Source: a virus (Duplodnaviria > Heunggongvirae > Uroviricota > Caudoviricetes). Taken from it: 64,000 bases of DNA. Below, piece by piece: positions 1 to 64,000 of the stretch; position 1 is the first letter of the stretch, and each line of letters begins with the position of its first letter. The notes beneath the pieces are model-generated. The model worked only from the letters and a program-made list of their open reading frames with translations, had not been told where the DNA came from and ran no database searches. The DNA lies in IMG/VR virus record IMGVR_UViG_3300025853_000035, positions 64,001 to 128,000 of that record. The stretch is one strand, 5' to 3'. Both the position numbers and the translations under genes were made by a program.

Positions 1-11
1 GAACCGCTCCC

Positions 12-92
12 TTAGAGGGATGAACTACAATACTGGCTCTGCCAGTGTAGTTGGGTCAGCGTAAGCTGATGCAAGGCGGTCGTTGTGAACAT
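12..92 (-). CDS. Leader peptide L3 (26 aa, MFTTTALHQLTLTQLHWQSQYCSSSL), putative attenuator peptide
   Basis: Hand-translated; ATG lies 7 nt after the TATACT -10 box (leaderless); 23 of 26 residues are T/L/H/Q/W/S/Y/C. Confidence 0.8.
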   Translation of the reverse strand: MFTTTALHQLTLTQLHWQSQYCSSSL

Positions 93-99
93 GGCGTGG

Positions 100-128
100 A
101 GTATATTCAAACTTTACAGTGATGTCAA
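100..128 (-). promoter_or_regulatory. sigma70-type promoter of the L3 operon
   Basis: TTGACA (128-123), 17-bp spacer, TATACT (105-100), T-rich upstream. Confidence 0.85.
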
Positions 129-159
129 ACAAAAAATGACATTAGGTTGAAAATAGTTC

Positions 160-237
160 TGGAACCCCGTGAGGGATTCGAACCCCCGACCCTGCCGGTA
201 GAAGCGGCGCGCTCTTGATCCGCTGAGCTAACGGGGT
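160..237 (-). tRNA. tRNA-Arg(TCT)
   Basis: Cloverleaf folded by hand; anticodon loop CTTCTAC, TTCGAAT T-loop, encoded CCA. Confidence 0.93.
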
Positions 238-245
238 GTGATGTC

Positions 246-319
246 TGGTGCCGAGTGCCGAATCGAACGGCCTCTCTCGCGTTTCAAACGAGCGCTTCGA
301 CCTGCAAAGCTTACTCGGC
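246..319 (-). tRNA. tRNA-Phe(GAA)
   Basis: GCCGAGT/ACTCGGC acceptor stem, loop TTGAAAC, TTCGATT T-loop, CCA; T-stem short. Confidence 0.82.
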
Positions 320-327
320 ATAGAGGG

Positions 328-408
328 TGGAGCCGCTGACAGGATTCGAACCTGCATTTGCATCCAGTTACCTTTCTCTCCGTTCGTAGCGGAGGGGGTT
401 ACAGCGGC
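328..408 (-). tRNA. Atypical D-armless tRNA-Arg(ACG)-like RNA
   Basis: Perfect 7-bp acceptor, CTCCG/CGGAG stem with loop CTACGAA, canonical T arm and CCA, no D arm, ~22-nt extra region. Confidence 0.7.
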
Positions 409-416
409 ATTGAAAC

Positions 417-494
417 TGGTCTCGCCGACGGGATTCGAACCCGCATTGACCTGCTTGAAAGGCAAGGTTCTTAGGCCATTTAGAAGACGGCGAG
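417..494 (-). tRNA. tRNA-Glu(TTC)
   Basis: Cloverleaf; loop CTTTCAA; CCA. Confidence 0.93.
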
Positions 495-495
495 A

Positions 496-570
496 TGGTA
501 GCGCATGGGGGAATCGAACCCCCGTCTCAGGCTTGAGAAGCCCGTGTCCTGTCCGCTAGACGAATGCGCC
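496..570 (-). tRNA. tRNA-Glu(CTC)
   Basis: Cloverleaf; loop TTCTCAA; CCA. Confidence 0.92.
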
Positions 571-577
571 ATGGAAA

Positions 578-653
578 TGGCGAGAACGACGGGGTTCGAA
601 CCCGCGACAACCAGATAGACAATCCGGTGCTCTACCAACTGAGCTACGTTCCC
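578..653 (-). tRNA. tRNA-Asp(GTC)
   Basis: Cloverleaf; loop TTGTCTA; CCA. Confidence 0.93.
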
Positions 654-659
654 ATATGC

Positions 660-735
660 TGGAGCAGACGGCGAGGATCGAACTCGCGCTGCCGGAGGGT
701 GGAAACCTCCCGCTCTACCGCTGAGCTACGCCTGC
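660..735 (-). tRNA. tRNA-Gly(TCC)
   Basis: Cloverleaf; loop TTTCCAC; CCA. Confidence 0.93.
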
Positions 736-748
736 ATTGCATAAAAAC

Positions 749-823
749 TGGAGCGGGCAACGGGGTTCGAACCCGTGTCTCTGGACTGGCAGACCAGTGC
801 TCTTCCTACTGAGCTATACCTGC
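749..823 (-). tRNA. tRNA-Gly(GCC)
   Basis: Cloverleaf; loop CTGCCAG; CCA. Confidence 0.93.
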
Positions 824-1200
824 ATTTGCCTTTTCTGATGAGGATACAATCGGCTGGTGTAACCCATTTCCGCGTATGTCTTCCGGCGGTGACAGTTCGC
901 GCACCGGACGACACACTTATTGATCTCCTCGATCAGTCGAGGTAACTTTGTTCCGTCTCTGACTGCCTTAGAGACATTGAACTCCTTGGTGGCCCGATCG
1001 ACATGATCAAACTCAAGGACGATTATGTCATCTTCCCCACAGTCTATGCACGGGTGCTTGCTGAGATAGTCGATAACGTATTCTTGCGCTAACTGCCTAC
1101 GAAGAGCTTGCGCCTCAGCGGTGACTTTCCGCATCTTGGCACCGTTCTCGGCATAGTAGTTTTTCGCATAGGCACGTTTCGCCTCATCATCCCAAGCCAA
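814..1200 (-). CDS. HNH endonuclease inside the tRNA operon
   Basis: CIDCGE...LEFDH...CANCH motifs; likely TTG start at 1200 after AAGGAG; the longer ORF-track N-terminus overlaps tRNA-Lys. Confidence 0.85.
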   Translation of the reverse strand: MAWDDEAKRAYAKNYYAENGAKMRKVTAEAQALRRQLAQEYVIDYLSKHPCIDCGEDDIIVLEFDHVDRATKEFNVSKAVRDGTKLPRLIEEINKCVVRCANCHRRKTYAEMGYTSRLYPHQKRQMQV

Positions 1201-1217
1201 GCTGTCTCCTTTGTGTT

Positions 1218-1293
1218 TGGTGAACCGGGTGGGCCACGATCCCACAACCTTCGGGTTAAAAGCCCACTGCTCTGCCAATTGAGCTACCGGTCC
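1218..1293 (-). tRNA. tRNA-Lys(TTT), non-canonical T-loop
   Basis: Cloverleaf; loop CTTTTAA; T-loop ATCGTGG; CCA. Confidence 0.88.
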
Positions 1294-1307
1294 AAAGACC
1301 GGGAACA

Positions 1308-1341
1308 ACGAAAAACGCCCCACCGGGGGCGGTAGGGCGTC
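1308..1341 (-). terminator. Intrinsic terminator inside the L1 operon (putative attenuator)
   Basis: 11-bp stem ACGCCCTACCG/CGGTGGGGCGT, CCCC loop, followed by TTTTCGTT. Confidence 0.8.
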
Positions 1342-1359
1342 TAAATATCGATGCTGATT

Positions 1360-1435
1360 TGGAGGATCGACTGGGGCTTGAACCCAGCACCTGCGGAGTA
1401 AGAATCCGCCGCTCTACCTACTGAGCTATCGATCC
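1360..1435 (-). tRNA. tRNA-Lys(CTT)
   Basis: Cloverleaf; loop TTCTTAC; CCA. Confidence 0.92.
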
Positions 1436-1471
1436 GCTAAAACAGCACCGATAGCTAGGAGCACTACCGGA

Positions 1472-1534
1472 TTAGAGGCTAAAACCTCGTTCGCCGCGTT
1501 CCCGGCGATCTCGTTTGAATCCGAAGCGTTCCAT
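1472..1534 (-). CDS. Leader peptide L1 (20 aa, MERFGFKRDRRERGERGFSL), putative attenuator peptide
   Basis: Hand-translated; residues 2-18 are all E/R/F/G/K/D, the amino acids of the ten downstream tRNAs; AGGA...GAG upstream. Confidence 0.85.
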   Translation of the reverse strand: MERFGFKRDRRERGERGFSL

Positions 1535-1584
1535 GGTAGGTCTCAAAAAATCCTGTGAGGCATAATTGCCGTGAATGAAGCCGA

Positions 1585-1613
1585 ACTATACACAGCGACA
1601 GTCTGGCTGTCAA
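1585..1613 (-). promoter_or_regulatory. sigma70-type promoter of the L1 operon
   Basis: TTGACA (1613-1608), 17 bp, TATAGT (1590-1585). Confidence 0.85.
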
Positions 1614-1653
1614 CAAGAAAATTCAGAAAGGCGAACTTTTTTTTCCGGCCCGG

Positions 1654-2175
1654 TCAGAACCAGCAGTCGTTGAAGCATTGCTCCGCGATCTCGCGGTGCG
1701 TGGGAAAGCACAGATCAGCGACCTGCTCATACTCAGTGAGGAGGCCGAACTCCATGTTCTCCGGGCACAGCCGAAGCCGCTCATAGTGCCCGGCGGTCAG
1801 CACCCATGGGTTACGGAATACCGCCATCGTCTGCGCGCCGCCCGCTACCGGATAGCTCTGCACATATTCGAGGCTGTCGGCGGTTATGGTCCGGCCGGTC
1901 TCTTCCAGCCACTCACGACAAGCGGCTTGTTCGAAGGACTCACCGCGATTGACATGCCCGCCCAAGAACGCCCAGCCGCCACGGTGAGGCTCGATCGCCC
2001 GCCGGGCCATGAGAAGACCGCGCCGGCCGATGCCGACGCGAACCCGCTGGAGAACGACGACGACACCGGTGGGACTTCCCCACGTCATCGCCGAGCAGCC
2101 GGGGCACTTCATGGGATACTCGTGATCCACATGAGCCGTCCCGCAGGTCGAACAGAACAAATCCATCACGCTCAC
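1654..2175 (-). CDS. NUDIX hydrolase with N-terminal zinc ribbon
   Basis: GGHVNRGESFEQAACREWLEETG Nudix box; CxxC...CxxC. Confidence 0.9.
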   Translation of the reverse strand: MSVMDLFCSTCGTAHVDHEYPMKCPGCSAMTWGSPTGVVVVLQRVRVGIGRRGLLMARRAIEPHRGGWAFLGGHVNRGESFEQAACREWLEETGRTITADSLEYVQSYPVAGGAQTMAVFRNPWVLTAGHYERLRLCPENMEFGLLTEYEQVADLCFPTHREIAEQCFNDCWF

Positions 2176-2552
2176 TTTCTATCGTCCTGCTGACGATGCA
2201 GCATCTCGCGGATCGCCGCGAGGTCGTTCTTGATCTGCTCCTGCTCAGCATGGGTGAACGCATCACTATCCACGATCAGCTTGGCCGACATGATTGCCGT
2301 CATCACGGGAAAGGCGAAGCCCGGCCCGAAGTGCATGAGGAAGATAGCCACCCCTCGGCCGACCACCGTGACGGGATACATATCGCCGTATCCTGTCGTG
2401 GTCGCGGTGGTGAAGGCCCACCACAAGGAATCGCCAATCCCATATTTGGCTTCGGCCAGATCAAACAGCCCGGCGGCGAGGACCACGACAATGCCGTAGA
2501 CGATCGCGACGGTCAGGAAGCTCCGGCCGAGGAGGTGGACTATCTTTCTCAT
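2172..2552 (-). CDS. Two-TM potassium channel (KcsA-like)
   Basis: TM helix - WWAFTTATTTGYGDMYP pore motif - TM helix - short coiled coil. Confidence 0.92.
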   Translation of the reverse strand: MRKIVHLLGRSFLTVAIVYGIVVVLAAGLFDLAEAKYGIGDSLWWAFTTATTTGYGDMYPVTVVGRGVAIFLMHFGPGFAFPVMTAIMSAKLIVDSDAFTHAEQEQIKNDLAAIREMLHRQQDDRK

Positions 2553-2806
2553 CCCAAACCTCGCTCGCTGAGAAGGATTTTCTGGACGGACTGACCCACC
2601 ACCGAAAGGCGGAAGGTCCGATAGCCGTTATCGCTGCGAGGCCCCTCCTCGACGAGCGCCGGCCGCCGCAGCGTGTCCTTGGTCAACCGGATCGCACAAG
2701 ACTCGCTGCACCCGAGGATGCAGAAGTTCTCGTCGAGGTTGATAACCGTCGAAATTTGGCTGCGCTTGAGGCGGCCGGCGATGGAGGCGGGCGAGACGGG
2801 GGCCAT
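2549..2806 (-). CDS. Hypothetical protein
   Basis: Tightly coupled to both flanking genes in the operon. Confidence 0.5.
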   Translation of the reverse strand: MAPVSPASIAGRLKRSQISTVINLDENFCILGCSESCAIRLTKDTLRRPALVEEGPRSDNGYRTFRLSVVGQSVQKILLSERGLG

Positions 2807-2810
2807 CGCG

Positions 2811-3614
2811 TCAGCCCCCGATCACATGCGGCACGAACTTTGCCGTGTTGCTCGTGATGAGGCCGTCCTCGCGGATGCCGATACCGCACGGCTCGCCATC
2901 AACGATCCAGCTACCGATCACCGGGAAGACGCCGGGCGCGGTTTCCGGGAGACGATACATCTCCTGATAGACGTGCCCTTCCTCGCCGTAGTCGCCGCCG
3001 GTGGCCGCCAGCACATCACGATCCACGATCTCGATGTTGGCTCCCTCACGAGCCAGCAGCGGCTTCTTGACATAGGAGCCGGTCGCCGGCTTCTCGAAGC
3101 TGCTGTGGAGCAGGAAGGGGTTGCCGGGATCGAGCTTGGAGAGCAGGGGCAGGATGCCCTTGTTGCTCCACATCATCTTCCAGATCGGCTCCAGCCAGAC
3201 CATCGTATCGACGCTGTTGAACACGGCGTCGGCGTAGTCCTCGTTGACCAGCCATTCCCACGGGTAGAGTTTGAACAGGGTCGTGATGACCTCTTCGTCC
3301 AAATCAACGAAGCGCCCATCAGCCGACAGACCGATGTCTTCGATGAGGATGACCTTCGAGCCGATACCGCCGGCTGCTGCGGTGTCCCGCAGATAGGCGG
3401 TCGTCACGGTGTCTTCACCGGCATCGTCGAAGAAATGCGTGAAGTGCATTTCGCCGTTGGGGAGGAAGGGGCGGATGTCCGCCCACTTGGTGACCAGATG
3501 CTCGTGGATGGAGTTGAACTGGTCGAGGTCCGGGAAGACCTGCTCCTTCCAGCGCCACTGGATCACCGAGGCTTCCAGCAGCGAGGTCGGGGTGTCGCAA
3601 TTGAACTCGAACAT
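2811..3614 (-). CDS. Glutathionylspermidine synthase-like ATP-grasp ligase (YgiC/YjfC family), C-terminal part
   Basis: EFNCDTPTSLLEA, FKLYPWEWL, LEPIWKMMWSNKGIL, KKPLLAREGANI, PVIGSWIV motifs; frame opens at the G6 tract 3670-3675. Confidence 0.88.
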   Translation of the reverse strand: MFEFNCDTPTSLLEASVIQWRWKEQVFPDLDQFNSIHEHLVTKWADIRPFLPNGEMHFTHFFDDAGEDTVTTAYLRDTAAAGGIGSKVILIEDIGLSADGRFVDLDEEVITTLFKLYPWEWLVNEDYADAVFNSVDTMVWLEPIWKMMWSNKGILPLLSKLDPGNPFLLHSSFEKPATGSYVKKPLLAREGANIEIVDRDVLAATGGDYGEEGHVYQEMYRLPETAPGVFPVIGSWIVDGEPCGIGIREDGLITSNTAKFVPHVIGG

Positions 3615-3633
3615 CTTGGGTTCGGTCCGGCCG

Positions 3634-3960
3634 TCATAACCGAAGTCGAACCGGCCGTAGTTGAGGGCAGGGGGGTTCCTGATCCCACGCCCGGCGGATG
3701 GCGGCGTGCGCCTTCTGCGGGATGCCCATCTTCGTCAGCCATTCCCCGCTCTTGTCCCCGACGATGACATCGCCGGCTGCAAGCAGGAGGTTGTAGACGC
3801 TGCGGGTGGCCTCATCGAACAGGTCGATCTCGCCCGGCGCGAAGGAATAATAGGTTCCCTCCCGCCAGTAGGGATCGACGCCGTCGGTGTGCCAGATCAG
3901 TCCGTCATCGGCGACGGCCTGCTGCCAGTTGAGGCGCTGGGCGACCTGCTTACGGATCAA
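3634..3960 (-). CDS. Glutathionylspermidine synthase-like ligase, N-terminal part (frameshifted)
   Basis: R.NWQQ...YWREGTYYSF N-terminus typical of the family; removing one C at GAACCCCCCT joins it to LNYGRFDFGYDG. Confidence 0.82.
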   Translation of the reverse strand: MIRKQVAQRLNWQQAVADDGLIWHTDGVDPYWREGTYYSFAPGEIDLFDEATRSVYNLLLAAGDVIVGDKSGEWLTKMGIPQKAHAAIRRAWDQEPPCPQLRPVRLRL

Positions 3961-4346
3961 CCGCCGACACTCCCGAATGCCGACTTACCGAAGCCGCCGC
4001 GCGAGACAGCCGCCGCACGGGTCACGGACGAGGAAGCCGGGGCGTGGAAGTAGGTGGCACCGGGCGTGCGAGCGAAGCTGCCGCCACGCACCGGATCGCC
4101 GTGATAGGGGACTGCGGCCGACTTGCCGAGGTAATACCACATGAAGGCGTTGCCGGCTCCGCCGCCACGGTTCTGCTGGCAATAGCTGTCAGGCACGCGG
4201 CGCTTGTTCTTGTCGGTGCAGACCGCCGTGTTGCGGTCGGAATAGACGTTGTAGGACTCGTCCCACTGGTTGGCCGGGCGGCCACAGGCGCTTACCGCCA
4301 ACGCTGCTGCCAGCGTGGTGGTCAGCAGAAAAGACTTCTTCCGCAT
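3957..4346 (-). CDS. Lipoprotein, YgiB/DUF1190-like partner of the ATP-grasp ligase
   Basis: Signal peptide with lipobox VSAC; Gly/Ser/Arg tail SRGGFGKS; sits directly upstream of the YgiC-like gene. Confidence 0.75.
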   Translation of the reverse strand: MRKKSFLLTTTLAAALAVSACGRPANQWDESYNVYSDRNTAVCTDKNKRRVPDSYCQQNRGGGAGNAFMWYYLGKSAAVPYHGDPVRGGSFARTPGATYFHAPASSSVTRAAAVSRGGFGKSAFGSVGG

Positions 4347-4417
4347 AGTGATTCCCTCTGAAATTGTGAGTGAATCGCTGATACTTTAGAGACGCATAAT
4401 GTCAAGTAAAAATGACT

Positions 4418-4450
4418 GTGCCGCGAAACCTCAAAGAGGCTCGCGGCACA
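4418..4450 (-). terminator. Hairpin closing the L2 tRNA operon
   Basis: TGTGCCGCGA/TCGCGGCACA inverted repeat right after tRNA-Ile. Confidence 0.55.
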
Positions 4451-4460
4451 TGGAAGGGTA

Positions 4461-4534
4461 TGGTTGTTCTGGGAAGAATCGAACTTCCATCTGCCGATTA
4501 TCAGTCGGATGCACTACCGTTGTGCTACAGAACA
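4461..4534 (-). tRNA. tRNA-Ile(GAT)
   Basis: Cloverleaf; loop CTGATAA; CCA. Confidence 0.92.
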
Positions 4535-4543
4535 TCAACCAAA

Positions 4544-4621
4544 TGGCTGGCGTAGCTGGATTCGAACCAGCCTCAATCTCGGTTAACAGCCGAGCGCCTT
4601 CACCTAGAAGACTATACGCCA
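4544..4621 (-). tRNA. tRNA-Asn(GTT)
   Basis: Cloverleaf; loop CTGTTAA; CCA. Confidence 0.9.
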
Positions 4622-4628
4622 ATGAAAC

Positions 4629-4704
4629 TGGTGGAACAGGAGGGGATCGAACCCTCTACCTCCGGGGTGCAAAGCCGACGCTCTCCCAAGTGAGCTACTG
4701 CCCC
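4629..4704 (-). tRNA. tRNA-Ala(TGC)
   Basis: Cloverleaf; loop TTTGCAC; G3:U70 pair; CCA. Confidence 0.93.
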
Positions 4705-4816
4705 ATAAATCTGAGGGTCGGAAGGTTCCCTACTCCGCCGCCGAAGCGTGCGTAAGGGTCAAGGTTATCTCCCGGTTGCCTCTGCTCGCCAATGTTGTCC
4801 CGAGCAGACCCAAAAC

Positions 4817-4892
4817 TGGTGCTTCGTGTAGGTCCTGACCCTACGGCCTTCCGCATGTCATACGGATGCTCTACCAACTGAGCTAACGAAGC
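4817..4892 (-). tRNA. tRNA-Val(GAC), non-canonical T-loop
   Basis: Cloverleaf; loop ATGACAT; T-loop GTCAGGA; CCA. Confidence 0.85.
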
Positions 4893-4901
4893 ATATTCGG
4901 T

Positions 4902-4976
4902 TGGTGCTCGATGGAGGGACTGATCCTCCGGCCTCCGGCATGTGAAACCAGCGCTCTACCATTAAGCTAATCGAGC
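4902..4976 (-). tRNA. tRNA-Val(CAC), non-canonical T-loop
   Basis: Cloverleaf; loop TTCACAT; T-loop ATCAGTC; CCA. Confidence 0.85.
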
Positions 4977-4986
4977 ATGTTGAAAC

Positions 4987-5057
4987 TGGTAGCAGTGAGA
5001 GGATGTGCGCCTCTGGGTAGCAGGCTTATGAGGCCCGCCCCGAACTGATCCACTGCT
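4987..5057 (-). tRNA. Atypical tRNA with CAT anticodon (Met or Ile2), no D stem
   Basis: AGCAGTG/CACTGCT acceptor; GCGGGC/GCCTGC stem with loop CTCATAA; AGAGG/CCTCT T-stem with loop CGCACAT; CCA. Confidence 0.68.
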
Positions 5058-5064
5058 ATGAAAC

Positions 5065-5141
5065 TGGTCTAGCTGGCAGGATTTGAACCTGCGACCTCAC
5101 CCGTCCGAGGGGCACACGCTACCAGACTGCGCTACAGCTAG
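5065..5141 (-). tRNA. tRNA-Pro(CGG)
   Basis: Cloverleaf; loop CTCGGAC; CCA. Confidence 0.92.
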
Positions 5142-5147
5142 ATGAAA

Positions 5148-5223
5148 TGGTCAAGGTGGCCGGGATCGAACCGACGACTTCCTGCTCCCAAAGCAGGCGC
5201 TCTACCAACTGAGCTACACCGAG
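5148..5223 (-). tRNA. tRNA-Pro(TGG)
   Basis: Cloverleaf; loop TTTGGGA; two acceptor-stem mismatches; CCA. Confidence 0.85.
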
Positions 5224-5255
5224 AAACGAAAAAGGGCCGCTTTCGCGACCCTTTC
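5224..5255 (-). terminator. Intrinsic terminator between leader L2 and the first tRNA (putative attenuator)
   Basis: 10-bp stem AAAGGGTCGC/GCGGCCCTTT, GAAA tetraloop, TTTTTCGTTT tail. Confidence 0.85.
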
Positions 5256-5286
5256 GAAAAATCCCTTATGAGACGAGACGACCGGG

Positions 5287-5379
5287 TCAGTCGTCCTTCG
5301 TCGGGAGCGCGCACGCAATCACGGCCGGGACCATATTGGCCGGCGCTGCGATCATGTTGATGGCGGGAATGTTGCGCAT
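5287..5379 (-). CDS. Leader peptide L2 (30 aa, MRNIPAINMIAAPANMVPAVIACALPTKDD), putative attenuator peptide
   Basis: Hand-translated; residues 3-22 are all N/I/P/A/M/V, the amino acids of the eight downstream tRNAs; AGGA...GAG upstream. Confidence 0.87.
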   Translation of the reverse strand: MRNIPAINMIAAPANMVPAVIACALPTKDD

Positions 5380-5428
5380 GGGAAGCTCGTGAAATCCTGA
5401 AAAGCGGAGAACCGCTGTTGAAGTCCGA

Positions 5429-5457
5429 ATGATAATTGAAACTTGACTGGATGTCAA
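5429..5457 (-). promoter_or_regulatory. sigma70-type promoter of the L2 operon
   Basis: TTGACA (5457-5452), 17 bp, TATCAT (5434-5429). Confidence 0.85.
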
Positions 5458-5479
5458 GAGAAAAATTACACTGGCTATG

Positions 5480-6490
5480 AAGACACTGAACCTCGCGAAT
5501 ACGCGGGTTAGGTCGCATGTCGGGTAGTTCCGTCGGTCAACGGCTCAGCATCTACAAAGCGAGTGAAATTGTGGTCGGCTTGCTGGCACCAATCCAGAAG
5601 ACAGGTCCGCAGACCTGACCAACCAACCACGGTGATGAATATAGACAGGCTGAGACTACACCCGTTGCGATCTGTCGTTCGGAGGATTACGGAACCCTTG
5701 CGAGGCACCTTGCCACCTTATCCACCAAGCCCTCTTGCGAGTAGCCCGGTCCCAGATCAACGCCGCCTATTTTTCCCGATTCTCACGGGGCCGCTGGCAT
5801 TAGCGGCGACACTGCATGATATTCGGCGATTCCCAGACCGTTGACGTGTTACCGCCATTAAGCCCCCGCGACGGGGCAACGAACTTTCTTTCACCAACCA
5901 CTCTTCGCTTTGCCGGCTAGGAGCAGACCGCATTGGGCGAACCCTGCGGTATTAGGCGTCTTTCACATACAGTCGAAGCAATCTTTGCGTTTTGATATGA
6001 ACTGCTGGGTTCGAACCAGCGATCCACGGATTAAGAGTCCGTTGCTTTACCACTAAGCTAAGTTTGCAAGCCACCGAGACGAGCTACCTCCTAGTTCCAC
6101 TGATGTTTCCACCTGCGGAATGCTAGTCGCCTCATGTCCGTCATGTCGCTAAACACTACCAAGACCGTCGAGCAGGACCTTCACCCTACCAAACTGATCA
6201 TTGCTCTTGACCGCTAAGTCTTGAACTGATGACCTTGTGCTTTATCATCCGCTGCCGCAGGTTAGACACAAGCTCCGGGTTCTACTCCGGCGTTCGAGGT
6301 CACCGATCTGGCTCTCCTCTATCCCCTCAAGGGCCTTGTCCTGCTAACAGCCTAGCTCCCGTTACCAGAAGCGATCCTCGCGGACCTGACTGCACTTGCT
6401 TGAATTGACCGGCAAGCCGGCGGAGTTATGTGGCCATACCTCCTTTACGTTGGTTACCCAACGCTATCCCCCTCAAGCGGGGTGTTCCTG
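5480..6490 (-). ncRNA. Large structured non-coding RNA candidate (GOLLD-like), boundaries approximate
   Basis: ~1 kb with no credible ORF, own promoter, many hairpins, embedded tRNA-like fold, next to tRNA operons. Confidence 0.6.
5993..6067 (-). tRNA. tRNA-Lys(CTT)-like element embedded in the large RNA
   Basis: Canonical D arm, ACGGA/TCCGT stem with loop CTCTTAA and TTCGAAC T-loop, but mismatched acceptor stem ending TCA instead of CCA. Confidence 0.7.
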
Positions 6491-6492
6491 AG

Positions 6493-6521
6493 CCTCTAAC
6501 AACTGATTCGAGCAATGTCAA
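6493..6521 (-). promoter_or_regulatory. Putative promoter of the large RNA
   Basis: TTGACA (6521-6516), 17 bp, TAGAGG. Confidence 0.55.
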
Positions 6522-6529
6522 GTCATAAT

Positions 6530-6772
6530 TGCAAGAGGCAATCCAAAACTTACCGCGTGACAGCCTCACTTGCGCTGGGATGGCCTCCCGATTAGGGGCC
6601 GGCGATCTCGGAGCTTCCTCCGTTCTACCCGCCCTTTACTCGGAGCGTATCCATACCAGACCGGCCAGTGCTTTCGTTCATGTCCAAGTTCGACACTACT
6701 TGTCCGCAAAGTGACTCCGGCTGAGTCTGCCCCTCGGTAAATCTTGGAGCGTTCCGCATCGCTGCGGTGTGA
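6530..6772 (-). ncRNA. Candidate ~240-nt structured RNA
   Basis: Follows TTGACA(6806-6801)-17-TAGATG(6783-6778); multiple hairpins; no credible ORF. Confidence 0.4.
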
Positions 6773-6836
6773 AAGGGCATCTACATTCACAATTGCAGTA
6801 TGTCAATTAAAAAATGCAGTGCCCTCAAAAAAAAAG

Positions 6837-7007
6837 TTAGGCCGCTTCCCGAACCTGCTTCACGGCGCTCTTGTCGATGGTCTGGGGCGCATAGTCAGTC
6901 TCGGCCTCGCGCACGGTCAGGTTGAAGCCGTTGATCGCGAGCACGTCGAACCACGTCGCATCATCCAGTTTGTTGAAAGCCACCTGCTGGCCAACCTCGG
7001 GGTCCAT
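6837..7007 (-). CDS. Small hypothetical protein (56 aa, MDPEVGQQVAFNKLDDATWF...)
   Basis: Hand-translated; strong AAGGAG RBS; below the ORF-track cutoff. Confidence 0.7.
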   Translation of the reverse strand: MDPEVGQQVAFNKLDDATWFDVLAINGFNLTVREAETDYAPQTIDKSAVKQVREAA

Positions 7008-7071
7008 CTGTTTCTCCTTCTCGTTCAGGGTGGGAGGGAAGGGCGGCCTCGGTGAGGAGGCCGCCTGCCTT

Positions 7072-7581
7072 TCAGGACTTGTTGGCGAGTTCCGCCAGCG
7101 CCTCGTCGCCGCGCCAGATACGCAGGCCGGGGACTACCTCTCCGCCGGGCGTGACCGCCTCGAAGGTCTTACGCGACCAGAACAGGCACTTATGGCGCTT
7201 GCGGGCGGCGGCCAGACGGCCTTCGGCACGATCGCTGATGGGGATGAAGAAGGACGGACCCATGATCTTGCCGTCAGCGGTCTTGGTGGCCGGGGTAAGC
7301 TGGTCGAACGGATACTCTTCCGGCAGGCGCTTGCGGCCGGACTTGCCGGTCTCCATCTCCAGCACGGAGATCAGGACCTGCTTGGTGCCGCCGATCGTGC
7401 CATCGAGATCGGCAGTAGCCGTGCCAGCGCCCTGACGGACCGGAGCTTCGCTGATCTCAGCAGCCGCCGACTGGCGGGGAGCACGAGGCGTGCGCTTCGG
7501 GGCGGTCGGCTGTGGAGCGGCAACCACTTCGGAGGCGGCTGCGGTTCGGTTACGTCGGGTGGCGGTTGCTGCTTCGGTCAT
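7072..7581 (-). CDS. Hypothetical protein, possibly DNA-binding
   Basis: Ala/Arg/Pro low-complexity N-terminus, folded C-terminus with YPFDQL...SFFIP; AAGGAG RBS. Confidence 0.75.
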   Translation of the reverse strand: MTEAATATRRNRTAAASEVVAAPQPTAPKRTPRAPRQSAAAEISEAPVRQGAGTATADLDGTIGGTKQVLISVLEMETGKSGRKRLPEEYPFDQLTPATKTADGKIMGPSFFIPISDRAEGRLAAARKRHKCLFWSRKTFEAVTPGGEVVPGLRIWRGDEALAELANKS

Positions 7582-7653
7582 GCTGAATGTCTCCTTGTTT
7601 TCGGTGTTGATTCGTCTCTAAGTTAGTTCCATGACTTTCGTCAAGGAAAAAGT

Positions 7654-8280
7654 TCAGAGCGCTCCGACCAAGCTCCGCGCGTCGTCAGACACTTCGATAT
7701 ACTGTTCGGTCGTCTCAATGCTCGCGTGGCCCATCAACCGCTGAACGTCACGCAACGAACAGTGGTGGTGGTTCGCGCTCCGGGCAAGTGTGGTCCCGAA
7801 GGTGCGTCGTCCAGAGTGAGTGGACGCGCCCTCGAAGCCGCCGGACTGGATCAGGCGGTTGTAATAGGCACGCAGTGCTGTGGGGGACATCGCCTTGTGG
7901 GCGGCATGGGCAGGGATCGCTTCCCCGCGCTCCAGCTTCCAGCGCCATGGCTGTGCTGAGATCGCAACAACATCCGCCGAGGGATACGCCTTGCGGAACG
8001 CTTGCAGGCATTCCTTGACAAGGCCGTTCATGGGGACGGTGCGTTCGCGCCGCCCCTTGCCCACGTCGGAGAAGATGTTGATGTCTTTGGCGATGGTGCC
8101 GGTGGTGGTGAGCATCGCGGCGATCTTGATCTTGGCGATCTCGCCTACGCGCAGACCAGCCTTGAACGACAGGGCGACGATCAGGCGATCGCGGACCGGC
8201 ATCGGGCTGTTTTCGGTGACGTGCTTGAGCAGCTTCTGGAACTGCTTCTCGTCGAAAGTCTTTGCTCGCTTCTTTGCCAT
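7654..8280 (-). CDS. Tyrosine recombinase (catalytic domain only)
   Basis: GLRVGEI (R), HSGRR (HxxR), MGH and TTEQY catalytic motifs; start MAKKRAK with RBS. Confidence 0.92.
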   Translation of the reverse strand: MAKKRAKTFDEKQFQKLLKHVTENSPMPVRDRLIVALSFKAGLRVGEIAKIKIAAMLTTTGTIAKDINIFSDVGKGRRERTVPMNGLVKECLQAFRKAYPSADVVAISAQPWRWKLERGEAIPAHAAHKAMSPTALRAYYNRLIQSGGFEGASTHSGRRTFGTTLARSANHHHCSLRDVQRLMGHASIETTEQYIEVSDDARSLVGAL

Positions 8281-8365
8281 TGTCTGTCTCCATGTGATTG
8301 ACGAATCGCTGGATAAGGCGATTCGCAACCGGAGTCAATATCAATGGAAGAAGTGATGGAGTCCG

Positions 8366-8770
8366 TCAGTGGATGAACGGGAAGGGCGGGGTAGGGCGAT
8401 CGCGCGCCAGATGGTCGAGGTGCCAGTTGATCCGCTGCACGGACAGGATGAGATGGGAGACCTCGGCGTTGAACTCGACGATGTCGATGTGGCCGTGGTC
8501 ATACATGCGGTGGGCGAAGTCGATCTTGAGCAAGGCGACCTGCTTGACCGCCTCAACCATGTCCACGTCCTTGCACTGCGTCACATAAGTGAAGTCGTAG
8601 AACTGGTCGAAGTCGATCTCTTCCATCCCGAAAACCTCGGTGACATACATGAAGCGATCGATGTTGCAGGCCCCATCAGGGCCGTTAGGGCGCGGGTCGG
8701 AAACCAGTTCGGTAGCAATTTCTTCAATCGTGCGCTGCACGCTTTTCTCCATGGCAACGGCACCGGTCAT
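8366..8770 (-). CDS. Hypothetical protein
   Basis: Natural composition and phage-like codon usage. Confidence 0.6.
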   Translation of the reverse strand: MTGAVAMEKSVQRTIEEIATELVSDPRPNGPDGACNIDRFMYVTEVFGMEEIDFDQFYDFTYVTQCKDVDMVEAVKQVALLKIDFAHRMYDHGHIDIVEFNAEVSHLILSVQRINWHLDHLARDRPTPPFPFIH

Positions 8771-8896
8771 ATTCCGGGTCCGTGTCGTCGATCAGTGCAT
8801 CCTGCCACGACGGACAGAAATGCAGGGTGGGGTTCAGGAAACTGCATTCAGGAGGGATCACGCCCTCCCGCTCGATGGTGTTGCAGGCGTTGGGGC

Positions 8897-9124
8897 TTAG
8901 TCCTCGTGGCATTCGTCGCTGATCCTGATTCCATGGACGGGGCAGTCCTGATGGAAGCGCATCTGACTCTTCCAGCGCCATTTCTGGCGCTTCTCGTCGT
9001 AGATGCGGTTCAGGACATCGATGCGTTTGTTCTCGGGGACCTTGCCTTGGCACAGGCAATCCTCCGGCTCCCACTCGGTTTGGAGTGGTCTGGAGCTTAT
9101 GACCCTTCCGGTCACTTTTTTCAT
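8897..9124 (-). CDS. Small Cys-containing hypothetical protein
   Basis: MKKVTG start; CLC...DCPVHG. Confidence 0.5.
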   Translation of the reverse strand: MKKVTGRVISSRPLQTEWEPEDCLCQGKVPENKRIDVLNRIYDEKRQKWRWKSQMRFHQDCPVHGIRISDECHED

Positions 9125-9204
9125 CGGGCCATTAGGGACAGTCACAATTGCACTATAGCCATTTTGGCTTGACATTGCAAGCGAAATCACATAGCTGCGG
9201 CACC

Positions 9205-9378
9205 ATGCAATCACTTTCCAATGATTCCCTGAACGCGCACTTCGCCGCGATCGAAGAGGGGATGACCGACGCCGGCAAGGCGAAGAGCGTTGAGACTGTC
9301 CGCCTGATGCAAATGCTGCGGGACCGGGCGGCGCAAGGCGGTTTCCGCAACCAGCCGATCATACTGCACCGCCCATGA
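9205..9378 (+). CDS. Small hypothetical protein
   Basis: Follows a TTGACA box at ~9169; stop overlaps the helicase ATG. Confidence 0.55.
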   Translation: MQSLSNDSLNAHFAAIEEGMTDAGKAKSVETVRLMQMLRDRAAQGGFRNQPIILHRP

Positions 9379-11180
9379 AGCTCACATTCTCCGAGGGGCG
9401 CTACATCGTCACCTCGCGCGAGAGCCGGTGGGGCGAACTGCGCGACGCGGGCTTCGTCTTCCACCGGGCCGGGCGCTACTATCACACGACGGACTGGCGC
9501 AAGGCGGCCGATTATATCGACTACGCCGATGACGACACCTACGCCGATCTGGACGCCAAGCTCACCGAGCTAGAGGCGGCGATGGCGCTGTCCTATTCGA
9601 TGGAAGCACAGGCGGACATCACGCGACCACACATCGTCAACCACAAGGGTGAAGTCCTCGACTATCTCCCCTACCAGAAGGCCGGCATCCTCTACGCCAG
9701 CGAGCGCGATGACACGCTGATCGCAGACAGTCCGGGCCTCGGCAAGACGATTCAGGCCATCGGGATCATCAACCATCTCGGCCTCGTGTCGGGTGTCATC
9801 GTCTGCCCGGCGACCTTGAAGCTGAACTGGCTCAAGGAGATGACCAAGTGGTTGGCCGACAAATCGCTGACCGTCGGCGTGGCCTATGGCGACGACATCC
9901 CCGACACCGACTTCGTCATCATCAACTACGACATCCTGAATCGTAATCGGGACGCGCTGTGGGCTGAGCATTGGGACATCCTCGTCTGCGACGAAGCGCA
10001 GTATCTCTCGAACGGTGAGTCCAAGCGGACGCAGGCAATCTTCGGCGTCTACAAGATGGATTGGAGCACCAAGAAGGTCACCCGCGTTCCCCAGCGCATC
10101 AAGCAGCGCGTGTCTGGCCGCGTCGAGAAGGTTCCGTGCCTGCGTGCCGAGAGGCGCGTGATGCTGACCGGCACCCCGATGATGAAGAAGCCCAAGGACA
10201 TGTGGACCATGATCCGGGACTTCGACCCGCACGGGCTGGGCGCAAGCTGGGACGATTTCGCCTTCACCTATTGCGACGCGGTGATGACCGGCTTCGGCTT
10301 GCAGGCTGACGGCGGCTCCAACCTGACCGAACTCAACGAGCTTCTGCGCCGGGCGTTCATGATCCGGCGCTTGAAGAAGAACGTGCTCAAGGACCTGCCG
10401 GAGAAGACGCGCGAGATCGTGATCTTCCCGCAGGAGGGCTTGAAGAAGAAGATCAAGACCGAGCGCGACAAGTTCACCGATGCCTTCGCCATGCTCGACG
10501 CCGCTAACGACGGCGTCGTCTACAAGCCAAAGGAGGTGCTGGCAGAGGCGGACCCGGCCTACATCCTCGACTGCATGACCCGAATCCTGCCGCAAGGCTT
10601 CGATGCGGAGGAGATCGACGATCTGGACGGCGGCGAACTGCTGCCGGGCTTTGCTGCCTATTCCGAAGCGCGCCACGATCTGGCGCTGTCCAAGGTGCCG
10701 ATGGCGGCCGAGCATATCAAGCGCCTCGTGGAGACTGGCGAGAAGGTCATCGTGTTCGCCATCCACAAGGACGTGATCGCCGCGCTACATCAGGAGTTCC
10801 CGACGGCGGCCCGCATCATCGGCGGCCTCGGGGCCAAGAAGGTCGAGGCGGAGAAGCTGAGGTTCCAAGGTGACAACGACAATGCGATCGAGCCGGACCC
10901 GGACTGCAACGTCATCCTCTGCAACCTCAAGGCCGGCGGCGTCGGGCACACCCTGACCGAGGCGACGATCGTTGTCTTCGTCGAGATGTGGTCGGTCCCC
11001 GGCGACATGGAGCAGTGCGAGGACCGGGCGCATCGCATCGGTCTGGAGCACAACGTCCTGATCCAGTTCCTCGTCGTGGACGGGACGATGGACGCCCTGA
11101 CCATCCAGACCCTGATCGATCGCATCGCCATGATTCAGGAAGGCGTCGATGGCGTCGAGCCTGAACGAAAGGTCGCGTGA
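9375..11180 (+). CDS. SNF2/SWI2-family helicase (HARP-like)
   Basis: ADSPGLGKT, CDEAQYL, LTGTP, QCEDRAHRIG motifs. Confidence 0.93.
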   Translation: MKLTFSEGRYIVTSRESRWGELRDAGFVFHRAGRYYHTTDWRKAADYIDYADDDTYADLDAKLTELEAAMALSYSMEAQADITRPHIVNHKGEVLDYLPYQKAGILYASERDDTLIADSPGLGKTIQAIGIINHLGLVSGVIVCPATLKLNWLKEMTKWLADKSLTVGVAYGDDIPDTDFVIINYDILNRNRDALWAEHWDILVCDEAQYLSNGESKRTQAIFGVYKMDWSTKKVTRVPQRIKQRVSGRVEKVPCLRAERRVMLTGTPMMKKPKDMWTMIRDFDPHGLGASWDDFAFTYCDAVMTGFGLQADGGSNLTELNELLRRAFMIRRLKKNVLKDLPEKTREIVIFPQEGLKKKIKTERDKFTDAFAMLDAANDGVVYKPKEVLAEADPAYILDCMTRILPQGFDAEEIDDLDGGELLPGFAAYSEARHDLALSKVPMAAEHIKRLVETGEKVIVFAIHKDVIAALHQEFPTAARIIGGLGAKKVEAEKLRFQGDNDNAIEPDPDCNVILCNLKAGGVGHTLTEATIVVFVEMWSVPGDMEQCEDRAHRIGLEHNVLIQFLVVDGTMDALTIQTLIDRIAMIQEGVDGVEPERKVA

Positions 11181-11353
11181 TGCTGATCACCACCCTTGAG
11201 GAACAGCGCCGGGCAGGGCGGGCGGCCCGCGCCGCCGGTGGATACGACAAACTCATCGAACTGGCCGCCAAGCGCGAGACGGAGCAGCAAAAGCTAAAAA
11301 TCGTCCGTCAGCAAAAGCGAAAAATCGTCCGCCTCCCAAAGAAAACCAGATGA
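11180..11353 (+). CDS. Small basic hypothetical protein (57 aa)
   Basis: Hand-translated; coupled to the helicase stop. Confidence 0.55.
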   Translation: MLITTLEEQRRAGRAARAAGGYDKLIELAAKRETEQQKLKIVRQQKRKIVRLPKKTR

Positions 11354-11363
11354 AGGAAACAGC

Positions 11364-11543
11364 ATGAGCATGTTTGTTGAATGCGGCCAGTGTGGCTGGC
11401 TCGGCCCGGTCGCTGATCTGCAAGACCATCCCACCCGGCCGCTGCCGGACGATCTCGGCTTCTGCCCGGAGTGCGAATGCGAGATCGACGAATGGCCGTT
11501 CGACGAAGCTGAGAAGGACCGCCGGCTCGCCGAGTATGAGTGA
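11364..11543 (+). CDS. Small zinc-ribbon protein (59 aa)
   Basis: Hand-translated; ECGQCGW...FCPECE; AAGGA RBS. Confidence 0.65.
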   Translation: MSMFVECGQCGWLGPVADLQDHPTRPLPDDLGFCPECECEIDEWPFDEAEKDRRLAEYE

Positions 11544-12246
11544 GCCGTATCCCTATCCCACCAAAATCCACTGGTATGCCGGCATGGCTTTTCACCTTGA
11601 TGGCCGCATCACCTATTACACGGAGAAAGACTTGAACGCCTACACTCCACTCGAACGTCGCGAATACCTCATGGACATCCTGATGCAGGTGATCGGTAAG
11701 AAGATCGATCCGAACGATCTCATCGACCGTCTCGAAGAACACATGTCCGAGGCTGACCGCATCGAAATCTCTCAACTGGCTTTCGAGCACGATCTCATCA
11801 CGCTCGACAGCGAGGGAGACGTGATCCCTATGTCATCACTCACAGGTGGGCGGGCATACACGATCCGCACGCCTCTGCCCGAAGCGACGTGGGAACGACT
11901 CCCCACGGCCGGCACGCCGATGGCCCTGACGCCCGGTGGCCATCACGCCCATTACGACTACGAGGTCAAGTCGTGGCCTTGGTTCTTCGAGCCGATGTGC
12001 GCTGGCAAGAAGAAGCACGACATGCGGGACAAGACCGAGCGGCCATATCGGGTCGGCGACCGGATGCTACTTCGCGAATTTGATCCTCGCGGCGCTGGCT
12101 ACACCGGCCGGGAAGCGGTGGCGATGATCACCTACATCACGAGCAACGATACGCCGTGCGCGATGTCGTCGAACGCCTTGGACAAGAGCGCCTGCATCCT
12201 GTCCGTGAACGTGATGGAGCTTGGCGACACGGATCGGAACGCGTGA
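11536..12246 (+). CDS. Protein with C-terminal ASCH/DUF3850 domain
   Basis: KSWPWFFEPMCAGKKKHDMR...YRVGDRMLLREF. Confidence 0.8.
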   Translation: MSEPYPYPTKIHWYAGMAFHLDGRITYYTEKDLNAYTPLERREYLMDILMQVIGKKIDPNDLIDRLEEHMSEADRIEISQLAFEHDLITLDSEGDVIPMSSLTGGRAYTIRTPLPEATWERLPTAGTPMALTPGGHHAHYDYEVKSWPWFFEPMCAGKKKHDMRDKTERPYRVGDRMLLREFDPRGAGYTGREAVAMITYITSNDTPCAMSSNALDKSACILSVNVMELGDTDRNA

Positions 12247-12458
12247 TGGACGAAGCCCTCATCAAGCTCTTCCCGCTGGAGACGCTGGCCGTCTCCCTGT
12301 TCGAGTCCTTCGTCCGGCAACGGAACGACATGGAGATCATCCAGAAAGCCCCGTGCTGGAGCAGCCTTGAGAAAGAGGACCGCATCTTCTGGCGCAACAA
12401 GGCGGTCGAGATGACCACCGAACTCTATGAACTCAAAGACGAAGAATGGAGCGCGTGA
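12246..12458 (+). CDS. Hypothetical protein
   Basis: Coupled ORF. Confidence 0.55.
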   Translation: MDEALIKLFPLETLAVSLFESFVRQRNDMEIIQKAPCWSSLEKEDRIFWRNKAVEMTTELYELKDEEWSA

Positions 12459-12634
12459 TGATCAAGAACGATCAGATCGACGAGGTCGTGGACCTCCTGA
12501 ACCACCGCCGAGTGCAGAGCATCCTCTACAGCACCGAGCACCGCATTGACGTTGCCCGCGTCATTATCGAGAACCGCAAGGCGGCTGCTATGGAGCGGAT
12601 CGCTGACGCGCTGACGGCGATCGCATCGAAGTAG
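12455..12634 (+). CDS. Hypothetical protein
   Basis: Coupled ORF. Confidence 0.55.
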   Translation: MMIKNDQIDEVVDLLNHRRVQSILYSTEHRIDVARVIIENRKAAAMERIADALTAIASK

Positions 12635-12639
12635 TCGTC

Positions 12640-12659
12640 ACCGACATTCTAACTTGACA
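12640..12659 (+). promoter_or_regulatory. Conserved promoter element ACCGACATTCTAACTTGACA
   Basis: 20-bp motif ending in the -35 TTGACA, repeated at 7 independent intergenic sites. Confidence 0.75.
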
Positions 12660-12709
12660 TTCACAGTCAGTTCTGCTTAACAGACATCCTTCCCGACAAA
12701 GGAATCCCG

Positions 12710-13453
12710 ATGCAACTCTCATGTTTGCGGACGCCCGATCAGTGGCGTTCTGCTTTGGCACGCCATCACGCCGTCGCCAAGATCAGCAGCCTCGACGGTG
12801 CCAACCAGATCACCCATGGTCGCTACTTCTGGCCGCTGGAGCCGGACCATCCCGGCAACGACTTCGACATCGAATTCATCGCCCACGTCCTCGCCGGTGA
12901 AAGGCGCTGGGCCGGCGTCACCATGGACATCAACGGCGACCCGTCGGATTATTCGGTGGCGCAGCATTGCGTCCACGTTGCGGACATCGTCAACCTGAAC
13001 CGCAAGACGCTGCTGCCTGATGTCGATTGGGACGCGGAAGTCGCGCCGACGCTCTACGGCTTCATCCACGACGCCTCGGAAGCCTATCTGCGGGATGTCC
13101 CGCGCCCGATCAAGGCGAAGCTGGGCGACTATTACGCGGTCGAAGCGGCGCTGATGCGGAAGATCATCTCGGTCTTCAAGGTGCCGATGAGCGCTGCCGT
13201 CCAGAACGCGGTGCGGAAGGTCGATGACATGATGATCTTCCTCGAACGTGATGCGCTCGTGGGCAAGCCCTGCGTGCCTTACACGAACGAGAACGACCAT
13301 CCCGGCATCTCGATCCACTCCGTCGTCCCGGAATTCTACGTCTGGGACGCCAAGACGGCGAAGCGGAAGTTCCTCGAAAAGTTCGAGGAGATCACCACCA
13401 CCGGCGGCAACCACATTCCGCTCAATTACCTGAATCGGGGATACCTCCTGTGA
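12710..13453 (+). CDS. HD-domain phosphohydrolase (5'-deoxynucleotidase-like)
   Basis: IAHVLA, YSVAQHC, IHDASEAYLRDVPRPIK. Confidence 0.87.
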   Translation: MQLSCLRTPDQWRSALARHHAVAKISSLDGANQITHGRYFWPLEPDHPGNDFDIEFIAHVLAGERRWAGVTMDINGDPSDYSVAQHCVHVADIVNLNRKTLLPDVDWDAEVAPTLYGFIHDASEAYLRDVPRPIKAKLGDYYAVEAALMRKIISVFKVPMSAAVQNAVRKVDDMMIFLERDALVGKPCVPYTNENDHPGISIHSVVPEFYVWDAKTAKRKFLEKFEEITTTGGNHIPLNYLNRGYLL

Positions 13454-13728
13454 GCAATTTCGTCATCAACATCAATGGCGACACGAGCGATCTGTTGCCG
13501 GCCGGCGTCCGCATCGAAGCGACGCTGAACCAGAGCCGCCTCACCAGCGACCTCGTGCTGCTCAACGAGGCGATCATGTTCATCCACAAGGAAGCCGCGA
13601 CGGCGCAGGGCCTCACCTCGGCCGAGCGCGTGCTGAGCGAACGCCTCGCGCTGATCGAGAAGGGCATCGTCGGCGGCCTGTCGCCCGAGGCGAAGCTCGA
13701 AATCGCGAACAAGGCGCTGGGCGGTTGA
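13450..13728 (+). CDS. Hypothetical protein
   Basis: Coupled ORF. Confidence 0.6.
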   Translation: MSNFVININGDTSDLLPAGVRIEATLNQSRLTSDLVLLNEAIMFIHKEAATAQGLTSAERVLSERLALIEKGIVGGLSPEAKLEIANKALGG

Positions 13729-14165
13729 GCATCTGGGGAGGTGACGGAGGCTACGGGGAACCGTGGCCTCGCCGGTCCGAAACCCATCGGGCTTACATCG
13801 ATAGCCGCGCCCAGATCACCGAGCATCGCGCGCCCACCGACGAAAGCGTCCGCCTGCTCCGGGAGATGGAGCAGGCAGCAGCGGCCAAGTTCAAGGACGC
13901 GATCCGCCTTGAAGGCAATGGCTTCAACGCCGTGGTCTTCTTCGAGTCGCTCAACTTCTTGGGCGAAGAGAAAGCGCACTGCCTGTTCGATTTCAACGGG
14001 CAGCGGTTCGAGGTCGAAGCCTCGGTCTCGCGCTTCGAGGCGATCAGCGACAAGAACGCCCTCATCACCAAGCTCCACGAGAAAGTCGCGCGCTGTATCG
14101 CCGCCGAAATGATCGTGCCCGCCTACACGAAAGCAACCTATGGACTCCAACACCAAGCAGGCTGA
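13725..14165 (+). CDS. Hypothetical protein
   Basis: Coupled ORF. Confidence 0.6.
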   Translation: MSIWGGDGGYGEPWPRRSETHRAYIDSRAQITEHRAPTDESVRLLREMEQAAAAKFKDAIRLEGNGFNAVVFFESLNFLGEEKAHCLFDFNGQRFEVEASVSRFEAISDKNALITKLHEKVARCIAAEMIVPAYTKATYGLQHQAG

Positions 14166-14706
14166 ATGGGATCAGTTCTTCATCGGCATGGCAGACTATG
14201 TCTCCACCCGATCGAAGGACCCCAGCACCAAGGTCGGCGCGGTCATCGTTCGCCCCGACGGCAAGACGATCGCCAGCCTCGGCTACAACGGCTTCCCGCG
14301 TGGGATGTCGGACGACCCGGCGCTCTACGCTGACCGGGAGGTCAAATACAGCCGCATCGTCCACGCCGAGATGAACGCCATCCTGAACGCGGGCGGCTCC
14401 GTTGATGGCTGCACGCTCTACACCTCGAAGCTACCGCCGTGCGATCGCTGTGCCGTCTTCGTGGCTCAGGCCGGGATCACCCGCGTCGTCTACGAGAACC
14501 CGGCCCCGGAGGTCGCCGAACGCTGGGCGGCCAGTCTCGCCAAGACGCAGGAAATCTTCGCCGACGCCGGCATCCCCATGATCGGTATCGATTTCCCGCG
14601 CCCGGCCGGGAAGATCAACGTCATGCTGATGTCCAAGGCTCCGACGATCTCGGAAACGCTGGTTCATCTCTGGCGCGCGATCAAGACCAAATTCTCCCTC
14701 CGCTAA
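14140..14706 (+). CDS. dCMP deaminase
   Basis: SKDPSTKVGAVIV, GYNG, HAEMNAI, PCDRC. Confidence 0.93.
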   Translation: MDSNTKQAEWDQFFIGMADYVSTRSKDPSTKVGAVIVRPDGKTIASLGYNGFPRGMSDDPALYADREVKYSRIVHAEMNAILNAGGSVDGCTLYTSKLPPCDRCAVFVAQAGITRVVYENPAPEVAERWAASLAKTQEIFADAGIPMIGIDFPRPAGKINVMLMSKAPTISETLVHLWRAIKTKFSLR

Positions 14707-14714
14707 GGAACCCC

Positions 14715-15473
14715 ATGACAGACCCAAATATTTCGGCGGCGATCGGCGTCGCCAAGGGAAAGGCGCGTGCCCTGAAAGACGCCGCCATGATCGGCGACTC
14801 CGGTTATGAACGCATCACGGCCGACCATTACTGCACCCCGCAGGAGAATGTGGACTGCCTGCTCCAGCACGTCACGATCCATGACAACGTCTGGGAATGC
14901 GCGGCAGGGAAGGGCGACATCGCCGACCGGCTGACCGAATACGGCCACACGGTCTGGGCGAGCGACATCATCGATTATGGCTATGATGAGAAGTTCCGCC
15001 TCGCGGACTTCCTCATGCAGACCAAGCTCCCGGACGATAGCATCCGGGCGATCGTGTCCAACCCGCCTTACGAGACGGTCGATCTGACCTCGGACGAATG
15101 GGCGCATCTTGAACCGCTGGCCCGTAAATACGGGATGAAGAGCAGCAGCGTCAGTCTGGCCGAACTGTTCCTCCGCCACGCGATCGCGCTGATGCAGCCC
15201 GTCAAGGGTCAGGTCGCGATGTTCCTGCGGAACGAGTTCGACTGCTCGAAGGGACGCATGGACCTGTTCGGTCTGCCGCCGTTCCACAAGAAGGTCGTCG
15301 TCACCAAGCGCCCGCGCTGGGTCGAAGGCTCCACCGGCAGCCCGCGCCACAACTATTCGTGGTTCGTCTGGGACTGGCGGCACAAGAGCGGCTGCGGCGG
15401 CATCGCCTATTCCCATCCGATGTTCGCGCCCCCGCCGGCCATCATCGCAGCTTCCACCGCCATTCTGGGTTGA
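14715..15473 (+). CDS. DNA amino-methyltransferase (N6-A/N4-C)
   Basis: YCTP, WECAAGKG SAM motif, SNPPY catalytic motif. Confidence 0.85.
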   Translation: MTDPNISAAIGVAKGKARALKDAAMIGDSGYERITADHYCTPQENVDCLLQHVTIHDNVWECAAGKGDIADRLTEYGHTVWASDIIDYGYDEKFRLADFLMQTKLPDDSIRAIVSNPPYETVDLTSDEWAHLEPLARKYGMKSSSVSLAELFLRHAIALMQPVKGQVAMFLRNEFDCSKGRMDLFGLPPFHKKVVVTKRPRWVEGSTGSPRHNYSWFVWDWRHKSGCGGIAYSHPMFAPPPAIIAASTAILG

Positions 15474-15475
15474 CA

Positions 15476-17146
15476 ATGAAGCACACCATCCAAGAAATCC
15501 AAGAAGCCGTCGAAATCTGCGGCGGTATCCGGGCGGCTGGTCGTGAACTCGGTATTCCCGAGTCCACGATCCGCCTCCGGCTCAAGAAGCACATGGCTGA
15601 GCTTCTGTCATCCACGGCCGATTCCGGCGAGTTCGTTTTCACCTCCTACCGGGCACCCCGGCCGCAGGTGTTCGAGCCGCTGGCCGACCACGTCCGCTAT
15701 TTCATCCTGACCTCGGCGCAGGATAGCTCCAAGGTCCACGAGGATTTCTGGAACTGCCTGCACGTCTATGCGGACTGGCTGGAGAACTGCGAAATCATCG
15801 TCTCCGGCTTCACCTACGCCAAGAAGCTGTTCGAGGATCACGACACCCGGTCGCCGCGCGTCGGCTTCCACCCGCTGGTCGATCCCTACATCACGCATGA
15901 TCGCGTCCGCGTCGGCGACGAACTCGACTTCTGCGGCGAGATGAACACGCTGCCGACCGCCGTCACGCCGCTGTCGGGCTTCTCGACCTACACCCGTGGG
16001 CGCTGGGGCGTGTTTCCGCATCCCAAGGTGCAGTTGGAATCGATCGCCACCATGAAGCATGAGCGCGCCAAGCAGCTTATGACCACCGGTGCCGTCACGC
16101 TGCCCAACTACATCCGCAAGAAGGCCGGCATCAAGGGCATGTTCCATCACATGGTAGGTGCCGTGCTGGTCGAATTGGCCCCGGACGGCTCGACCTATTG
16201 CCGCCATCTCCTCGCGACCGATCTGGACGACGGCTCGTTCTACGATCTCGACCGGTATGTGACGCGTGATGGTGTGACCGAGGGACACCGGGTCGAGGCG
16301 ATCACCTACGGTGACATCCACCACGAGAAGCTGGACGAAGAAGTCGCCTTGGCGACGTGGGGCTATGACGTGGACGAGGGCGTCCGCTGGAACAAGTCGA
16401 ATTGGGACCGCATGTATGTGGACGAGGATCACGATCTCGGCCCGATGCCCCTGATCCACACGCTGCGCCCGCACTACGAGTTCTATCACGACCTCTCGGA
16501 CTTCGCGCCGCGAAACCACCACAACATCAAGGACCACCACTTCCGGTTCGAGCGGCACACCTCCGGCTCGCGGAGCGATAGCGTCCAAGTGGCGCTGGCC
16601 GGCTGTGCTAACTTCCTCAACGAGGTGCAGCGCGACGACTGTCTGTCGGTGGTGGTGGAATCGAACCACGATCAGGCACTGACCAAGTGGCTGAAAACCG
16701 CCGATTACCGGGACGACCCGGAGAACGCGGTGTTTTTCCTGTCCTGCCAGCTTTGGTATTACAAGCAGTTGGCTGAGGGCGTGAGTTCGCCGGACATCTT
16801 CCAACAGGTCATGCGTGTCTACGGGTGCCCGGACGATGTCGTCTTCGTCAACGAGGACCAGTCCTTCGTCATCTGCGGCGACATCGAATGCGGGATGCAC
16901 GGCCACCTCGGTCCGAATGGCTCGCGCGGTTCGCCGCTGGCGATCAGCCGGGCAGGGATGAAGTCGAACACCGGCCACACCCACAGCCCCGCGATCCGCG
17001 ACGGAGCCTATGTGGGCGGCGTCTCTGGCTCGCTCGACATGGGCTACAACCGTGGCCCCTCCTCGTGGTCGCACACCCACATCGTCACTTATCCGAACGG
17101 TCGGCGCACGCTGCTGACCCTGCACAACGGGAGGTTCTACGCGTGA
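15476..17146 (+). CDS. T5 A1-like protein (N-terminal HTH plus metallophosphoesterase)
   Basis: FILTSAQ, TTGAVTLPNY...KAG...FHH, GDIH, ESNHD, HGH, GHTHS motifs. Confidence 0.75.
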   Translation: MKHTIQEIQEAVEICGGIRAAGRELGIPESTIRLRLKKHMAELLSSTADSGEFVFTSYRAPRPQVFEPLADHVRYFILTSAQDSSKVHEDFWNCLHVYADWLENCEIIVSGFTYAKKLFEDHDTRSPRVGFHPLVDPYITHDRVRVGDELDFCGEMNTLPTAVTPLSGFSTYTRGRWGVFPHPKVQLESIATMKHERAKQLMTTGAVTLPNYIRKKAGIKGMFHHMVGAVLVELAPDGSTYCRHLLATDLDDGSFYDLDRYVTRDGVTEGHRVEAITYGDIHHEKLDEEVALATWGYDVDEGVRWNKSNWDRMYVDEDHDLGPMPLIHTLRPHYEFYHDLSDFAPRNHHNIKDHHFRFERHTSGSRSDSVQVALAGCANFLNEVQRDDCLSVVVESNHDQALTKWLKTADYRDDPENAVFFLSCQLWYYKQLAEGVSSPDIFQQVMRVYGCPDDVVFVNEDQSFVICGDIECGMHGHLGPNGSRGSPLAISRAGMKSNTGHTHSPAIRDGAYVGGVSGSLDMGYNRGPSSWSHTHIVTYPNGRRTLLTLHNGRFYA

Positions 17147-17313
17147 GAATTACGGTCGAAATGAACAACACCTTCGGCGGCCAGATCGAGATCGACGAGT
17201 TCATGCTCGATCTGGTCGAGGACCCGGCGCAGTTCGTCTTGGATCAGATCAGGGACAACCTCGCGCTCTGCGTCAACAGCCGTCACTTGGAGGCTCCGTC
17301 GGTTGATGCTTAA
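17143..17313 (+). CDS. Small hypothetical protein
   Basis: GTG start coupled to the upstream stop. Confidence 0.55.
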   Translation: MRITVEMNNTFGGQIEIDEFMLDLVEDPAQFVLDQIRDNLALCVNSRHLEAPSVDA

Positions 17314-17635
17314 CGCCAGCACACCCAACCTGCTGCTCGACGACGCCCTTTTTCCGGGCGTCCTCGACGGCTCCATCACTGCCAGCATCCGTATCGGCGA
17401 CCGGAAGATCGAACCCGGCCGCATGACGTTCGCCGCGACCAACGGGAATTATCTCCCGCTGACGGTGTTCGTCTCGTCGGTGATCAAGACGACGCTGATC
17501 GGGATCGCCGATGTCCATGCGCGCCGGTCGGGCCACGGGAGTGATGAAGCGGCGATGGCTTGGCTCCGGGAGAAATACCCGGAGGCCAACCCGGACACGC
17601 CGATGACCGTGATCCTGTTCGAGCGAGCCTACTGA
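17303..17635 (+). CDS. ASCH-domain protein
   Basis: ITASIRIGDR...G and LREKYP...MTVILF pattern. Confidence 0.7.
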   Translation: MMLNASTPNLLLDDALFPGVLDGSITASIRIGDRKIEPGRMTFAATNGNYLPLTVFVSSVIKTTLIGIADVHARRSGHGSDEAAMAWLREKYPEANPDTPMTVILFERAY

Positions 17636-18174
17636 TGCACATCACCGACGAGGTAATCAACCTCAAGAACTCGACGCTGAATATCTTTGTCGGTGAATGT
17701 ATCGGCCGTGGGGCTTCGCGCCATGTCTATGAAATCTTGCATGACAAGACGCGAGTCCTCAAGGTCGAGCATTCCGGCAAGACCTTTCACAACCAGACAG
17801 AATATTTGATCTGGCAGGAATTGAAGGACTGGCCGGTGCGTGATTGGTTCGCGCCCTGCTACGACATTGACTCCTATGGCAACGTCTTGGTGCAGGGACG
17901 CACCCAGCCGTTCCAGTGTGACAAGGATTTCAAAGCGGCGCTGACCCGGACGAGGGGAGGGGTGATCCCCAAAGCCTTCGCAGACATCCACTACGGGAAC
18001 TTCGGCCTGCTCGACGGCGTCGTGGTCTGCCACGACTATGGCTACCACACCTTCTTCGAGCAGATCGCCCGCGAGATGTCGAAGGACGCCGGCTACCTCC
18101 AGTTCGACGAACCCTCCCCGGAACCCGAACCCTTTGACGTAACCGAAGGAGGCCAGCTTGCCCTCGACCTATGA
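17635..18174 (+). CDS. Minimal protein-kinase-like protein
   Basis: IGRGASRHVY Gly loop, VLKVE, NQTE, DIHYGNFG, HDYG. Confidence 0.72.
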   Translation: MHITDEVINLKNSTLNIFVGECIGRGASRHVYEILHDKTRVLKVEHSGKTFHNQTEYLIWQELKDWPVRDWFAPCYDIDSYGNVLVQGRTQPFQCDKDFKAALTRTRGGVIPKAFADIHYGNFGLLDGVVVCHDYGYHTFFEQIAREMSKDAGYLQFDEPSPEPEPFDVTEGGQLALDL

Positions 18175-18190
18175 CGCTTTCGAGCGGAGC

Positions 18191-18304
18191 ATGGACGCCC
18201 TGACCTTGCTCGCCATCTTCGTCGCCGGTTCCATGCTCGTGGACGCCATCTACGACTGGTTGGACCGCGACGATGATGACGACGATGAGCCGCGCACGAC
18301 CTGA
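18191..18304 (+). CDS. Small membrane protein (37 aa)
   Basis: Hand-translated; one TM helix plus acidic tail. Confidence 0.45.
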   Translation: MDALTLLAIFVAGSMLVDAIYDWLDRDDDDDDEPRTT

Positions 18305-18726
18305 TGCCGCGTCTCTATAATCTGCGACACAAACACCGCATCCCGATCCCCAAGGGCGCGATCTATTGCGGGCGCGGGACGCCATACGGGAACCCCTTCA
18401 TCGGCGGAACCCATGGCTCCCGCGCCCGTGTCATTGAGCGCTTCAAGAACGAGGTGCTTCCCGATCTCGACGTGTCGGCCCTGCGAGGAAAAGACCTCGT
18501 CTGCTGGTGCGTCCCTCTTCCCTGTCATTGCGAGTCCATCATGGAAAAAGCCAACGCCCCTGAACCCGAAACGATGCTGCCCGACGGCCTGTGGGAATCC
18601 GACGGCAAGATCATGGCGACCTGCCGGGGATGCGATCGCTCCTACGAATATCCCTGCGATCCTGACGAAGACGGTTTCGACCCGGATATGAGCTATTGTG
18701 GAGGAAGCCCGCGCTGCTGCCCGTGA
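18304..18726 (+). CDS. DUF4326-family protein
   Basis: IYCGRGTPYGNPF...LRGKDLVCWC.PLPCH. Confidence 0.85.
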   Translation: MPRLYNLRHKHRIPIPKGAIYCGRGTPYGNPFIGGTHGSRARVIERFKNEVLPDLDVSALRGKDLVCWCVPLPCHCESIMEKANAPEPETMLPDGLWESDGKIMATCRGCDRSYEYPCDPDEDGFDPDMSYCGGSPRCCP

Positions 18727-18745
18727 CCGCCATTCTCACTTGACA
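18726..18745 (+). promoter_or_regulatory. Conserved promoter element upstream of the DNA polymerase
   Basis: ACCGCCATTCTCACTTGACA. Confidence 0.72.
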
Positions 18746-18795
18746 TTCACGGACAGTTCTGCTTTACGGTTCGTCCAACCTGAATAGGTCTTCCC

Positions 18796-21051
18796 TTGCT
18801 CATTAAGCCCAAAAAACACCGTCGGCTCGTGTTCGACGCCGAAACCGATGGCCTGTTGGATCAGGTTACGGTCTGTCATTGCGTCGTCGTCCGTGACTAT
18901 GACACTGGCCAGCGCTTCGTGTTCCGCAAGAACAAGCGCGAGGATACCATCCACAAGCTCTTCGCGTTGCTTGACGACGCCGAGGAGATTTGGGGCCACA
19001 ACATCGTCGCATACGATATTCCGATGTTGGAGTATCTGTTCGACTGGACGCCGCAGGCACGCATCCGCGATACTCTGGTCCTCGCTCGCCTCCTGTTCCC
19101 AGATCAGAAAGATAAGGATTTTAGGCTTTTCGAGGCCGGTAAGCTCGAAGGCAAGCTGATCGGCAAGCACACGCTCGATAGCTGGGGCCAGCGTCTCGGC
19201 CTCTACAAGGGCGACTACAAGGCGATCAAGGAAGCCGAGGGTCTGGCGCGCGGCTACCTCAAGGACTCCGAGGAGATGCGCTTCTGGGTCTGGGGGCGCT
19301 GGACCGAGCAGCTTGAAGACTACTGCTCGAACGACGTTGACGTGACCATGCTGCTGGTCAAGATGATCGAGAGCCGCGAGTCATCGCCGGACTCCGTCTA
19401 TGTCCAGCACCGCTTGGCTGACCTCATGTCGCGCCAGCAGGACAACGGCTTCCCGTTCGATGCGCCACGCGCCCGCATTCTGGCGGCCGAACTGGTCGTC
19501 GAACAGAAGCGCCTCGAAGAGAAGCTGGCGATCAGCTTCCCCGGCCGCATCATTCCCAAGAAGCGGATGGACACTCCCCCGATCGGGCGGAACGTCAAGG
19601 GTGGCGAGTTCCCACGCTTCTACAACTCCGAGGAGGAGGTGGAAGACCTTCGCTGGTATGGCTACCCGGAACAGAAGGGTAAGGCCGCCGCGAAGTTCAA
19701 GGACCCGCTGCGTCCTCGCTACAGCGAAGGCGCGTGGTTCACGCCCATCACTTGGCAGGAATTCAAACCGACCAGCCGCCAGCAGATCACCGATCGCTTG
19801 CAGGACATGGGCTGGGAGCCGGAAGACGAGGACTACACCGAGAAGGGCAACGTCAAAGCCAACGACGTGATCCTGCGGCGTATCGTCGATCGCTTCCCTG
19901 TCGCCGAAGACCTCGCCGATCTGCTCGCGATCCGCAAGCTGATGGGCCAGTTGGCCGACGGCAAACAGGCATGGCTCAAGGTCTACAACGAAACCTCCGG
20001 CTGCATCCACGCCTACACCAACCCCTGCGGCGCGGTGACGACGCGTGCGACCCACGCATTCCCCAACCTCGCTCAGGTGCCGGCGGTCCGCAAGAAGAAG
20101 GCGAGCTACGGCCAGCTTAGCCAGATCGCCAATCCGACCGGCATCGTCCGGCCGAACGCGAACTTCCGGGGCGGCCCGGTGCTCGTGATGGTCGATCACC
20201 AGCGGTGTGATGACTGGCATCTACTGCCCGCGACCTATCAGGCCGGGGAAGCGATCGTCGAGAAGGGCAAGGCCAAGGCCGGCGATGACCGGATGTTCGA
20301 AGTCATCATCCTCGGACTCAAGGGCGGCTGGGGCTATGAATGCCGCTCGCTGTTCACGGTGTTCGAGGGCTGGCGTCTGGTCGGGTCCGACTTGGCGGGC
20401 ATCGAACTTCGTTGCTTGGCGCATGAAATGGCCAAGTATGATGGCGGTGCCTACGGTCAAGTTCTGCTTGAAGGCGACATCCACTCCGAAAATCAGCGCC
20501 TTGCTGAACTGGAAACGCGTGATACGGCGAAGACCTTTATTTACGCATTCCTTTACGGTGCAGGCGATGAGAAGATCGGCAAGATCGTTTCTCCTCTGTC
20601 CTCGCCGGTTCAACAGGCGAAGATCGGTAAGGAACTCAAGCAACGCTTCCTGAAAAACCTTCCGGCCTTGAACAAGGTCATCCGGGACATTCAGCGGCAG
20701 GCGTCGCGAAAGTTCCTCGTGGGTCTGGACGGTCGCCGTCTGTTCGTCCGCTCCAAGCACGCTGCGCTGAACACCGATCTGCAAGGCATGGGCGCGACGA
20801 TCGCCAACTGGTGGCTCATTTTTATCGAGGACAAGCTCCAAGAGGAAGGGCTGGAATATGGATGGGACAAGGACTTCGTGTTCTGCGCGTGGGTCCATGA
20901 CGAAGTCCAGATCGCCTGCCGGGAAGGGCTGGAAAAGACCGTCGAGCGTATCTGCCTAGATGCGGCTCTGGAGTGTGGTCAGTATCTCCAGTTCGCCCTC
21001 CCGGTCGAAGCCTCGGCCGCCAATGGGATGTCGTGGTCAGACACGCACTGA
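18796..21051 (+). CDS. polA: Family A DNA polymerase (T7-like) with 3'-5' exonuclease
   Basis: FDAETDG, GHNIVAYD, DLAGIELR, AKTFIYAFLYG, WVHDE. Confidence 0.96.
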   Translation: MLIKPKKHRRLVFDAETDGLLDQVTVCHCVVVRDYDTGQRFVFRKNKREDTIHKLFALLDDAEEIWGHNIVAYDIPMLEYLFDWTPQARIRDTLVLARLLFPDQKDKDFRLFEAGKLEGKLIGKHTLDSWGQRLGLYKGDYKAIKEAEGLARGYLKDSEEMRFWVWGRWTEQLEDYCSNDVDVTMLLVKMIESRESSPDSVYVQHRLADLMSRQQDNGFPFDAPRARILAAELVVEQKRLEEKLAISFPGRIIPKKRMDTPPIGRNVKGGEFPRFYNSEEEVEDLRWYGYPEQKGKAAAKFKDPLRPRYSEGAWFTPITWQEFKPTSRQQITDRLQDMGWEPEDEDYTEKGNVKANDVILRRIVDRFPVAEDLADLLAIRKLMGQLADGKQAWLKVYNETSGCIHAYTNPCGAVTTRATHAFPNLAQVPAVRKKKASYGQLSQIANPTGIVRPNANFRGGPVLVMVDHQRCDDWHLLPATYQAGEAIVEKGKAKAGDDRMFEVIILGLKGGWGYECRSLFTVFEGWRLVGSDLAGIELRCLAHEMAKYDGGAYGQVLLEGDIHSENQRLAELETRDTAKTFIYAFLYGAGDEKIGKIVSPLSSPVQQAKIGKELKQRFLKNLPALNKVIRDIQRQASRKFLVGLDGRRLFVRSKHAALNTDLQGMGATIANWWLIFIEDKLQEEGLEYGWDKDFVFCAWVHDEVQIACREGLEKTVERICLDAALECGQYLQFALPVEASAANGMSWSDTH

Positions 21052-21070
21052 CCGACATTCTCACTTGACA
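21051..21070 (+). promoter_or_regulatory. Conserved promoter element
   Basis: ACCGACATTCTCACTTGACA. Confidence 0.72.
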
Positions 21071-21114
21071 TTCGGTCAAGTTTCAATTACCAACACACCA
21101 TCGAAAGAGACCCG

Positions 21115-21471
21115 ATGCAACCCGACGACCTCTCCCTTCCATACGAATACACCAAGAACACCGGACCGGCCTCGAAGGCTCATCTGGTGGGCACTGGTCT
21201 GCTGGCCGGCGCGCTGTGCGTCACGGCCTACTTCGGCCTGACTCCTTGGGCCGCCGCTGCGGTCCCGCTGGTTGTGCTGGCCGTTCGCTTCTGGCTGTTC
21301 AGCCTGATCCACAACGCCGTCCATCTGGGCCTCCGCAACGCTGAAATGGACGCCGTCCTCGACGAGGCGGTGACCGAGCAGATCACGGAGCAGGCCAAGC
21401 GCACGCTGACGCCCGGCTTCATGTCGGAAGCTCTGCTCCGTTCCTCGGCCGAAGAAGGGAGCGTCCATTGA
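21115..21471 (+). CDS. Hypothetical membrane protein
   Basis: Two hydrophobic segments. Confidence 0.7.
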   Translation: MQPDDLSLPYEYTKNTGPASKAHLVGTGLLAGALCVTAYFGLTPWAAAAVPLVVLAVRFWLFSLIHNAVHLGLRNAEMDAVLDEAVTEQITEQAKRTLTPGFMSEALLRSSAEEGSVH

Positions 21472-22169
21472 ACGTCCTCTACTTCGACACGGAATCGACC
21501 GGCCTGCCGCGCAAATGCACGGAGACCTACGAGACCATCCAGCCGAACATCACGCAGCTTGGCTTCATTCTGGAGCGCAACGGCGTTGACGTGATGACCG
21601 TGGACGCGCTGATCAAGCCGGACAACTGGTTCGTTCACGAAGACCCGAACGGTATCCTCCCGCCGTCGATCATCTCGCACCGTGCGTCGGAAGTCACCGG
21701 CATCACGCCCGAGTTGTGCGAGGCGGATGGTATCCCTATCGCCGATGCGGTCGAACTGTTCGTGATCGCGGCCGAACATGCCGACGTGATCGTCTGCCAC
21801 AACACCGCTTTCGACTTGAAGGTGATGGCGGCCGAATACGCCCGGCTCCAGCCCAAGGCGAAGAATCCCGACATCGTCTTCGCCGGTAAGCCGTCGCTCT
21901 GCACGATGAAGGCCGCGACGCCGATCTGCAAAATCCCCAAGAAGAACACCAAGACGGCCTACAAGTGGCCGCGCCTCGACGAGGCGACGATGTTCTTCTT
22001 CAACGAGGAACTGGAGAACGCGCACTCGGCCATCGTGGACATCAAGGCAACCCGCCGTCTCTTCCACAAGCTGATCGAACTCGGTGCATTCGACAAGGAT
22101 GTCTACCGCCTCGCTCGCGCCGGCCTCCTCCGTGAGGACTTTCTGGAGAACGTATGTGCTGCCGCGTGA
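21468..22169 (+). CDS. DEDDh 3'-5' exonuclease (Pol III epsilon-like)
   Basis: FDTESTG, CHNTAFD, AHSAIVD. Confidence 0.92.
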   Translation: MNVLYFDTESTGLPRKCTETYETIQPNITQLGFILERNGVDVMTVDALIKPDNWFVHEDPNGILPPSIISHRASEVTGITPELCEADGIPIADAVELFVIAAEHADVIVCHNTAFDLKVMAAEYARLQPKAKNPDIVFAGKPSLCTMKAATPICKIPKKNTKTAYKWPRLDEATMFFFNEELENAHSAIVDIKATRRLFHKLIELGAFDKDVYRLARAGLLREDFLENVCAAA

Positions 22170-22417
22170 GTCCGAACACAACGATCAGGGGCGGGCGAAT
22201 GTTGTCGTCATGGAGCCGCCCCAGCTTCACTTCCCCATCGGGGTTCCCTTCCACAGCGGCGACCAGTTCAACAAAGAGCGGGGCAACTGGTTCTACCGCC
22301 ACCCGGCCGGCGGCGCATTGAAGGGGCCTTTCGCCTCCTTCGATGCAGCAGGACGGAATATGATCGGCATGGCTGAAAGCCCGGTCGGTTGATGCCCCGC
22401 TAATCGAAAGCATCTGA

Positions 22418-22897
22418 ATGTCCACATTGCTGTTCCTCGACACGGAGGTCCCCGATCGGGACTCTCCGGGAACCCCGGCCTTTGTCTTCTACGACAATGG
22501 TGATTGGGAAATCGCCTTCGCAGGCGACCTCGACTACATCAAGGGTAGCTCGGCCTATCTCGGCTCGGCGACCATGATCGAAGTCATCGACTATCTCAAC
22601 ACCGACTACGATCTCGAACTGGTCGATGAGAACGACGGCACCGCGTTCCTCTACACCAGCGTCGAAATCACGGAGGAGGCGGACAACGAGCCGTTGATCG
22701 TCCTCCACGATGACGGTGAGTTCGACATCTACGAGCGAGCGATCGCCGTGGAACTGGTGAACAATGAGGACAGCGGCGTCTATAATTTCGTCTCGCTGGT
22801 CGAAGTGTTCGAAGAACTGGAGCGCTTCCTGCGTCGCCGCATCCCGGAATCGATGGATGACGGCCGGGACGATGATGACACAGGCGACGACGAGTGA
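22418..22897 (+). CDS. Acidic hypothetical protein
   Basis: D/E-rich ORF with phage codon usage. Confidence 0.7.
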   Translation: MSTLLFLDTEVPDRDSPGTPAFVFYDNGDWEIAFAGDLDYIKGSSAYLGSATMIEVIDYLNTDYDLELVDENDGTAFLYTSVEITEEADNEPLIVLHDDGEFDIYERAIAVELVNNEDSGVYNFVSLVEVFEELERFLRRRIPESMDDGRDDDDTGDDE

Positions 22898-23436
22898 TGC
22901 AGTTTTTCTCACTCCGCGAAGCCAACGTCGCCCGGCAGGCGGAGTGGGACACCGGTGGCAACATCGACCTGTCCTACTCCGGCAACGAACTCGCCGGTGA
23001 AGCTGGTGAACTGATCTCCGCGACGGTCGATCTGATCAACGGCGGTGATGATTATGAAGCTCTCCGTGAGGAGATCGGCGATGTCATCATCTGCTGCGAT
23101 CTGATCGGCCTGCGCGTCGGCCGGCCGCTCATCACGCGCTGGCCGGTAAAACCCCGCCGGGGCCATGCAGACGCCCGCATCGTCACCGACCAACTCGTCG
23201 ATCTGGCGATTGAAGTCGGGAACGTCTCGAACACGATCAAGAAGCAGGAGCGGGAACGCTTCGGCATGGTCGGTGCCCGAGGCTCGCTCGACGACATGAT
23301 GCACAACCTCAACGAGATCATCTGTCTGGTCCACTGGATCGGCGAGAGTTTCGGTGTGGATGCAGGCGAATGTGTCGCCCACAAATTCAACCTCACGAGC
23401 GCCAAGTATGGCCTCCAGACCAAGATGGCTCCCTGA
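22894..23436 (+). CDS. MazG-like nucleotide pyrophosphatase with two repeats
   Basis: ELAGEAGEL...EEIGDVIICCDL, then a second EVGNV...KKQER repeat. Confidence 0.78.
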   Translation: MMQFFSLREANVARQAEWDTGGNIDLSYSGNELAGEAGELISATVDLINGGDDYEALREEIGDVIICCDLIGLRVGRPLITRWPVKPRRGHADARIVTDQLVDLAIEVGNVSNTIKKQERERFGMVGARGSLDDMMHNLNEIICLVHWIGESFGVDAGECVAHKFNLTSAKYGLQTKMAP

Positions 23437-24494
23437 TGGCTGCAATCAATTTCGAAAACATGTTCGACGCTTACTCGAACTCCGCCGAGAAATCGTGGAA
23501 GTATGACCGTAATGCGTCCCTCGGTGCATCCGAAACCTTCGGCTGTATTCGCGCCGCATACTTCAAGAAGTTCCAGTATGATGTCGATGACGGCCACGAG
23601 GCCGATTGGGGCGCTGCCAAGCGCGGCGACATCATCGAAAATTACTTCGCCGTGCCGGCCACCAAGGCAGTGATGCCCGAAGGTGCCGAACTGCTCTATG
23701 CTGGTGATGAGCAGGAGACCTTGAAGAAGGGCCGCCTGTCGGCCACGCCTGACGGTCTCGCGATCGGCTTGGAATTCGACGCGCTGGCCCAGCTTGGGAT
23801 CGACGACATCGAGTCCGACTGTGTCGTGATCGAATACAAGTCGTTCGATCCGCGCGCCACGATCAAGGAAGAGAAGGCGATCCACGCCGGCCAGACGCAG
23901 GTCCAGATGGGCTTGATCCACGAACTGACCGAATACCGCCCCGAATATGCGGTGATCATCTACTTCAACGCCTCGTGGTTGTCGGACATCCGGCCGTTCG
24001 TGGTCAAGCGCGACCCGAAGATTTACGAGGCGGCCAAGGCCCGCGCCACGCAGGTATTCTCCTGCGAGGACCCCAAGGACCTGATGGCCGAGGGCAAGAT
24101 CAGCGGTGGCTGCACCTACTGCGAATACACGCAGGAATGTGCTTTCACGCAGGGCGAGGCGACGCCGAAGTCCAAGAAGAAGATCGAGGATACCGACATT
24201 CTGGATCGACTCGCTGTATTGTCTGCCCGGCAGAAGGAGCTTGCCGAGATCAGCAAGACGGCCGACCACGACAAGAAGCTCGTCGATGAGGAGATCAAGC
24301 AAATCCTCCGAGACAAGGACACCAAGGGGGCAGGGGACGATCGCTTCTCCATCAGCCTGTCGTGGTGTTCCGGCAAGAAGTCGCTCGACACCCTGTCGCT
24401 CGCGGCCGACCTTGCCGAGAAGGGCATGGATATTGAGGACTATCAGCGCGAAGGCAACGGCTACGAGCGACTGACGGTGAAACTCAAGGACTGA
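23436..24494 (+). CDS. PD-(D/E)xK exonuclease (Cas4/RecB-like)
   Basis: ASETFGCIR, ATPDG, IEYKS, QTQVQMG, CTYCEY..EC. Confidence 0.88.
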   Translation: MAAINFENMFDAYSNSAEKSWKYDRNASLGASETFGCIRAAYFKKFQYDVDDGHEADWGAAKRGDIIENYFAVPATKAVMPEGAELLYAGDEQETLKKGRLSATPDGLAIGLEFDALAQLGIDDIESDCVVIEYKSFDPRATIKEEKAIHAGQTQVQMGLIHELTEYRPEYAVIIYFNASWLSDIRPFVVKRDPKIYEAAKARATQVFSCEDPKDLMAEGKISGGCTYCEYTQECAFTQGEATPKSKKKIEDTDILDRLAVLSARQKELAEISKTADHDKKLVDEEIKQILRDKDTKGAGDDRFSISLSWCSGKKSLDTLSLAADLAEKGMDIEDYQREGNGYERLTVKLKD

Positions 24495-24495
24495 T

Positions 24496-24615
24496 ATGCG
24501 CCAGTCCATCATTCGTGTTGCGGTCGCTGTGATTACGCTCAGCGCCCTTTGTTACAGCGCACCCGCCGGCCTCGAATACACCGCCCGTCACAAGGCCGAA
24601 ATCGCAGCCAAATAA
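24496..24615 (+). CDS. Small hydrophobic protein (39 aa), copy 1
   Basis: Hand-translated MRQSIIRVAVAVITLSALCYS...; copy 2 at 25231-25350. Confidence 0.5.
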   Translation: MRQSIIRVAVAVITLSALCYSAPAGLEYTARHKAEIAAK

Positions 24616-24622
24616 TCCGGTG

Positions 24623-24642
24623 ACCGACATTTTAACTTGACA
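24623..24642 (+). promoter_or_regulatory. Conserved promoter element with downstream inverted copy
   Basis: ACCGACATTTTAACTTGACA ... AGAATGTCGGTCA; duplicated at 25358-25377. Confidence 0.72.
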
Positions 24643-24702
24643 TTCCACCCGGACTTGTTTAGCCAGAATGTCGGTCACACAGACCACGGAAGACATCCCC
24701 AC

Positions 24703-24990
24703 ATGATTCAGAACCTGCTGCTCCGCCTTGTGGCGCGGAGTTCAGACTCGCTCGTCTCGTTCATTTCGGGACTGAGCACCAAGCTCGACGACATGCTCGA
24801 AGCTCACGACGCCAAGGTGAAAGCCATTCGCGTCGAACAGGAAAAGACCCGCACCACGGCCGATCTCGAAGCGGAGCGCATCCAGCGCGAAGCGGACGAG
24901 ACGATCGCTGAGTTCGAGGACCGGATCGCCGAAGAGATGAAGAGCGCCAAGATTGTCGCCTCCATCAAGCAGGCGCTGCCGACCGCCTAA
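24703..24990 (+). CDS. Coiled-coil hypothetical protein, copy 1
   Basis: MIQNLLL start; heptad-rich. Confidence 0.7.
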   Translation: MIQNLLLRLVARSSDSLVSFISGLSTKLDDMLEAHDAKVKAIRVEQEKTRTTADLEAERIQREADETIAEFEDRIAEEMKSAKIVASIKQALPTA

Positions 24991-25046
24991 TCGGCACACC
25001 CTCGCGGGTAGGGCTTACCCGCACCTTTCCAAAATCTGGAGATAGA

Positions 25047-25229
25047 ATGCCCAATCTCGTTCAACAGAACGGCAGCAACGCCGTGGCCGTCGCAGGCGCA
25101 AACCCGTGGGCCGAAGCTGCCCGTGGCGTCGAAAGCGGTTCCTACCTTGCCGAGAAGGGCATGGATATTGAGGACTATCAGCGCGAAGGCAACGGCTACG
25201 AGCGACTGACGGTGAAACTCAAGGACTGA
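25047..25229 (+). pseudogene. Chimeric ORF created by the duplication
   Basis: N-terminus of the 25782 protein fused in frame to the C-terminus of the 23436 exonuclease. Confidence 0.85.
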
Positions 25230-25437
25230 TATGCGCCAGTCCATCATTCGTGTTGCGGTCGCTGTGATTACGCTCAGCGCCCTTTGTTACAGCGCACCCG
25301 CCGGCCTCGAATACACCGCCCGTCACAAGGCCGAAATCGCAGCCAAATAATCCGGTGACCGACATTTTAACTTGACATTCCACCCGGACTTGTTTAGCCA
25401 GAATGTCGGTCACACAGACCACGGAAGACATCCCCAC

Positions 25438-25725
25438 ATGATTCAGAACCTGCTGCTCCGCCTTGTGGCGCGGAGTTCAGACTCGCTCGTCTCGTTCATT
25501 TCGGGACTGAGCACCAAGCTCGACGACATGCTCGAAGCTCACGACGCCAAGGTGAAAGCCATTCGCGTCGAACAGGAAAAGACCCGCACCACGGCCGATC
25601 TCGAAGCGGAGCGCATCCAGCGCGAAGCGGACGAGACGATCGCTGAGTTCGAGGACCGGATCGCCGAAGAGATGAAGAGCGCCAAGATTGTCGCCTCCAT
25701 CAAGCAGGCGCTGCCGACCGCCTAA
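25438..25725 (+). CDS. Coiled-coil hypothetical protein, copy 2
   Basis: Identical to 24703-24990. Confidence 0.7.
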   Translation: MIQNLLLRLVARSSDSLVSFISGLSTKLDDMLEAHDAKVKAIRVEQEKTRTTADLEAERIQREADETIAEFEDRIAEEMKSAKIVASIKQALPTA

Positions 25726-25781
25726 TCGGCACACCCTCGCGGGTAGGGCTTACCCGCACCTTTCCAAAATCTGGAGATAGA

Positions 25782-26936
25782 ATGCCCAATCTCGTTCAAC
25801 AGAACGGCAGCAACGCCGTGGCCGTCGCAGGCGCAAACCCGTGGGCCGAAGCTGCCCGTGGCGTCGAAAGCGGTTCCTACCTCAAGTTCAATGGCAACGA
25901 CGGCCGGTGGTCGTTCGGTCAGGACGACGAGGACCTGCCCGTCGGCTCGCGCGCGATCGCCGACATGGAAACGCTGGCCTTTGGCTGGACCTGCTGGGTC
26001 GAGTCCAACGTCGAAGAAGAAATCTTCGTCACCGTTGCCTCCGGCCAGAAGCCGCCGGCCGAGCATGAACTGACCGACCACGGTCCCTACGATGATGACG
26101 ACGGCTGGCGCGAGTCCGCTTCGCTCTCGCTGATCCTCGAAAGCTACGGCGACGACGATCAGGACGAAGCGGTTGGCACCCAGCTTCTCTGGAAGTCCTC
26201 GACCGGTGGTCAGGTTCGCCAGATTCGCAAGATGACCGGTGCCTATGGCCGCGTCTTCTCGCAGCATCCGGGCGAGTTCCCGGTCATCGAACTCGGTGCG
26301 GAAAGCTACGCGCCGAAGAACAAGAAGCACGGCAAGCTCAAGTGGTCGCCGGTGCTCAAGATCGTCGGCTGGATGACCGCAGCCGAGGTCGAAGGTCTGG
26401 CTGGCGGCTTCGGCGACGATGACCGCGAAGAGCCGGTCGCCAAGGCCAAGCCGAAGAACCTGCCGGCCCCCGAGCCGGAGGAAGAGGACGAGCCGGCTCC
26501 GGCTCCCCGCAGCCGCCGCGCCGCTGCTCCGGTCGAAGAGGAGGAGGAAGCTCCTGCTCCGCGTAGCCGTCGTGCCGCTGCTGCCCCGGTCGAGGAGGAA
26601 GAGGAGGAAGCTCCGGCTCCTGCTCCGCGTAGCCGCCGCGCTGCCGCCCCGGTCGAGGAGGAAGAGGAGGAAGCTCCGGCTCCCCGCACTCGCCGTGGTC
26701 AGACCGCCGCTGCTCCGGCCGAGGAAGAAGACGAGGACGCCGCTCCGGCTCCCCGCACCGGTCGTGGCCGTCGCGCCGCTGCTGCCGCCCCGGCCGAGGA
26801 AGAGGAGGAAGCCCCGGCTCCCCGCACTCGCCGTGGTCAGGCCGCTGCCGCCGCTCCGGCCGAGGAAGACGAGCCGGCTCCCCGTGCCCGTCGTGGCGCT
26901 GCGCCGGCCAACGCCCGCCTGCGTCGCTTCGACTGA
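25782..26936 (+). CDS. Putative ssDNA-binding/recombination protein with repetitive charged tail
   Basis: YLKFNGNDGRW N-terminal domain between exonuclease and helicase; seven APAPRxRR...EEEE repeats. Confidence 0.65.
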   Translation: MPNLVQQNGSNAVAVAGANPWAEAARGVESGSYLKFNGNDGRWSFGQDDEDLPVGSRAIADMETLAFGWTCWVESNVEEEIFVTVASGQKPPAEHELTDHGPYDDDDGWRESASLSLILESYGDDDQDEAVGTQLLWKSSTGGQVRQIRKMTGAYGRVFSQHPGEFPVIELGAESYAPKNKKHGKLKWSPVLKIVGWMTAAEVEGLAGGFGDDDREEPVAKAKPKNLPAPEPEEEDEPAPAPRSRRAAAPVEEEEEAPAPRSRRAAAAPVEEEEEEAPAPAPRSRRAAAPVEEEEEEAPAPRTRRGQTAAAPAEEEDEDAAPAPRTGRGRRAAAAAPAEEEEEAPAPRTRRGQAAAAAPAEEDEPAPRARRGAAPANARLRRFD

Positions 26937-26942
26937 TCTGTT

Positions 26943-26964
26943 GGGCGTCCCTTCGGGGACGCCC
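26943..26964 (+). terminator. Hairpin with TTCG tetraloop
   Basis: GGGCGTCCC TTCG GGGACGCCC followed by ACTTCTT. Confidence 0.6.
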
Positions 26965-26984
26965 ACTTCTTCAAGGAGAAGCCC

Positions 26985-27218
26985 ATGAGCGCATGGTGGG
27001 ATGCAGACAAAGTCCTGTGCCTGATTACGCCGCAGGAATTTGCAGAGATCGAGGCAGGCACTCCGCTGACCTGCATCGACGACACGATCGCCATCAAGGG
27101 TGTCGATACGATCGACCAAGACACCCGCTTTGGTCACCTCGCCTACGGCGTCACCGGTGACCATCCCCTCCGTCTCGCGCTGCTGGACCTGACTACCCGT
27201 CAGCCCGGTTCGCGCTGA
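26985..27218 (+). CDS. Hypothetical protein
   Basis: AAGGAG RBS. Confidence 0.7.
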   Translation: MSAWWDADKVLCLITPQEFAEIEAGTPLTCIDDTIAIKGVDTIDQDTRFGHLAYGVTGDHPLRLALLDLTTRQPGSR

Positions 27219-27243
27219 TCGACCCATTCCCGGAGACAAGAAT

Positions 27244-27561
27244 ATGGCCGAAGCTGCCAAGAACCCCTTTGAATTTCTCGCCCGCCTGCCCGACGCCCAG
27301 ATGTCCGGCGAGGTCGTGCGTGAACCCGGCGTCCTGATCAACGGCGCATGGTGCGGCAAGCACGCACTGGTCAACGTCCTCTATGGCGACAAGATGCCGA
27401 ACCCGACCTACACGATCGGCATCGCCGGCCGTGGCACGCTCCAGATGGCCGAGCAGGAATTCCGCGAACTGCTGTCGTCGATGCTGGCGCTGTTCGAAAT
27501 GCGCTCGCCCGGCGCGCTGGCCAAGGCCGCTCCGACTCCGTTCGCACAGGCCGGCGAGTAA
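27244..27561 (+). CDS. Hypothetical protein
   Basis: GGAG RBS, phage codon usage. Confidence 0.7.
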   Translation: MAEAAKNPFEFLARLPDAQMSGEVVREPGVLINGAWCGKHALVNVLYGDKMPNPTYTIGIAGRGTLQMAEQEFRELLSSMLALFEMRSPGALAKAAPTPFAQAGE

Positions 27562-27567
27562 TCCTGC

Positions 27568-28896
27568 ATGTTCTCGCTTTCTCCACAACAGGGGGATGCG
27601 GTCCGCAAGATCAATCACTGGTTCAAGAACGACACCGCCATGCGGCTCGTCTTCGTCCTGTGCGGGTTCGCCGGCACCGGTAAGTCCACGATCCTGCCCG
27701 ACATCCTCGACGCTCTCGGACTGGAGCCGAGCGAGGTGGCTTTCGCCGCCCCGACCGGCAAGGCCGCGAAGGTCATGGGCACGAAGCTGCGCGCCCAAGG
27801 CATCAACGTCTACCCGAGCACCATCCACTCGCTGATCTATCAGCCCAAGATGCAGAAGGCCGAGGTGCTGGAGCGCGAACTGGCTGAGTTGCAGAACTTC
27901 ATCGTAATGCTCAAGGCGGGTGACGTTCACCCGCCGACCGGCGATTATGAAGCCGATCTGCACGAGGCCGAGAAGACGATCCACATCCTGACGAAGGATT
28001 TGGACCGCGCCTATGACGTGAACGATCTCCGCTTCTCGCTCAACCCGGACTCGCGGCTGGTCAAGGAAAACATCAAGCTGATGATCCTCGACGAAGGTTC
28101 GATGATCGGTGAGCAGATGGCGACCGACCTGATCGAATTCGAGATTCCCATCCTCGTGATGGGCGATCCCGGTCAGCTTCCACCGGTAGGGGAGGACCCC
28201 GGCTTCCTGAACGGGACGCCCGATGCCTTCCTGACCGAGGTGCATCGTCAGGCTGCTGACAACCCGATCATCTATCTGGCCACGCTGGTCCGCAAGGGCG
28301 GCCGGCCGGAGTGGGGTGATTATGGTGACGGCGTTCTGGTCGTGCCGCCGAACAAGGACGAATACACGCTCGACCTTGAGCGCGATTGTCAGGTGATCGT
28401 CGGCACGAACAAGAACCGCTGGAAGCAGACCAAGCGTATGCGCAAGGCCGGCGGTTTCCTCGATACGCTGCCGCACGCCGGTGAGCCGCTGATCATGTGC
28501 CGAAACAGCCGGGAGCATCCGCCTCTGGTCAATGGCACGCAGGTCTTTTCGGGGATCGACCACGGCATGGCGGACGAGGGTGTTGCCCGCTTCCTCGCGG
28601 ACATCCGCGACGAGGACGGCAAGGCGTTCAAGATGTTCGCCTATCAGGGCCTGTTCGAAGAGCACATCGCGAAGGAAAAGAACTTCGCGACCGCCAGCAA
28701 GAACATGGCCTTCCGTTCGCGGAACACCGATCACCAGCTTGATTTCGGCTGGGCGATCACCTGCCACAAGTCGCAGGGTTCCCAATGGGATGAGGTGATC
28801 GTCCACGACGATTCGGGTTCGTTCCGAAACGACGCCGATAAGTGGCTCTACACCGCGATCACCCGAGCAGCCGAGCGACTGGTCCTCGTCGCCTGA
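27568..28896 (+). CDS. SF1 RecD/Dda-like helicase
   Basis: GFAGTGKS, AAPTGKAA, DEGSM, GDPGQLPPV, AITCHKSQGSQWD, YTAITRA. Confidence 0.93.
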   Translation: MFSLSPQQGDAVRKINHWFKNDTAMRLVFVLCGFAGTGKSTILPDILDALGLEPSEVAFAAPTGKAAKVMGTKLRAQGINVYPSTIHSLIYQPKMQKAEVLERELAELQNFIVMLKAGDVHPPTGDYEADLHEAEKTIHILTKDLDRAYDVNDLRFSLNPDSRLVKENIKLMILDEGSMIGEQMATDLIEFEIPILVMGDPGQLPPVGEDPGFLNGTPDAFLTEVHRQAADNPIIYLATLVRKGGRPEWGDYGDGVLVVPPNKDEYTLDLERDCQVIVGTNKNRWKQTKRMRKAGGFLDTLPHAGEPLIMCRNSREHPPLVNGTQVFSGIDHGMADEGVARFLADIRDEDGKAFKMFAYQGLFEEHIAKEKNFATASKNMAFRSRNTDHQLDFGWAITCHKSQGSQWDEVIVHDDSGSFRNDADKWLYTAITRAAERLVLVA

Positions 28897-29037
28897 CGAC
28901 GGGCTGAAAACCTTTGAATTTGGCCGATTGTTTCGCTTAACAAATAGTTAAGCCAAAATGAAGGTTCCTCAACTCGTCGCAAAAATCACTCATTTCGCCG
29001 CAGGCACTTGTCATGTAGGAAATCGGAAGGCAAAGCA

Positions 29038-29628
29038 ATGACATCGCTACCACAACTCGTCGGACTTATCGGTCGGAAGGGCGCAGGGAAAGATACGGCA
29101 GCAGAGGTTCTGCTGTCGGCAGGTTACGAGAACGTAAAGTTCGCCGGAGCCTTGAAGGACATGATTCGGAGTCTCCTCGCCTATCAGGGCGTGGAGGTAG
29201 AAGTGATCGAACGAATGGTGGAAGGCGACCTCAAGGAGGTCCCGACGCCATATCTTGCGGGCCGCACTCCTCGGTATGCGATGCAGACCTTGGGGACCGA
29301 ATGGGGCCGAGATCAGATTGCGGACGACCTCTGGGTCGGCACTGCGATCCGCCGGGCTGGTAATTTCGACAAGGTCGTCATTACCGACGTGCGTTTCCCG
29401 AACGAAAAAACGGCAGTGGACGAGGCTGGGGGTGTGTGCGTTGGCATCACCGCCAACTGGATCACTGCCGCCGAGGGGGAGCACGCTTCTGAGGCTTTGA
29501 TTGATGAGATTATCGAGCGCCTACCTGACGCTCACAAGATCACCAATCTGAGGGCTGCACCGGGTCGAACCCGCGAAGCCATCGAAGAGTTTCATCAGCG
29601 CTTCCTCAAGTTGCTTAGTAACCTGTGA
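29038..29628 (+). CDS. Deoxynucleoside monophosphate kinase
   Basis: GLIGRKGAGKDT, FAGALK, MQTLGTEWGR, DVRFPNE. Confidence 0.92.
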   Translation: MTSLPQLVGLIGRKGAGKDTAAEVLLSAGYENVKFAGALKDMIRSLLAYQGVEVEVIERMVEGDLKEVPTPYLAGRTPRYAMQTLGTEWGRDQIADDLWVGTAIRRAGNFDKVVITDVRFPNEKTAVDEAGGVCVGITANWITAAEGEHASEALIDEIIERLPDAHKITNLRAAPGRTREAIEEFHQRFLKLLSNL

Positions 29629-29665
29629 CCTGTCGCAGGTAGGGTGTTTCAGGGGAGTATCGAAA

Positions 29666-30187
29666 ATGACTGTTATCACGCTGACCGTAACCGACCACAG
29701 CCTTGAAGAAGGCACCTACCGCGTGGACTTCCACGCCGAAGGAAGCCAGATCGATGAGGGCCGGGCGACTGCCGCTTATTTCACCGGCTTCTACCTGCAC
29801 ACGTTGATCAACACGCCGGACTTTCTGGCGGGCGCGTCGGAATGCGGTAAGCAATTGTTTGCTGCTGGGGCCGAAGCCGGCGTCATGCACTACGGCACGG
29901 AGAAGGCGAAGGCGATCCTCACGATCACCGATGTCGATACCGATACCGGCCAGATGAGCTTTTCGCTGGAAGGCGAGGGTGGTGATCTGTCCGGCAAGAC
30001 GCTCCCCACGCCCGCCCAGATCATCGGCGTCTATATGCGCAGCCTCCTGAGCGACATGAATTTTCAGGTCGCCTGTTGGGCCTTCGCCGAGGAATTCATC
30101 GCCAGCCACGGCGCTGAGATCACCAACCGCGACAGCAAGCCTGCCGCCAACGACATCGACACCGGCGGCGCATCCCGCGCCGCCTAA
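29666..30187 (+). CDS. Hypothetical protein with internal two-fold repeat
   Basis: TLTVTD..LEEG...F vs ILTITDVDTDTG...F; TAAYFTGFYL vs TPAQIIGVYM. Confidence 0.7.
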   Translation: MTVITLTVTDHSLEEGTYRVDFHAEGSQIDEGRATAAYFTGFYLHTLINTPDFLAGASECGKQLFAAGAEAGVMHYGTEKAKAILTITDVDTDTGQMSFSLEGEGGDLSGKTLPTPAQIIGVYMRSLLSDMNFQVACWAFAEEFIASHGAEITNRDSKPAANDIDTGGASRAA

Positions 30188-30197
30188 TGGAGAAACT

Positions 30198-30761
30198 ATG
30201 ACGATCACTCACCCTGAACTGGTCAGCGCGCTCGTGAAGCCGGGCGCAACCATCGCCGCCCAGATGACGGCGACGGAAGCCGATCTCTGGCACGGCGCGA
30301 CAGGCGTGGCCGGCGAGACCACCGAAATCCTCGAAGCGGTGGTGGAGTCCGAACTGACGGACGAACTGCTCGACATGGACAACATGCTCGAAGAGCTTGG
30401 TGATATGGAATTCTATATCGAGCAGGTCCGCCAGAACCTCGGCATCTCCCGCGACGACACCCTGTGCATGAGCGACGACAGCGGCCCCAGCAATCTCTTC
30501 GACGACGCGGCGATCCTCGCCGTGATCGGCGGCCAGCTTCTCGATCTGGCCAAGAAGGTGGCGATCTACAAGAAGGCGGTCGAGAAGGATGCGTTCATCG
30601 CCGTCCTCGCCCGGCTGGAGGTCGCGATGGCCCGACTGCGTATGCACACCGGCTACACCCGCGATGAAAGCCTGTCGGGCAACATCGCCAAGCTGTCGGT
30701 CCGCTACGCCGGCCTGACCTACTCGAACGAGGCCGCTCAGGTCCGGGCGGACAAGGCATGA
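30198..30761 (+). CDS. MazG-like nucleotide pyrophosphatase
   Basis: HGATGVAGETTE...EELGDMEFY...NIAKLSVRY. Confidence 0.85.
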   Translation: MTITHPELVSALVKPGATIAAQMTATEADLWHGATGVAGETTEILEAVVESELTDELLDMDNMLEELGDMEFYIEQVRQNLGISRDDTLCMSDDSGPSNLFDDAAILAVIGGQLLDLAKKVAIYKKAVEKDAFIAVLARLEVAMARLRMHTGYTRDESLSGNIAKLSVRYAGLTYSNEAAQVRADKA

Positions 30762-30910
30762 TCCAGCGTCGTCCCAATCGCACCGGTGCCGCCCTCACCA
30801 CCATCTTCGGCGGCCTCACCATCGGCGTCGGCTGCATCGCCCCGCTGGCCGTGATCGGCTTCTGGGTGCTGGTGATCGCCGCCCTCTGGAAGTATGTTTT
30901 CGGCGGCTGA
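30758..30910 (+). CDS. Small membrane protein (50 aa)
   Basis: Hand-translated; long hydrophobic stretch. Confidence 0.55.
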   Translation: MIQRRPNRTGAALTTIFGGLTIGVGCIAPLAVIGFWVLVIAALWKYVFGG

Positions 30911-30983
30911 TCGTCTCTTTTTTCTTGACCCCACCGACAGTTTAACTAGACGTGGGGTCAAGACATAATGACAAAGGAAGACG

Positions 30984-31187
30984 ATGAGTCTCGCAGAAAG
31001 TTTGGCGGCCTACAGCAACCGCATCCTCCTGACCGAACCCCTCACTGCTGCGGAACTCGCTCCGCGCGTCGGGATCGAACCGGATACCGAAGACCCCTAT
31101 GCCGGCCTCAACCGGGCGCAGCGCCGCAAGGCGATCGCCGTGGAGAGCCGGTCTTTTCGTAAGAGCCTCAAGCAGGGGAAAAATTAA
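30984..31187 (+). CDS. Hypothetical protein
   Basis: Coupled to the next gene. Confidence 0.6.
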   Translation: MSLAESLAAYSNRILLTEPLTAAELAPRVGIEPDTEDPYAGLNRAQRRKAIAVESRSFRKSLKQGKN

Positions 31188-31447
31188 TGGGCTATCACAA
31201 GGCCAAGATCGAGCCGGGCGAATACGGCGAGTTCTCCAAGATTCTGGAAGAGGCGGATGAGTTCGCCGACGCGATCGACCAAGGGATCACCCTCATGGCG
31301 CTGATGGAACTGTCCGATCTGGTCGGTGCCATCACGGGTTATCTCGCCAAGCATCACCCCACCATCACGCTCGACGATCTCATCGCCATGTCGGAAGCCA
31401 CCAAGCGGGCATTCGAAAGCGGTGAGCGGGGAGGACCGGCAGCATGA
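31187..31447 (+). CDS. Small MazG-like all-alpha protein
   Basis: MGYH...GEFSKILEEADEFADA...ELSDLVGA. Confidence 0.7.
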   Translation: MGYHKAKIEPGEYGEFSKILEEADEFADAIDQGITLMALMELSDLVGAITGYLAKHHPTITLDDLIAMSEATKRAFESGERGGPAA

Positions 31448-31752
31448 CCGAACTCATCACGGATTACATGGCCGTCCCCGTCGAATATGTCGTCGAGGGT
31501 TCCGATGCCGAGCCGCAGAAGCTTCACGATGACCAGTATCCCGATCGCGTTACGATCTGCCACGCCTATGGCGGCGGTTCGATCACGGTCCTGACCCGGT
31601 CGCTGAATGGCATGAACCATTGCGGCGTCGCGATCCCTTACGAGGAGTTCGCCCGGATGGTCGCAGAGATCATCTCGAACGCGCCGCCGGCCGTGCTCAA
31701 GATGGTCAATGATCGCCTCGACGCGAAAGGAAATCTCCGCCGTGACGCCTGA
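31444..31752 (+). CDS. Hypothetical protein
   Basis: Coupled ORF. Confidence 0.65.
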   Translation: MTELITDYMAVPVEYVVEGSDAEPQKLHDDQYPDRVTICHAYGGGSITVLTRSLNGMNHCGVAIPYEEFARMVAEIISNAPPAVLKMVNDRLDAKGNLRRDA

Positions 31753-31957
31753 ACTCAAAGCGGACATCACGCGCTTCTTCGACATCCTGAATATCCGCGA
31801 GGAGTCGGATAGCGGCCGGGAATTTTCGCCGGTCTACATCTCGTGCTGCCGCGTGATGCTGGGTCAGGAATTGGGCGACATCCTCAAGCGGCTGGAAGAA
31901 GCCGTGGATTACAAGAAGCCCGGTCGGTCGCCGCTGCGGGAAGGTAAGGTGCCATGA
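31742..31957 (+). CDS. Hypothetical protein
   Basis: GTG start, coupled ORF. Confidence 0.6.
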   Translation: MTPELKADITRFFDILNIREESDSGREFSPVYISCCRVMLGQELGDILKRLEEAVDYKKPGRSPLREGKVP

Positions 31958-32565
31958 CGCCCAAGGGAATGATGTCGCCCAAGATCGACTACAAGCTGCT
32001 CGGCAAGGCGCTGGGCGAATATGAGAAGCGCGGCTACCGCTATGTCGAGGTGCCGTGGGCCGTCTCGAAAGACTACATCCGGGCGACGCTTCCTGAGCAG
32101 TTCCCGTCGATGCAGATCGGCCTCCCGGTCATCAACGGCACTAACCCGGATGAACTCTACCCGTGCCATCAGGCTTCCCATCTTGTCGGTTCGGCCGAGC
32201 AGGGCTTCCTCGCCCTCGATCTGCCGGAGGGTGCTTATGTCGGCGTCACGCCGTGCTTTCGCTTCGAGCCATATTTCGATCTGTTCCATCAGCCGATGTT
32301 CATGAAGATCGAGTTGTTCGTGACCGTGCCCTACACGACGGGCGCTCGGTTGATGGCGGACGCCAAGGAAGTGATGTCGCTCTATCTTCCGGTCGGGACG
32401 CACCTCGACGAGAAGAAGACGGATGAGGGTTTCGACCTTGAGATCGGCGGCGTCGAGGTCGGCTCATATGGGGTTCGATCGTTCCGCGACACGACGTGGG
32501 CCTATGGCACGGGACTTGCTCTCCCGCGTTTCTCCGTCACCAAGGCGCTCGATTCGGTCGTCTGA
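31954..32565 (+). CDS. Class II aminoacyl-tRNA synthetase-like catalytic domain (no anticodon domain)
   Basis: Motif 1 YVEVP, GSAEQGF, motif 2 TPCFRFE..F.KIELF, motif 3 GTGLALPRF; 203 aa. Confidence 0.8.
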   Translation: MTPKGMMSPKIDYKLLGKALGEYEKRGYRYVEVPWAVSKDYIRATLPEQFPSMQIGLPVINGTNPDELYPCHQASHLVGSAEQGFLALDLPEGAYVGVTPCFRFEPYFDLFHQPMFMKIELFVTVPYTTGARLMADAKEVMSLYLPVGTHLDEKKTDEGFDLEIGGVEVGSYGVRSFRDTTWAYGTGLALPRFSVTKALDSVV

Positions 32566-32676
32566 CGTGTCAAGCACTTTATCTCGCTGATGCACAGTTA
32601 AGTTTCTTGCTTTCCACCGCCATTTTAACTATACTGTGCGGCCGTTTTCCTCCTACCCAGCGGACCCCAAAAATTT

Positions 32677-34434
32677 ATGCCAATCTCCCCGAACGAGATC
32701 GTGATCGATCTCGGGCGTGATGCCCGTCTGACCCCGCAAGCCCTCGAAACCTTGAAAGATCGCTATCTCGTCGGCAACGAGACCAGCCCGCAGCAGGCAT
32801 TCGCCCGCGCCGCTGCTGCCTTCGCTGATGACGTTGCCCACGGCCAGCGCATCTATGACTATGTGTCGCGCGGCTGGTTCATGTTCGCCACCCCGCTGCT
32901 GTCGAATGGCGGCACCGAGCGCGGTCTGCCGATCTCCTGCTTCCTGAACTACATGGCTGACAGCCGTGAAGGCATCAACCAGCACTATGAAGAGACCTCG
33001 TGGCTGTCCAGCCTCGGTGGTGGCGTTGGCGGCTATATCGCTGTGCGCGGCGCTGAGCCGACCAGCAAGGGTTCGGCGTCGAGCGGCGGCATCCCCTTCG
33101 TCTGCGTCATCGACCGTTACATGCTGGCCTTCTCGCAGGGCAAGACGCGCCGTGGTTCCTATGCGGCCTATCTGGACATCTCGCACCCGGACATCGACGA
33201 GTTCCTTGAGCTTCGCAAGCCGTCGGGCGGCGATGCCAATCGCAAGGCGCTGAACCTCCACCACGCCGTCAACATCACCGACGAATTCATGGCCGCCTGC
33301 ATCGCGGACGCGGACTGGAATCTGGTCAGCCCGAAGACCGGTAAGACGGTCAAGACCGTTTCGGCGCGCGGCCTGATGCGGAAGATCGTGGACACCCGTC
33401 ACCAGACCGGCGAGCCGTTCATCCTGTTCAAGGACACAGCCAACCGCGCGATGCCCGCGCCGTTGAAGGCCAAGGGCCTCAAAATCCACCACTCGAATCT
33501 TTGCACCGAGATCATGCTGCCGACGGCACAGGATCGCACGGCGGTCTGCTGCTTGTCGTCGGTCAACCTCGCACTCTACGACGAATGGAAGGATCACCCG
33601 ACCTTCATCGAAGACCTGATGCGGATGCTGGACAACACCCTGACCGTGTTCATTCAGCAGGCTCCCAAGGAACTGTGGCGCGCGGTGAAGTCGGCGATCA
33701 ACGAGCGTTCGGTCGGTCTCGGCGCGATGGGCCTGCACACCTATCTCCAGAACAAGGGGATCGCGTGGGGTTCCGATCTGGCGCGCGGCTACAATGTGAT
33801 GATGTTCGAGCATCTGCAAAAGAAGACGAACGCCGCATCGATCAAGCTGGGCGCAGAGCGCGGTGAGGCCCCGGACATGGAAGGCACCGGCGAGCGCTTC
33901 TCGCACAAGATGGCCGTGGCCCCGAACGCCTCGTCGTCGATCTTCCTGAACGTGTCGCCGTCGATCGAGCAATACCCGGAGAACATCTTCATCCACAAGA
34001 CCCTGTCGGGATCGCACAAGGTGAAGAACCCGGCGCTGGAAGCCTTGCTCGAAACCAAAGGCAAGAACACCGACGCCGTCTGGAAGGACATCCTCGCCAA
34101 CGACGGTTCGGTCCAGCATCTGGACTTCCTGTCGGCGATGGAGAAGCTGGTCTTCCTCACCGCGTTCGAGACCAACCAGCTTCTGTCGGTCGAGATGAAC
34201 AACGATCGCACGCCGTTCGTCGATCAGGGCATCTCGTTCAATCTGTCGGTGCCGGCCGAGGTCGATGCCGAATACATGCTGGAACTACACTTCGCCGCAT
34301 GGGCCGGCGGTTCCAAGTCGATGTATTACGTCCGCTCGAAGGCCCCGAACAAGGCCGAGAACATGAACACCAAGGTCGAGCAATTCGAACTGGTTGTTCC
34401 TCAAGACGAAGGATGCCTGAGTTGTGAGGGGTAA
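32677..34434 (+). CDS. nrdA: Ribonucleotide reductase class Ia alpha subunit
   Basis: TPLLSNGG, PISCF, SNLCTEI, CCLSSVNL, VAPNASSS, C-terminal CLSC. Confidence 0.96.
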   Translation: MPISPNEIVIDLGRDARLTPQALETLKDRYLVGNETSPQQAFARAAAAFADDVAHGQRIYDYVSRGWFMFATPLLSNGGTERGLPISCFLNYMADSREGINQHYEETSWLSSLGGGVGGYIAVRGAEPTSKGSASSGGIPFVCVIDRYMLAFSQGKTRRGSYAAYLDISHPDIDEFLELRKPSGGDANRKALNLHHAVNITDEFMAACIADADWNLVSPKTGKTVKTVSARGLMRKIVDTRHQTGEPFILFKDTANRAMPAPLKAKGLKIHHSNLCTEIMLPTAQDRTAVCCLSSVNLALYDEWKDHPTFIEDLMRMLDNTLTVFIQQAPKELWRAVKSAINERSVGLGAMGLHTYLQNKGIAWGSDLARGYNVMMFEHLQKKTNAASIKLGAERGEAPDMEGTGERFSHKMAVAPNASSSIFLNVSPSIEQYPENIFIHKTLSGSHKVKNPALEALLETKGKNTDAVWKDILANDGSVQHLDFLSAMEKLVFLTAFETNQLLSVEMNNDRTPFVDQGISFNLSVPAEVDAEYMLELHFAAWAGGSKSMYYVRSKAPNKAENMNTKVEQFELVVPQDEGCLSCEG

Positions 34435-34479
34435 CCACCCCTCACTTTCCTCACCCATTTACGGCATCCAAGAATAGCT

Positions 34480-34980
34480 ATGCACTTTCAAGGACAGCGC
34501 GGCCTTACCAACGACCAACGGTTTGACGCAAGTTACACAGTTGGTGACGCTTGTTGGGAATGGACCGGGGCGTGCGACAAAGACGGTTACGGAATCTTCT
34601 GGGACGCTGAAAAGCCGGGACGGGTGCGGGCCAATAGGTTCGCCTTGGAACGTATTACCGGGCCGCTTGGTGAGTTACAAGCGTGTCACCAGTGCGATAA
34701 CCCAAAATGTGTCCGGCCCGCCCATCTCTTCGCTGGGACCGGGTCCGACAATATGCACGACAAGGCGTCAAAAGGAAGGACATTAGGGTTCGCTTCGTTG
34801 AAAGGCGAACAACACACTCAAGCTAAACTCTCAGAGGCAGAAGTAGCTCAGATTAAGCGGCGTCTACTCTCAGGGGAAAAACAAAAGACACTGGCGGCGG
34901 AGTTCGGCGTCGGGAGTCCTCTAATTTCACGGATCAATTCAGGAAAGATTTGGAAAGATGTCGCTGCTCAAGCCAAGTAA
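34480..34980 (+). mobile_element. Free-standing HNH homing endonuclease
   Basis: CWEWTG..DGYG, CHQCDNPKCVRPAHL..GT..DN; lower GC than flanks; overlaps the nrdB start. Confidence 0.88.
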
Positions 34981-35983
34981 AGCCTACAAGCCTTTCGCCT
35001 ATCCATGGGCATTTGAAGCCTATGAGGCAATGCAGAAGATGCACTGGTTGCCGAGCGAGGTTCCGTTGCAGGAAGATGTTCATGACTGGAACGTCAAGCT
35101 GAACGATAAGGAGCGCAACCTCCTGACGCAGCTTTTCCGCTTCTTCACCAAGGGTGACGAAGACATCCTGCACGGCTACAACGACCTCTATATCCCGATG
35201 TTCAAGCCGACCGAGGTCCGCATGATGCTGTCATGCTTCGCGACGGCTGAGTGCAACCACGTCCACTCCTACTCGCAGTTGATCGACACGGTCGGTATGC
35301 CGGAGTCGGACTATGCCGCTTTCGCTGAATATGAAGCGATGTCGGCGAAGCACGAATATATGTTCGCGGACCACTCGGTGAAGGCCGACGGCACCAAGTT
35401 CACCAAGCTGGAGCAGGCCGCGCTCAACCTCGCGATCTTCTCCGCGTTCGGGGAGGGGATGCAGCTTTTCTCCAGCTTCGCAGTGCTGCTGTCGTTCAAG
35501 CGCCGGGGACTGATGAAAGGCATGTCCACGATCGTCGAGTGGTCGCTGCGCGATGAATCGCTCCACGTCGAGGCGATGATCAAGCTGTTCCACACGCTGA
35601 TCAAGGAAAACCCGAAGCTGTGGACCGACGACCTCAAGACCGCGATCCGCAACATCGCGAAACAAATGGTCGGCCTCGAAGACAAATTCATCGACCTGAT
35701 GTTCGCCATGGGCGAGATCGATGGTATCACTGCCGATGATACCAAGAAATATATCCGCTACACGGCGGATCGTCGCATGATTCAGTTGGGCCTCAAGCCG
35801 ATCTACCGGCAGAAGGAAAATCCGTTCGAGTGGATCGACGAGATGATGGTCGCCCACACCCACACCAATTTCTTCGAGGGCCGGGCGACCGAATACTCGA
35901 AGGGCGGTATCACCGGATGGGACAAGACGCCGTGGGGCTTCATTTCGAAGCTGAAACAGTTCATTGCTGGAGAAACAAAATGA
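34958..35983 (+). CDS. nrdB: Ribonucleotide reductase class Ia beta subunit
   Basis: HWLPSEV, ECNHVHSY, FGEGMQLFSSF, RDESLH, TNFFEGRATEY. Confidence 0.96.
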   Translation: MSLLKPSKAYKPFAYPWAFEAYEAMQKMHWLPSEVPLQEDVHDWNVKLNDKERNLLTQLFRFFTKGDEDILHGYNDLYIPMFKPTEVRMMLSCFATAECNHVHSYSQLIDTVGMPESDYAAFAEYEAMSAKHEYMFADHSVKADGTKFTKLEQAALNLAIFSAFGEGMQLFSSFAVLLSFKRRGLMKGMSTIVEWSLRDESLHVEAMIKLFHTLIKENPKLWTDDLKTAIRNIAKQMVGLEDKFIDLMFAMGEIDGITADDTKKYIRYTADRRMIQLGLKPIYRQKENPFEWIDEMMVAHTHTNFFEGRATEYSKGGITGWDKTPWGFISKLKQFIAGETK

Positions 35984-36243
35984 AGGACATCGTCGTCTAC
36001 TCCAAGGAAGGGTGTCCCTTCTGCTCCCTCCTGAAAGCCGAGCTTCGCAAGCGCGGGCTTGCTTATCAGGAATTTGACCTGACTGACGACGCCACGCGGC
36101 AAGAATTTTACGCGAACACGAATACGAACAGCGTGCCGCAACTTTTTCTCGCCGAGGGCGTTTGCGGCTTGACCGCACCTACAGGGACTCGTATCGGGGG
36201 CTGGACAGAGGTGTCACAAAACTGGACGGTCTTCGAGTCGTAG
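35980..36243 (+). CDS. Glutaredoxin
   Basis: CPFC, SVPQLF, IGG; follows nrdB. Confidence 0.92.
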   Translation: MKDIVVYSKEGCPFCSLLKAELRKRGLAYQEFDLTDDATRQEFYANTNTNSVPQLFLAEGVCGLTAPTGTRIGGWTEVSQNWTVFES

Positions 36244-36382
36244 GTTACTGCAACCCCTCAAATATGTCCTGTTGTGAGAATGGCGGTCGCGCAATCAATA
36301 TGCGCGGGCCGCTATTTTCGCTTGACACTGTTTTGGTTTTGCCTGAATTTGTGTTCACCGAAACGAATCAGGAGGACATCAA

Positions 36383-37180
36383 ATGACGACGGTGAAGGAA
36401 CGCGCCAAGCTTAGCATTGCGACCGATAAGAATGCACCCGGAAAGGGTGTCATATCGGTTCAAACCATGCCGGACGCACCGGCCCCGCCGAAGCAGGCGG
36501 TCAAGAGCAGCCACCTCGCGCGGCGCTCGGATTTGATCGGCTCCGACATCGGCCTCGATCTTTCCACCCTTGGCGGCCGACTGGCTTATGCCCGTCTCAA
36601 GGAAGAAGTGACTCAGGAAACGCTCGCCGAGGCGATCGACAAGGTCCGGGGCACGATCAACGCCTACGAGGCGAACACCATCAAGCCGCCGATCGCTGTC
36701 GTCGAGATTCTGGCCAAGGTGCTCAAGGTCTCCCCATCCTTTCTCGCCTTTGGTGAGCATGGCGTGAAGGCCGCGCCGAATGGCAACGCGGCCGAGAACA
36801 CGGTCAGCGTCGAAGAGGTCACGTTCGGCCGGGACGGTCGTTTCGTGAGCGGTGCCTTCGCCATGCCGCGCACGCTCGCTCAGAGCTTCGTTGCCGAAGT
36901 CCGCGATCTCAAGATTTTCGTGCTGGACCACGATGCCCCGGCATTCAACCTGCGGGCAGGTGCCCGTATTTTCGCTGACACCAGCGCGGATGCGATCTCG
37001 CCCAGCCACGATACCTATCTGATCGAGGTCATCGGCGGCATGGAAATCGTCCGGGCGCACGCCGGCCTGACGAAGTCGGCGACGATCGAGCTTGAGGACT
37101 CGCGGGGCAAGCGCTCCAACGTCCAGCTTTCCAAGCTCAAGGTGCTCGGCGCGGTGGTCTCCACCCTCAACCACAATTAA
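36383..37180 (+). CDS. XRE-family HTH transcriptional regulator
   Basis: LGGRLAYARL..VTQETLA...INAYE...PP...LAKVLKVSPSFLAFG. Confidence 0.88.
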   Translation: MTTVKERAKLSIATDKNAPGKGVISVQTMPDAPAPPKQAVKSSHLARRSDLIGSDIGLDLSTLGGRLAYARLKEEVTQETLAEAIDKVRGTINAYEANTIKPPIAVVEILAKVLKVSPSFLAFGEHGVKAAPNGNAAENTVSVEEVTFGRDGRFVSGAFAMPRTLAQSFVAEVRDLKIFVLDHDAPAFNLRAGARIFADTSADAISPSHDTYLIEVIGGMEIVRAHAGLTKSATIELEDSRGKRSNVQLSKLKVLGAVVSTLNHN

Positions 37181-37203
37181 GCCTCTTGGCGTTTCGGTAA
37201 AAT

Positions 37204-37236
37204 AAAAGCCCGGCGAGATCGCCGGGCTTTCTTTTT
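37204..37236. terminator. Bidirectional intrinsic terminator between convergent blocks
   Basis: AAAAGCCCGGCG AGAT CGCCGGGCTTTCTTTTT. Confidence 0.85.
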
Positions 37237-37495
37237 ACTCGAATGGCCACTGCGTGAAATCCCGCTTTGGCGGAGCCTTGGGTCGCAAGGCTTCTACCGG
37301 GAACGGACGTGGCTCGAACAGCGTGTCGGATGTATCTACGGTGAGCGGCGTGAGCGGGTGATCCTCGCCATACCATTCGTTGGCATTCTCGGCCCACGCG
37401 TAGGCTTCATCCTTGTCCATGAAAACGGCCATGACCATCATGATCATGCCGTCTACCTTCCGTTTCTTAACGACTGGATAACAGCGCGGGATCAC
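37235..37495 (-). CDS. Hypothetical protein
   Basis: Coupled chain of small genes. Confidence 0.55.
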   Translation of the reverse strand: MIPRCYPVVKKRKVDGMIMMVMAVFMDKDEAYAWAENANEWYGEDHPLTPLTVDTSDTLFEPRPFPVEALRPKAPPKRDFTQWPFE

Positions 37496-37875
37496 TGCGT
37501 CTTCACCGGCGTCAGGAGAATGTCACAGCCTTGCTTGGCGAAGGTCCACTGGCCTTCGAAGGCACCGTCGCCTACCTTCATCCGGCCGGCCTGAACCAGC
37601 ATGAGGAGATCGGTGGCGCTTCGCACGCCCATCAGATATTTCACATCCGGCGCGTCCTTGAAGTAACCATGGAACTTCGCGGCCGATTGTCCGCGCGACA
37701 TGGTTTCGATGACGAACGCACCTTCGAGAATGACGTTGCGTCCCAACTCCATGTTGGCTCCCTTGGCTCGCCACGAGCCGTTCACATAGCCGGTGAAGAA
37801 ATGGTCCGGGCGGTCGTTGTGAGCGGCCACGCCCCATGCCGCGCCTTTGACGGGCACGTCCTTGATATGCTTCAT
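37492..37875 (-). CDS. Hypothetical protein
   Basis: AAGGA RBS. Confidence 0.7.
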   Translation of the reverse strand: MKHIKDVPVKGAAWGVAAHNDRPDHFFTGYVNGSWRAKGANMELGRNVILEGAFVIETMSRGQSAAKFHGYFKDAPDVKYLMGVRSATDLLMLVQAGRMKVGDGAFEGQWTFAKQGCDILLTPVKTQ

Positions 37876-37884
37876 TGTGGTTCC

Positions 37885-38190
37885 TTAGATGGAGTGAGCT
37901 TCGAACTCGTAAGGCAGGCCGCGATAGGTCCGCTCGATCTTGACGCCCTTGGATCGGACGATGGCAGTCATCGTCTCCCAGCTTGACAGGCTCAGGCGCA
38001 TCGGATTGCCCGTCTCAGCGTGCAGGAAGGTCAATCCGACGGCTTCCCACCGGTAGCAGTCCTGTGACCGCCAGAAGCCCTCAGCAGGCTCCAGATCGTC
38101 TCCAGTGAATGGGACCATATCGATGCCCATGGCAGCAAGCTCGGCCGCGATCATCTGGGCCAGTTTCTCGCGGGTGGTGAGGCGGGTCAA
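37885..38190 (-). CDS. Hypothetical protein
   Basis: TTG start coupled to the upstream stop. Confidence 0.6.
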   Translation of the reverse strand: MTRLTTREKLAQMIAAELAAMGIDMVPFTGDDLEPAEGFWRSQDCYRWEAVGLTFLHAETGNPMRLSLSSWETMTAIVRSKGVKIERTYRGLPYEFEAHSI

Positions 38191-38627
38191 ATGAACGTCA
38201 CCCCATCCAGCATCTCCTCTACCATCTTCGTGAACGCCAAGGCGTGGCTGCGCTTGGCGAAGAAGATGGAAGGACTGGAATCTCGCCCGCAAAGCGGCGG
38301 AGGCTGGACGCCCCAGCCGGGAGCATTCTCGTTCAGCCAGTAGGTGACATAAGTGCTGGGCTTTCGGTGGGTTACATGGATCGGCAGCATGATCGTCTCG
38401 CCATCCATCTCGTATGGCTTCTCGACCACTTCTTCCCATTCGTCCCAGATGAACTGCTCGGCCATGGACTGGATGTTACCATGGGCCGTGCTGTGGTCGG
38501 GGAAATAGAGGCCCTGTGCCCAGACCACCGCGTTGAACTCGTGCAATGCCTTCTCTTCATCACGGAAGAAGAAGACGTTACCGGAGCCAAGGATGAGTCC
38601 GTGCTTCTTATCGACGTATCTGCTCAT
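38187..38627 (-). CDS. Hypothetical protein
   Basis: Coupled ORF. Confidence 0.65.
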   Translation of the reverse strand: MSRYVDKKHGLILGSGNVFFFRDEEKALHEFNAVVWAQGLYFPDHSTAHGNIQSMAEQFIWDEWEEVVEKPYEMDGETIMLPIHVTHRKPSTYVTYWLNENAPGWGVQPPPLCGRDSSPSIFFAKRSHALAFTKMVEEMLDGVTFI

Positions 38628-38851
38628 GCAGTGGTCCTATCAAATCGCTCGTAATAATAACCGTCCACGATCTTTCCGCCCTCTTCGCAGGTGCCATTAT
38701 CGATCGCGGTGAAGCCGTCAGCAGAGATGCCGAGACAGGTGTATATTTCGCCATGGCGAATCCCGTGTTCTTCATCCCACGGATGCCACTCATCGACGAC
38801 CACAACCCTGTCACCGGCGGTATAGTGCCTCACTTCGTGGTAGGCGCGCAT
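38624..38851 (-). CDS. Hypothetical protein
   Basis: Coupled ORF. Confidence 0.6.
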   Translation of the reverse strand: MRAYHEVRHYTAGDRVVVVDEWHPWDEEHGIRHGEIYTCLGISADGFTAIDNGTCEEGGKIVDGYYYERFDRTTA

Positions 38852-39054
38852 CAGGTGCGGTCCTCCTCGCCGGGATCGTCGTGCCGGGCGATCGACAGGC
38901 GGCTCTCATCACTGCGGACGAGAAACACCCACTCGCCATCCTTCCACTCGTCCAGATAATACCAGAGCGGTTCCATGCAGCGGATGTAGGTGATCGCACC
39001 TGCCAATGTGTTGAACCGGCGAGGCCACCGCGCTTGCAGATGCACCCGATACAT
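38851..39054 (-). CDS. Hypothetical protein
   Basis: TGATG coupling at both ends. Confidence 0.6.
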   Translation of the reverse strand: MYRVHLQARWPRRFNTLAGAITYIRCMEPLWYYLDEWKDGEWVFLVRSDESRLSIARHDDPGEEDRT

Positions 39055-39238
39055 CAGGTGTTCCTCAAGATGTGGATTTGCGTGGCGGTCCACTTGCTTT
39101 CGAGCCAGTCCGCGTGCTTCTCCGCCTCCTCGAACGTATCGAACGGGGCGATGATCCACTTCGGACCAACCCGGAAAATCACGAGATACCCGCCTTCGAC
39201 ATCGAAGGAGATGTTGCTGATCGGAATCTTCACGGCCA

Positions 39239-39239
<1 letters not shown>
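39054..39239 (-). CDS. Hypothetical protein
   Basis: TGATG coupling at both ends. Confidence 0.6.
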
Positions 39240-42303
<3,064 letters not shown>

Positions 42304-42311
42304 GTCGGGGA

Positions 42312-42620
42312 TCAGTCCTTCTTGGCTTTCTTGTTCATTTCGGTGACCACCTCATTGAAGACCTCGACCTTCATTCGGGCACGGGCGAGCTTCTGGCGGC
42401 AGTCTTCCCCGGCTTCGTCAATATCGACGATCCGGTCGTTGACCTGTTCAACGGTGGCGGTGGCCGGCAACTGCCCACGGGGGCGGTTGAGGCATTCGAG
42501 TTCAGCCGACTGGAACTGAGGTGTCAGGAACCCCAGCCGGCTGGTCCCGGAGGGATTGCAGGCGGTCAAGCTCATTGAGAGTATCAATGATAAGGCGAGG
42601 GGCTTGAGCGTTGCGCTCAT
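42312..42620 (-). CDS. Outer-membrane spanin (Rz1-like lipoprotein)
   Basis: Signal peptide with lipobox LTAC; overlaps the i-spanin 3' end in another frame. Confidence 0.78.
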   Translation of the reverse strand: MSATLKPLALSLILSMSLTACNPSGTSRLGFLTPQFQSAELECLNRPRGQLPATATVEQVNDRIVDIDEAGEDCRQKLARARMKVEVFNEVVTEMNKKAKKD

Positions 42621-42930
42621 CGGCTGGCGCGGCTGCTGCTTGGTTGCGGACATTGGTGTAATCCTTGATCGTCTGCTCGCGCTTGATGATGTATTGCGTC
42701 TCGATCGGAGCGGTGCGCGCCTCCACCTCCTCCTTGGCCTCATGCGACTGGATCGTCGCAGCGGTGTCGGCTCCCTTCACCGCCGTCGCGACCGCCTCGT
42801 CCTTGCTCTGGTCGAGATACCAGTAGGTTCCGCCTGCCACTGAGATCAGCAGCAGGACGGCCCAGAACCATTTCGAGGAGAAGAAGCTCTTGAGCTTCGC
42901 GCCGAGAGAGACGGCGGTGATCGGGTCCAT
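42502..42930 (-). CDS. Inner-membrane spanin (Rz-like)
   Basis: N-terminal TM helix plus coiled coil, directly after the endolysin. Confidence 0.78.
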   Translation of the reverse strand: MDPITAVSLGAKLKSFFSSKWFWAVLLLISVAGGTYWYLDQSKDEAVATAVKGADTAATIQSHEAKEEVEARTAPIETQYIIKREQTIKDYTNVRNQAAAAPADERNAQAPRLIIDTLNELDRLQSLRDQPAGVPDTSVPVG

Positions 42931-42933
42931 GGC

Positions 42934-43773
42934 TTACCCCTTCTTGAGGTATTGGTCGGAGAGGTAGCCCTGCTGGCCCGGTGCGTATTCCACGAGGCTC
43001 CAGACGCCCAAGTCCTCGATCACGACCACCTCCGATCCGCCGCTCAGCACCGCCAAGACCATCGCGTCCGAGCGCGGGGACTGGCGGACATTGAGCTTGG
43101 GGACGTTCACGAGGAAGCGGCTGACGGCCGGCTTTGCACCGTCCGAGCGATCGTCCGAGGCGGCGTTGATGACCGCCTTGAAACGGCCCATCGGGAACGC
43201 TGGACCGGGGTCGGTCTTCCACTGCCGGGTGTCCACATCTTCGTGGCCGGCGATGAGGGTGAGGCCGTAGGCTTCCTTGATGGCCTCCAACGCAGCGAGG
43301 CCGGCTTCGATCTGGGCATCGGTGTAGCCCGGCCAGATGAAGGTGCCGCCGCCGATCTTCTTGTTGGCGGCCCGGACCGACAGGTCATACAGGGCGAGGC
43401 GCGCGGCAGGGACGGCGCTCTTGCCTTCCCAATCCATGATGGTCTTGCCGTCCTTGCCGATGCGGAAGTAGCCCGGATTCACGAACTCGAAGCCGATGGT
43501 GAAATTGTTGCAGCCGCTGCGGCCGGCCAGCTTCGACGGCCCGGCGTGCCATGCGATACGGTTGAACGGGACAAGCTGGGTGATAGTGCCATCGGTGTCG
43601 ATGACCAGATGCGCCGACACCTTGGCCGCCGGATTACACAGGGTCTTGATGGCGCTGTCCGCCGTGTAGCCGGCGGTGTAGTGCATGATCGCCCCGGTCG
43701 GAGTCATGAAGCCGGAGACGTTCGGCGAACGCACGACTTCAACCCCTTCGAGGAGGTGGTTGACAACTTTCAT
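42934..43773 (-). CDS. Endolysin: N-acetylmuramoyl-L-alanine amidase with C-terminal SH3b domain
   Basis: MHYTAG, SAHLVI, AWHAG, IGFEF, GHED, KTDPG; LNVRQSP. Confidence 0.92.
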   Translation of the reverse strand: MKVVNHLLEGVEVVRSPNVSGFMTPTGAIMHYTAGYTADSAIKTLCNPAAKVSAHLVIDTDGTITQLVPFNRIAWHAGPSKLAGRSGCNNFTIGFEFVNPGYFRIGKDGKTIMDWEGKSAVPAARLALYDLSVRAANKKIGGGTFIWPGYTDAQIEAGLAALEAIKEAYGLTLIAGHEDVDTRQWKTDPGPAFPMGRFKAVINAASDDRSDGAKPAVSRFLVNVPKLNVRQSPRSDAMVLAVLSGGSEVVVIEDLGVWSLVEYAPGQQGYLSDQYLKKG

Positions 43774-43787
43774 TGATTTTCCTTGTG

Positions 43788-45311
43788 TTAGGCCGGGAGG
43801 ACCTTGACCGTCGCGATCAGGCCCTTGGCTCCCGTGCCGGCGGCGTCGATGTCGAACAGGATGATGTCGCCCTTGGTCAGAGCGGTCGTGCCGAGCGCGG
43901 CGAGCGTCCCGGTAAGGTTGGTGGTTTCGGTCGCGTCGATCGACGGGTTGGTGGTGAAGAGATCGACACCGCCCAGCCGGGCAGCGACAGTGACCGCGCC
44001 CACGGACGATACCGCTCCGGCGAGCGCCGTGAAGACCTCGACCAGCGTGCAGTCATAGGGAACCACCCACGCCGCTTTGCCGTCGCCTGTCGTCAGGTCC
44101 GTGACCATGTCCGAGAGGTTGATCTGGTAGGGGTAGGAAGTCAGGGAAGGGACGGACAGACCATTGACCGTGAAGGTCGTCGGAGCGCCAGCGACATCCC
44201 ACTCGGCCGTCCGCTGCCCCAGCGCGATCCAGTTACCATCGACATAGGCTTCGATGATGAACTGCGTCGGGGAGAAGCCGGGGAAGCCGTTGATGGGCCA
44301 CAGGCGAACGGAGCGGACCACTTCGGGATCGTCGAACGTATATTCGACCCACGAGTCAGCGACGTTACCTTCTTCGGAATACCATCCCATCCCTTCGGCC
44401 GTGTCGCCGTCGAACGCATAGGCAGGCTCCCGGCCGGTGTCGTAGCTCGACGAGGAGGCGACGCCGGTTCCGGTCAGGTTGATCCCATCCACGTCGCGGA
44501 AGGCGATCTCGCCCCAACCGATCTTGGTTTCGGTGCCGCCCACGATCGTGCGGACGCGCCAGCGGGTCGAGGATGCGTAGGTGACCACCTCGGCGGCCGG
44601 TGGGTCGATGAATTCGAGCGCGTCTTCGTCACCGTTGACCGCGACCAGCTTACCGCCCGATCCGGCGAAGCTGTTGGGCGCGTCGTTCAGTTCGGTGAAG
44701 GCGACAGCGTAGGTCGGCGTGATCCACTCGATACCGTTCTCGGTTGCGTTGACCACCAGAAACTGCCCGGCTTTGTCCGCATAGGACGGGAAGACCGGTG
44801 CGTCGATGAACACCAGCGCATTTTCTTCGGTGTTAGCGGCGAGCAGCTTGCCAGCCATCCCGGCATAGCTGCCGGGAGAGTCCGACAGGGCCATGAAGGA
44901 CAGCGTCGTCGAAGCTTCCGCACCCACGAACATGTCAACGCCGTTGCTGGCGAAGATCAGGCGTGATTGGTTGTTGGGGATGACCACCGCACCGCCGGTG
45001 CCTGTGCCGAATTTGACTGTGAGGGCGAAGCCGGACTCGTTGCGGACCACGAAGCAGCGGTTGAGTGCGAGGCCGTTGACCTCAGCCGGGAAGCGTAGTT
45101 CGCAGGCGGCCGAGGCTGCGGTTGTTTTGAAGATCATGTTGCGGGTCGCCTGAGCCGCTGACAGGGTGTAGGCGTTACCCGATGCCATCGAGACCGACAG
45201 GACGGCATTCGTCGCCGCCTCCAACGCGAGGATCGCGTCGTTGATGGTCACTTCTTTCTGATTTTGGGCGATGGAGACTTGGGTGATACCCAGAATCGGC
45301 GTGGTCGGCAT
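43788..45311 (-). CDS. Tail fibre/adhesin, short paralog
   Basis: N-terminal ~380 aa homologous to the 48158-51748 protein; discoidin-like domain. Confidence 0.78.
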   Translation of the reverse strand: MPTTPILGITQVSIAQNQKEVTINDAILALEAATNAVLSVSMASGNAYTLSAAQATRNMIFKTTAASAACELRFPAEVNGLALNRCFVVRNESGFALTVKFGTGTGGAVVIPNNQSRLIFASNGVDMFVGAEASTTLSFMALSDSPGSYAGMAGKLLAANTEENALVFIDAPVFPSYADKAGQFLVVNATENGIEWITPTYAVAFTELNDAPNSFAGSGGKLVAVNGDEDALEFIDPPAAEVVTYASSTRWRVRTIVGGTETKIGWGEIAFRDVDGINLTGTGVASSSSYDTGREPAYAFDGDTAEGMGWYSEEGNVADSWVEYTFDDPEVVRSVRLWPINGFPGFSPTQFIIEAYVDGNWIALGQRTAEWDVAGAPTTFTVNGLSVPSLTSYPYQINLSDMVTDLTTGDGKAAWVVPYDCTLVEVFTALAGAVSSVGAVTVAARLGGVDLFTTNPSIDATETTNLTGTLAALGTTALTKGDIILFDIDAAGTGAKGLIATVKVLPA

Positions 45312-45354
45312 AGTATCCTCGATTGGCCGATAGTCTATTGAAACTGTCGGTGAA

Positions 45355-45374
45355 TGTCAAGTCAGAATGTCGGA
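45355..45374 (-). promoter_or_regulatory. Conserved promoter element
   Basis: TCCGACATTCTGACTTGACA followed by CACCGACAGTTT. Confidence 0.72.
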
Positions 45375-45404
45375 GGCGCGGGCGGAACCACGCCTCCTGA
45401 CAGA

Positions 45405-45572
45405 CTAGGTGATGATGAAGAACTGGACCCGGCGGGGGTCGAAGGAAATTCCGCCGCCGGTATCATCTTCGGTCGTCATCTCGAACACAACGTCCGGGGT
45501 TACCGGCGGTGTGTAAGGTGTCGTGGTGAAGTTGAAGATGATGTTCGGGGTTTCAGGCGGATCGTATGCCAT
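45405..45572 (-). CDS. Small virion-associated protein (55 aa, MAYDPPETPNIIFNF...)
   Basis: Hand-translated; TAATG coupling. Confidence 0.65.
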   Translation of the reverse strand: MAYDPPETPNIIFNFTTTPYTPPVTPDVVFEMTTEDDTGGGISFDPRRVQFFIIT

Positions 45573-47104
45573 TATCCGGGGACCACGTTATCGAAGACCT
45601 TGGCGTTATATTCCGGGTCATCGAAGGCCACGACAAAATGAGGTGCATCAGGCTCCGAAGACGGGATCACGAAGTTCCCATCAGCATTCGTGAAGGCTTC
45701 CCCAAGGAGGTCTCCCGTGCGCTTGTTATAGAGCAAAACGCGCTTACCTTCGACGCCAACGCCATTTTCCTGAACCGCACCAGCTACGGTCTTGAGCGGA
45801 CCAGCCGGCATGGCGAACGACGTGATGCGTCCACCAACAGGCGGCTCACCATGAACGAATCCGAAGTTATGCGTCATTTCAATCGACGAATAACGCGGCG
45901 AGGTATCAATGATCGGGATCGAGAACGTGTCGGTCTCCATGCTGCGGTAGCCCACCGGAGGGGTGTAGAGGAAATCCTCCGCTGCCAGTGTGAGGGTGAT
46001 TACCCCATTGAGCGCAGAGAAGCTGGCCGCAGGGAACGCCATGACCGGATCGTAGGCGCTAACATCGATCCCCCCGACCTGAGCCGCCGGGTCGGCGGTG
46101 CCGTTATTATTCCAGCTTCCGGTGTTGACTTTGAACCACACCTGCTTGGAGCCGGGGTGGTAAGCAACAGAGACACGGTCGCCGGTGGTGAACGCCGCCA
46201 GTGTTGCCAGAGTGACGTTGTTGAGGCGGACGAGGCCGTCGTTCTGGTAGACGAAATTGTTGGTGGTCGTGCCGAGTGCAATGACGCCGCGATTCTGGTG
46301 AATGTTGACAAATCCAACACCCATCGTTCCAACCAAGGCTTCGATCTTGGCTTCGAAATAGGTCATACCGGAAATCTGGCGGGTGCCCGCAGCGGCATTG
46401 CACGCCGTCACCGCAGTCGCCGTCAGTCCTCCATTCGCCGCGCCCCGGCTGACACGCACAGCGGCGGCGTAGCTCTGCACGTTTGCGCCCAAGGTGATGG
46501 TATCCTTAACCTTGCGAGCAGCGGGGGCGGACAACACCCCGAACGCCGAGCACACCGGGCGACCGGTGATCGTATGTGTCATCGGGTGATCAGCAAAGCT
46601 TACCGTGGTGTTCGTTTCGATCGCAGCGAACAGCAGGTAAGTATCATTCGCACCATATCCAATATACATGTCGAACGGGGCGGTCGTCGTGTTGGATTGA
46701 CGCGACCACAACAAGGAAGCCGACGGGTTCTGAGACCCGTCAAAGGTGGCCACACCAATCCCGCCAGAGGAAGCGTTGCTACAGATAATCGTAATACCGC
46801 CTGCTGTGATGTGGTCGGCTGTAACTTTGATGGAGAAAGCATAACCAGAGACGGGCGTGCCGCCTCCACTCCGATACTCCATGCGGATTTCGTTGGGGAC
46901 GGCGCTGAAATCCCAGCCCGACGAAGCGATGAACACAGCGAGGTCACCCTCCTGCGTGCCGGCTGGCCACGGCACGAAGATGGTGGGGCTGGTGATGTCC
47001 GACAAGAGGGAGCCGCGCATGGTAACGGCTTCGCGGCTTCCCGATAGCACCACCGAAGTGGCGGCGCTGGAGCGCTCTTGGGTAAAGGCGGATCGAGTGG
47101 TCAT
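45572..47104 (-). CDS. Tail protein with SPRY/lectin-like domain
   Basis: YFEAKI...GVG...TGDRVSVAY...VWFKVN..W; C-terminal carboxypeptidase-regulatory-like fold. Confidence 0.72.
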   Translation of the reverse strand: MTTRSAFTQERSSAATSVVLSGSREAVTMRGSLLSDITSPTIFVPWPAGTQEGDLAVFIASSGWDFSAVPNEIRMEYRSGGGTPVSGYAFSIKVTADHITAGGITIICSNASSGGIGVATFDGSQNPSASLLWSRQSNTTTAPFDMYIGYGANDTYLLFAAIETNTTVSFADHPMTHTITGRPVCSAFGVLSAPAARKVKDTITLGANVQSYAAAVRVSRGAANGGLTATAVTACNAAAGTRQISGMTYFEAKIEALVGTMGVGFVNIHQNRGVIALGTTTNNFVYQNDGLVRLNNVTLATLAAFTTGDRVSVAYHPGSKQVWFKVNTGSWNNNGTADPAAQVGGIDVSAYDPVMAFPAASFSALNGVITLTLAAEDFLYTPPVGYRSMETDTFSIPIIDTSPRYSSIEMTHNFGFVHGEPPVGGRITSFAMPAGPLKTVAGAVQENGVGVEGKRVLLYNKRTGDLLGEAFTNADGNFVIPSSEPDAPHFVVAFDDPEYNAKVFDNVVPG

Positions 47105-47112
47105 GCGCTAAC

Positions 47113-48156
47113 TCAATATTCGAGGAGGAACTGCGTCGGAGTGCGGGTGTTGTCGAGGCGGCGGTAGTTGGAATTGACCGCAACGAAACTCTTACCCGTA
47201 AGCGTCCCTTCCGATGCAGTGATCGTGTCGCCGGGGCTGAAAGGCGCTTGATGCTGGGGCACCCAGAAGTTGCGGAGATACCCCCGCATCCCGGCCTGAT
47301 TGATGTAGACCGGGGCGAGCCACAACGCCCCATCCACCGGATTTGGATAAGGGAAGTAGTTGCGGTCGTTGTCGCTCCACCCGTTTGCGGCTGATCCTTC
47401 TTCGCCGTTTCCGGGCGTGCCGCCGCTGCCTGTCCACTGCGAGTAACCCCCGGAGCGGAGGTCGGCAATCTTACCGGCACGCGCCGAGGGAGTGATCTGG
47501 TTCCAGTGGCGCGAGCAATAGTGGCCGGGAATGTCCGAGAAGACAGTATAGCCGCTTTGTCCCCACGACCACGAACTCAGCGTTTCATTTCCGCCGTCGG
47601 TGTAGTTTTCCCTGAGACGACCGATAATGATCTGTGCGTAAGAGTCGCCTGTCTTGAAGCTCTCGAAGTCACCGAATACGAAACCGAAACCCGGCTCCCA
47701 CGGCGGCGTATCGTCTCCCGTCTGCACGAAGAGGTAGAGGGTCCACGCATCCGCAACAATCCACCAGCGACGGGCGGTGGCGTCGGTGGTGTTCGATTTG
47801 CGGACCGACAAGAAGCCCGTGCCGATCGAAGACTGCGAGGCGTTCGGGAACTGGCCTGTGCCGACGGGAGTAATAGCCGTCATGGTCTCGAAGCCGCAGA
47901 CACGCACTTCACGAGCGCCACCTGCGCCCGGCGCGGTGTCGTCCATATAGAGAATGATACCGGTTGGGTGGTTTCCTCCGTCCCCTTGCTGGTAGCCACG
48001 CTTGTTGGTTCCGGTCTGCGCGATCGTCCAGCCGGCGGCGGGCTTGGTTCCGTAGCCGTTGACAAGAACTGCGTCCAACAGATTGGTCAGGGAACCGATC
48101 TGCCCATTCAGCACCGGGGCCGAGTCATCATCGTGGCGATAGAGTCGGAAAGTCAT
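47113..48156 (-). CDS. Tail protein
   Basis: Y..DD.SAPVLNGQIGSL..LLDAVLVNGYG.KPAAGWT N-terminus seen in phage tail proteins. Confidence 0.7.
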   Translation of the reverse strand: MTFRLYRHDDDSAPVLNGQIGSLTNLLDAVLVNGYGTKPAAGWTIAQTGTNKRGYQQGDGGNHPTGIILYMDDTAPGAGGAREVRVCGFETMTAITPVGTGQFPNASQSSIGTGFLSVRKSNTTDATARRWWIVADAWTLYLFVQTGDDTPPWEPGFGFVFGDFESFKTGDSYAQIIIGRLRENYTDGGNETLSSWSWGQSGYTVFSDIPGHYCSRHWNQITPSARAGKIADLRSGGYSQWTGSGGTPGNGEEGSAANGWSDNDRNYFPYPNPVDGALWLAPVYINQAGMRGYLRNFWVPQHQAPFSPGDTITASEGTLTGKSFVAVNSNYRRLDNTRTPTQFLLEY

Positions 48157-48157
48157 G

Positions 48158-51100
48158 TTAGGAAATCCTGTTCAGGAGAAAGGTGAGGTTGATGTTGGCG
48201 AGGGTGGCGTCCGGTGAGTCAGGGCTTACGACTTGAAGGATGTCCCCCGCCGAGAAAGTGATGACGGCGGCCCCGGCGGTTGCGAAGGTCGGGGTAAGCG
48301 ACCCGGTGCTGTAAGTGATCGTGCCTACATCGGAGAACACGGTGGGGGTCGCAGCAGCGGCTCTCTGGAGTTTGTAAACTGCTGACAGGGACGCCAGTGC
48401 GGATGCCCCTCCCTGCGACCCGGCGCAGTTTGCTGGAAGCTGTGCCTCGGTGACGAAAGCGTGACGCAACAGGATCACACCCGCAGCAGTCATGATACCG
48501 GGGTAGAAAAGCGACGGCGCATAGATGAACGGGATCGTCGCTGATCCGGTGGCCGAGATGGTGATCGTATTAGCGGCATCGTTCACGCCGATACCCACAC
48601 CGGCCCCTGCGACGAGAGTCGCGCCGACCGTGTCACGGATGAATTCCGGGTCTACCGCGAAATTGATGACGTTGTTGGGATCATCATAAGTAACGACCGC
48701 CCCCGATGCCCCCGACACAGACGCTGCGACCGTGTCAATCAGAGACTCAGTATTCATCCCCAAGGTGATCGTGTTCGCGGTGTCGTCCACCGTCACTGAC
48801 ATGCCGGCACCGGCCTGCATGGTTGCGCCGATCGTATCCCGGATGAACTCCGGGTCGCTCTCGACATAGATCAGGTTGTTCCCGTCATCCTCCGTGATGA
48901 GGACGCCATTGCGCGGACGGAAGGCGGCCATCATCACGTCGCGAATGGTCTCCGCGTCCTGCGTTCCGAGACCAAGGTTGGTGATGGTGATCGAGTTCAT
49001 GAAATCGTTGTGAACGATCTCGATACCTTGCCCGGCCACCAGTGCTGCTGCCACGGTATCGCGCACCGCTTCCGGGTCGGGCGTCACGTCGATCTGGATG
49101 GAATTCGCGGCGTCGTCGGGCGTGACGGTGACATAGGGACCGCCCACGAGCGAAGCACCGATCAGATCGAGAGCTTCTTCCGCGCCGAACGTCGCATTGA
49201 CCTTGATGGTGTTGGCGTCGTCGTCAACGGTGACAGTGGTCCCCGTCCCGGCAACCAGCGCGGCTCCGATGGTGTCGCGGATATATTCCGCATCGGTTGT
49301 CCCGCCGGTTCCGGTGGCCGAGATCGTCACCGTGTTTGCGGTGTCGTTCACGTCGATGGTGATACCATCACCCGCCACGAGCGTGGTGCCGATCGCATCA
49401 CGCACGGTTTCCAGATCGATACCCGCAGACGAGATCGTGACCGTGTTGCCAGCATCGTCCACAGCGATGGTCACGCCCGTGCCGGCAACCAGCGTCGCGC
49501 CGATCAGGTCTCGGACGATTTCGGAATCGTAAGACGCCGCCGCGATCGTGATGGTATTGGCCGCGTCGTTGACGCTGATGGTAACATTGGCCCCGGCGAC
49601 CAATGTTGCGCCGATCGTGTCGCGGATATACTCCGGGTCCGTCGCGACAGTGATGGTGTCGGCCGCATCATTCGCGGCGATCTGGATGCCGTTACCGGCC
49701 ACCAAGGCGGCAGCGATCGTGTCGCGCACGCTCTCGGCATCGAAGCCTCCCTCGCCGCCACTACTCGTCGCCGTGATGGTGATGGTGTTGTTGTCGTCGT
49801 CAACCGCGATCGCGATGCCAATGCCCGCGACCAGCGCCTCGCTGACCGTATCCCGGATGAACTCCGGGTCGGAGTTGACGGCGATGGTGTTGCCCGCATC
49901 GTTGACCGTGACGGTCGTTCCCGTGCCGGCGACGAGAGCGGTTCCGATCGTGTCTCGGATATATTCCGGGTCGGCCGCGAAGGTGATGGTGTTGGCTGCG
50001 TCGTCCACCGAGACGGTGACGCCGACGCCACTACGCACCGCGTCTCCAATGGTGTCGCGGATGAACTCCGGGTCGGCGGAGATCGTGATGGTGTCCGCGC
50101 CGTCGTTGACCACGATCGAAGCGCCGCTGCCCGAACGGAGCGCGGTGCCGATCGTGTCACGGATGAACTCGCCGTCCGACGTGCCGGTCGAGTGGATCGT
50201 GATCGTGTCGTTGGAATCGTTGACCGTGATCGCGATATTGGTCCCGGCGACCAGCGCGGCCCCGATCGTGTCGCGGATGAACTCCGGGTCAGCAGTGCTG
50301 CCCGGCGTGATCGAATTGATCGTGATCGTGTTGGCGTTGTCGTCCACCACAAGCTGGGTGTTCGCGCCGGCCACGAGCGCAGCCGCCATCGTGTCGCGGA
50401 CGACTTCCGGGTCGGTCGTGTTGGTCGCACTGATCGTGATGGTGTCAGCCGTATCGTTCACGCTGATCGAGACGTTGGACCCCGCGCGCAAGGCGGCCCC
50501 GATCGTGTCGCGGACGACTTCACTGATCTCTTCCCACTCGCCGTTGCGACGCGCATAGGTTCCACCACCCGAGGGAGCTTCCTCGATAGTTTCAAGCGCT
50601 ATACCGTTAACTGAGAATGTCTGTGAAATGCCGCTTTCCCATGCGGCCGGCTCGCGTTGCCCAAGGTCAACCCATTCGATGCCCGAAGCGGCTTCGATGA
50701 TGAACTGCGCCGGGCTGAACTCGGGGAAGCCATTGATGGGGTAGAGGCGGACGTTGCGGATCGACTGAGCGGTCGGGAACTCATACTCGATCCACGAGCC
50801 GATCAGGTCGCCCTCGACCGAGAGCCAGCCATTACCCTCGCTGGTCAGGCCGTCGAAGGCGTAAGCAGCTTCCCGGCCTGTATCGAACGACGAGGCCGTT
50901 ACCACGCCCGATGCGACGCGGTTGAAGCCATCCACGTCGAGCATTTCAATCTCGCCCCAACCGACCTGCAACTCCGCGCCCGCCTCGACGGTGCGGATGC
51001 GCCAGCGCGTGGACGAGACCGATGACATGGCTTCGATCGGTGGGATGTCGATGAACTCGACACCAGTTTCGCTTGGGTTGACGGCAACGAGCTTACCAGA

Positions 51101-51748
51101 CATCCCGGCAAAGCCTGTCGGCGTATCGGTAAGCTGGGCGAACGTCATCGACAGCGTGCGCCATTCGACCGCTGTTGCCGTTCCGTTGAGCACCAGATAT
51201 TTGTTGGCGTTCCCGGTGTAGGAGGGGAAGACCGACACATCGACGAACTCGATTGCGTTCTCTTCGAGATTGACCGCGAGCACCCGGCCGGCATTGCCGG
51301 CGTAGGTTCCCGGCGAGTCATTCAGGCTCATGAACGAGACCGGCACTTCCGGCTCGGCCGCGACGATCATGTCCTGTCCGTTGACAGCCGCGACCAAGCG
51401 CGCCTGTCCGTTCGGCACGACGACGGTGTCGCCGGTGCCGGAAGCGAACTGGACGGTAAGAGGCTGGGTGGAGGTGTTGCGGACCACGAAGGTCCGGTTG
51501 AACGGGATGCCGTTGACTTCGTTCGGGAAGCGAAGCTGACAGGGTTCTGTCGCTTCGATCCCGTGGAAGATCATGTTGCGCGAAGCCTGCATCGCCGACA
51601 GCGAGTAGCTGTTGGCGGGGGCCAGCGAGACCGACAGGGTAGCGTTCGTCGCCGCTTCCAACGCGAGGATCGCGTCGTTAATGGTGACTTCTTTCTGGTT
51701 CTGGGATGCGGAGACTTGATTGATCCCCAGAATCGGCGTTGTCGGCAT
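48158..51748 (-). CDS. Long tail fibre/adhesin with 18 tandem repeats
   Basis: MPTTP start; discoidin-like domain; 18 repeats of DPEFIRDTIGAALVAG..I.VND.ANTITI. Confidence 0.82.
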   Translation of the reverse strand: MPTTPILGINQVSASQNQKEVTINDAILALEAATNATLSVSLAPANSYSLSAMQASRNMIFHGIEATEPCQLRFPNEVNGIPFNRTFVVRNTSTQPLTVQFASGTGDTVVVPNGQARLVAAVNGQDMIVAAEPEVPVSFMSLNDSPGTYAGNAGRVLAVNLEENAIEFVDVSVFPSYTGNANKYLVLNGTATAVEWRTLSMTFAQLTDTPTGFAGMSGKLVAVNPSETGVEFIDIPPIEAMSSVSSTRWRIRTVEAGAELQVGWGEIEMLDVDGFNRVASGVVTASSFDTGREAAYAFDGLTSEGNGWLSVEGDLIGSWIEYEFPTAQSIRNVRLYPINGFPEFSPAQFIIEAASGIEWVDLGQREPAAWESGISQTFSVNGIALETIEEAPSGGGTYARRNGEWEEISEVVRDTIGAALRAGSNVSISVNDTADTITISATNTTDPEVVRDTMAAALVAGANTQLVVDDNANTITINSITPGSTADPEFIRDTIGAALVAGTNIAITVNDSNDTITIHSTGTSDGEFIRDTIGTALRSGSGASIVVNDGADTITISADPEFIRDTIGDAVRSGVGVTVSVDDAANTITFAADPEYIRDTIGTALVAGTGTTVTVNDAGNTIAVNSDPEFIRDTVSEALVAGIGIAIAVDDDNNTITITATSSGGEGGFDAESVRDTIAAALVAGNGIQIAANDAADTITVATDPEYIRDTIGATLVAGANVTISVNDAANTITIAAASYDSEIVRDLIGATLVAGTGVTIAVDDAGNTVTISSAGIDLETVRDAIGTTLVAGDGITIDVNDTANTVTISATGTGGTTDAEYIRDTIGAALVAGTGTTVTVDDDANTIKVNATFGAEEALDLIGASLVGGPYVTVTPDDAANSIQIDVTPDPEAVRDTVAAALVAGQGIEIVHNDFMNSITITNLGLGTQDAETIRDVMMAAFRPRNGVLITEDDGNNLIYVESDPEFIRDTIGATMQAGAGMSVTVDDTANTITLGMNTESLIDTVAASVSGASGAVVTYDDPNNVINFAVDPEFIRDTVGATLVAGAGVGIGVNDAANTITISATGSATIPFIYAPSLFYPGIMTAAGVILLRHAFVTEAQLPANCAGSQGGASALASLSAVYKLQRAAAATPTVFSDVGTITYSTGSLTPTFATAGAAVITFSAGDILQVVSPDSPDATLANINLTFLLNRIS
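48540..50530 (-). repeat. 18 degenerate coding repeats of 34-43 aa
   Basis: Counted in the translation; boundaries approximate. Confidence 0.85.
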
Positions 51749-51797
51749 ACTATCCTCAATTGACAGTGTGTTCACTTAAACTGTCGGTGCTCGAAAG

Positions 51798-54700
51798 TCA
51801 ATAGACTTCGGTCATGTTCCAGCGGTTGGTGTCGATGCGTTCGAAGTGCATCCATTTGGGTGTGCCGTCCGCATACCCCGTCTCATATGCCTTGAGCAGG
51901 AAGCCCGTAGCGCCACCAAGAGAAGCGAGTGGGAAGGTGACAACCGGCGGGATGTCCAGCCCGGCCGCGTCAAACAACGGGAGCGGGGCGGAGATCGTCG
52001 GCGTCTTGACGGTTGCCGTGTCGTTCAAGGTGAGTCCGGCCCAGACGCTCCACATGATACGGGCGCTTGCCTTGTCGCCCTCTCGATAGTGGATGAACTC
52101 GCCGCCGTCCCGCATCGGGTCGATCACCCGCGAGCGACGGCTCATGGTGATCGATACCGTCGTGCCGTCGTCCTCGATCCCGAAGTCCTCCGGGGTGTAA
52201 GGCATCAGATCGCGCGGAACCAGCTTGGAAGCGTAAGGGACCGCGTCTTCCACTGCACCGGTGTCCGGCACAGCCTTGAAGGTATCGGTCGTGTAATAAT
52301 CTTCCGGCGGGCGGCTGTTTTTGATCAGGACCGATTCAGCCAGCAGGAGGAAGCGCTCACCCGGCTTGTGGTTGTTGACGGCATAGTTGGTGCCACGGCG
52401 GGCACGCAGGATGCCAGACAGATGCCACGAACCGTCTTCCTGCTTCGCCGCGTCGCGGAACTGGATGATCTCCTCACCCACGACAGCGGCGTTCAGGTAG
52501 TCGGTCAGCATATCCTCTTGCAGGACCGATTCCAGTTCGGCGTCGTCGTCGGTCAGGCGCACCCGGAGGACCGTCTGTTCGTCGGTGGACTCGTAGCTCT
52601 TGGTCTGCGGGAGGGCATTCACCACGAGGCCGGAGAGGTTGTCCGCCGAGATGTGGCCGATGGCTTCGAAATTGACCCCGCCGCCGGCATTCATGTAGAG
52701 GTAGGCCCCATTGAAGACCGGCGCGTCGGTGACCACCGTCAGATACAGCGTCGAGTTGCCGTCCGTGTTGTAGTCGATGTCACGCAGCAACGGCGTGTTG
52801 ATGACGAACGGCTGGCACGGGTAGGTGACCGGGATATATTGCACCGGTGCGTCGCCCGAGCTACCCACGGCGGTCGAGACATAGGCGGCAGCGCGCTCGC
52901 TGACGGCATCGATTTCCATCGTGAAGTCAGCGCCGATGTTCACCGAGTTGAAGCGCATGGTGTAGGTCGTGCCGTCGCGAAGCTGGACCGAAGCAATGTC
53001 TGCCGGGTCATACTTCATGTAGCGCCACGGCAGCGTGAACTGGTAGCTCCAGCGGTTCGCCCACATCATCTTGAGAATCTTCTCGGCGCACTGCTTGGCG
53101 TTGGATGCCTGCCATGTGATCGGCAGTTCCATGATCTCTTCCTTCGCCGTCCACATGGTCGGGACAGGTGCGGAAACACGCTTGGCAGATTGAGTGTTCT
53201 GCTGATGGTCGCGGGCAACGTCGTAATAGTTGACCGAGACGCGCATCGGCATTTCGAGTTCCTGCGTCAGCGTTTCCTTGACGGTCATGCCGTCATCGCC
53301 CGATCCGATCCAGTCCTCCGGGATGGTGACAGCCGTGGTCAGGCCGCGCGAGCGCAGCTTGAGCCGGTAGTCGCTCTCGAACCCGTCGAACAGGTAGCCG
53401 GTGGCAAGCTGCTTGAGGGCATCGCGCGCCGAGCATTCGCGATCGATCAGGTAGCCGACGAGGCTCCCTTCCGACAGTTCCGTGAAGTCGAGGTCATCGT
53501 TGGTCAGGACGCCGCTGCGAAGGCAGATGGCGCGGGCGACGTTCTCCACCGTGCTGGCTTCGCCGGTCGATCGGAAATAGACGCGCCGGTAGGCGTTCTG
53601 CGTGGCCATGACCAAGCTGCCGGACTGGTCGTCCCAATACTGGTTGCCGCCGGCGGCTGCTGCCGATCCCCACTGCATATCTGTGGTGGAAATACCCTTG
53701 TTGAGGGTCAAGGCTCCGGTCTGGATGTCGATCTCTTGGAACAACGCCCCGGTGGACAACGTGTAGGTATACCAGCCGAAGGAGCCGCCAGCGATCCGGC
53801 TGTGCTTCATGTCCGTCGGTGGTTTCAGGTTCGCAGGTGTGGTGACGAACTTGTAGGTGTTGTTCGGGACCGACCACTTGAAAGCGACAGCCACGCCGCT
53901 CTGGTTGATGCCCATCGCGAAGATGCAGTCGTCGGTCGGATCGTAAAGCACAACCCGAGGGGTGAAGCGTGTGTGTCCGGTCGGGACAAGATAAGCCGTG
54001 CGGCTGGACCAGCCGCTGGACTGAGTCCAGCGAGAACCATTCGCGTCAGTTGCGACGTTGCCTTTCGACCCGGCCGGGATGTTATAGATCAGGAGTTCGA
54101 GGCGGTTGTTCGCCGAGCGCCAGCCAATGATCTCCGAGGAGTTGTCGCCTTGACGGCCCGAGAATGCGTTGCTCGGGGTGAAGGGAGCCTTCTCGGTGAA
54201 CACAGGGATGCTATCGTTCTGGGCGAAGCACCACACCGACCGGGTGTGGTCGAAGTGCATGTAATAGAGTTGCCGGCCGGTGCCGCCGTTGACATAGGTA
54301 TGGCCTGCCGTCCCCAGCGCGCCATACTGCTCGATCAGGTTCCCGGAGGCATCGATGAACACGCCGCCCAGCGACGACCCGTCCTTACCGATCGTGTCCA
54401 TTCGGCTGAACCCGTTCATCTCATACATCTCGATCGGGCGCGAGTTGCCGGTCCCGACTTCGGAGAAGTAGAGACCTGCGCCCGGAACGACATAATTGCC
54501 CGAGTTCCCGGATGGCGTGAACGCAGTGGTCCGCCCGCCGGACAGCGGGGTCGCATACATTTCGGCCATGGTGCCGAGGTCGAAGACCTTGACGGAGCCT
54601 CCGCCGACGTTCGCGTAGATGCGGCCGGTCTCCCAATCAGGATACCAAGTGCTGTAGATCGGCGAGGTTGCGCCCGACGACGTAGCAGCGATCGCAGGGA

Positions 54701-55382
54701 AGGCGGCTGCTTCGGTCTTGCTCACCTCGACGGTGATCGACGGGATGCGATTACCGAAATCGTCAAGCTGGAGCTTTTCGAACACGAGATAGCACAGGCC
54801 ACGGTGCGCCGAGACATTGCCCGCGCCCTTATGAGCCGAGATCAGCGAGTCAGGAAGCTGGTCTTCGGTGCCACGATAGACGCGGACCTTTACGCTCTTC
54901 TTGCCCTTCGATTTCGAACTCATCAAGGTGACCAAAGCGCTGCCAAAGTCGAAGTTACCGAACGTGCCACCGATGGTGCGTGAGGTGCTGCTCGATTGAT
55001 CCCAGATCAGTTTGCCGTCGGCCCAGATACGCAGGACGTTCGTGATCGGTCCCCGGCACAGGCCGACGGCGAAGGTGGCGTCGTAGGTATAGGTCGTCTG
55101 CTTGGGGGCACCCTTACCGCCGCTCTTGTGCTTGGTTTCCTTGATGCCGGAGGTCCAGATCAGGTTCGTGCCAAGGCGGACCGTCCCATAGATTTCCGGG
55201 ATGGCCGCGCCGTAGGTCGAGGCGGTGACCTTGAGGTCTTGCAGGCGCGGGCCTTTGATCGACGGACCGAACAGCAGGCCGCCCACCATGCCACCGAGTT
55301 GCATACCGATAGCAGCGCCCATCGGGCCGCCGACCAGAAAACCTGCGACGCCGCCGACGACGGTCATGACTAGCTGACCCAT
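51798..55382 (-). CDS. Central tail/host-specificity protein (GTA megatron-like)
   Basis: GPRLQDLKVTASTYGAAIPEIYGTVR, AHRGLCYLVF, WHLSGILRARRGT. Confidence 0.88.
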   Translation of the reverse strand: MGQLVMTVVGGVAGFLVGGPMGAAIGMQLGGMVGGLLFGPSIKGPRLQDLKVTASTYGAAIPEIYGTVRLGTNLIWTSGIKETKHKSGGKGAPKQTTYTYDATFAVGLCRGPITNVLRIWADGKLIWDQSSSTSRTIGGTFGNFDFGSALVTLMSSKSKGKKSVKVRVYRGTEDQLPDSLISAHKGAGNVSAHRGLCYLVFEKLQLDDFGNRIPSITVEVSKTEAAAFPAIAATSSGATSPIYSTWYPDWETGRIYANVGGGSVKVFDLGTMAEMYATPLSGGRTTAFTPSGNSGNYVVPGAGLYFSEVGTGNSRPIEMYEMNGFSRMDTIGKDGSSLGGVFIDASGNLIEQYGALGTAGHTYVNGGTGRQLYYMHFDHTRSVWCFAQNDSIPVFTEKAPFTPSNAFSGRQGDNSSEIIGWRSANNRLELLIYNIPAGSKGNVATDANGSRWTQSSGWSSRTAYLVPTGHTRFTPRVVLYDPTDDCIFAMGINQSGVAVAFKWSVPNNTYKFVTTPANLKPPTDMKHSRIAGGSFGWYTYTLSTGALFQEIDIQTGALTLNKGISTTDMQWGSAAAAGGNQYWDDQSGSLVMATQNAYRRVYFRSTGEASTVENVARAICLRSGVLTNDDLDFTELSEGSLVGYLIDRECSARDALKQLATGYLFDGFESDYRLKLRSRGLTTAVTIPEDWIGSGDDGMTVKETLTQELEMPMRVSVNYYDVARDHQQNTQSAKRVSAPVPTMWTAKEEIMELPITWQASNAKQCAEKILKMMWANRWSYQFTLPWRYMKYDPADIASVQLRDGTTYTMRFNSVNIGADFTMEIDAVSERAAAYVSTAVGSSGDAPVQYIPVTYPCQPFVINTPLLRDIDYNTDGNSTLYLTVVTDAPVFNGAYLYMNAGGGVNFEAIGHISADNLSGLVVNALPQTKSYESTDEQTVLRVRLTDDDAELESVLQEDMLTDYLNAAVVGEEIIQFRDAAKQEDGSWHLSGILRARRGTNYAVNNHKPGERFLLLAESVLIKNSRPPEDYYTTDTFKAVPDTGAVEDAVPYASKLVPRDLMPYTPEDFGIEDDGTTVSITMSRRSRVIDPMRDGGEFIHYREGDKASARIMWSVWAGLTLNDTATVKTPTISAPLPLFDAAGLDIPPVVTFPLASLGGATGFLLKAYETGYADGTPKWMHFERIDTNRWNMTEVY

Positions 55383-55798
55383 TAGTAATCAAATCCCTTG
55401 AAGCGGCGAATTTCGATCAGCAGGCGCGGCCACTCGTGGAGGAAAGGCTCCTCCATGACCTGCCCGACCGAAGCGTTGGAATGGATGAATCCGAGCACGC
55501 CCTGATACTCGGTGAAGATGCCAATGTGGCAGGGCTGGGAACTGCCCCGGAAGATCGCCATGGTTCCCGGCAGCGGCTCGATCTCGGGGAGGGTGTTGTC
55601 GCGGATGTGGCCGAGGAACTTCTCAGGGTCAGGCGATCGGCGGTAGCCCTGCATGTCCGCGATGGGCGAACCGGCGTCGGCCGTCGCACAGACGATGAGA
55701 CCGGCGCAATCGATACCAGCACGATTGCGGCCTTGGTGCATCCACTTGCAGCCCATATAGCTGCGGGCGGCTTCGATCAGATCATGATTACTTGGCAT
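55382..55798 (-). CDS. NlpC/P60 tail-associated peptidase
   Basis: ARSYMG..W.HQGR...GIDCAGL...HIGI...FIHS. Confidence 0.92.
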   Translation of the reverse strand: MPSNHDLIEAARSYMGCKWMHQGRNRAGIDCAGLIVCATADAGSPIADMQGYRRSPDPEKFLGHIRDNTLPEIEPLPGTMAIFRGSSQPCHIGIFTEYQGVLGFIHSNASVGQVMEEPFLHEWPRLLIEIRRFKGFDY

Positions 55799-57293
55799 CG
55801 GGATACTTCATGTATTCGTCGTTGCCGGGGATGTAGTCCTCCGCACGACGGTTGATGACGTTGTTGTAGAGCTTGCACCGGGCGAGGGAGCCGTCGCATC
55901 CTTGGGTGATCTCGAAGGTGTCGCCAACCGCGATCGCGTAGGACATGCTCTCGAACAAGGTGACCGTGTTCGTGTCGTCCGCATAGTCGGTGATCTCGAC
56001 CACGCGGCCCATATTGCGCCCTGACAGCCACTTGATCGTCCCGCCCTCGTAGGTCGAGACGGAGTTGTAGGGCGGCGGAATATCGACCGGCACGTCCGCG
56101 ATGTTGATCGGAGTGTCGTCACCCGACCCCAGCCCCCAGATGGCCGACTGGCCAGCGGCGGTGAAGACGTGCGAGCAATCCTTGGCGACGCCCCATTCGA
56201 GGTTGAAATAGGCCGTGCGGGCTTGTGCCAAATCCTTGATGCGATCGACGGCGTCGATGTCGTCGTCGGTATATTCCAAGGTGAAGGCGGTCGGCGCTTC
56301 CTCGAATCGCGAGGGGGTGATGATCTCGACGGTCTTCACATCGACCGGAGTGTCGAAGGTGAAGATCAGGCGGATGTCCGTCATCTCAGTGACGGTGTCC
56401 GGGATCAGCGTGGTGCGCCAGCCCGTGTCCATGCGGGCGTCGCGCGCCTTCTTCGGGCCGCGTCCCTTGACGATCTCCTTGTAGGTGCCCTCGTCGTAGT
56501 CATACTCGCTGGCGTCATCCACCTCGTTCAAGGCTTTCTGGATCGACTTGTCCTTGCTCACCAGATAGGCCATGTCAGTGACCCGGCCGCCTTCGATGAG
56601 ATTACCCTGCTGGTCCCACAGACGCACCTCGGCGATGCCGACGATCTGTCCCAAGGGGAACCCATAAGGGTGGATCGCCCATGTCTTGTGAGCACCGGCT
56701 GAGGTCCCGGTCGTCGGTGCGTCCGGGAGCGCGCTGGCCGCGAAGCTGTCAAAACCGGAACTGGACGTGACCGTCCCGCTGTTGGTGAAGTCAGCGATGT
56801 TGAGCTTGCAGCGGGAATCGCAGAAGTCCGCCCGGCACTCCGGCGAATAGACTTCGATGAAGTTGTGCGACAGCGCTTGGGCGAGGCCGCGAATCTCGGT
56901 GGTGAAGGTGCCGTTGTTGAGCAGCGAGACTTCACCAAACCACCCACGACGGACGCGGAGAATGCCTTGGCTCAGGTCTGCCCAATTGACGACGAAGACA
57001 TACACATCGGCGCGGTTGAACAGGCCGGCGCGCAGATCATATTCGGTCATGCGGTCGGAATCGAGGATGCCGCTGACATCGAGATTGGCGACGGAGAAGT
57101 CGGACGAAGTCGCGATCGCGGTGCGGTTGTAGCTGGCCTCGGCCTCGTAGAGGACATCGTCGATGAAGATGTCGCGGTCGTGGTCCGTGAAGCCGAAGAC
57201 GACACCGTCCCGACGCACGATCTTCCAGCACGAGCAAAGCGTGGTGACTTCCTGATCGAGGTGATCAGAGAGGGCGGCGGAGATTTCTTTCAT
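55788..57293 (-). CDS. Baseplate hub protein (DUF2163/BR0599-like) with inserted domain
   Basis: CWKIVRRDG..FGFTDHDRD; CRADFCD..C; GCD....C..YNN..N. Confidence 0.88.
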   Translation of the reverse strand: MKEISAALSDHLDQEVTTLCSCWKIVRRDGVVFGFTDHDRDIFIDDVLYEAEASYNRTAIATSSDFSVANLDVSGILDSDRMTEYDLRAGLFNRADVYVFVVNWADLSQGILRVRRGWFGEVSLLNNGTFTTEIRGLAQALSHNFIEVYSPECRADFCDSRCKLNIADFTNSGTVTSSSGFDSFAASALPDAPTTGTSAGAHKTWAIHPYGFPLGQIVGIAEVRLWDQQGNLIEGGRVTDMAYLVSKDKSIQKALNEVDDASEYDYDEGTYKEIVKGRGPKKARDARMDTGWRTTLIPDTVTEMTDIRLIFTFDTPVDVKTVEIITPSRFEEAPTAFTLEYTDDDIDAVDRIKDLAQARTAYFNLEWGVAKDCSHVFTAAGQSAIWGLGSGDDTPINIADVPVDIPPPYNSVSTYEGGTIKWLSGRNMGRVVEITDYADDTNTVTLFESMSYAIAVGDTFEITQGCDGSLARCKLYNNVINRRAEDYIPGNDEYMKYPDAK

Positions 57294-57299
57294 GGGGGA

Positions 57300-57911
57300 T
57301 CAGCGCGGCTTGAGTTCGACGAGGGGGATCGACGGCCACGACATCAGTTCATAATCGTCGTGGGTGACCAGCATTTCGTCGGTGTTGAAACGGACCGGGA
57401 CATCGAACTCGCACTGCGCTTCGACCACCGCGTTGGGCGTCAGGCCGGATGCAGAGATGATGCCGGTGGTGGTGCTGATGGCGATCGGGTCTTGCGCTTC
57501 GCCGTTGACCCACCAGTGGACGGTATCGGGCACCAGCTTGAGCAGGGGGCGATCGTAATAGTGCGCGGTCAGCGGCTCGTAGCGCTTGTAAATCTGGAGT
57601 TCGACATCGCCGTCGGTGTCAACCTGACCGATCACCTGCCGATCCAGCGCGAAGTCCATCCAGTCCTTGAAGCGGAAGCCATATGCCTTGCCGCGCCGGG
57701 CGTGGAAGAAATCGAGCACGTCTTCCATCGCCTCGCGGTTCTTGACGCCATAGGAGGCGTCATAGGTGGCGCGAGCCAAGGACCAGTCGATGTTGCGCTG
57801 CTCGTGACCCGAAGCCAGTTCGATCACGGTGGTCTTGAAGCCCGGACCACCGGAGGACCCATAAGAGATGTCCTCCGGGAATCGGACTTCATGGAATTGT
57901 GCAATTTGCAT
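57300..57911 (-). CDS. Distal tail protein (DUF2460/TIGR02217-like)
   Basis: FHEVRFPEDISYGSSGGP.F.T; FF.ARRG...GFRFKDW.D; FDVPVRF. Confidence 0.9.
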   Translation of the reverse strand: MQIAQFHEVRFPEDISYGSSGGPGFKTTVIELASGHEQRNIDWSLARATYDASYGVKNREAMEDVLDFFHARRGKAYGFRFKDWMDFALDRQVIGQVDTDGDVELQIYKRYEPLTAHYYDRPLLKLVPDTVHWWVNGEAQDPIAISTTTGIISASGLTPNAVVEAQCEFDVPVRFNTDEMLVTHDDYELMSWPSIPLVELKPR

Positions 57912-57961
57912 GAAGATTCCTGCTTGAATGAGCCTGACCGTCTACTGACAATGTCGGTGCA

Positions 57962-57981
57962 TGTCAAGTTAGAATGTCGGT
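57962..57981 (-). promoter_or_regulatory. Conserved promoter element
   Basis: ACCGACATTCTAACTTGACA followed by CACCGACATT. Confidence 0.75.
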
Positions 57982-57986
57982 CAGGC

Positions 57987-60900
57987 TCAGTTGTTGCGGC
58001 GGTAGGCGCGAGCGGCCTGTGCGTGCATGTTCGAGGCAATCTGCTGGTCGCTCTTGCGGAACGAGTTCGCGTCTGGCGTCTGGATGTTGAACACCTGATT
58101 GACCTGCGTGCCCTTCTTGGCTGCGCCACCCAGATCAACCGGGACCTTGCGGCCACGGCTCAGCGGAATGACGGCCTCGTTGTCGTGCAGGACGGCCGGG
58201 ATGCCGCCGCTGGTGTTCGCCGTGCCTTCCTTGTAGTGAGGGGCATTGACGAACATCGACGGGGTCGCGAAGCTCTTGGTCACCGGCGAACCGACGATAC
58301 CACCTTCCTTGAAGCCGCCCAGATAAGCGCCGCCGACGGTGCCGGCGATGGTGCCCAGAGCGCCACCGATAGCCGCGCCGGTCTTGCCGCCGATGGCCTT
58401 GCCGAGCGTGCTGCCCAGCATACCGCCAACAGCGCCGAGGGTGCTGCCCATACCGCCGCCCGTGCCGCCCGTCATCTGCTGCGCCAGCATCTGGGCGAAC
58501 ATCTGGGAGATACCAGCGATCGGGCCGTTGAACGCTGACGAGAAGGACGCGCCGATCGCCGGCATCAGGCTGGTCAGCGAGGAGCCGAAGGTTTGCGCCG
58601 TCTGGGTCGCAGCCTCGGTCACCGCCGGAGGAGGCGTGCTCGATCCGGTGGTGGAGGTGGTGGTGCCTGCGGCGTTTCCGCCCGTGATCGACGCCACGGC
58701 GTTCACGATCGTCGAAGCCGGGTCGGTTCCCGACACGGCTGCATTGTTCGGAAGGCCGGTGGTCGGGTTGATGGCCGTCTGCTGGCCAGTCGTCGGACTG
58801 ATCCCGTTGACAAGCTGGACCCACATGGCCGAAGCGGCGGACGAACCCAGCGGGGCCGCCTGCTTCGGCTCATACTTACCAAGGCCGATCATTTCGAACA
58901 GCTTGCCCATCGGCGAGGCGGTCCCGTTCTCACGGTCCTCCTTGCTCGTGAACATCTTGGTGATGCCTTCGGTGATCTTCTGCGACGAGGCACGGATCAA
59001 GCCCTGCTGGATCGTGTCGAAGATCGCCTTGAAGCTGAACTTACCCTTCGTTCCGAGATTGAAAAGCTGATCTTCCAGCGACTGGAGGACATTCTTGTCA
59101 AGCTCGTTTGCAGCTTCGCCAACCGACTTGAGGCCGTTGAGGTAGCTGCGGATGCCGTTGTTCTCGAAGAACTCCTTGTTGCGCTTCAACTGGTCGTTGA
59201 GGCTCGACAGGGCTTCGGCCTGACGGACATAGCCCTGAATCTGGGCCTGCGTGACGGATTCGCCCTTCTCCAGACGCGTGCGGACTTCCTCCAGCACGTC
59301 CGAATAGATGCTCTGCTGGCTCGCGTTGAGCATCAGCACCGCATTTTCTTCACGCATCTGGCGAAGACGCGTCGCGCCAAAGGCGGCGTTCTCGGCCGCT
59401 TGAGCCTTCTGGTAGTTGAGGGCCGCCAGATTACGGTTGGTGGCGGCGGTCAGTGCGTCCGTCTGTTCCTTGGTGAGCTTGGTGATGTCGGCGCTGGCGA
59501 GCAGGCGCGTGTTGAACTCCGCTGTCGCGGCTTCGGCGCTGACGGTGCCTGCACGCAGACCACGCAGCGTGTCGGTGAAGCCGACGAACTGGTCCTTCGA
59601 CATAAGGCCCTTGGCCCCTGCCTGCATGTCCGCAGCGAAGTCGATGTTCAGCTTGATCGCCGGGCTGTTGTCAGCCAGACGGTTCATCGCCCGGTCGAGG
59701 TAAACCAACTGGCGGTCGATCTGCTTGATCGTCGCGTCCTTTACGGCGTCCTCGTAATCCGCCTGCTGAGCGCGCAACATGTCGATGATGCCTTGGACAT
59801 CCGTGCCGTAACGGTTCTTGAGTTCCGTCAGCGTCTTTTGCGAGATCGCGCCCGGCTGCTCCAGCGACTTGATCAGGCTGTCAGCGCTGACCTTCCCCGC
59901 CTTGAAGTCGGTCTGGAGGTTCTGCGACCACTGCTTGAACGAGCCATCGTTGAGAAGCGTGCGAGCTTCGGAGGTCAGGTCCGCGACATAGTCCTGCGAC
60001 AGCTTCCACAGGTCGTTGGACTCCGACAGCTTACGCATCAGACCATCGACAGCCGTGGACAGTGCCTTGGCTTCGCGCGCGGCCTTACCTGCGCCGTCAC
60101 CCTTTTCGGTCGGCGTGACACGGTCTGGCTTGGTGACACCAGCCGCCCAGCGCTCGCGGTCTCGCTTCATACCATCGACGATGTCCATGGTCGTGGTGCC
60201 CTGCGCCTGTGCGAGGGTGGCTTCGGCTTGTGCAAGGGTGTTGCGGTTGGTTGCGACAGCCGAGCGCTTGTCTTCGACGCTCGGATCGATGCCGCTCCAC
60301 GACGAGAACTGCTCGCCATAACCACGCAGGGTGGAATAGGTGCCGAGGACGCCCTTCTGGAACCAACCACGACCGTTCTTGCGGAGGTTCCGCCCCTGTG
60401 CGAACAACTCGTCCGGCGTTTCCATCTGCGACGCGGTAAGGTTGGCGCGAGCCTCGGTGACTGCCAGCTTCGCCTTCTCGATCGCGAGGTTGCGCACAGC
60501 ATCAGCCTGCGACCACAGGCCGCCGGTGACTTCGTCCATCTTCTGGCGATAGATTTCCATCGCCGTCGTCACGAGACCCATGACGCCACCAAGGCCGGAC
60601 TGCTTGTTCCGTGCTTCGATCGCCGCCGCGTTGTTGAGATACAGTGACGTGGTCACCTCATTGAGGCGATCCTTGATCTTCTTCGATGCCTCTTCGGTCC
60701 CCGTGATCGCCTTGGTGCCCTCGTTCCACTGGTCCCAGAGCATATAGCCCGACGCCGCGACAGCAGCCATCGTCAGGATCACCGGACCGCCCAGCAGGTT
60801 GACCAGCCCACGCAGACCAGCAGCAGCAGCAAGACCAGCGTTGTTCAGCGTCATCAGCGATGCTGCCGTCGCGGCGAAGCTGAGGCCAGCAGCGCGTGAC

Positions 60901-62924
60901 ACGGCGATGGAGGTGGCGACACTGTTGCGGAACGCCAGCATCGAAGTCGCAGCGACGCGAGCATAGCCGCTCAATCCCTGCATCGCCTGCGACGAGGCGA
61001 TCAGGTTGAACTTCTGGCCGGCCAGCATCGCCGAGAAGCTGGCACCGGCCGTGCGGGCAGCGCCGAGCGCGCCGACAAGCTGGAGCAGCGGCGTGACCAT
61101 GAAGCGACCGATCTGGAGGGTGGCCGACATGATCATCCACTTACCCATCAGATTGAGCGTGGTGGACAGCGGTCCCTTGATCGAATCCCAATTCTCGAAA
61201 AGCCAGTTGAACGCGTTGGACAGGCTATCGACAGCCTTCTTCAAGCCCTCGCCGATCGCGGTGGCGTAGCGGTCGATCGCCGCCGGGTCCATCCGGTCGG
61301 TGATGCTACGCAGCAGGTTCGCGAAGGCTTCGTTACCACCGCGTTCGCCGACTGCCTGATAGAACTCGTTGACCTTGTTCTTGAGAACAGTCATCTGGAA
61401 CGAAGGGCGATCCATCGCCTGTGCCATGGCCGGACCGAAGTCCTGCTTCATGCGGTCAGCGACGTGCTTGAGGACGCCCTGTGCGTCGAGCGCCTTTTTC
61501 TTGAGGCCGTCTTCCAGCGTCATCCCCAGCGACTTGGCGTATTCGGCGGCATAGGCCATCGCGCCCGGCAGCTTTTCGTTAAGCTGCTGGTTGAGTTCTT
61601 CGGCCGACAGATAGCCCTTGTTCATGACCTGTTGCAGCGCCAGCCACACGTCATTCTGCCCTGCGGTCGTAACACCGAGAACAGCCATGGAGGTCGAGAA
61701 GCCTTCGAAGATGTGCTGCGTCTGCGAGACCGTCATGCCGGTCTTGTTCGCGGCGATCGCGACCTTACCGAAGCCTTGGGCAGCAGCCAGCGCGTCCATA
61801 CCGAACTTGTTGGCGGTCTGGTTGATGTAGCTAAGCTGCGTGTTCGCGAAGGCGGTTTCCTTGTTCATGACGCTCATCTGCGCCTTGAACTGGATTGCCG
61901 CGTTCGCGGCCTCGAAGAAGTTACGTCCGACTTCGGCGATCGTCAGCGATCCCAGCAGCGATCGCAGCAAGGAGCCAACTTGGAAGGTAGCCGAGAATGC
62001 GTTTTGCAGCCCCATCATCTGGAGCGACGCGCCTTGCGCCTGCGAGCCTACACGGCCGAGTGATCCGCCCAGACCACCGAGGCCCGAGCGGAGTCCGCCA
62101 AGGGACTTCCCGGCGTTGGCTGCGGCGTTTGCGATGGCGTGAAGCGCGGTGGCAACCTGCGTCGCGTTCGGCGGCACACGCATGGAAGCGACTGCCGCAA
62201 CGAAGGATTGCAGGTTACGGATTTGAGCCTGAGTGGGAGCACGGAACGAACCGATCGCGCCGAGGGTCGCGTAGAAGTTGCCCGATCCGCTGAGGTTGTT
62301 GAATCGGAACTGACGCATGGCCATCGCCAACGCGTTGAGGTTCGTGATCTGGTTCGCCGACGGCGCACGCAGGCCCTTCATCGCGCCCGAGATGGTGTTG
62401 ATCCCAGCAGCGGCCGACGAGAGATTCTTGATTCCGGCAAGCGCGTTCAGGCCCGGCGCAGCCTTGAGGCCGGCAGCACCGAACGCAGCGAGATTTTTGG
62501 CTTGGGTTTGCGACGGGGCCTTGAACCCGTTCATGGCTTCGGTCAGGCCCTTCAACGACTTGACCGAGCGATAGGCCGCCGACAGGTCGGGTAGGCCGCT
62601 CAGGGTCGAGAAGAACTTCTTCGCGTTGGCGCTTTGCGCTTGGCTCGGGGCCTTGAAGCCGACCATAGCCGACGACAAGGCGGACAGCTTCTTAGCTGCG
62701 CCCGTGTCGATGTCGATCTTGGAGAATGCCTGAACCGACTTCTTGAAAGCGTTCAGGGCTTGGGGGTTGGAGGACGCCTTGGCGACGCCCTTCATCGTCT
62801 TATCGACGTGAGCTTCGAACTGACTCAGGGACTTGAAAATGCCATCGACAGCCGCCCGGTAGTCGCGAAAACCTTTCGCGACCCCGGTGGTGTCAACTAC
62901 AAACTTCATGCCATGGGTGTCCAT
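57987..62924 (-). CDS. Tape measure protein
   Basis: 1645 aa, Ala-rich helical; LQQVMNKGYLSAEELNQQLNE tape-measure motif; C-terminal GGIPAVLHDNEAVIPL. Confidence 0.93.
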   Translation of the reverse strand: MDTHGMKFVVDTTGVAKGFRDYRAAVDGIFKSLSQFEAHVDKTMKGVAKASSNPQALNAFKKSVQAFSKIDIDTGAAKKLSALSSAMVGFKAPSQAQSANAKKFFSTLSGLPDLSAAYRSVKSLKGLTEAMNGFKAPSQTQAKNLAAFGAAGLKAAPGLNALAGIKNLSSAAAGINTISGAMKGLRAPSANQITNLNALAMAMRQFRFNNLSGSGNFYATLGAIGSFRAPTQAQIRNLQSFVAAVASMRVPPNATQVATALHAIANAAANAGKSLGGLRSGLGGLGGSLGRVGSQAQGASLQMMGLQNAFSATFQVGSLLRSLLGSLTIAEVGRNFFEAANAAIQFKAQMSVMNKETAFANTQLSYINQTANKFGMDALAAAQGFGKVAIAANKTGMTVSQTQHIFEGFSTSMAVLGVTTAGQNDVWLALQQVMNKGYLSAEELNQQLNEKLPGAMAYAAEYAKSLGMTLEDGLKKKALDAQGVLKHVADRMKQDFGPAMAQAMDRPSFQMTVLKNKVNEFYQAVGERGGNEAFANLLRSITDRMDPAAIDRYATAIGEGLKKAVDSLSNAFNWLFENWDSIKGPLSTTLNLMGKWMIMSATLQIGRFMVTPLLQLVGALGAARTAGASFSAMLAGQKFNLIASSQAMQGLSGYARVAATSMLAFRNSVATSIAVSRAAGLSFAATAASLMTLNNAGLAAAAGLRGLVNLLGGPVILTMAAVAASGYMLWDQWNEGTKAITGTEEASKKIKDRLNEVTTSLYLNNAAAIEARNKQSGLGGVMGLVTTAMEIYRQKMDEVTGGLWSQADAVRNLAIEKAKLAVTEARANLTASQMETPDELFAQGRNLRKNGRGWFQKGVLGTYSTLRGYGEQFSSWSGIDPSVEDKRSAVATNRNTLAQAEATLAQAQGTTTMDIVDGMKRDRERWAAGVTKPDRVTPTEKGDGAGKAAREAKALSTAVDGLMRKLSESNDLWKLSQDYVADLTSEARTLLNDGSFKQWSQNLQTDFKAGKVSADSLIKSLEQPGAISQKTLTELKNRYGTDVQGIIDMLRAQQADYEDAVKDATIKQIDRQLVYLDRAMNRLADNSPAIKLNIDFAADMQAGAKGLMSKDQFVGFTDTLRGLRAGTVSAEAATAEFNTRLLASADITKLTKEQTDALTAATNRNLAALNYQKAQAAENAAFGATRLRQMREENAVLMLNASQQSIYSDVLEEVRTRLEKGESVTQAQIQGYVRQAEALSSLNDQLKRNKEFFENNGIRSYLNGLKSVGEAANELDKNVLQSLEDQLFNLGTKGKFSFKAIFDTIQQGLIRASSQKITEGITKMFTSKEDRENGTASPMGKLFEMIGLGKYEPKQAAPLGSSAASAMWVQLVNGISPTTGQQTAINPTTGLPNNAAVSGTDPASTIVNAVASITGGNAAGTTTSTTGSSTPPPAVTEAATQTAQTFGSSLTSLMPAIGASFSSAFNGPIAGISQMFAQMLAQQMTGGTGGGMGSTLGAVGGMLGSTLGKAIGGKTGAAIGGALGTIAGTVGGAYLGGFKEGGIVGSPVTKSFATPSMFVNAPHYKEGTANTSGGIPAVLHDNEAVIPLSRGRKVPVDLGGAAKKGTQVNQVFNIQTPDANSFRKSDQQIASNMHAQAARAYRRNN

Positions 62925-62927
62925 GGG

Positions 62928-63362
62928 TTAGCTCACCTGTTTTCTTGGAGGGGATCGCCGTCCGCCACCGCGAGGCGGGGAGTGGGACGGAGGAGGAGGG
63001 GCTGGGGTGGTTTTGTTTTCCCGTTCCGATTTCTCGACGTAAGCCTTCATCCAAGCGGCATCGAGCGCGTCGAGGAGTCGAAGGAGCCGTTCCCGCTCGT
63101 TGAGCGTGGTGATGCCTTTCAGTCGGCAGTAGGCTTCGATTTCGATATAGGAGAAGGGGAGGTAGCCTCCCATGCCGGCCACGGGGCGGCGGGCGTTTAG
63201 ATCGGTGAAGGCTTTCCACACCCAAAAGAGGTGCGGCGAAAGCACTGGTTCGTCCTCAAGGGTCTTGACCCTGATCCCTTTTTCCTCCTGAACCTTCCGC
63301 AGCCACTCCGAATTTTTCGAAGTGGTGCGGGAGGACCAGTTCAGGTAGGCGATCAGTTTCCC
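62928..63362 (-). CDS. Tail assembly chaperone, -1 frame extension (gpT-like)
   Basis: The -1 frame is open from the GGGAAAC slippery site to 62928. Confidence 0.8.
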   Translation of the reverse strand, partial: GKLIAYLNWSSRTTSKNSEWLRKVQEEKGIRVKTLEDEPVLSPHLFWVWKAFTDLNARRPVAGMGGYLPFSYIEIEAYCRLKGITTLNERERLLRLLDALDAAWMKAYVEKSERENKTTPAPPPPSHSPPRGGGRRSPPRKQVS

Positions 63363-63757
63363 TCGTCGGCCTCGGCCTTGGCGGCTTCGAAGGCCGCGTC
63401 ATTGGAGGCCATGCGGATGATCAGGGCGAAGAAGCCTTCCAGCTTCTTGTCGCTGAACAGCGCCTTGGCGTTATCGACGGTGAAGGCGATGTCTTCCTTG
63501 CCGCCGCGATCCTTGATGCCGGTCCAGCCCTTGACGATGTGTTCGGCATAGAAGCGGACGTTGAGCGCCTTGTTCTCTTCCTCGGTCAGCTTGCCGCCGG
63601 CATTGAGGCGCGGGCTGTAAGGCTCCATCATGCGCTCAAAAGCGCGCCGGGCCTTTTCGCCGCCCATCGGCAGCAGCGTGATCGAAGCCGTGTCGCTCAG
63701 CGGGAACGTCTTCGGGGTGTCTTCGAGGTTACGCTCAAATGCTTCGTAAATATCCAT
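63353..63757 (-). CDS. Tail assembly chaperone (gpG-like)
   Basis: Upstream of the tape measure gene; IVKGWTGI; ends G GGA AAC TGA. Confidence 0.85.
   Translation of the reverse strand: MDIYEAFERNLEDTPKTFPLSDTASITLLPMGGEKARRAFERMMEPYSPRLNAGGKLTEEENKALNVRFYAEHIVKGWTGIKDRGGKEDIAFTVDNAKALFSDKKLEGFFALIIRMASNDAAFEAAKAEADEGN
63356..63362 (-). promoter_or_regulatory. Programmed -1 frameshift site G GGA AAC
   Basis: X XXY YYZ heptamer immediately before the chaperone stop. Confidence 0.82.
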
Positions 63758-64000
63758 GTCGGGTATTCATCCTTGTCGGGGAGGGGTGGGGACGGCCTCC
63801 CGACAAGGCCGCCCCCGTTTCGCCAGCGAAAATTGATGTCGGGAAAGCTGGTAAGGCGGAGGTCGGCTCCGCCAATTCGGTGGGGGCGGTCAGCCGCCGG
63901 GAAGTTCTTCGGGGAGGTGGTCAGCCACCGGGAACGTCTTCAATGAAGGCGCTCCCGGCATCCTCTCGGAGGATCAGCCGCGCCATTACAGCGCGGTGAT

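Follow-up and report, generated by a model that had tools for sequence, protein, structure and literature searches.

A GOLLD RNA at the head of a phage tRNA array carries a tRNA-like module whose L-shaped fold is retained by selection

Selection retains the L-shaped fold of a tRNA-like module embedded in a phage GOLLD RNA, whereas the acceptor end, CCA and anticodon of the module are not maintained. The module lies in a 64,000-nt stretch of DNA (hereafter the window) that is part of a virus record of 151,382 bases (151 kb; IMGVR_UViG_3300025853_000035). Our analysis supports the assignment of its locus to GOLLD, a known family of giant cage-forming phage RNAs. The family, the genomic location and the embedded tRNA had all been published beforehand; the covariation of tRNA positions 15 and 48 and a decay test of the modules are new in this analysis. 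The locus, in itself unsurprising, offers a handle on the function of GOLLD.

Family assignment and extent of the RNA

A preliminary description of the locus, made from sequence alone, had proposed a GOLLD-like RNA. Covariance-model searches bear this out: the Rfam GOLLD model (RF02032) matches positions 6133-5647 of the minus strand over all model positions (1-416) with 140.1 bits (E 1.2e-38), whereas the ROOL and OLE models gave no match up to E 10 over 5250-6900. The gathering score of RF02032 is 150 bits and the window's match falls below this cut-off, so that a standard gathering-score Rfam scan missed the RNA while a search in E-value mode found it. Compared with Rfam GOLLD, the low score probably results from the tRNA insert and two 3' insertions. 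Clade mates score above 150 bits (L016 172, L109 159, L019 158, L214 157), and scores elsewhere were 120 for XM05, 142 for vB_EliS-L02 and 187 for Sinorhizobium phage Phosso. Among 46 viral loci retrieved with a 3'-domain pattern, 41 match RF02032 and 35 exceed the cut-off, including L016 and L019; no match was obtained in 14 control genomes. The locus combines a 3' domain with covarying helices, a 5' domain, a total length of about 800 nt and a position in a phage genome beside a tRNA array. Structure is conserved in relatives, with covariation in 78-79 homologues, and the full-length match and the covarying long-range helices together support the assignment.

Based on the RF02032 match and a seven-sequence alignment, the GOLLD RNA has a length of about 845 nt (5645..6487, minus strand), its ends being placed by conservation and by the promoter. 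Conservation among relatives starts just past the promoter (ca. 6487) and stops at ca. 5645, and the originally proposed length of about 1 kb with an end at 5480 therefore had to be revised. The sigma-70-type promoter TTGACA-17-TAGAGG (6493..6521, minus strand), already proposed as the locus's own, consists of TTGACA at 6521-6516, a 17-nt spacer and TAGAGG at 6498-6493. Its -10 box is weak (3/6) and a consensus promoter scan did not list it, yet TTGACA-17-TAGAG is kept in four relatives (XM05, L019, L109 and L011). The spacer (6499-6515) contains one GANTC site, and two such sites are found in each of the same four relatives. GANTC is the CcrM methylation motif of Alphaproteobacteria.

The reported absence of a credible open reading frame also holds. 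Stop-free frames of at least 60 codons are placed differently across seven relatives, without a conserved frame common to them, and the annotations of XM05 and vB_EliS-L02 contain nothing at the GOLLD locus. G+C content is 0.51-0.57 at the locus and 0.59-0.68 in neighbouring genes.

Downstream of the conserved RNA lies a variable 3' trailer (5460..5644, minus strand), which has no BLAST match in relatives and may be co-transcribed. An 8-nt motif is all that it has in common with XM05 and L016. The trailer has a folding z of -3.07 and a 35-nt match at window positions 21058-21092, and its alignment did not reveal a convincing common fold. Matches from a scan with a 3'-end pattern arose mostly by chance. 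In XM05, a terminator-like hairpin directly follows the conserved GOLLD end. No such hairpin was found in the window before 5458, and the primary transcript could thus approach 1 kb. Of four hairpins listed earlier as evidence for dense structure, the first three are present where described, whereas the fourth (5617-5602) falls into the trailer, which differs between relatives.

Genomic setting

The GOLLD gene, on the minus strand, heads an array of 27 free tRNA genes that extends downstream on the same strand. The helicase of this phage is 78% identical to that of XM05 and 73% to that of vB_EliS-L02, both Erythrobacter phages, and 68% to that of Sphingobium phage Lacusarx, and the host is therefore probably a sphingomonad. 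Within the tRNA array, NUDIX hydrolase and small potassium-channel-like genes are found at 1654-2552 (minus strand). A glutathionylspermidine-synthase-like gene (PF03738; 2811-3960, minus strand) occupies two frames (model 1-84 and 102-371), and the frame switch near a C run at ca. 3670 may be genuine or a sequencing error. A Band_7 gene lies outside the window at C1 20422-20961. An RtcB RNA ligase gene (G000:C1 52326-53468, minus strand) is located outside the window, at the far end of the tRNA array. RtcB was found here and in five of 15 related records, carriers including XM05, vB_EliS-L02 and the GOLLD-less Lacusarx. RtcB therefore does not track GOLLD, and a link between the two was rejected.

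Upstream of GOLLD and outside of it, a separate structured RNA of about 235 nt (6541..6775, minus strand) has its own TTGAC promoter near 6805. A long terminal helix closes the structure, and two-sided changes occur in 20 of its 56 pairs. This RNA is conserved in XM05, L109, L011, L214 and L215, is located downstream of GOLLD in L016 and occurs without GOLLD in Lacusarx (L004 8595-8355). It has no match in Rfam and possibly represents an uncatalogued family, which would make it more novel than the GOLLD finding.

Conserved structure of the GOLLD RNA

The hairpin-rich 5' domain (6075..6487, minus strand) shows 69-80% identity in L159, L016, L109, XM05 and L019 as well as compensatory changes, and its last helix (6133-6079) corresponds to the first hairpin of the Rfam model. 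The conserved 3' domain (5645..5992, minus strand), covered by the RF02032 match, starts with the A-rich AAACGCAAAG and ends in a terminal hairpin. The A-run preceding it is conserved, and a profile search recovered the domain in 168 loci, redundant ones counted. The alignment of seven close relatives predicts 242 pairs, and in 95 of them both sides have changed.

Long-range pairings were evaluated in 78-79 non-redundant homologues against partner-shuffled controls, which ignore relatedness. The helix of 5973-5966 with 5818-5811 (5811..5973, minus strand), which is the closing helix of the Rfam model, is paired in 98.9% of cases in 78 homologues compared with 59.4% after shuffling. Within 5760..5959 (minus strand), the pairing of 5959-5956 with 5763-5760 reached 98.1% (63.9% shuffled) and a loop-linker pseudoknot of 5798-5796 with 5767-5765 reached 97.9% (92.2% shuffled); for each of the three pairings, 0 of 2000 shuffles attained the observed value. 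By our mapping onto env-38, this pseudoknot is probably L22-J17/22. A hairpin at 5861..5877 (minus strand) has a loop with a self-complementary GC/CG dinucleotide, GC or CG being present in 78 of 79 homologues. The env-38 cage uses a self-complementary GC/CG loop in bridge B8 (PMC12286853), and we regard the loop as a candidate for L21a of that study and for this half-shell bridge. A helix that closes the linker around the module is plausible; its pairing of 85% is barely above shuffled (136 of 2000 shuffles reach this value).

Folding z values were -2.97 for the 5' domain on its own strand (-0.13 on the opposite strand), +0.9 for the 3' domain and -2.3 and -3.1 for coding controls. This measure fails to separate the locus from the controls and was not used as proof, for which we rely on covariation. 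By analogy with solved GOLLD relatives, the RNA probably assembles into a hollow cage.

The tRNA-like module

The tRNA-Lys(CUU)-derived module (5993..6067, minus strand) is located in the variable linker, flanked by the last 5' helix on one side and by the A-rich opening of the 3' domain on the other. The tRNA model RF00005 matches 6067-5996 with 62.3 bits. The D, anticodon and T arms are intact, G15 faces C48, and the 7-nt loop CUCUUAA has U33 and a purine at position 37. In the acceptor stem, 2:71 and 3:70 are mismatched, 1:72 is a G.U pair and only pairs 4-7 are Watson-Crick, while A73 is followed by UCA rather than CCA. The tRNA-Lys(CTT) fold with a broken acceptor stem and TCA end had been recognized before and agrees with our results, which also support the non-chargeable look of the module. 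Measured against a functional tRNA, the module has the arms and tertiary signatures but not a 7-bp acceptor, an encoded CCA or a conserved anticodon; CCA addition by the host is conceivable. GOLLD linkers were already known to hold tRNAs or pseudo-tRNAs (PMC6582537, PMC12990946, PMC12286853), separate expression of the mycobacterial GOLLD pseudo-tRNA was not detected (PMC6582537), and the linker of env-38 is disordered and faces the cage interior (10.1101/2024.12.08.627333).

Modules and free tRNAs of the same loci were parsed by one rule that ignores acceptor stem and loop size and demands nearly intact arms, yielding 56 non-redundant modules and 443 free phage tRNAs. The first acceptor pair (1:72) is formed in 45% of modules compared with 89% of free tRNAs, a perfect acceptor is found in 9% compared with 80%, and CCA in 16% compared with 91%. 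In contrast, the anticodon stem is complete (5/5) in 55 of 56 modules (98%) and in 78% of free tRNAs, and perfect D and T stems are seen in 91% and 95% of modules (79% and 93% of free tRNAs). The module subset found without a tRNA motif in the query gave the same picture; for the 80-odd metagenome loci found via a T-loop pattern, T-loop conservation is circular. The anticodon stem is perfect in all 31 modules with at least two acceptor mismatches; if decay proceeded uniformly at the acceptor rate, about 19% would be expected with the same parser threshold.

Complementary bases occupy positions 15 and 48 in 50 of 56 modules (20.7 when shuffled) and in 20 of the 21 modules in the set found without tRNA motifs. 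The pair alternates between G-C, A-U and, rarely, U-A, and G15 occurs with C48 in 8/8 independent pairs on the GOLLD tree (p 0.008). U15-A48 was found in 8/56 modules and in 8/368 free class I tRNAs. Further, U8/A9, the D-loop GG and the T-loop signatures are retained, and the arms show many compensatory pair types. [quoted passage not shown] Retention of the arms together with this covariation indicates that the L-shaped fold is under selection.

The anticodon behaves differently. The 56 modules carry 20 triplets, five of the loops are stop-reading, seven have A34 and seven of the modules have loops of 6, 8 or 9 nt; 43 anticodon changes are needed over 58 tree rows. Among the nine closest modules (the window's clade and L220), four have the canonical Lys(CUU) loop, and the other five comprise two with G33, one UCU, one UAU and one 9-nt loop. 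L019 and L220 have nearly identical modules with different anticodon loops, which shows that anticodon change happens in place. Lys is the commonest module identity (14/56 compared with 27/416 free tRNAs) and U36 is found in 29/49 modules compared with 128/358 free tRNAs, an excess that fits tRNA-Lys ancestry or a possible loose Lys/U36 bias. Pairing of the anticodon loop back onto GOLLD was not found, with a best Watson-Crick run of 5.16 compared with 5.21 for swapped loops and no consistent place.

The module is absent from several GOLLD lineages (nine changes on the tree), whose linkers measure 30-59 nt, and is partial in L040 and L118, where the D arm was lost. At the other extreme, L011 and L109 have six of seven acceptor pairs, a canonical Lys loop and CCA, and five of the 56 modules pass all tests for a chargeable appearance. 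These range as a natural series from nearly intact tRNA-Lys (L011, L109) to frayed modules with changed anticodons. L011 (2650-2870) and likewise L031, L045 and L048 represent a natural GOLLD variant (Rfam 122 bits) that is missing about 250 nt from its 5' domain and retains the nearly intact tRNA-Lys(CUU) with CCA. In the linker of L022 (7615-7700), the tRNA-like element is circularly permuted, with the T arm and CCA ahead of the D and anticodon arms. Unannotated GOLLD RNAs are also present in Phosso (L003 3929-4397) and in the Pseudaminobacter soli and Novimethylophilus kurashikiensis genomes (L201, L202). The culturable Erythrobacter phages XM05 and vB_EliS-L02 and Sinorhizobium phage Phosso thus carry the same RNA unannotated, and Lacusarx, with the same gene order and no GOLLD, is a natural GOLLD-less relative.

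Possible function of the module

On balance, we consider it probable that the module is an accessory, uncharged, shape-only tRNA mimic shown in many copies by the cage. The promoter of the GOLLD gene would drive synthesis of an RNA about 845 nt long. Covariation shows that this RNA folds into the 5' and 3' domains, and it probably assembles into a hollow cage. The tRNA gene from which the linker module descends was most likely one for tRNA-Lys. The module itself is most likely tethered and uncharged, and its many copies could serve as docking sites or as bait for host factors that recognize the elbow and the anticodon stem. Putative partners are defence nucleases that cut tRNAs or enzymes of tRNA processing. 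AriB recognizes the anticodon stem, the D-loop and other tRNA parts (PMC12409363) and RNase P measures from the tRNA elbow (PMC4919913), so that shape-reading partners exist in principle. We call the module accessory since it is missing from several GOLLD lineages and from the closely related phage Lacusarx. The comparative result makes the elbow and stems, rather than the anticodon, the parts of experimental interest.

Some observations count against a shape mimic. The covariation could partly be inherited from repeated capture of real tRNAs, and proteins may have no access to a module enclosed in the cage. Absence of the module from several lineages and loss of the D arm in L040 and L118 speak against it, as do the few chargeable-looking modules and the near-complete ones of L011 and L109. 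A more specific version of the shape mimic, which we regard as doubtful, is that cages with 10-14 tethered uncharged mimics trap tRNA-targeting defence nucleases by shape while the anticodon loop drifts. If true, GOLLD would be an RNA-only anti-defence device that shields the phage tRNA array.

It is similarly doubtful that the module acts as structural filler, a compact self-folding insert preventing misfolding of the cage, or as a processing handle that separates 5' and 3' domains. Its position within the 85% pairing-compatible linker-closing helix would suit such a role, as would the tolerance of GOLLD for short linkers without a module. Any stable hairpin would do as filler, yet the 15-48 pair, U8/A9, D-loop GG and T-loop signatures are retained. 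Frayed acceptor ends and absent CCA would weaken recognition by RNase P, which counts against a handle even though measurement from the elbow would favor one.

The preliminary description had suggested a decoy for Lys-specific anticodon nucleases; the idea might be broadened to U36-preferring enzymes. In its favor, Lys is the commonest identity and U36 is in excess. Known targets of AriB are Lys(UUU), Thr(UGU), Asn(GUU) and Thr(CGU) (PMC12409363), and the phage encodes RtcB. The free tRNA-Lys(CUU) gene, described as intact at 1360 and located at 1360-1435 (minus strand), has U32/C38 in a non-standard loop, a type of change proposed for anticodon-nuclease evasion, while the module loop is standard, which fits evasion by loop mutation (PMC10264068). 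However, free Lys tRNAs of other GOLLD phages and related loci mostly have standard loops, the canonical Lys loop is missing in five of the nine closest relatives, the anticodon is replaced again and again over the tree, and a Lys ancestor with U/A-rich drift explains the bias equally well. Since neither charging nor Lys identity is under selection, a Lys-specific decoy is unlikely, and the case for it is weak at best.

We consider it quite unlikely that the module is stored cargo, an embedded pre-tRNA-Lys guarded by the cage and released by RNase P, 3' trimming and CCA addition. This 'inhibited storage' was proposed in PMC12990946 and pictured in PMC12286853, and the nearly complete, CCA-bearing tRNA-Lys of L011 and L109 as well as A73 and the canonical CUCUUAA loop in the window are in line with it. 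On the other hand, the module combines two neighbouring acceptor mismatches with a missing CCA in a genome where 26 of 27 free tRNA genes encode CCA, free Lys(CUU) and Lys(UUU) genes are already present in the phage, and the scarcity of chargeable-looking modules (5/56) speaks against storage for most members of the family. A neutral relic, that is, a tRNA gene captured from the adjoining array and decaying without function, would agree with several independent module losses and the remnants in L040 and L118, but is very improbable and largely refuted, as only the acceptor end and the anticodon have decayed, whereas many compensatory pair types and tertiary covariation are seen in the arms.

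Comparison with known systems

Compared with a working phage tRNA (RF00005; the free Lys(CUU) at 1360-1435), the module is alike in its cloverleaf, D- and T-loop signatures and 7-nt CUU loop. It differs in sequence, in the broken pairs 2 and 3 and missing CCA, and in being covalently embedded. A resemblance may also be drawn to YrlA-type Y RNAs (10.1101/312249), tRNA mimics that likewise show a tRNA elbow as part of a larger RNA and do not decode. The order of the module is normal, not permuted, RF02553 (YrlA/Y RNA) has no match at the locus, and no Ro60/TROVE gene was found in this genome; a Ro60 connection was therefore rejected here. Ro60/TROVE genes occur in two of 15 related records, and Phosso encodes a TROVE protein.

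Descriptions of GOLLD in Mycobacterium tRNA arrays (PMC6582537; Morgado et al. 2020 as cited in PMC12990946) likewise place a tRNA-like element in the J13/15 linker; the module of the window differs from those inserts in being Lys(CUU)-derived and in belonging to a phage of Alphaproteobacteria. The family-wide pattern of retained arms and 15-48 pair with loss of acceptor and anticodon was not found in the published GOLLD passages covered, and GOLLD is absent from a 2026 preprint on bacterial tRNA mimics. The closest counterpart of the RNA as a whole is GOLLD as known from RF02032 and from env-38, which forms a 14-mer cage (Kretsch et al. 2025, PMC12286853). The RNA of the window agrees with this family in its full-length model match, its length (about 845 nt), its place as a phage gene heading a tRNA array, its two domains with a variable linker, its covarying long-range pairings and its GC/CG loop. 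It differs by an additional hairpin downstream of the L22-type loop, which is common to its clade.
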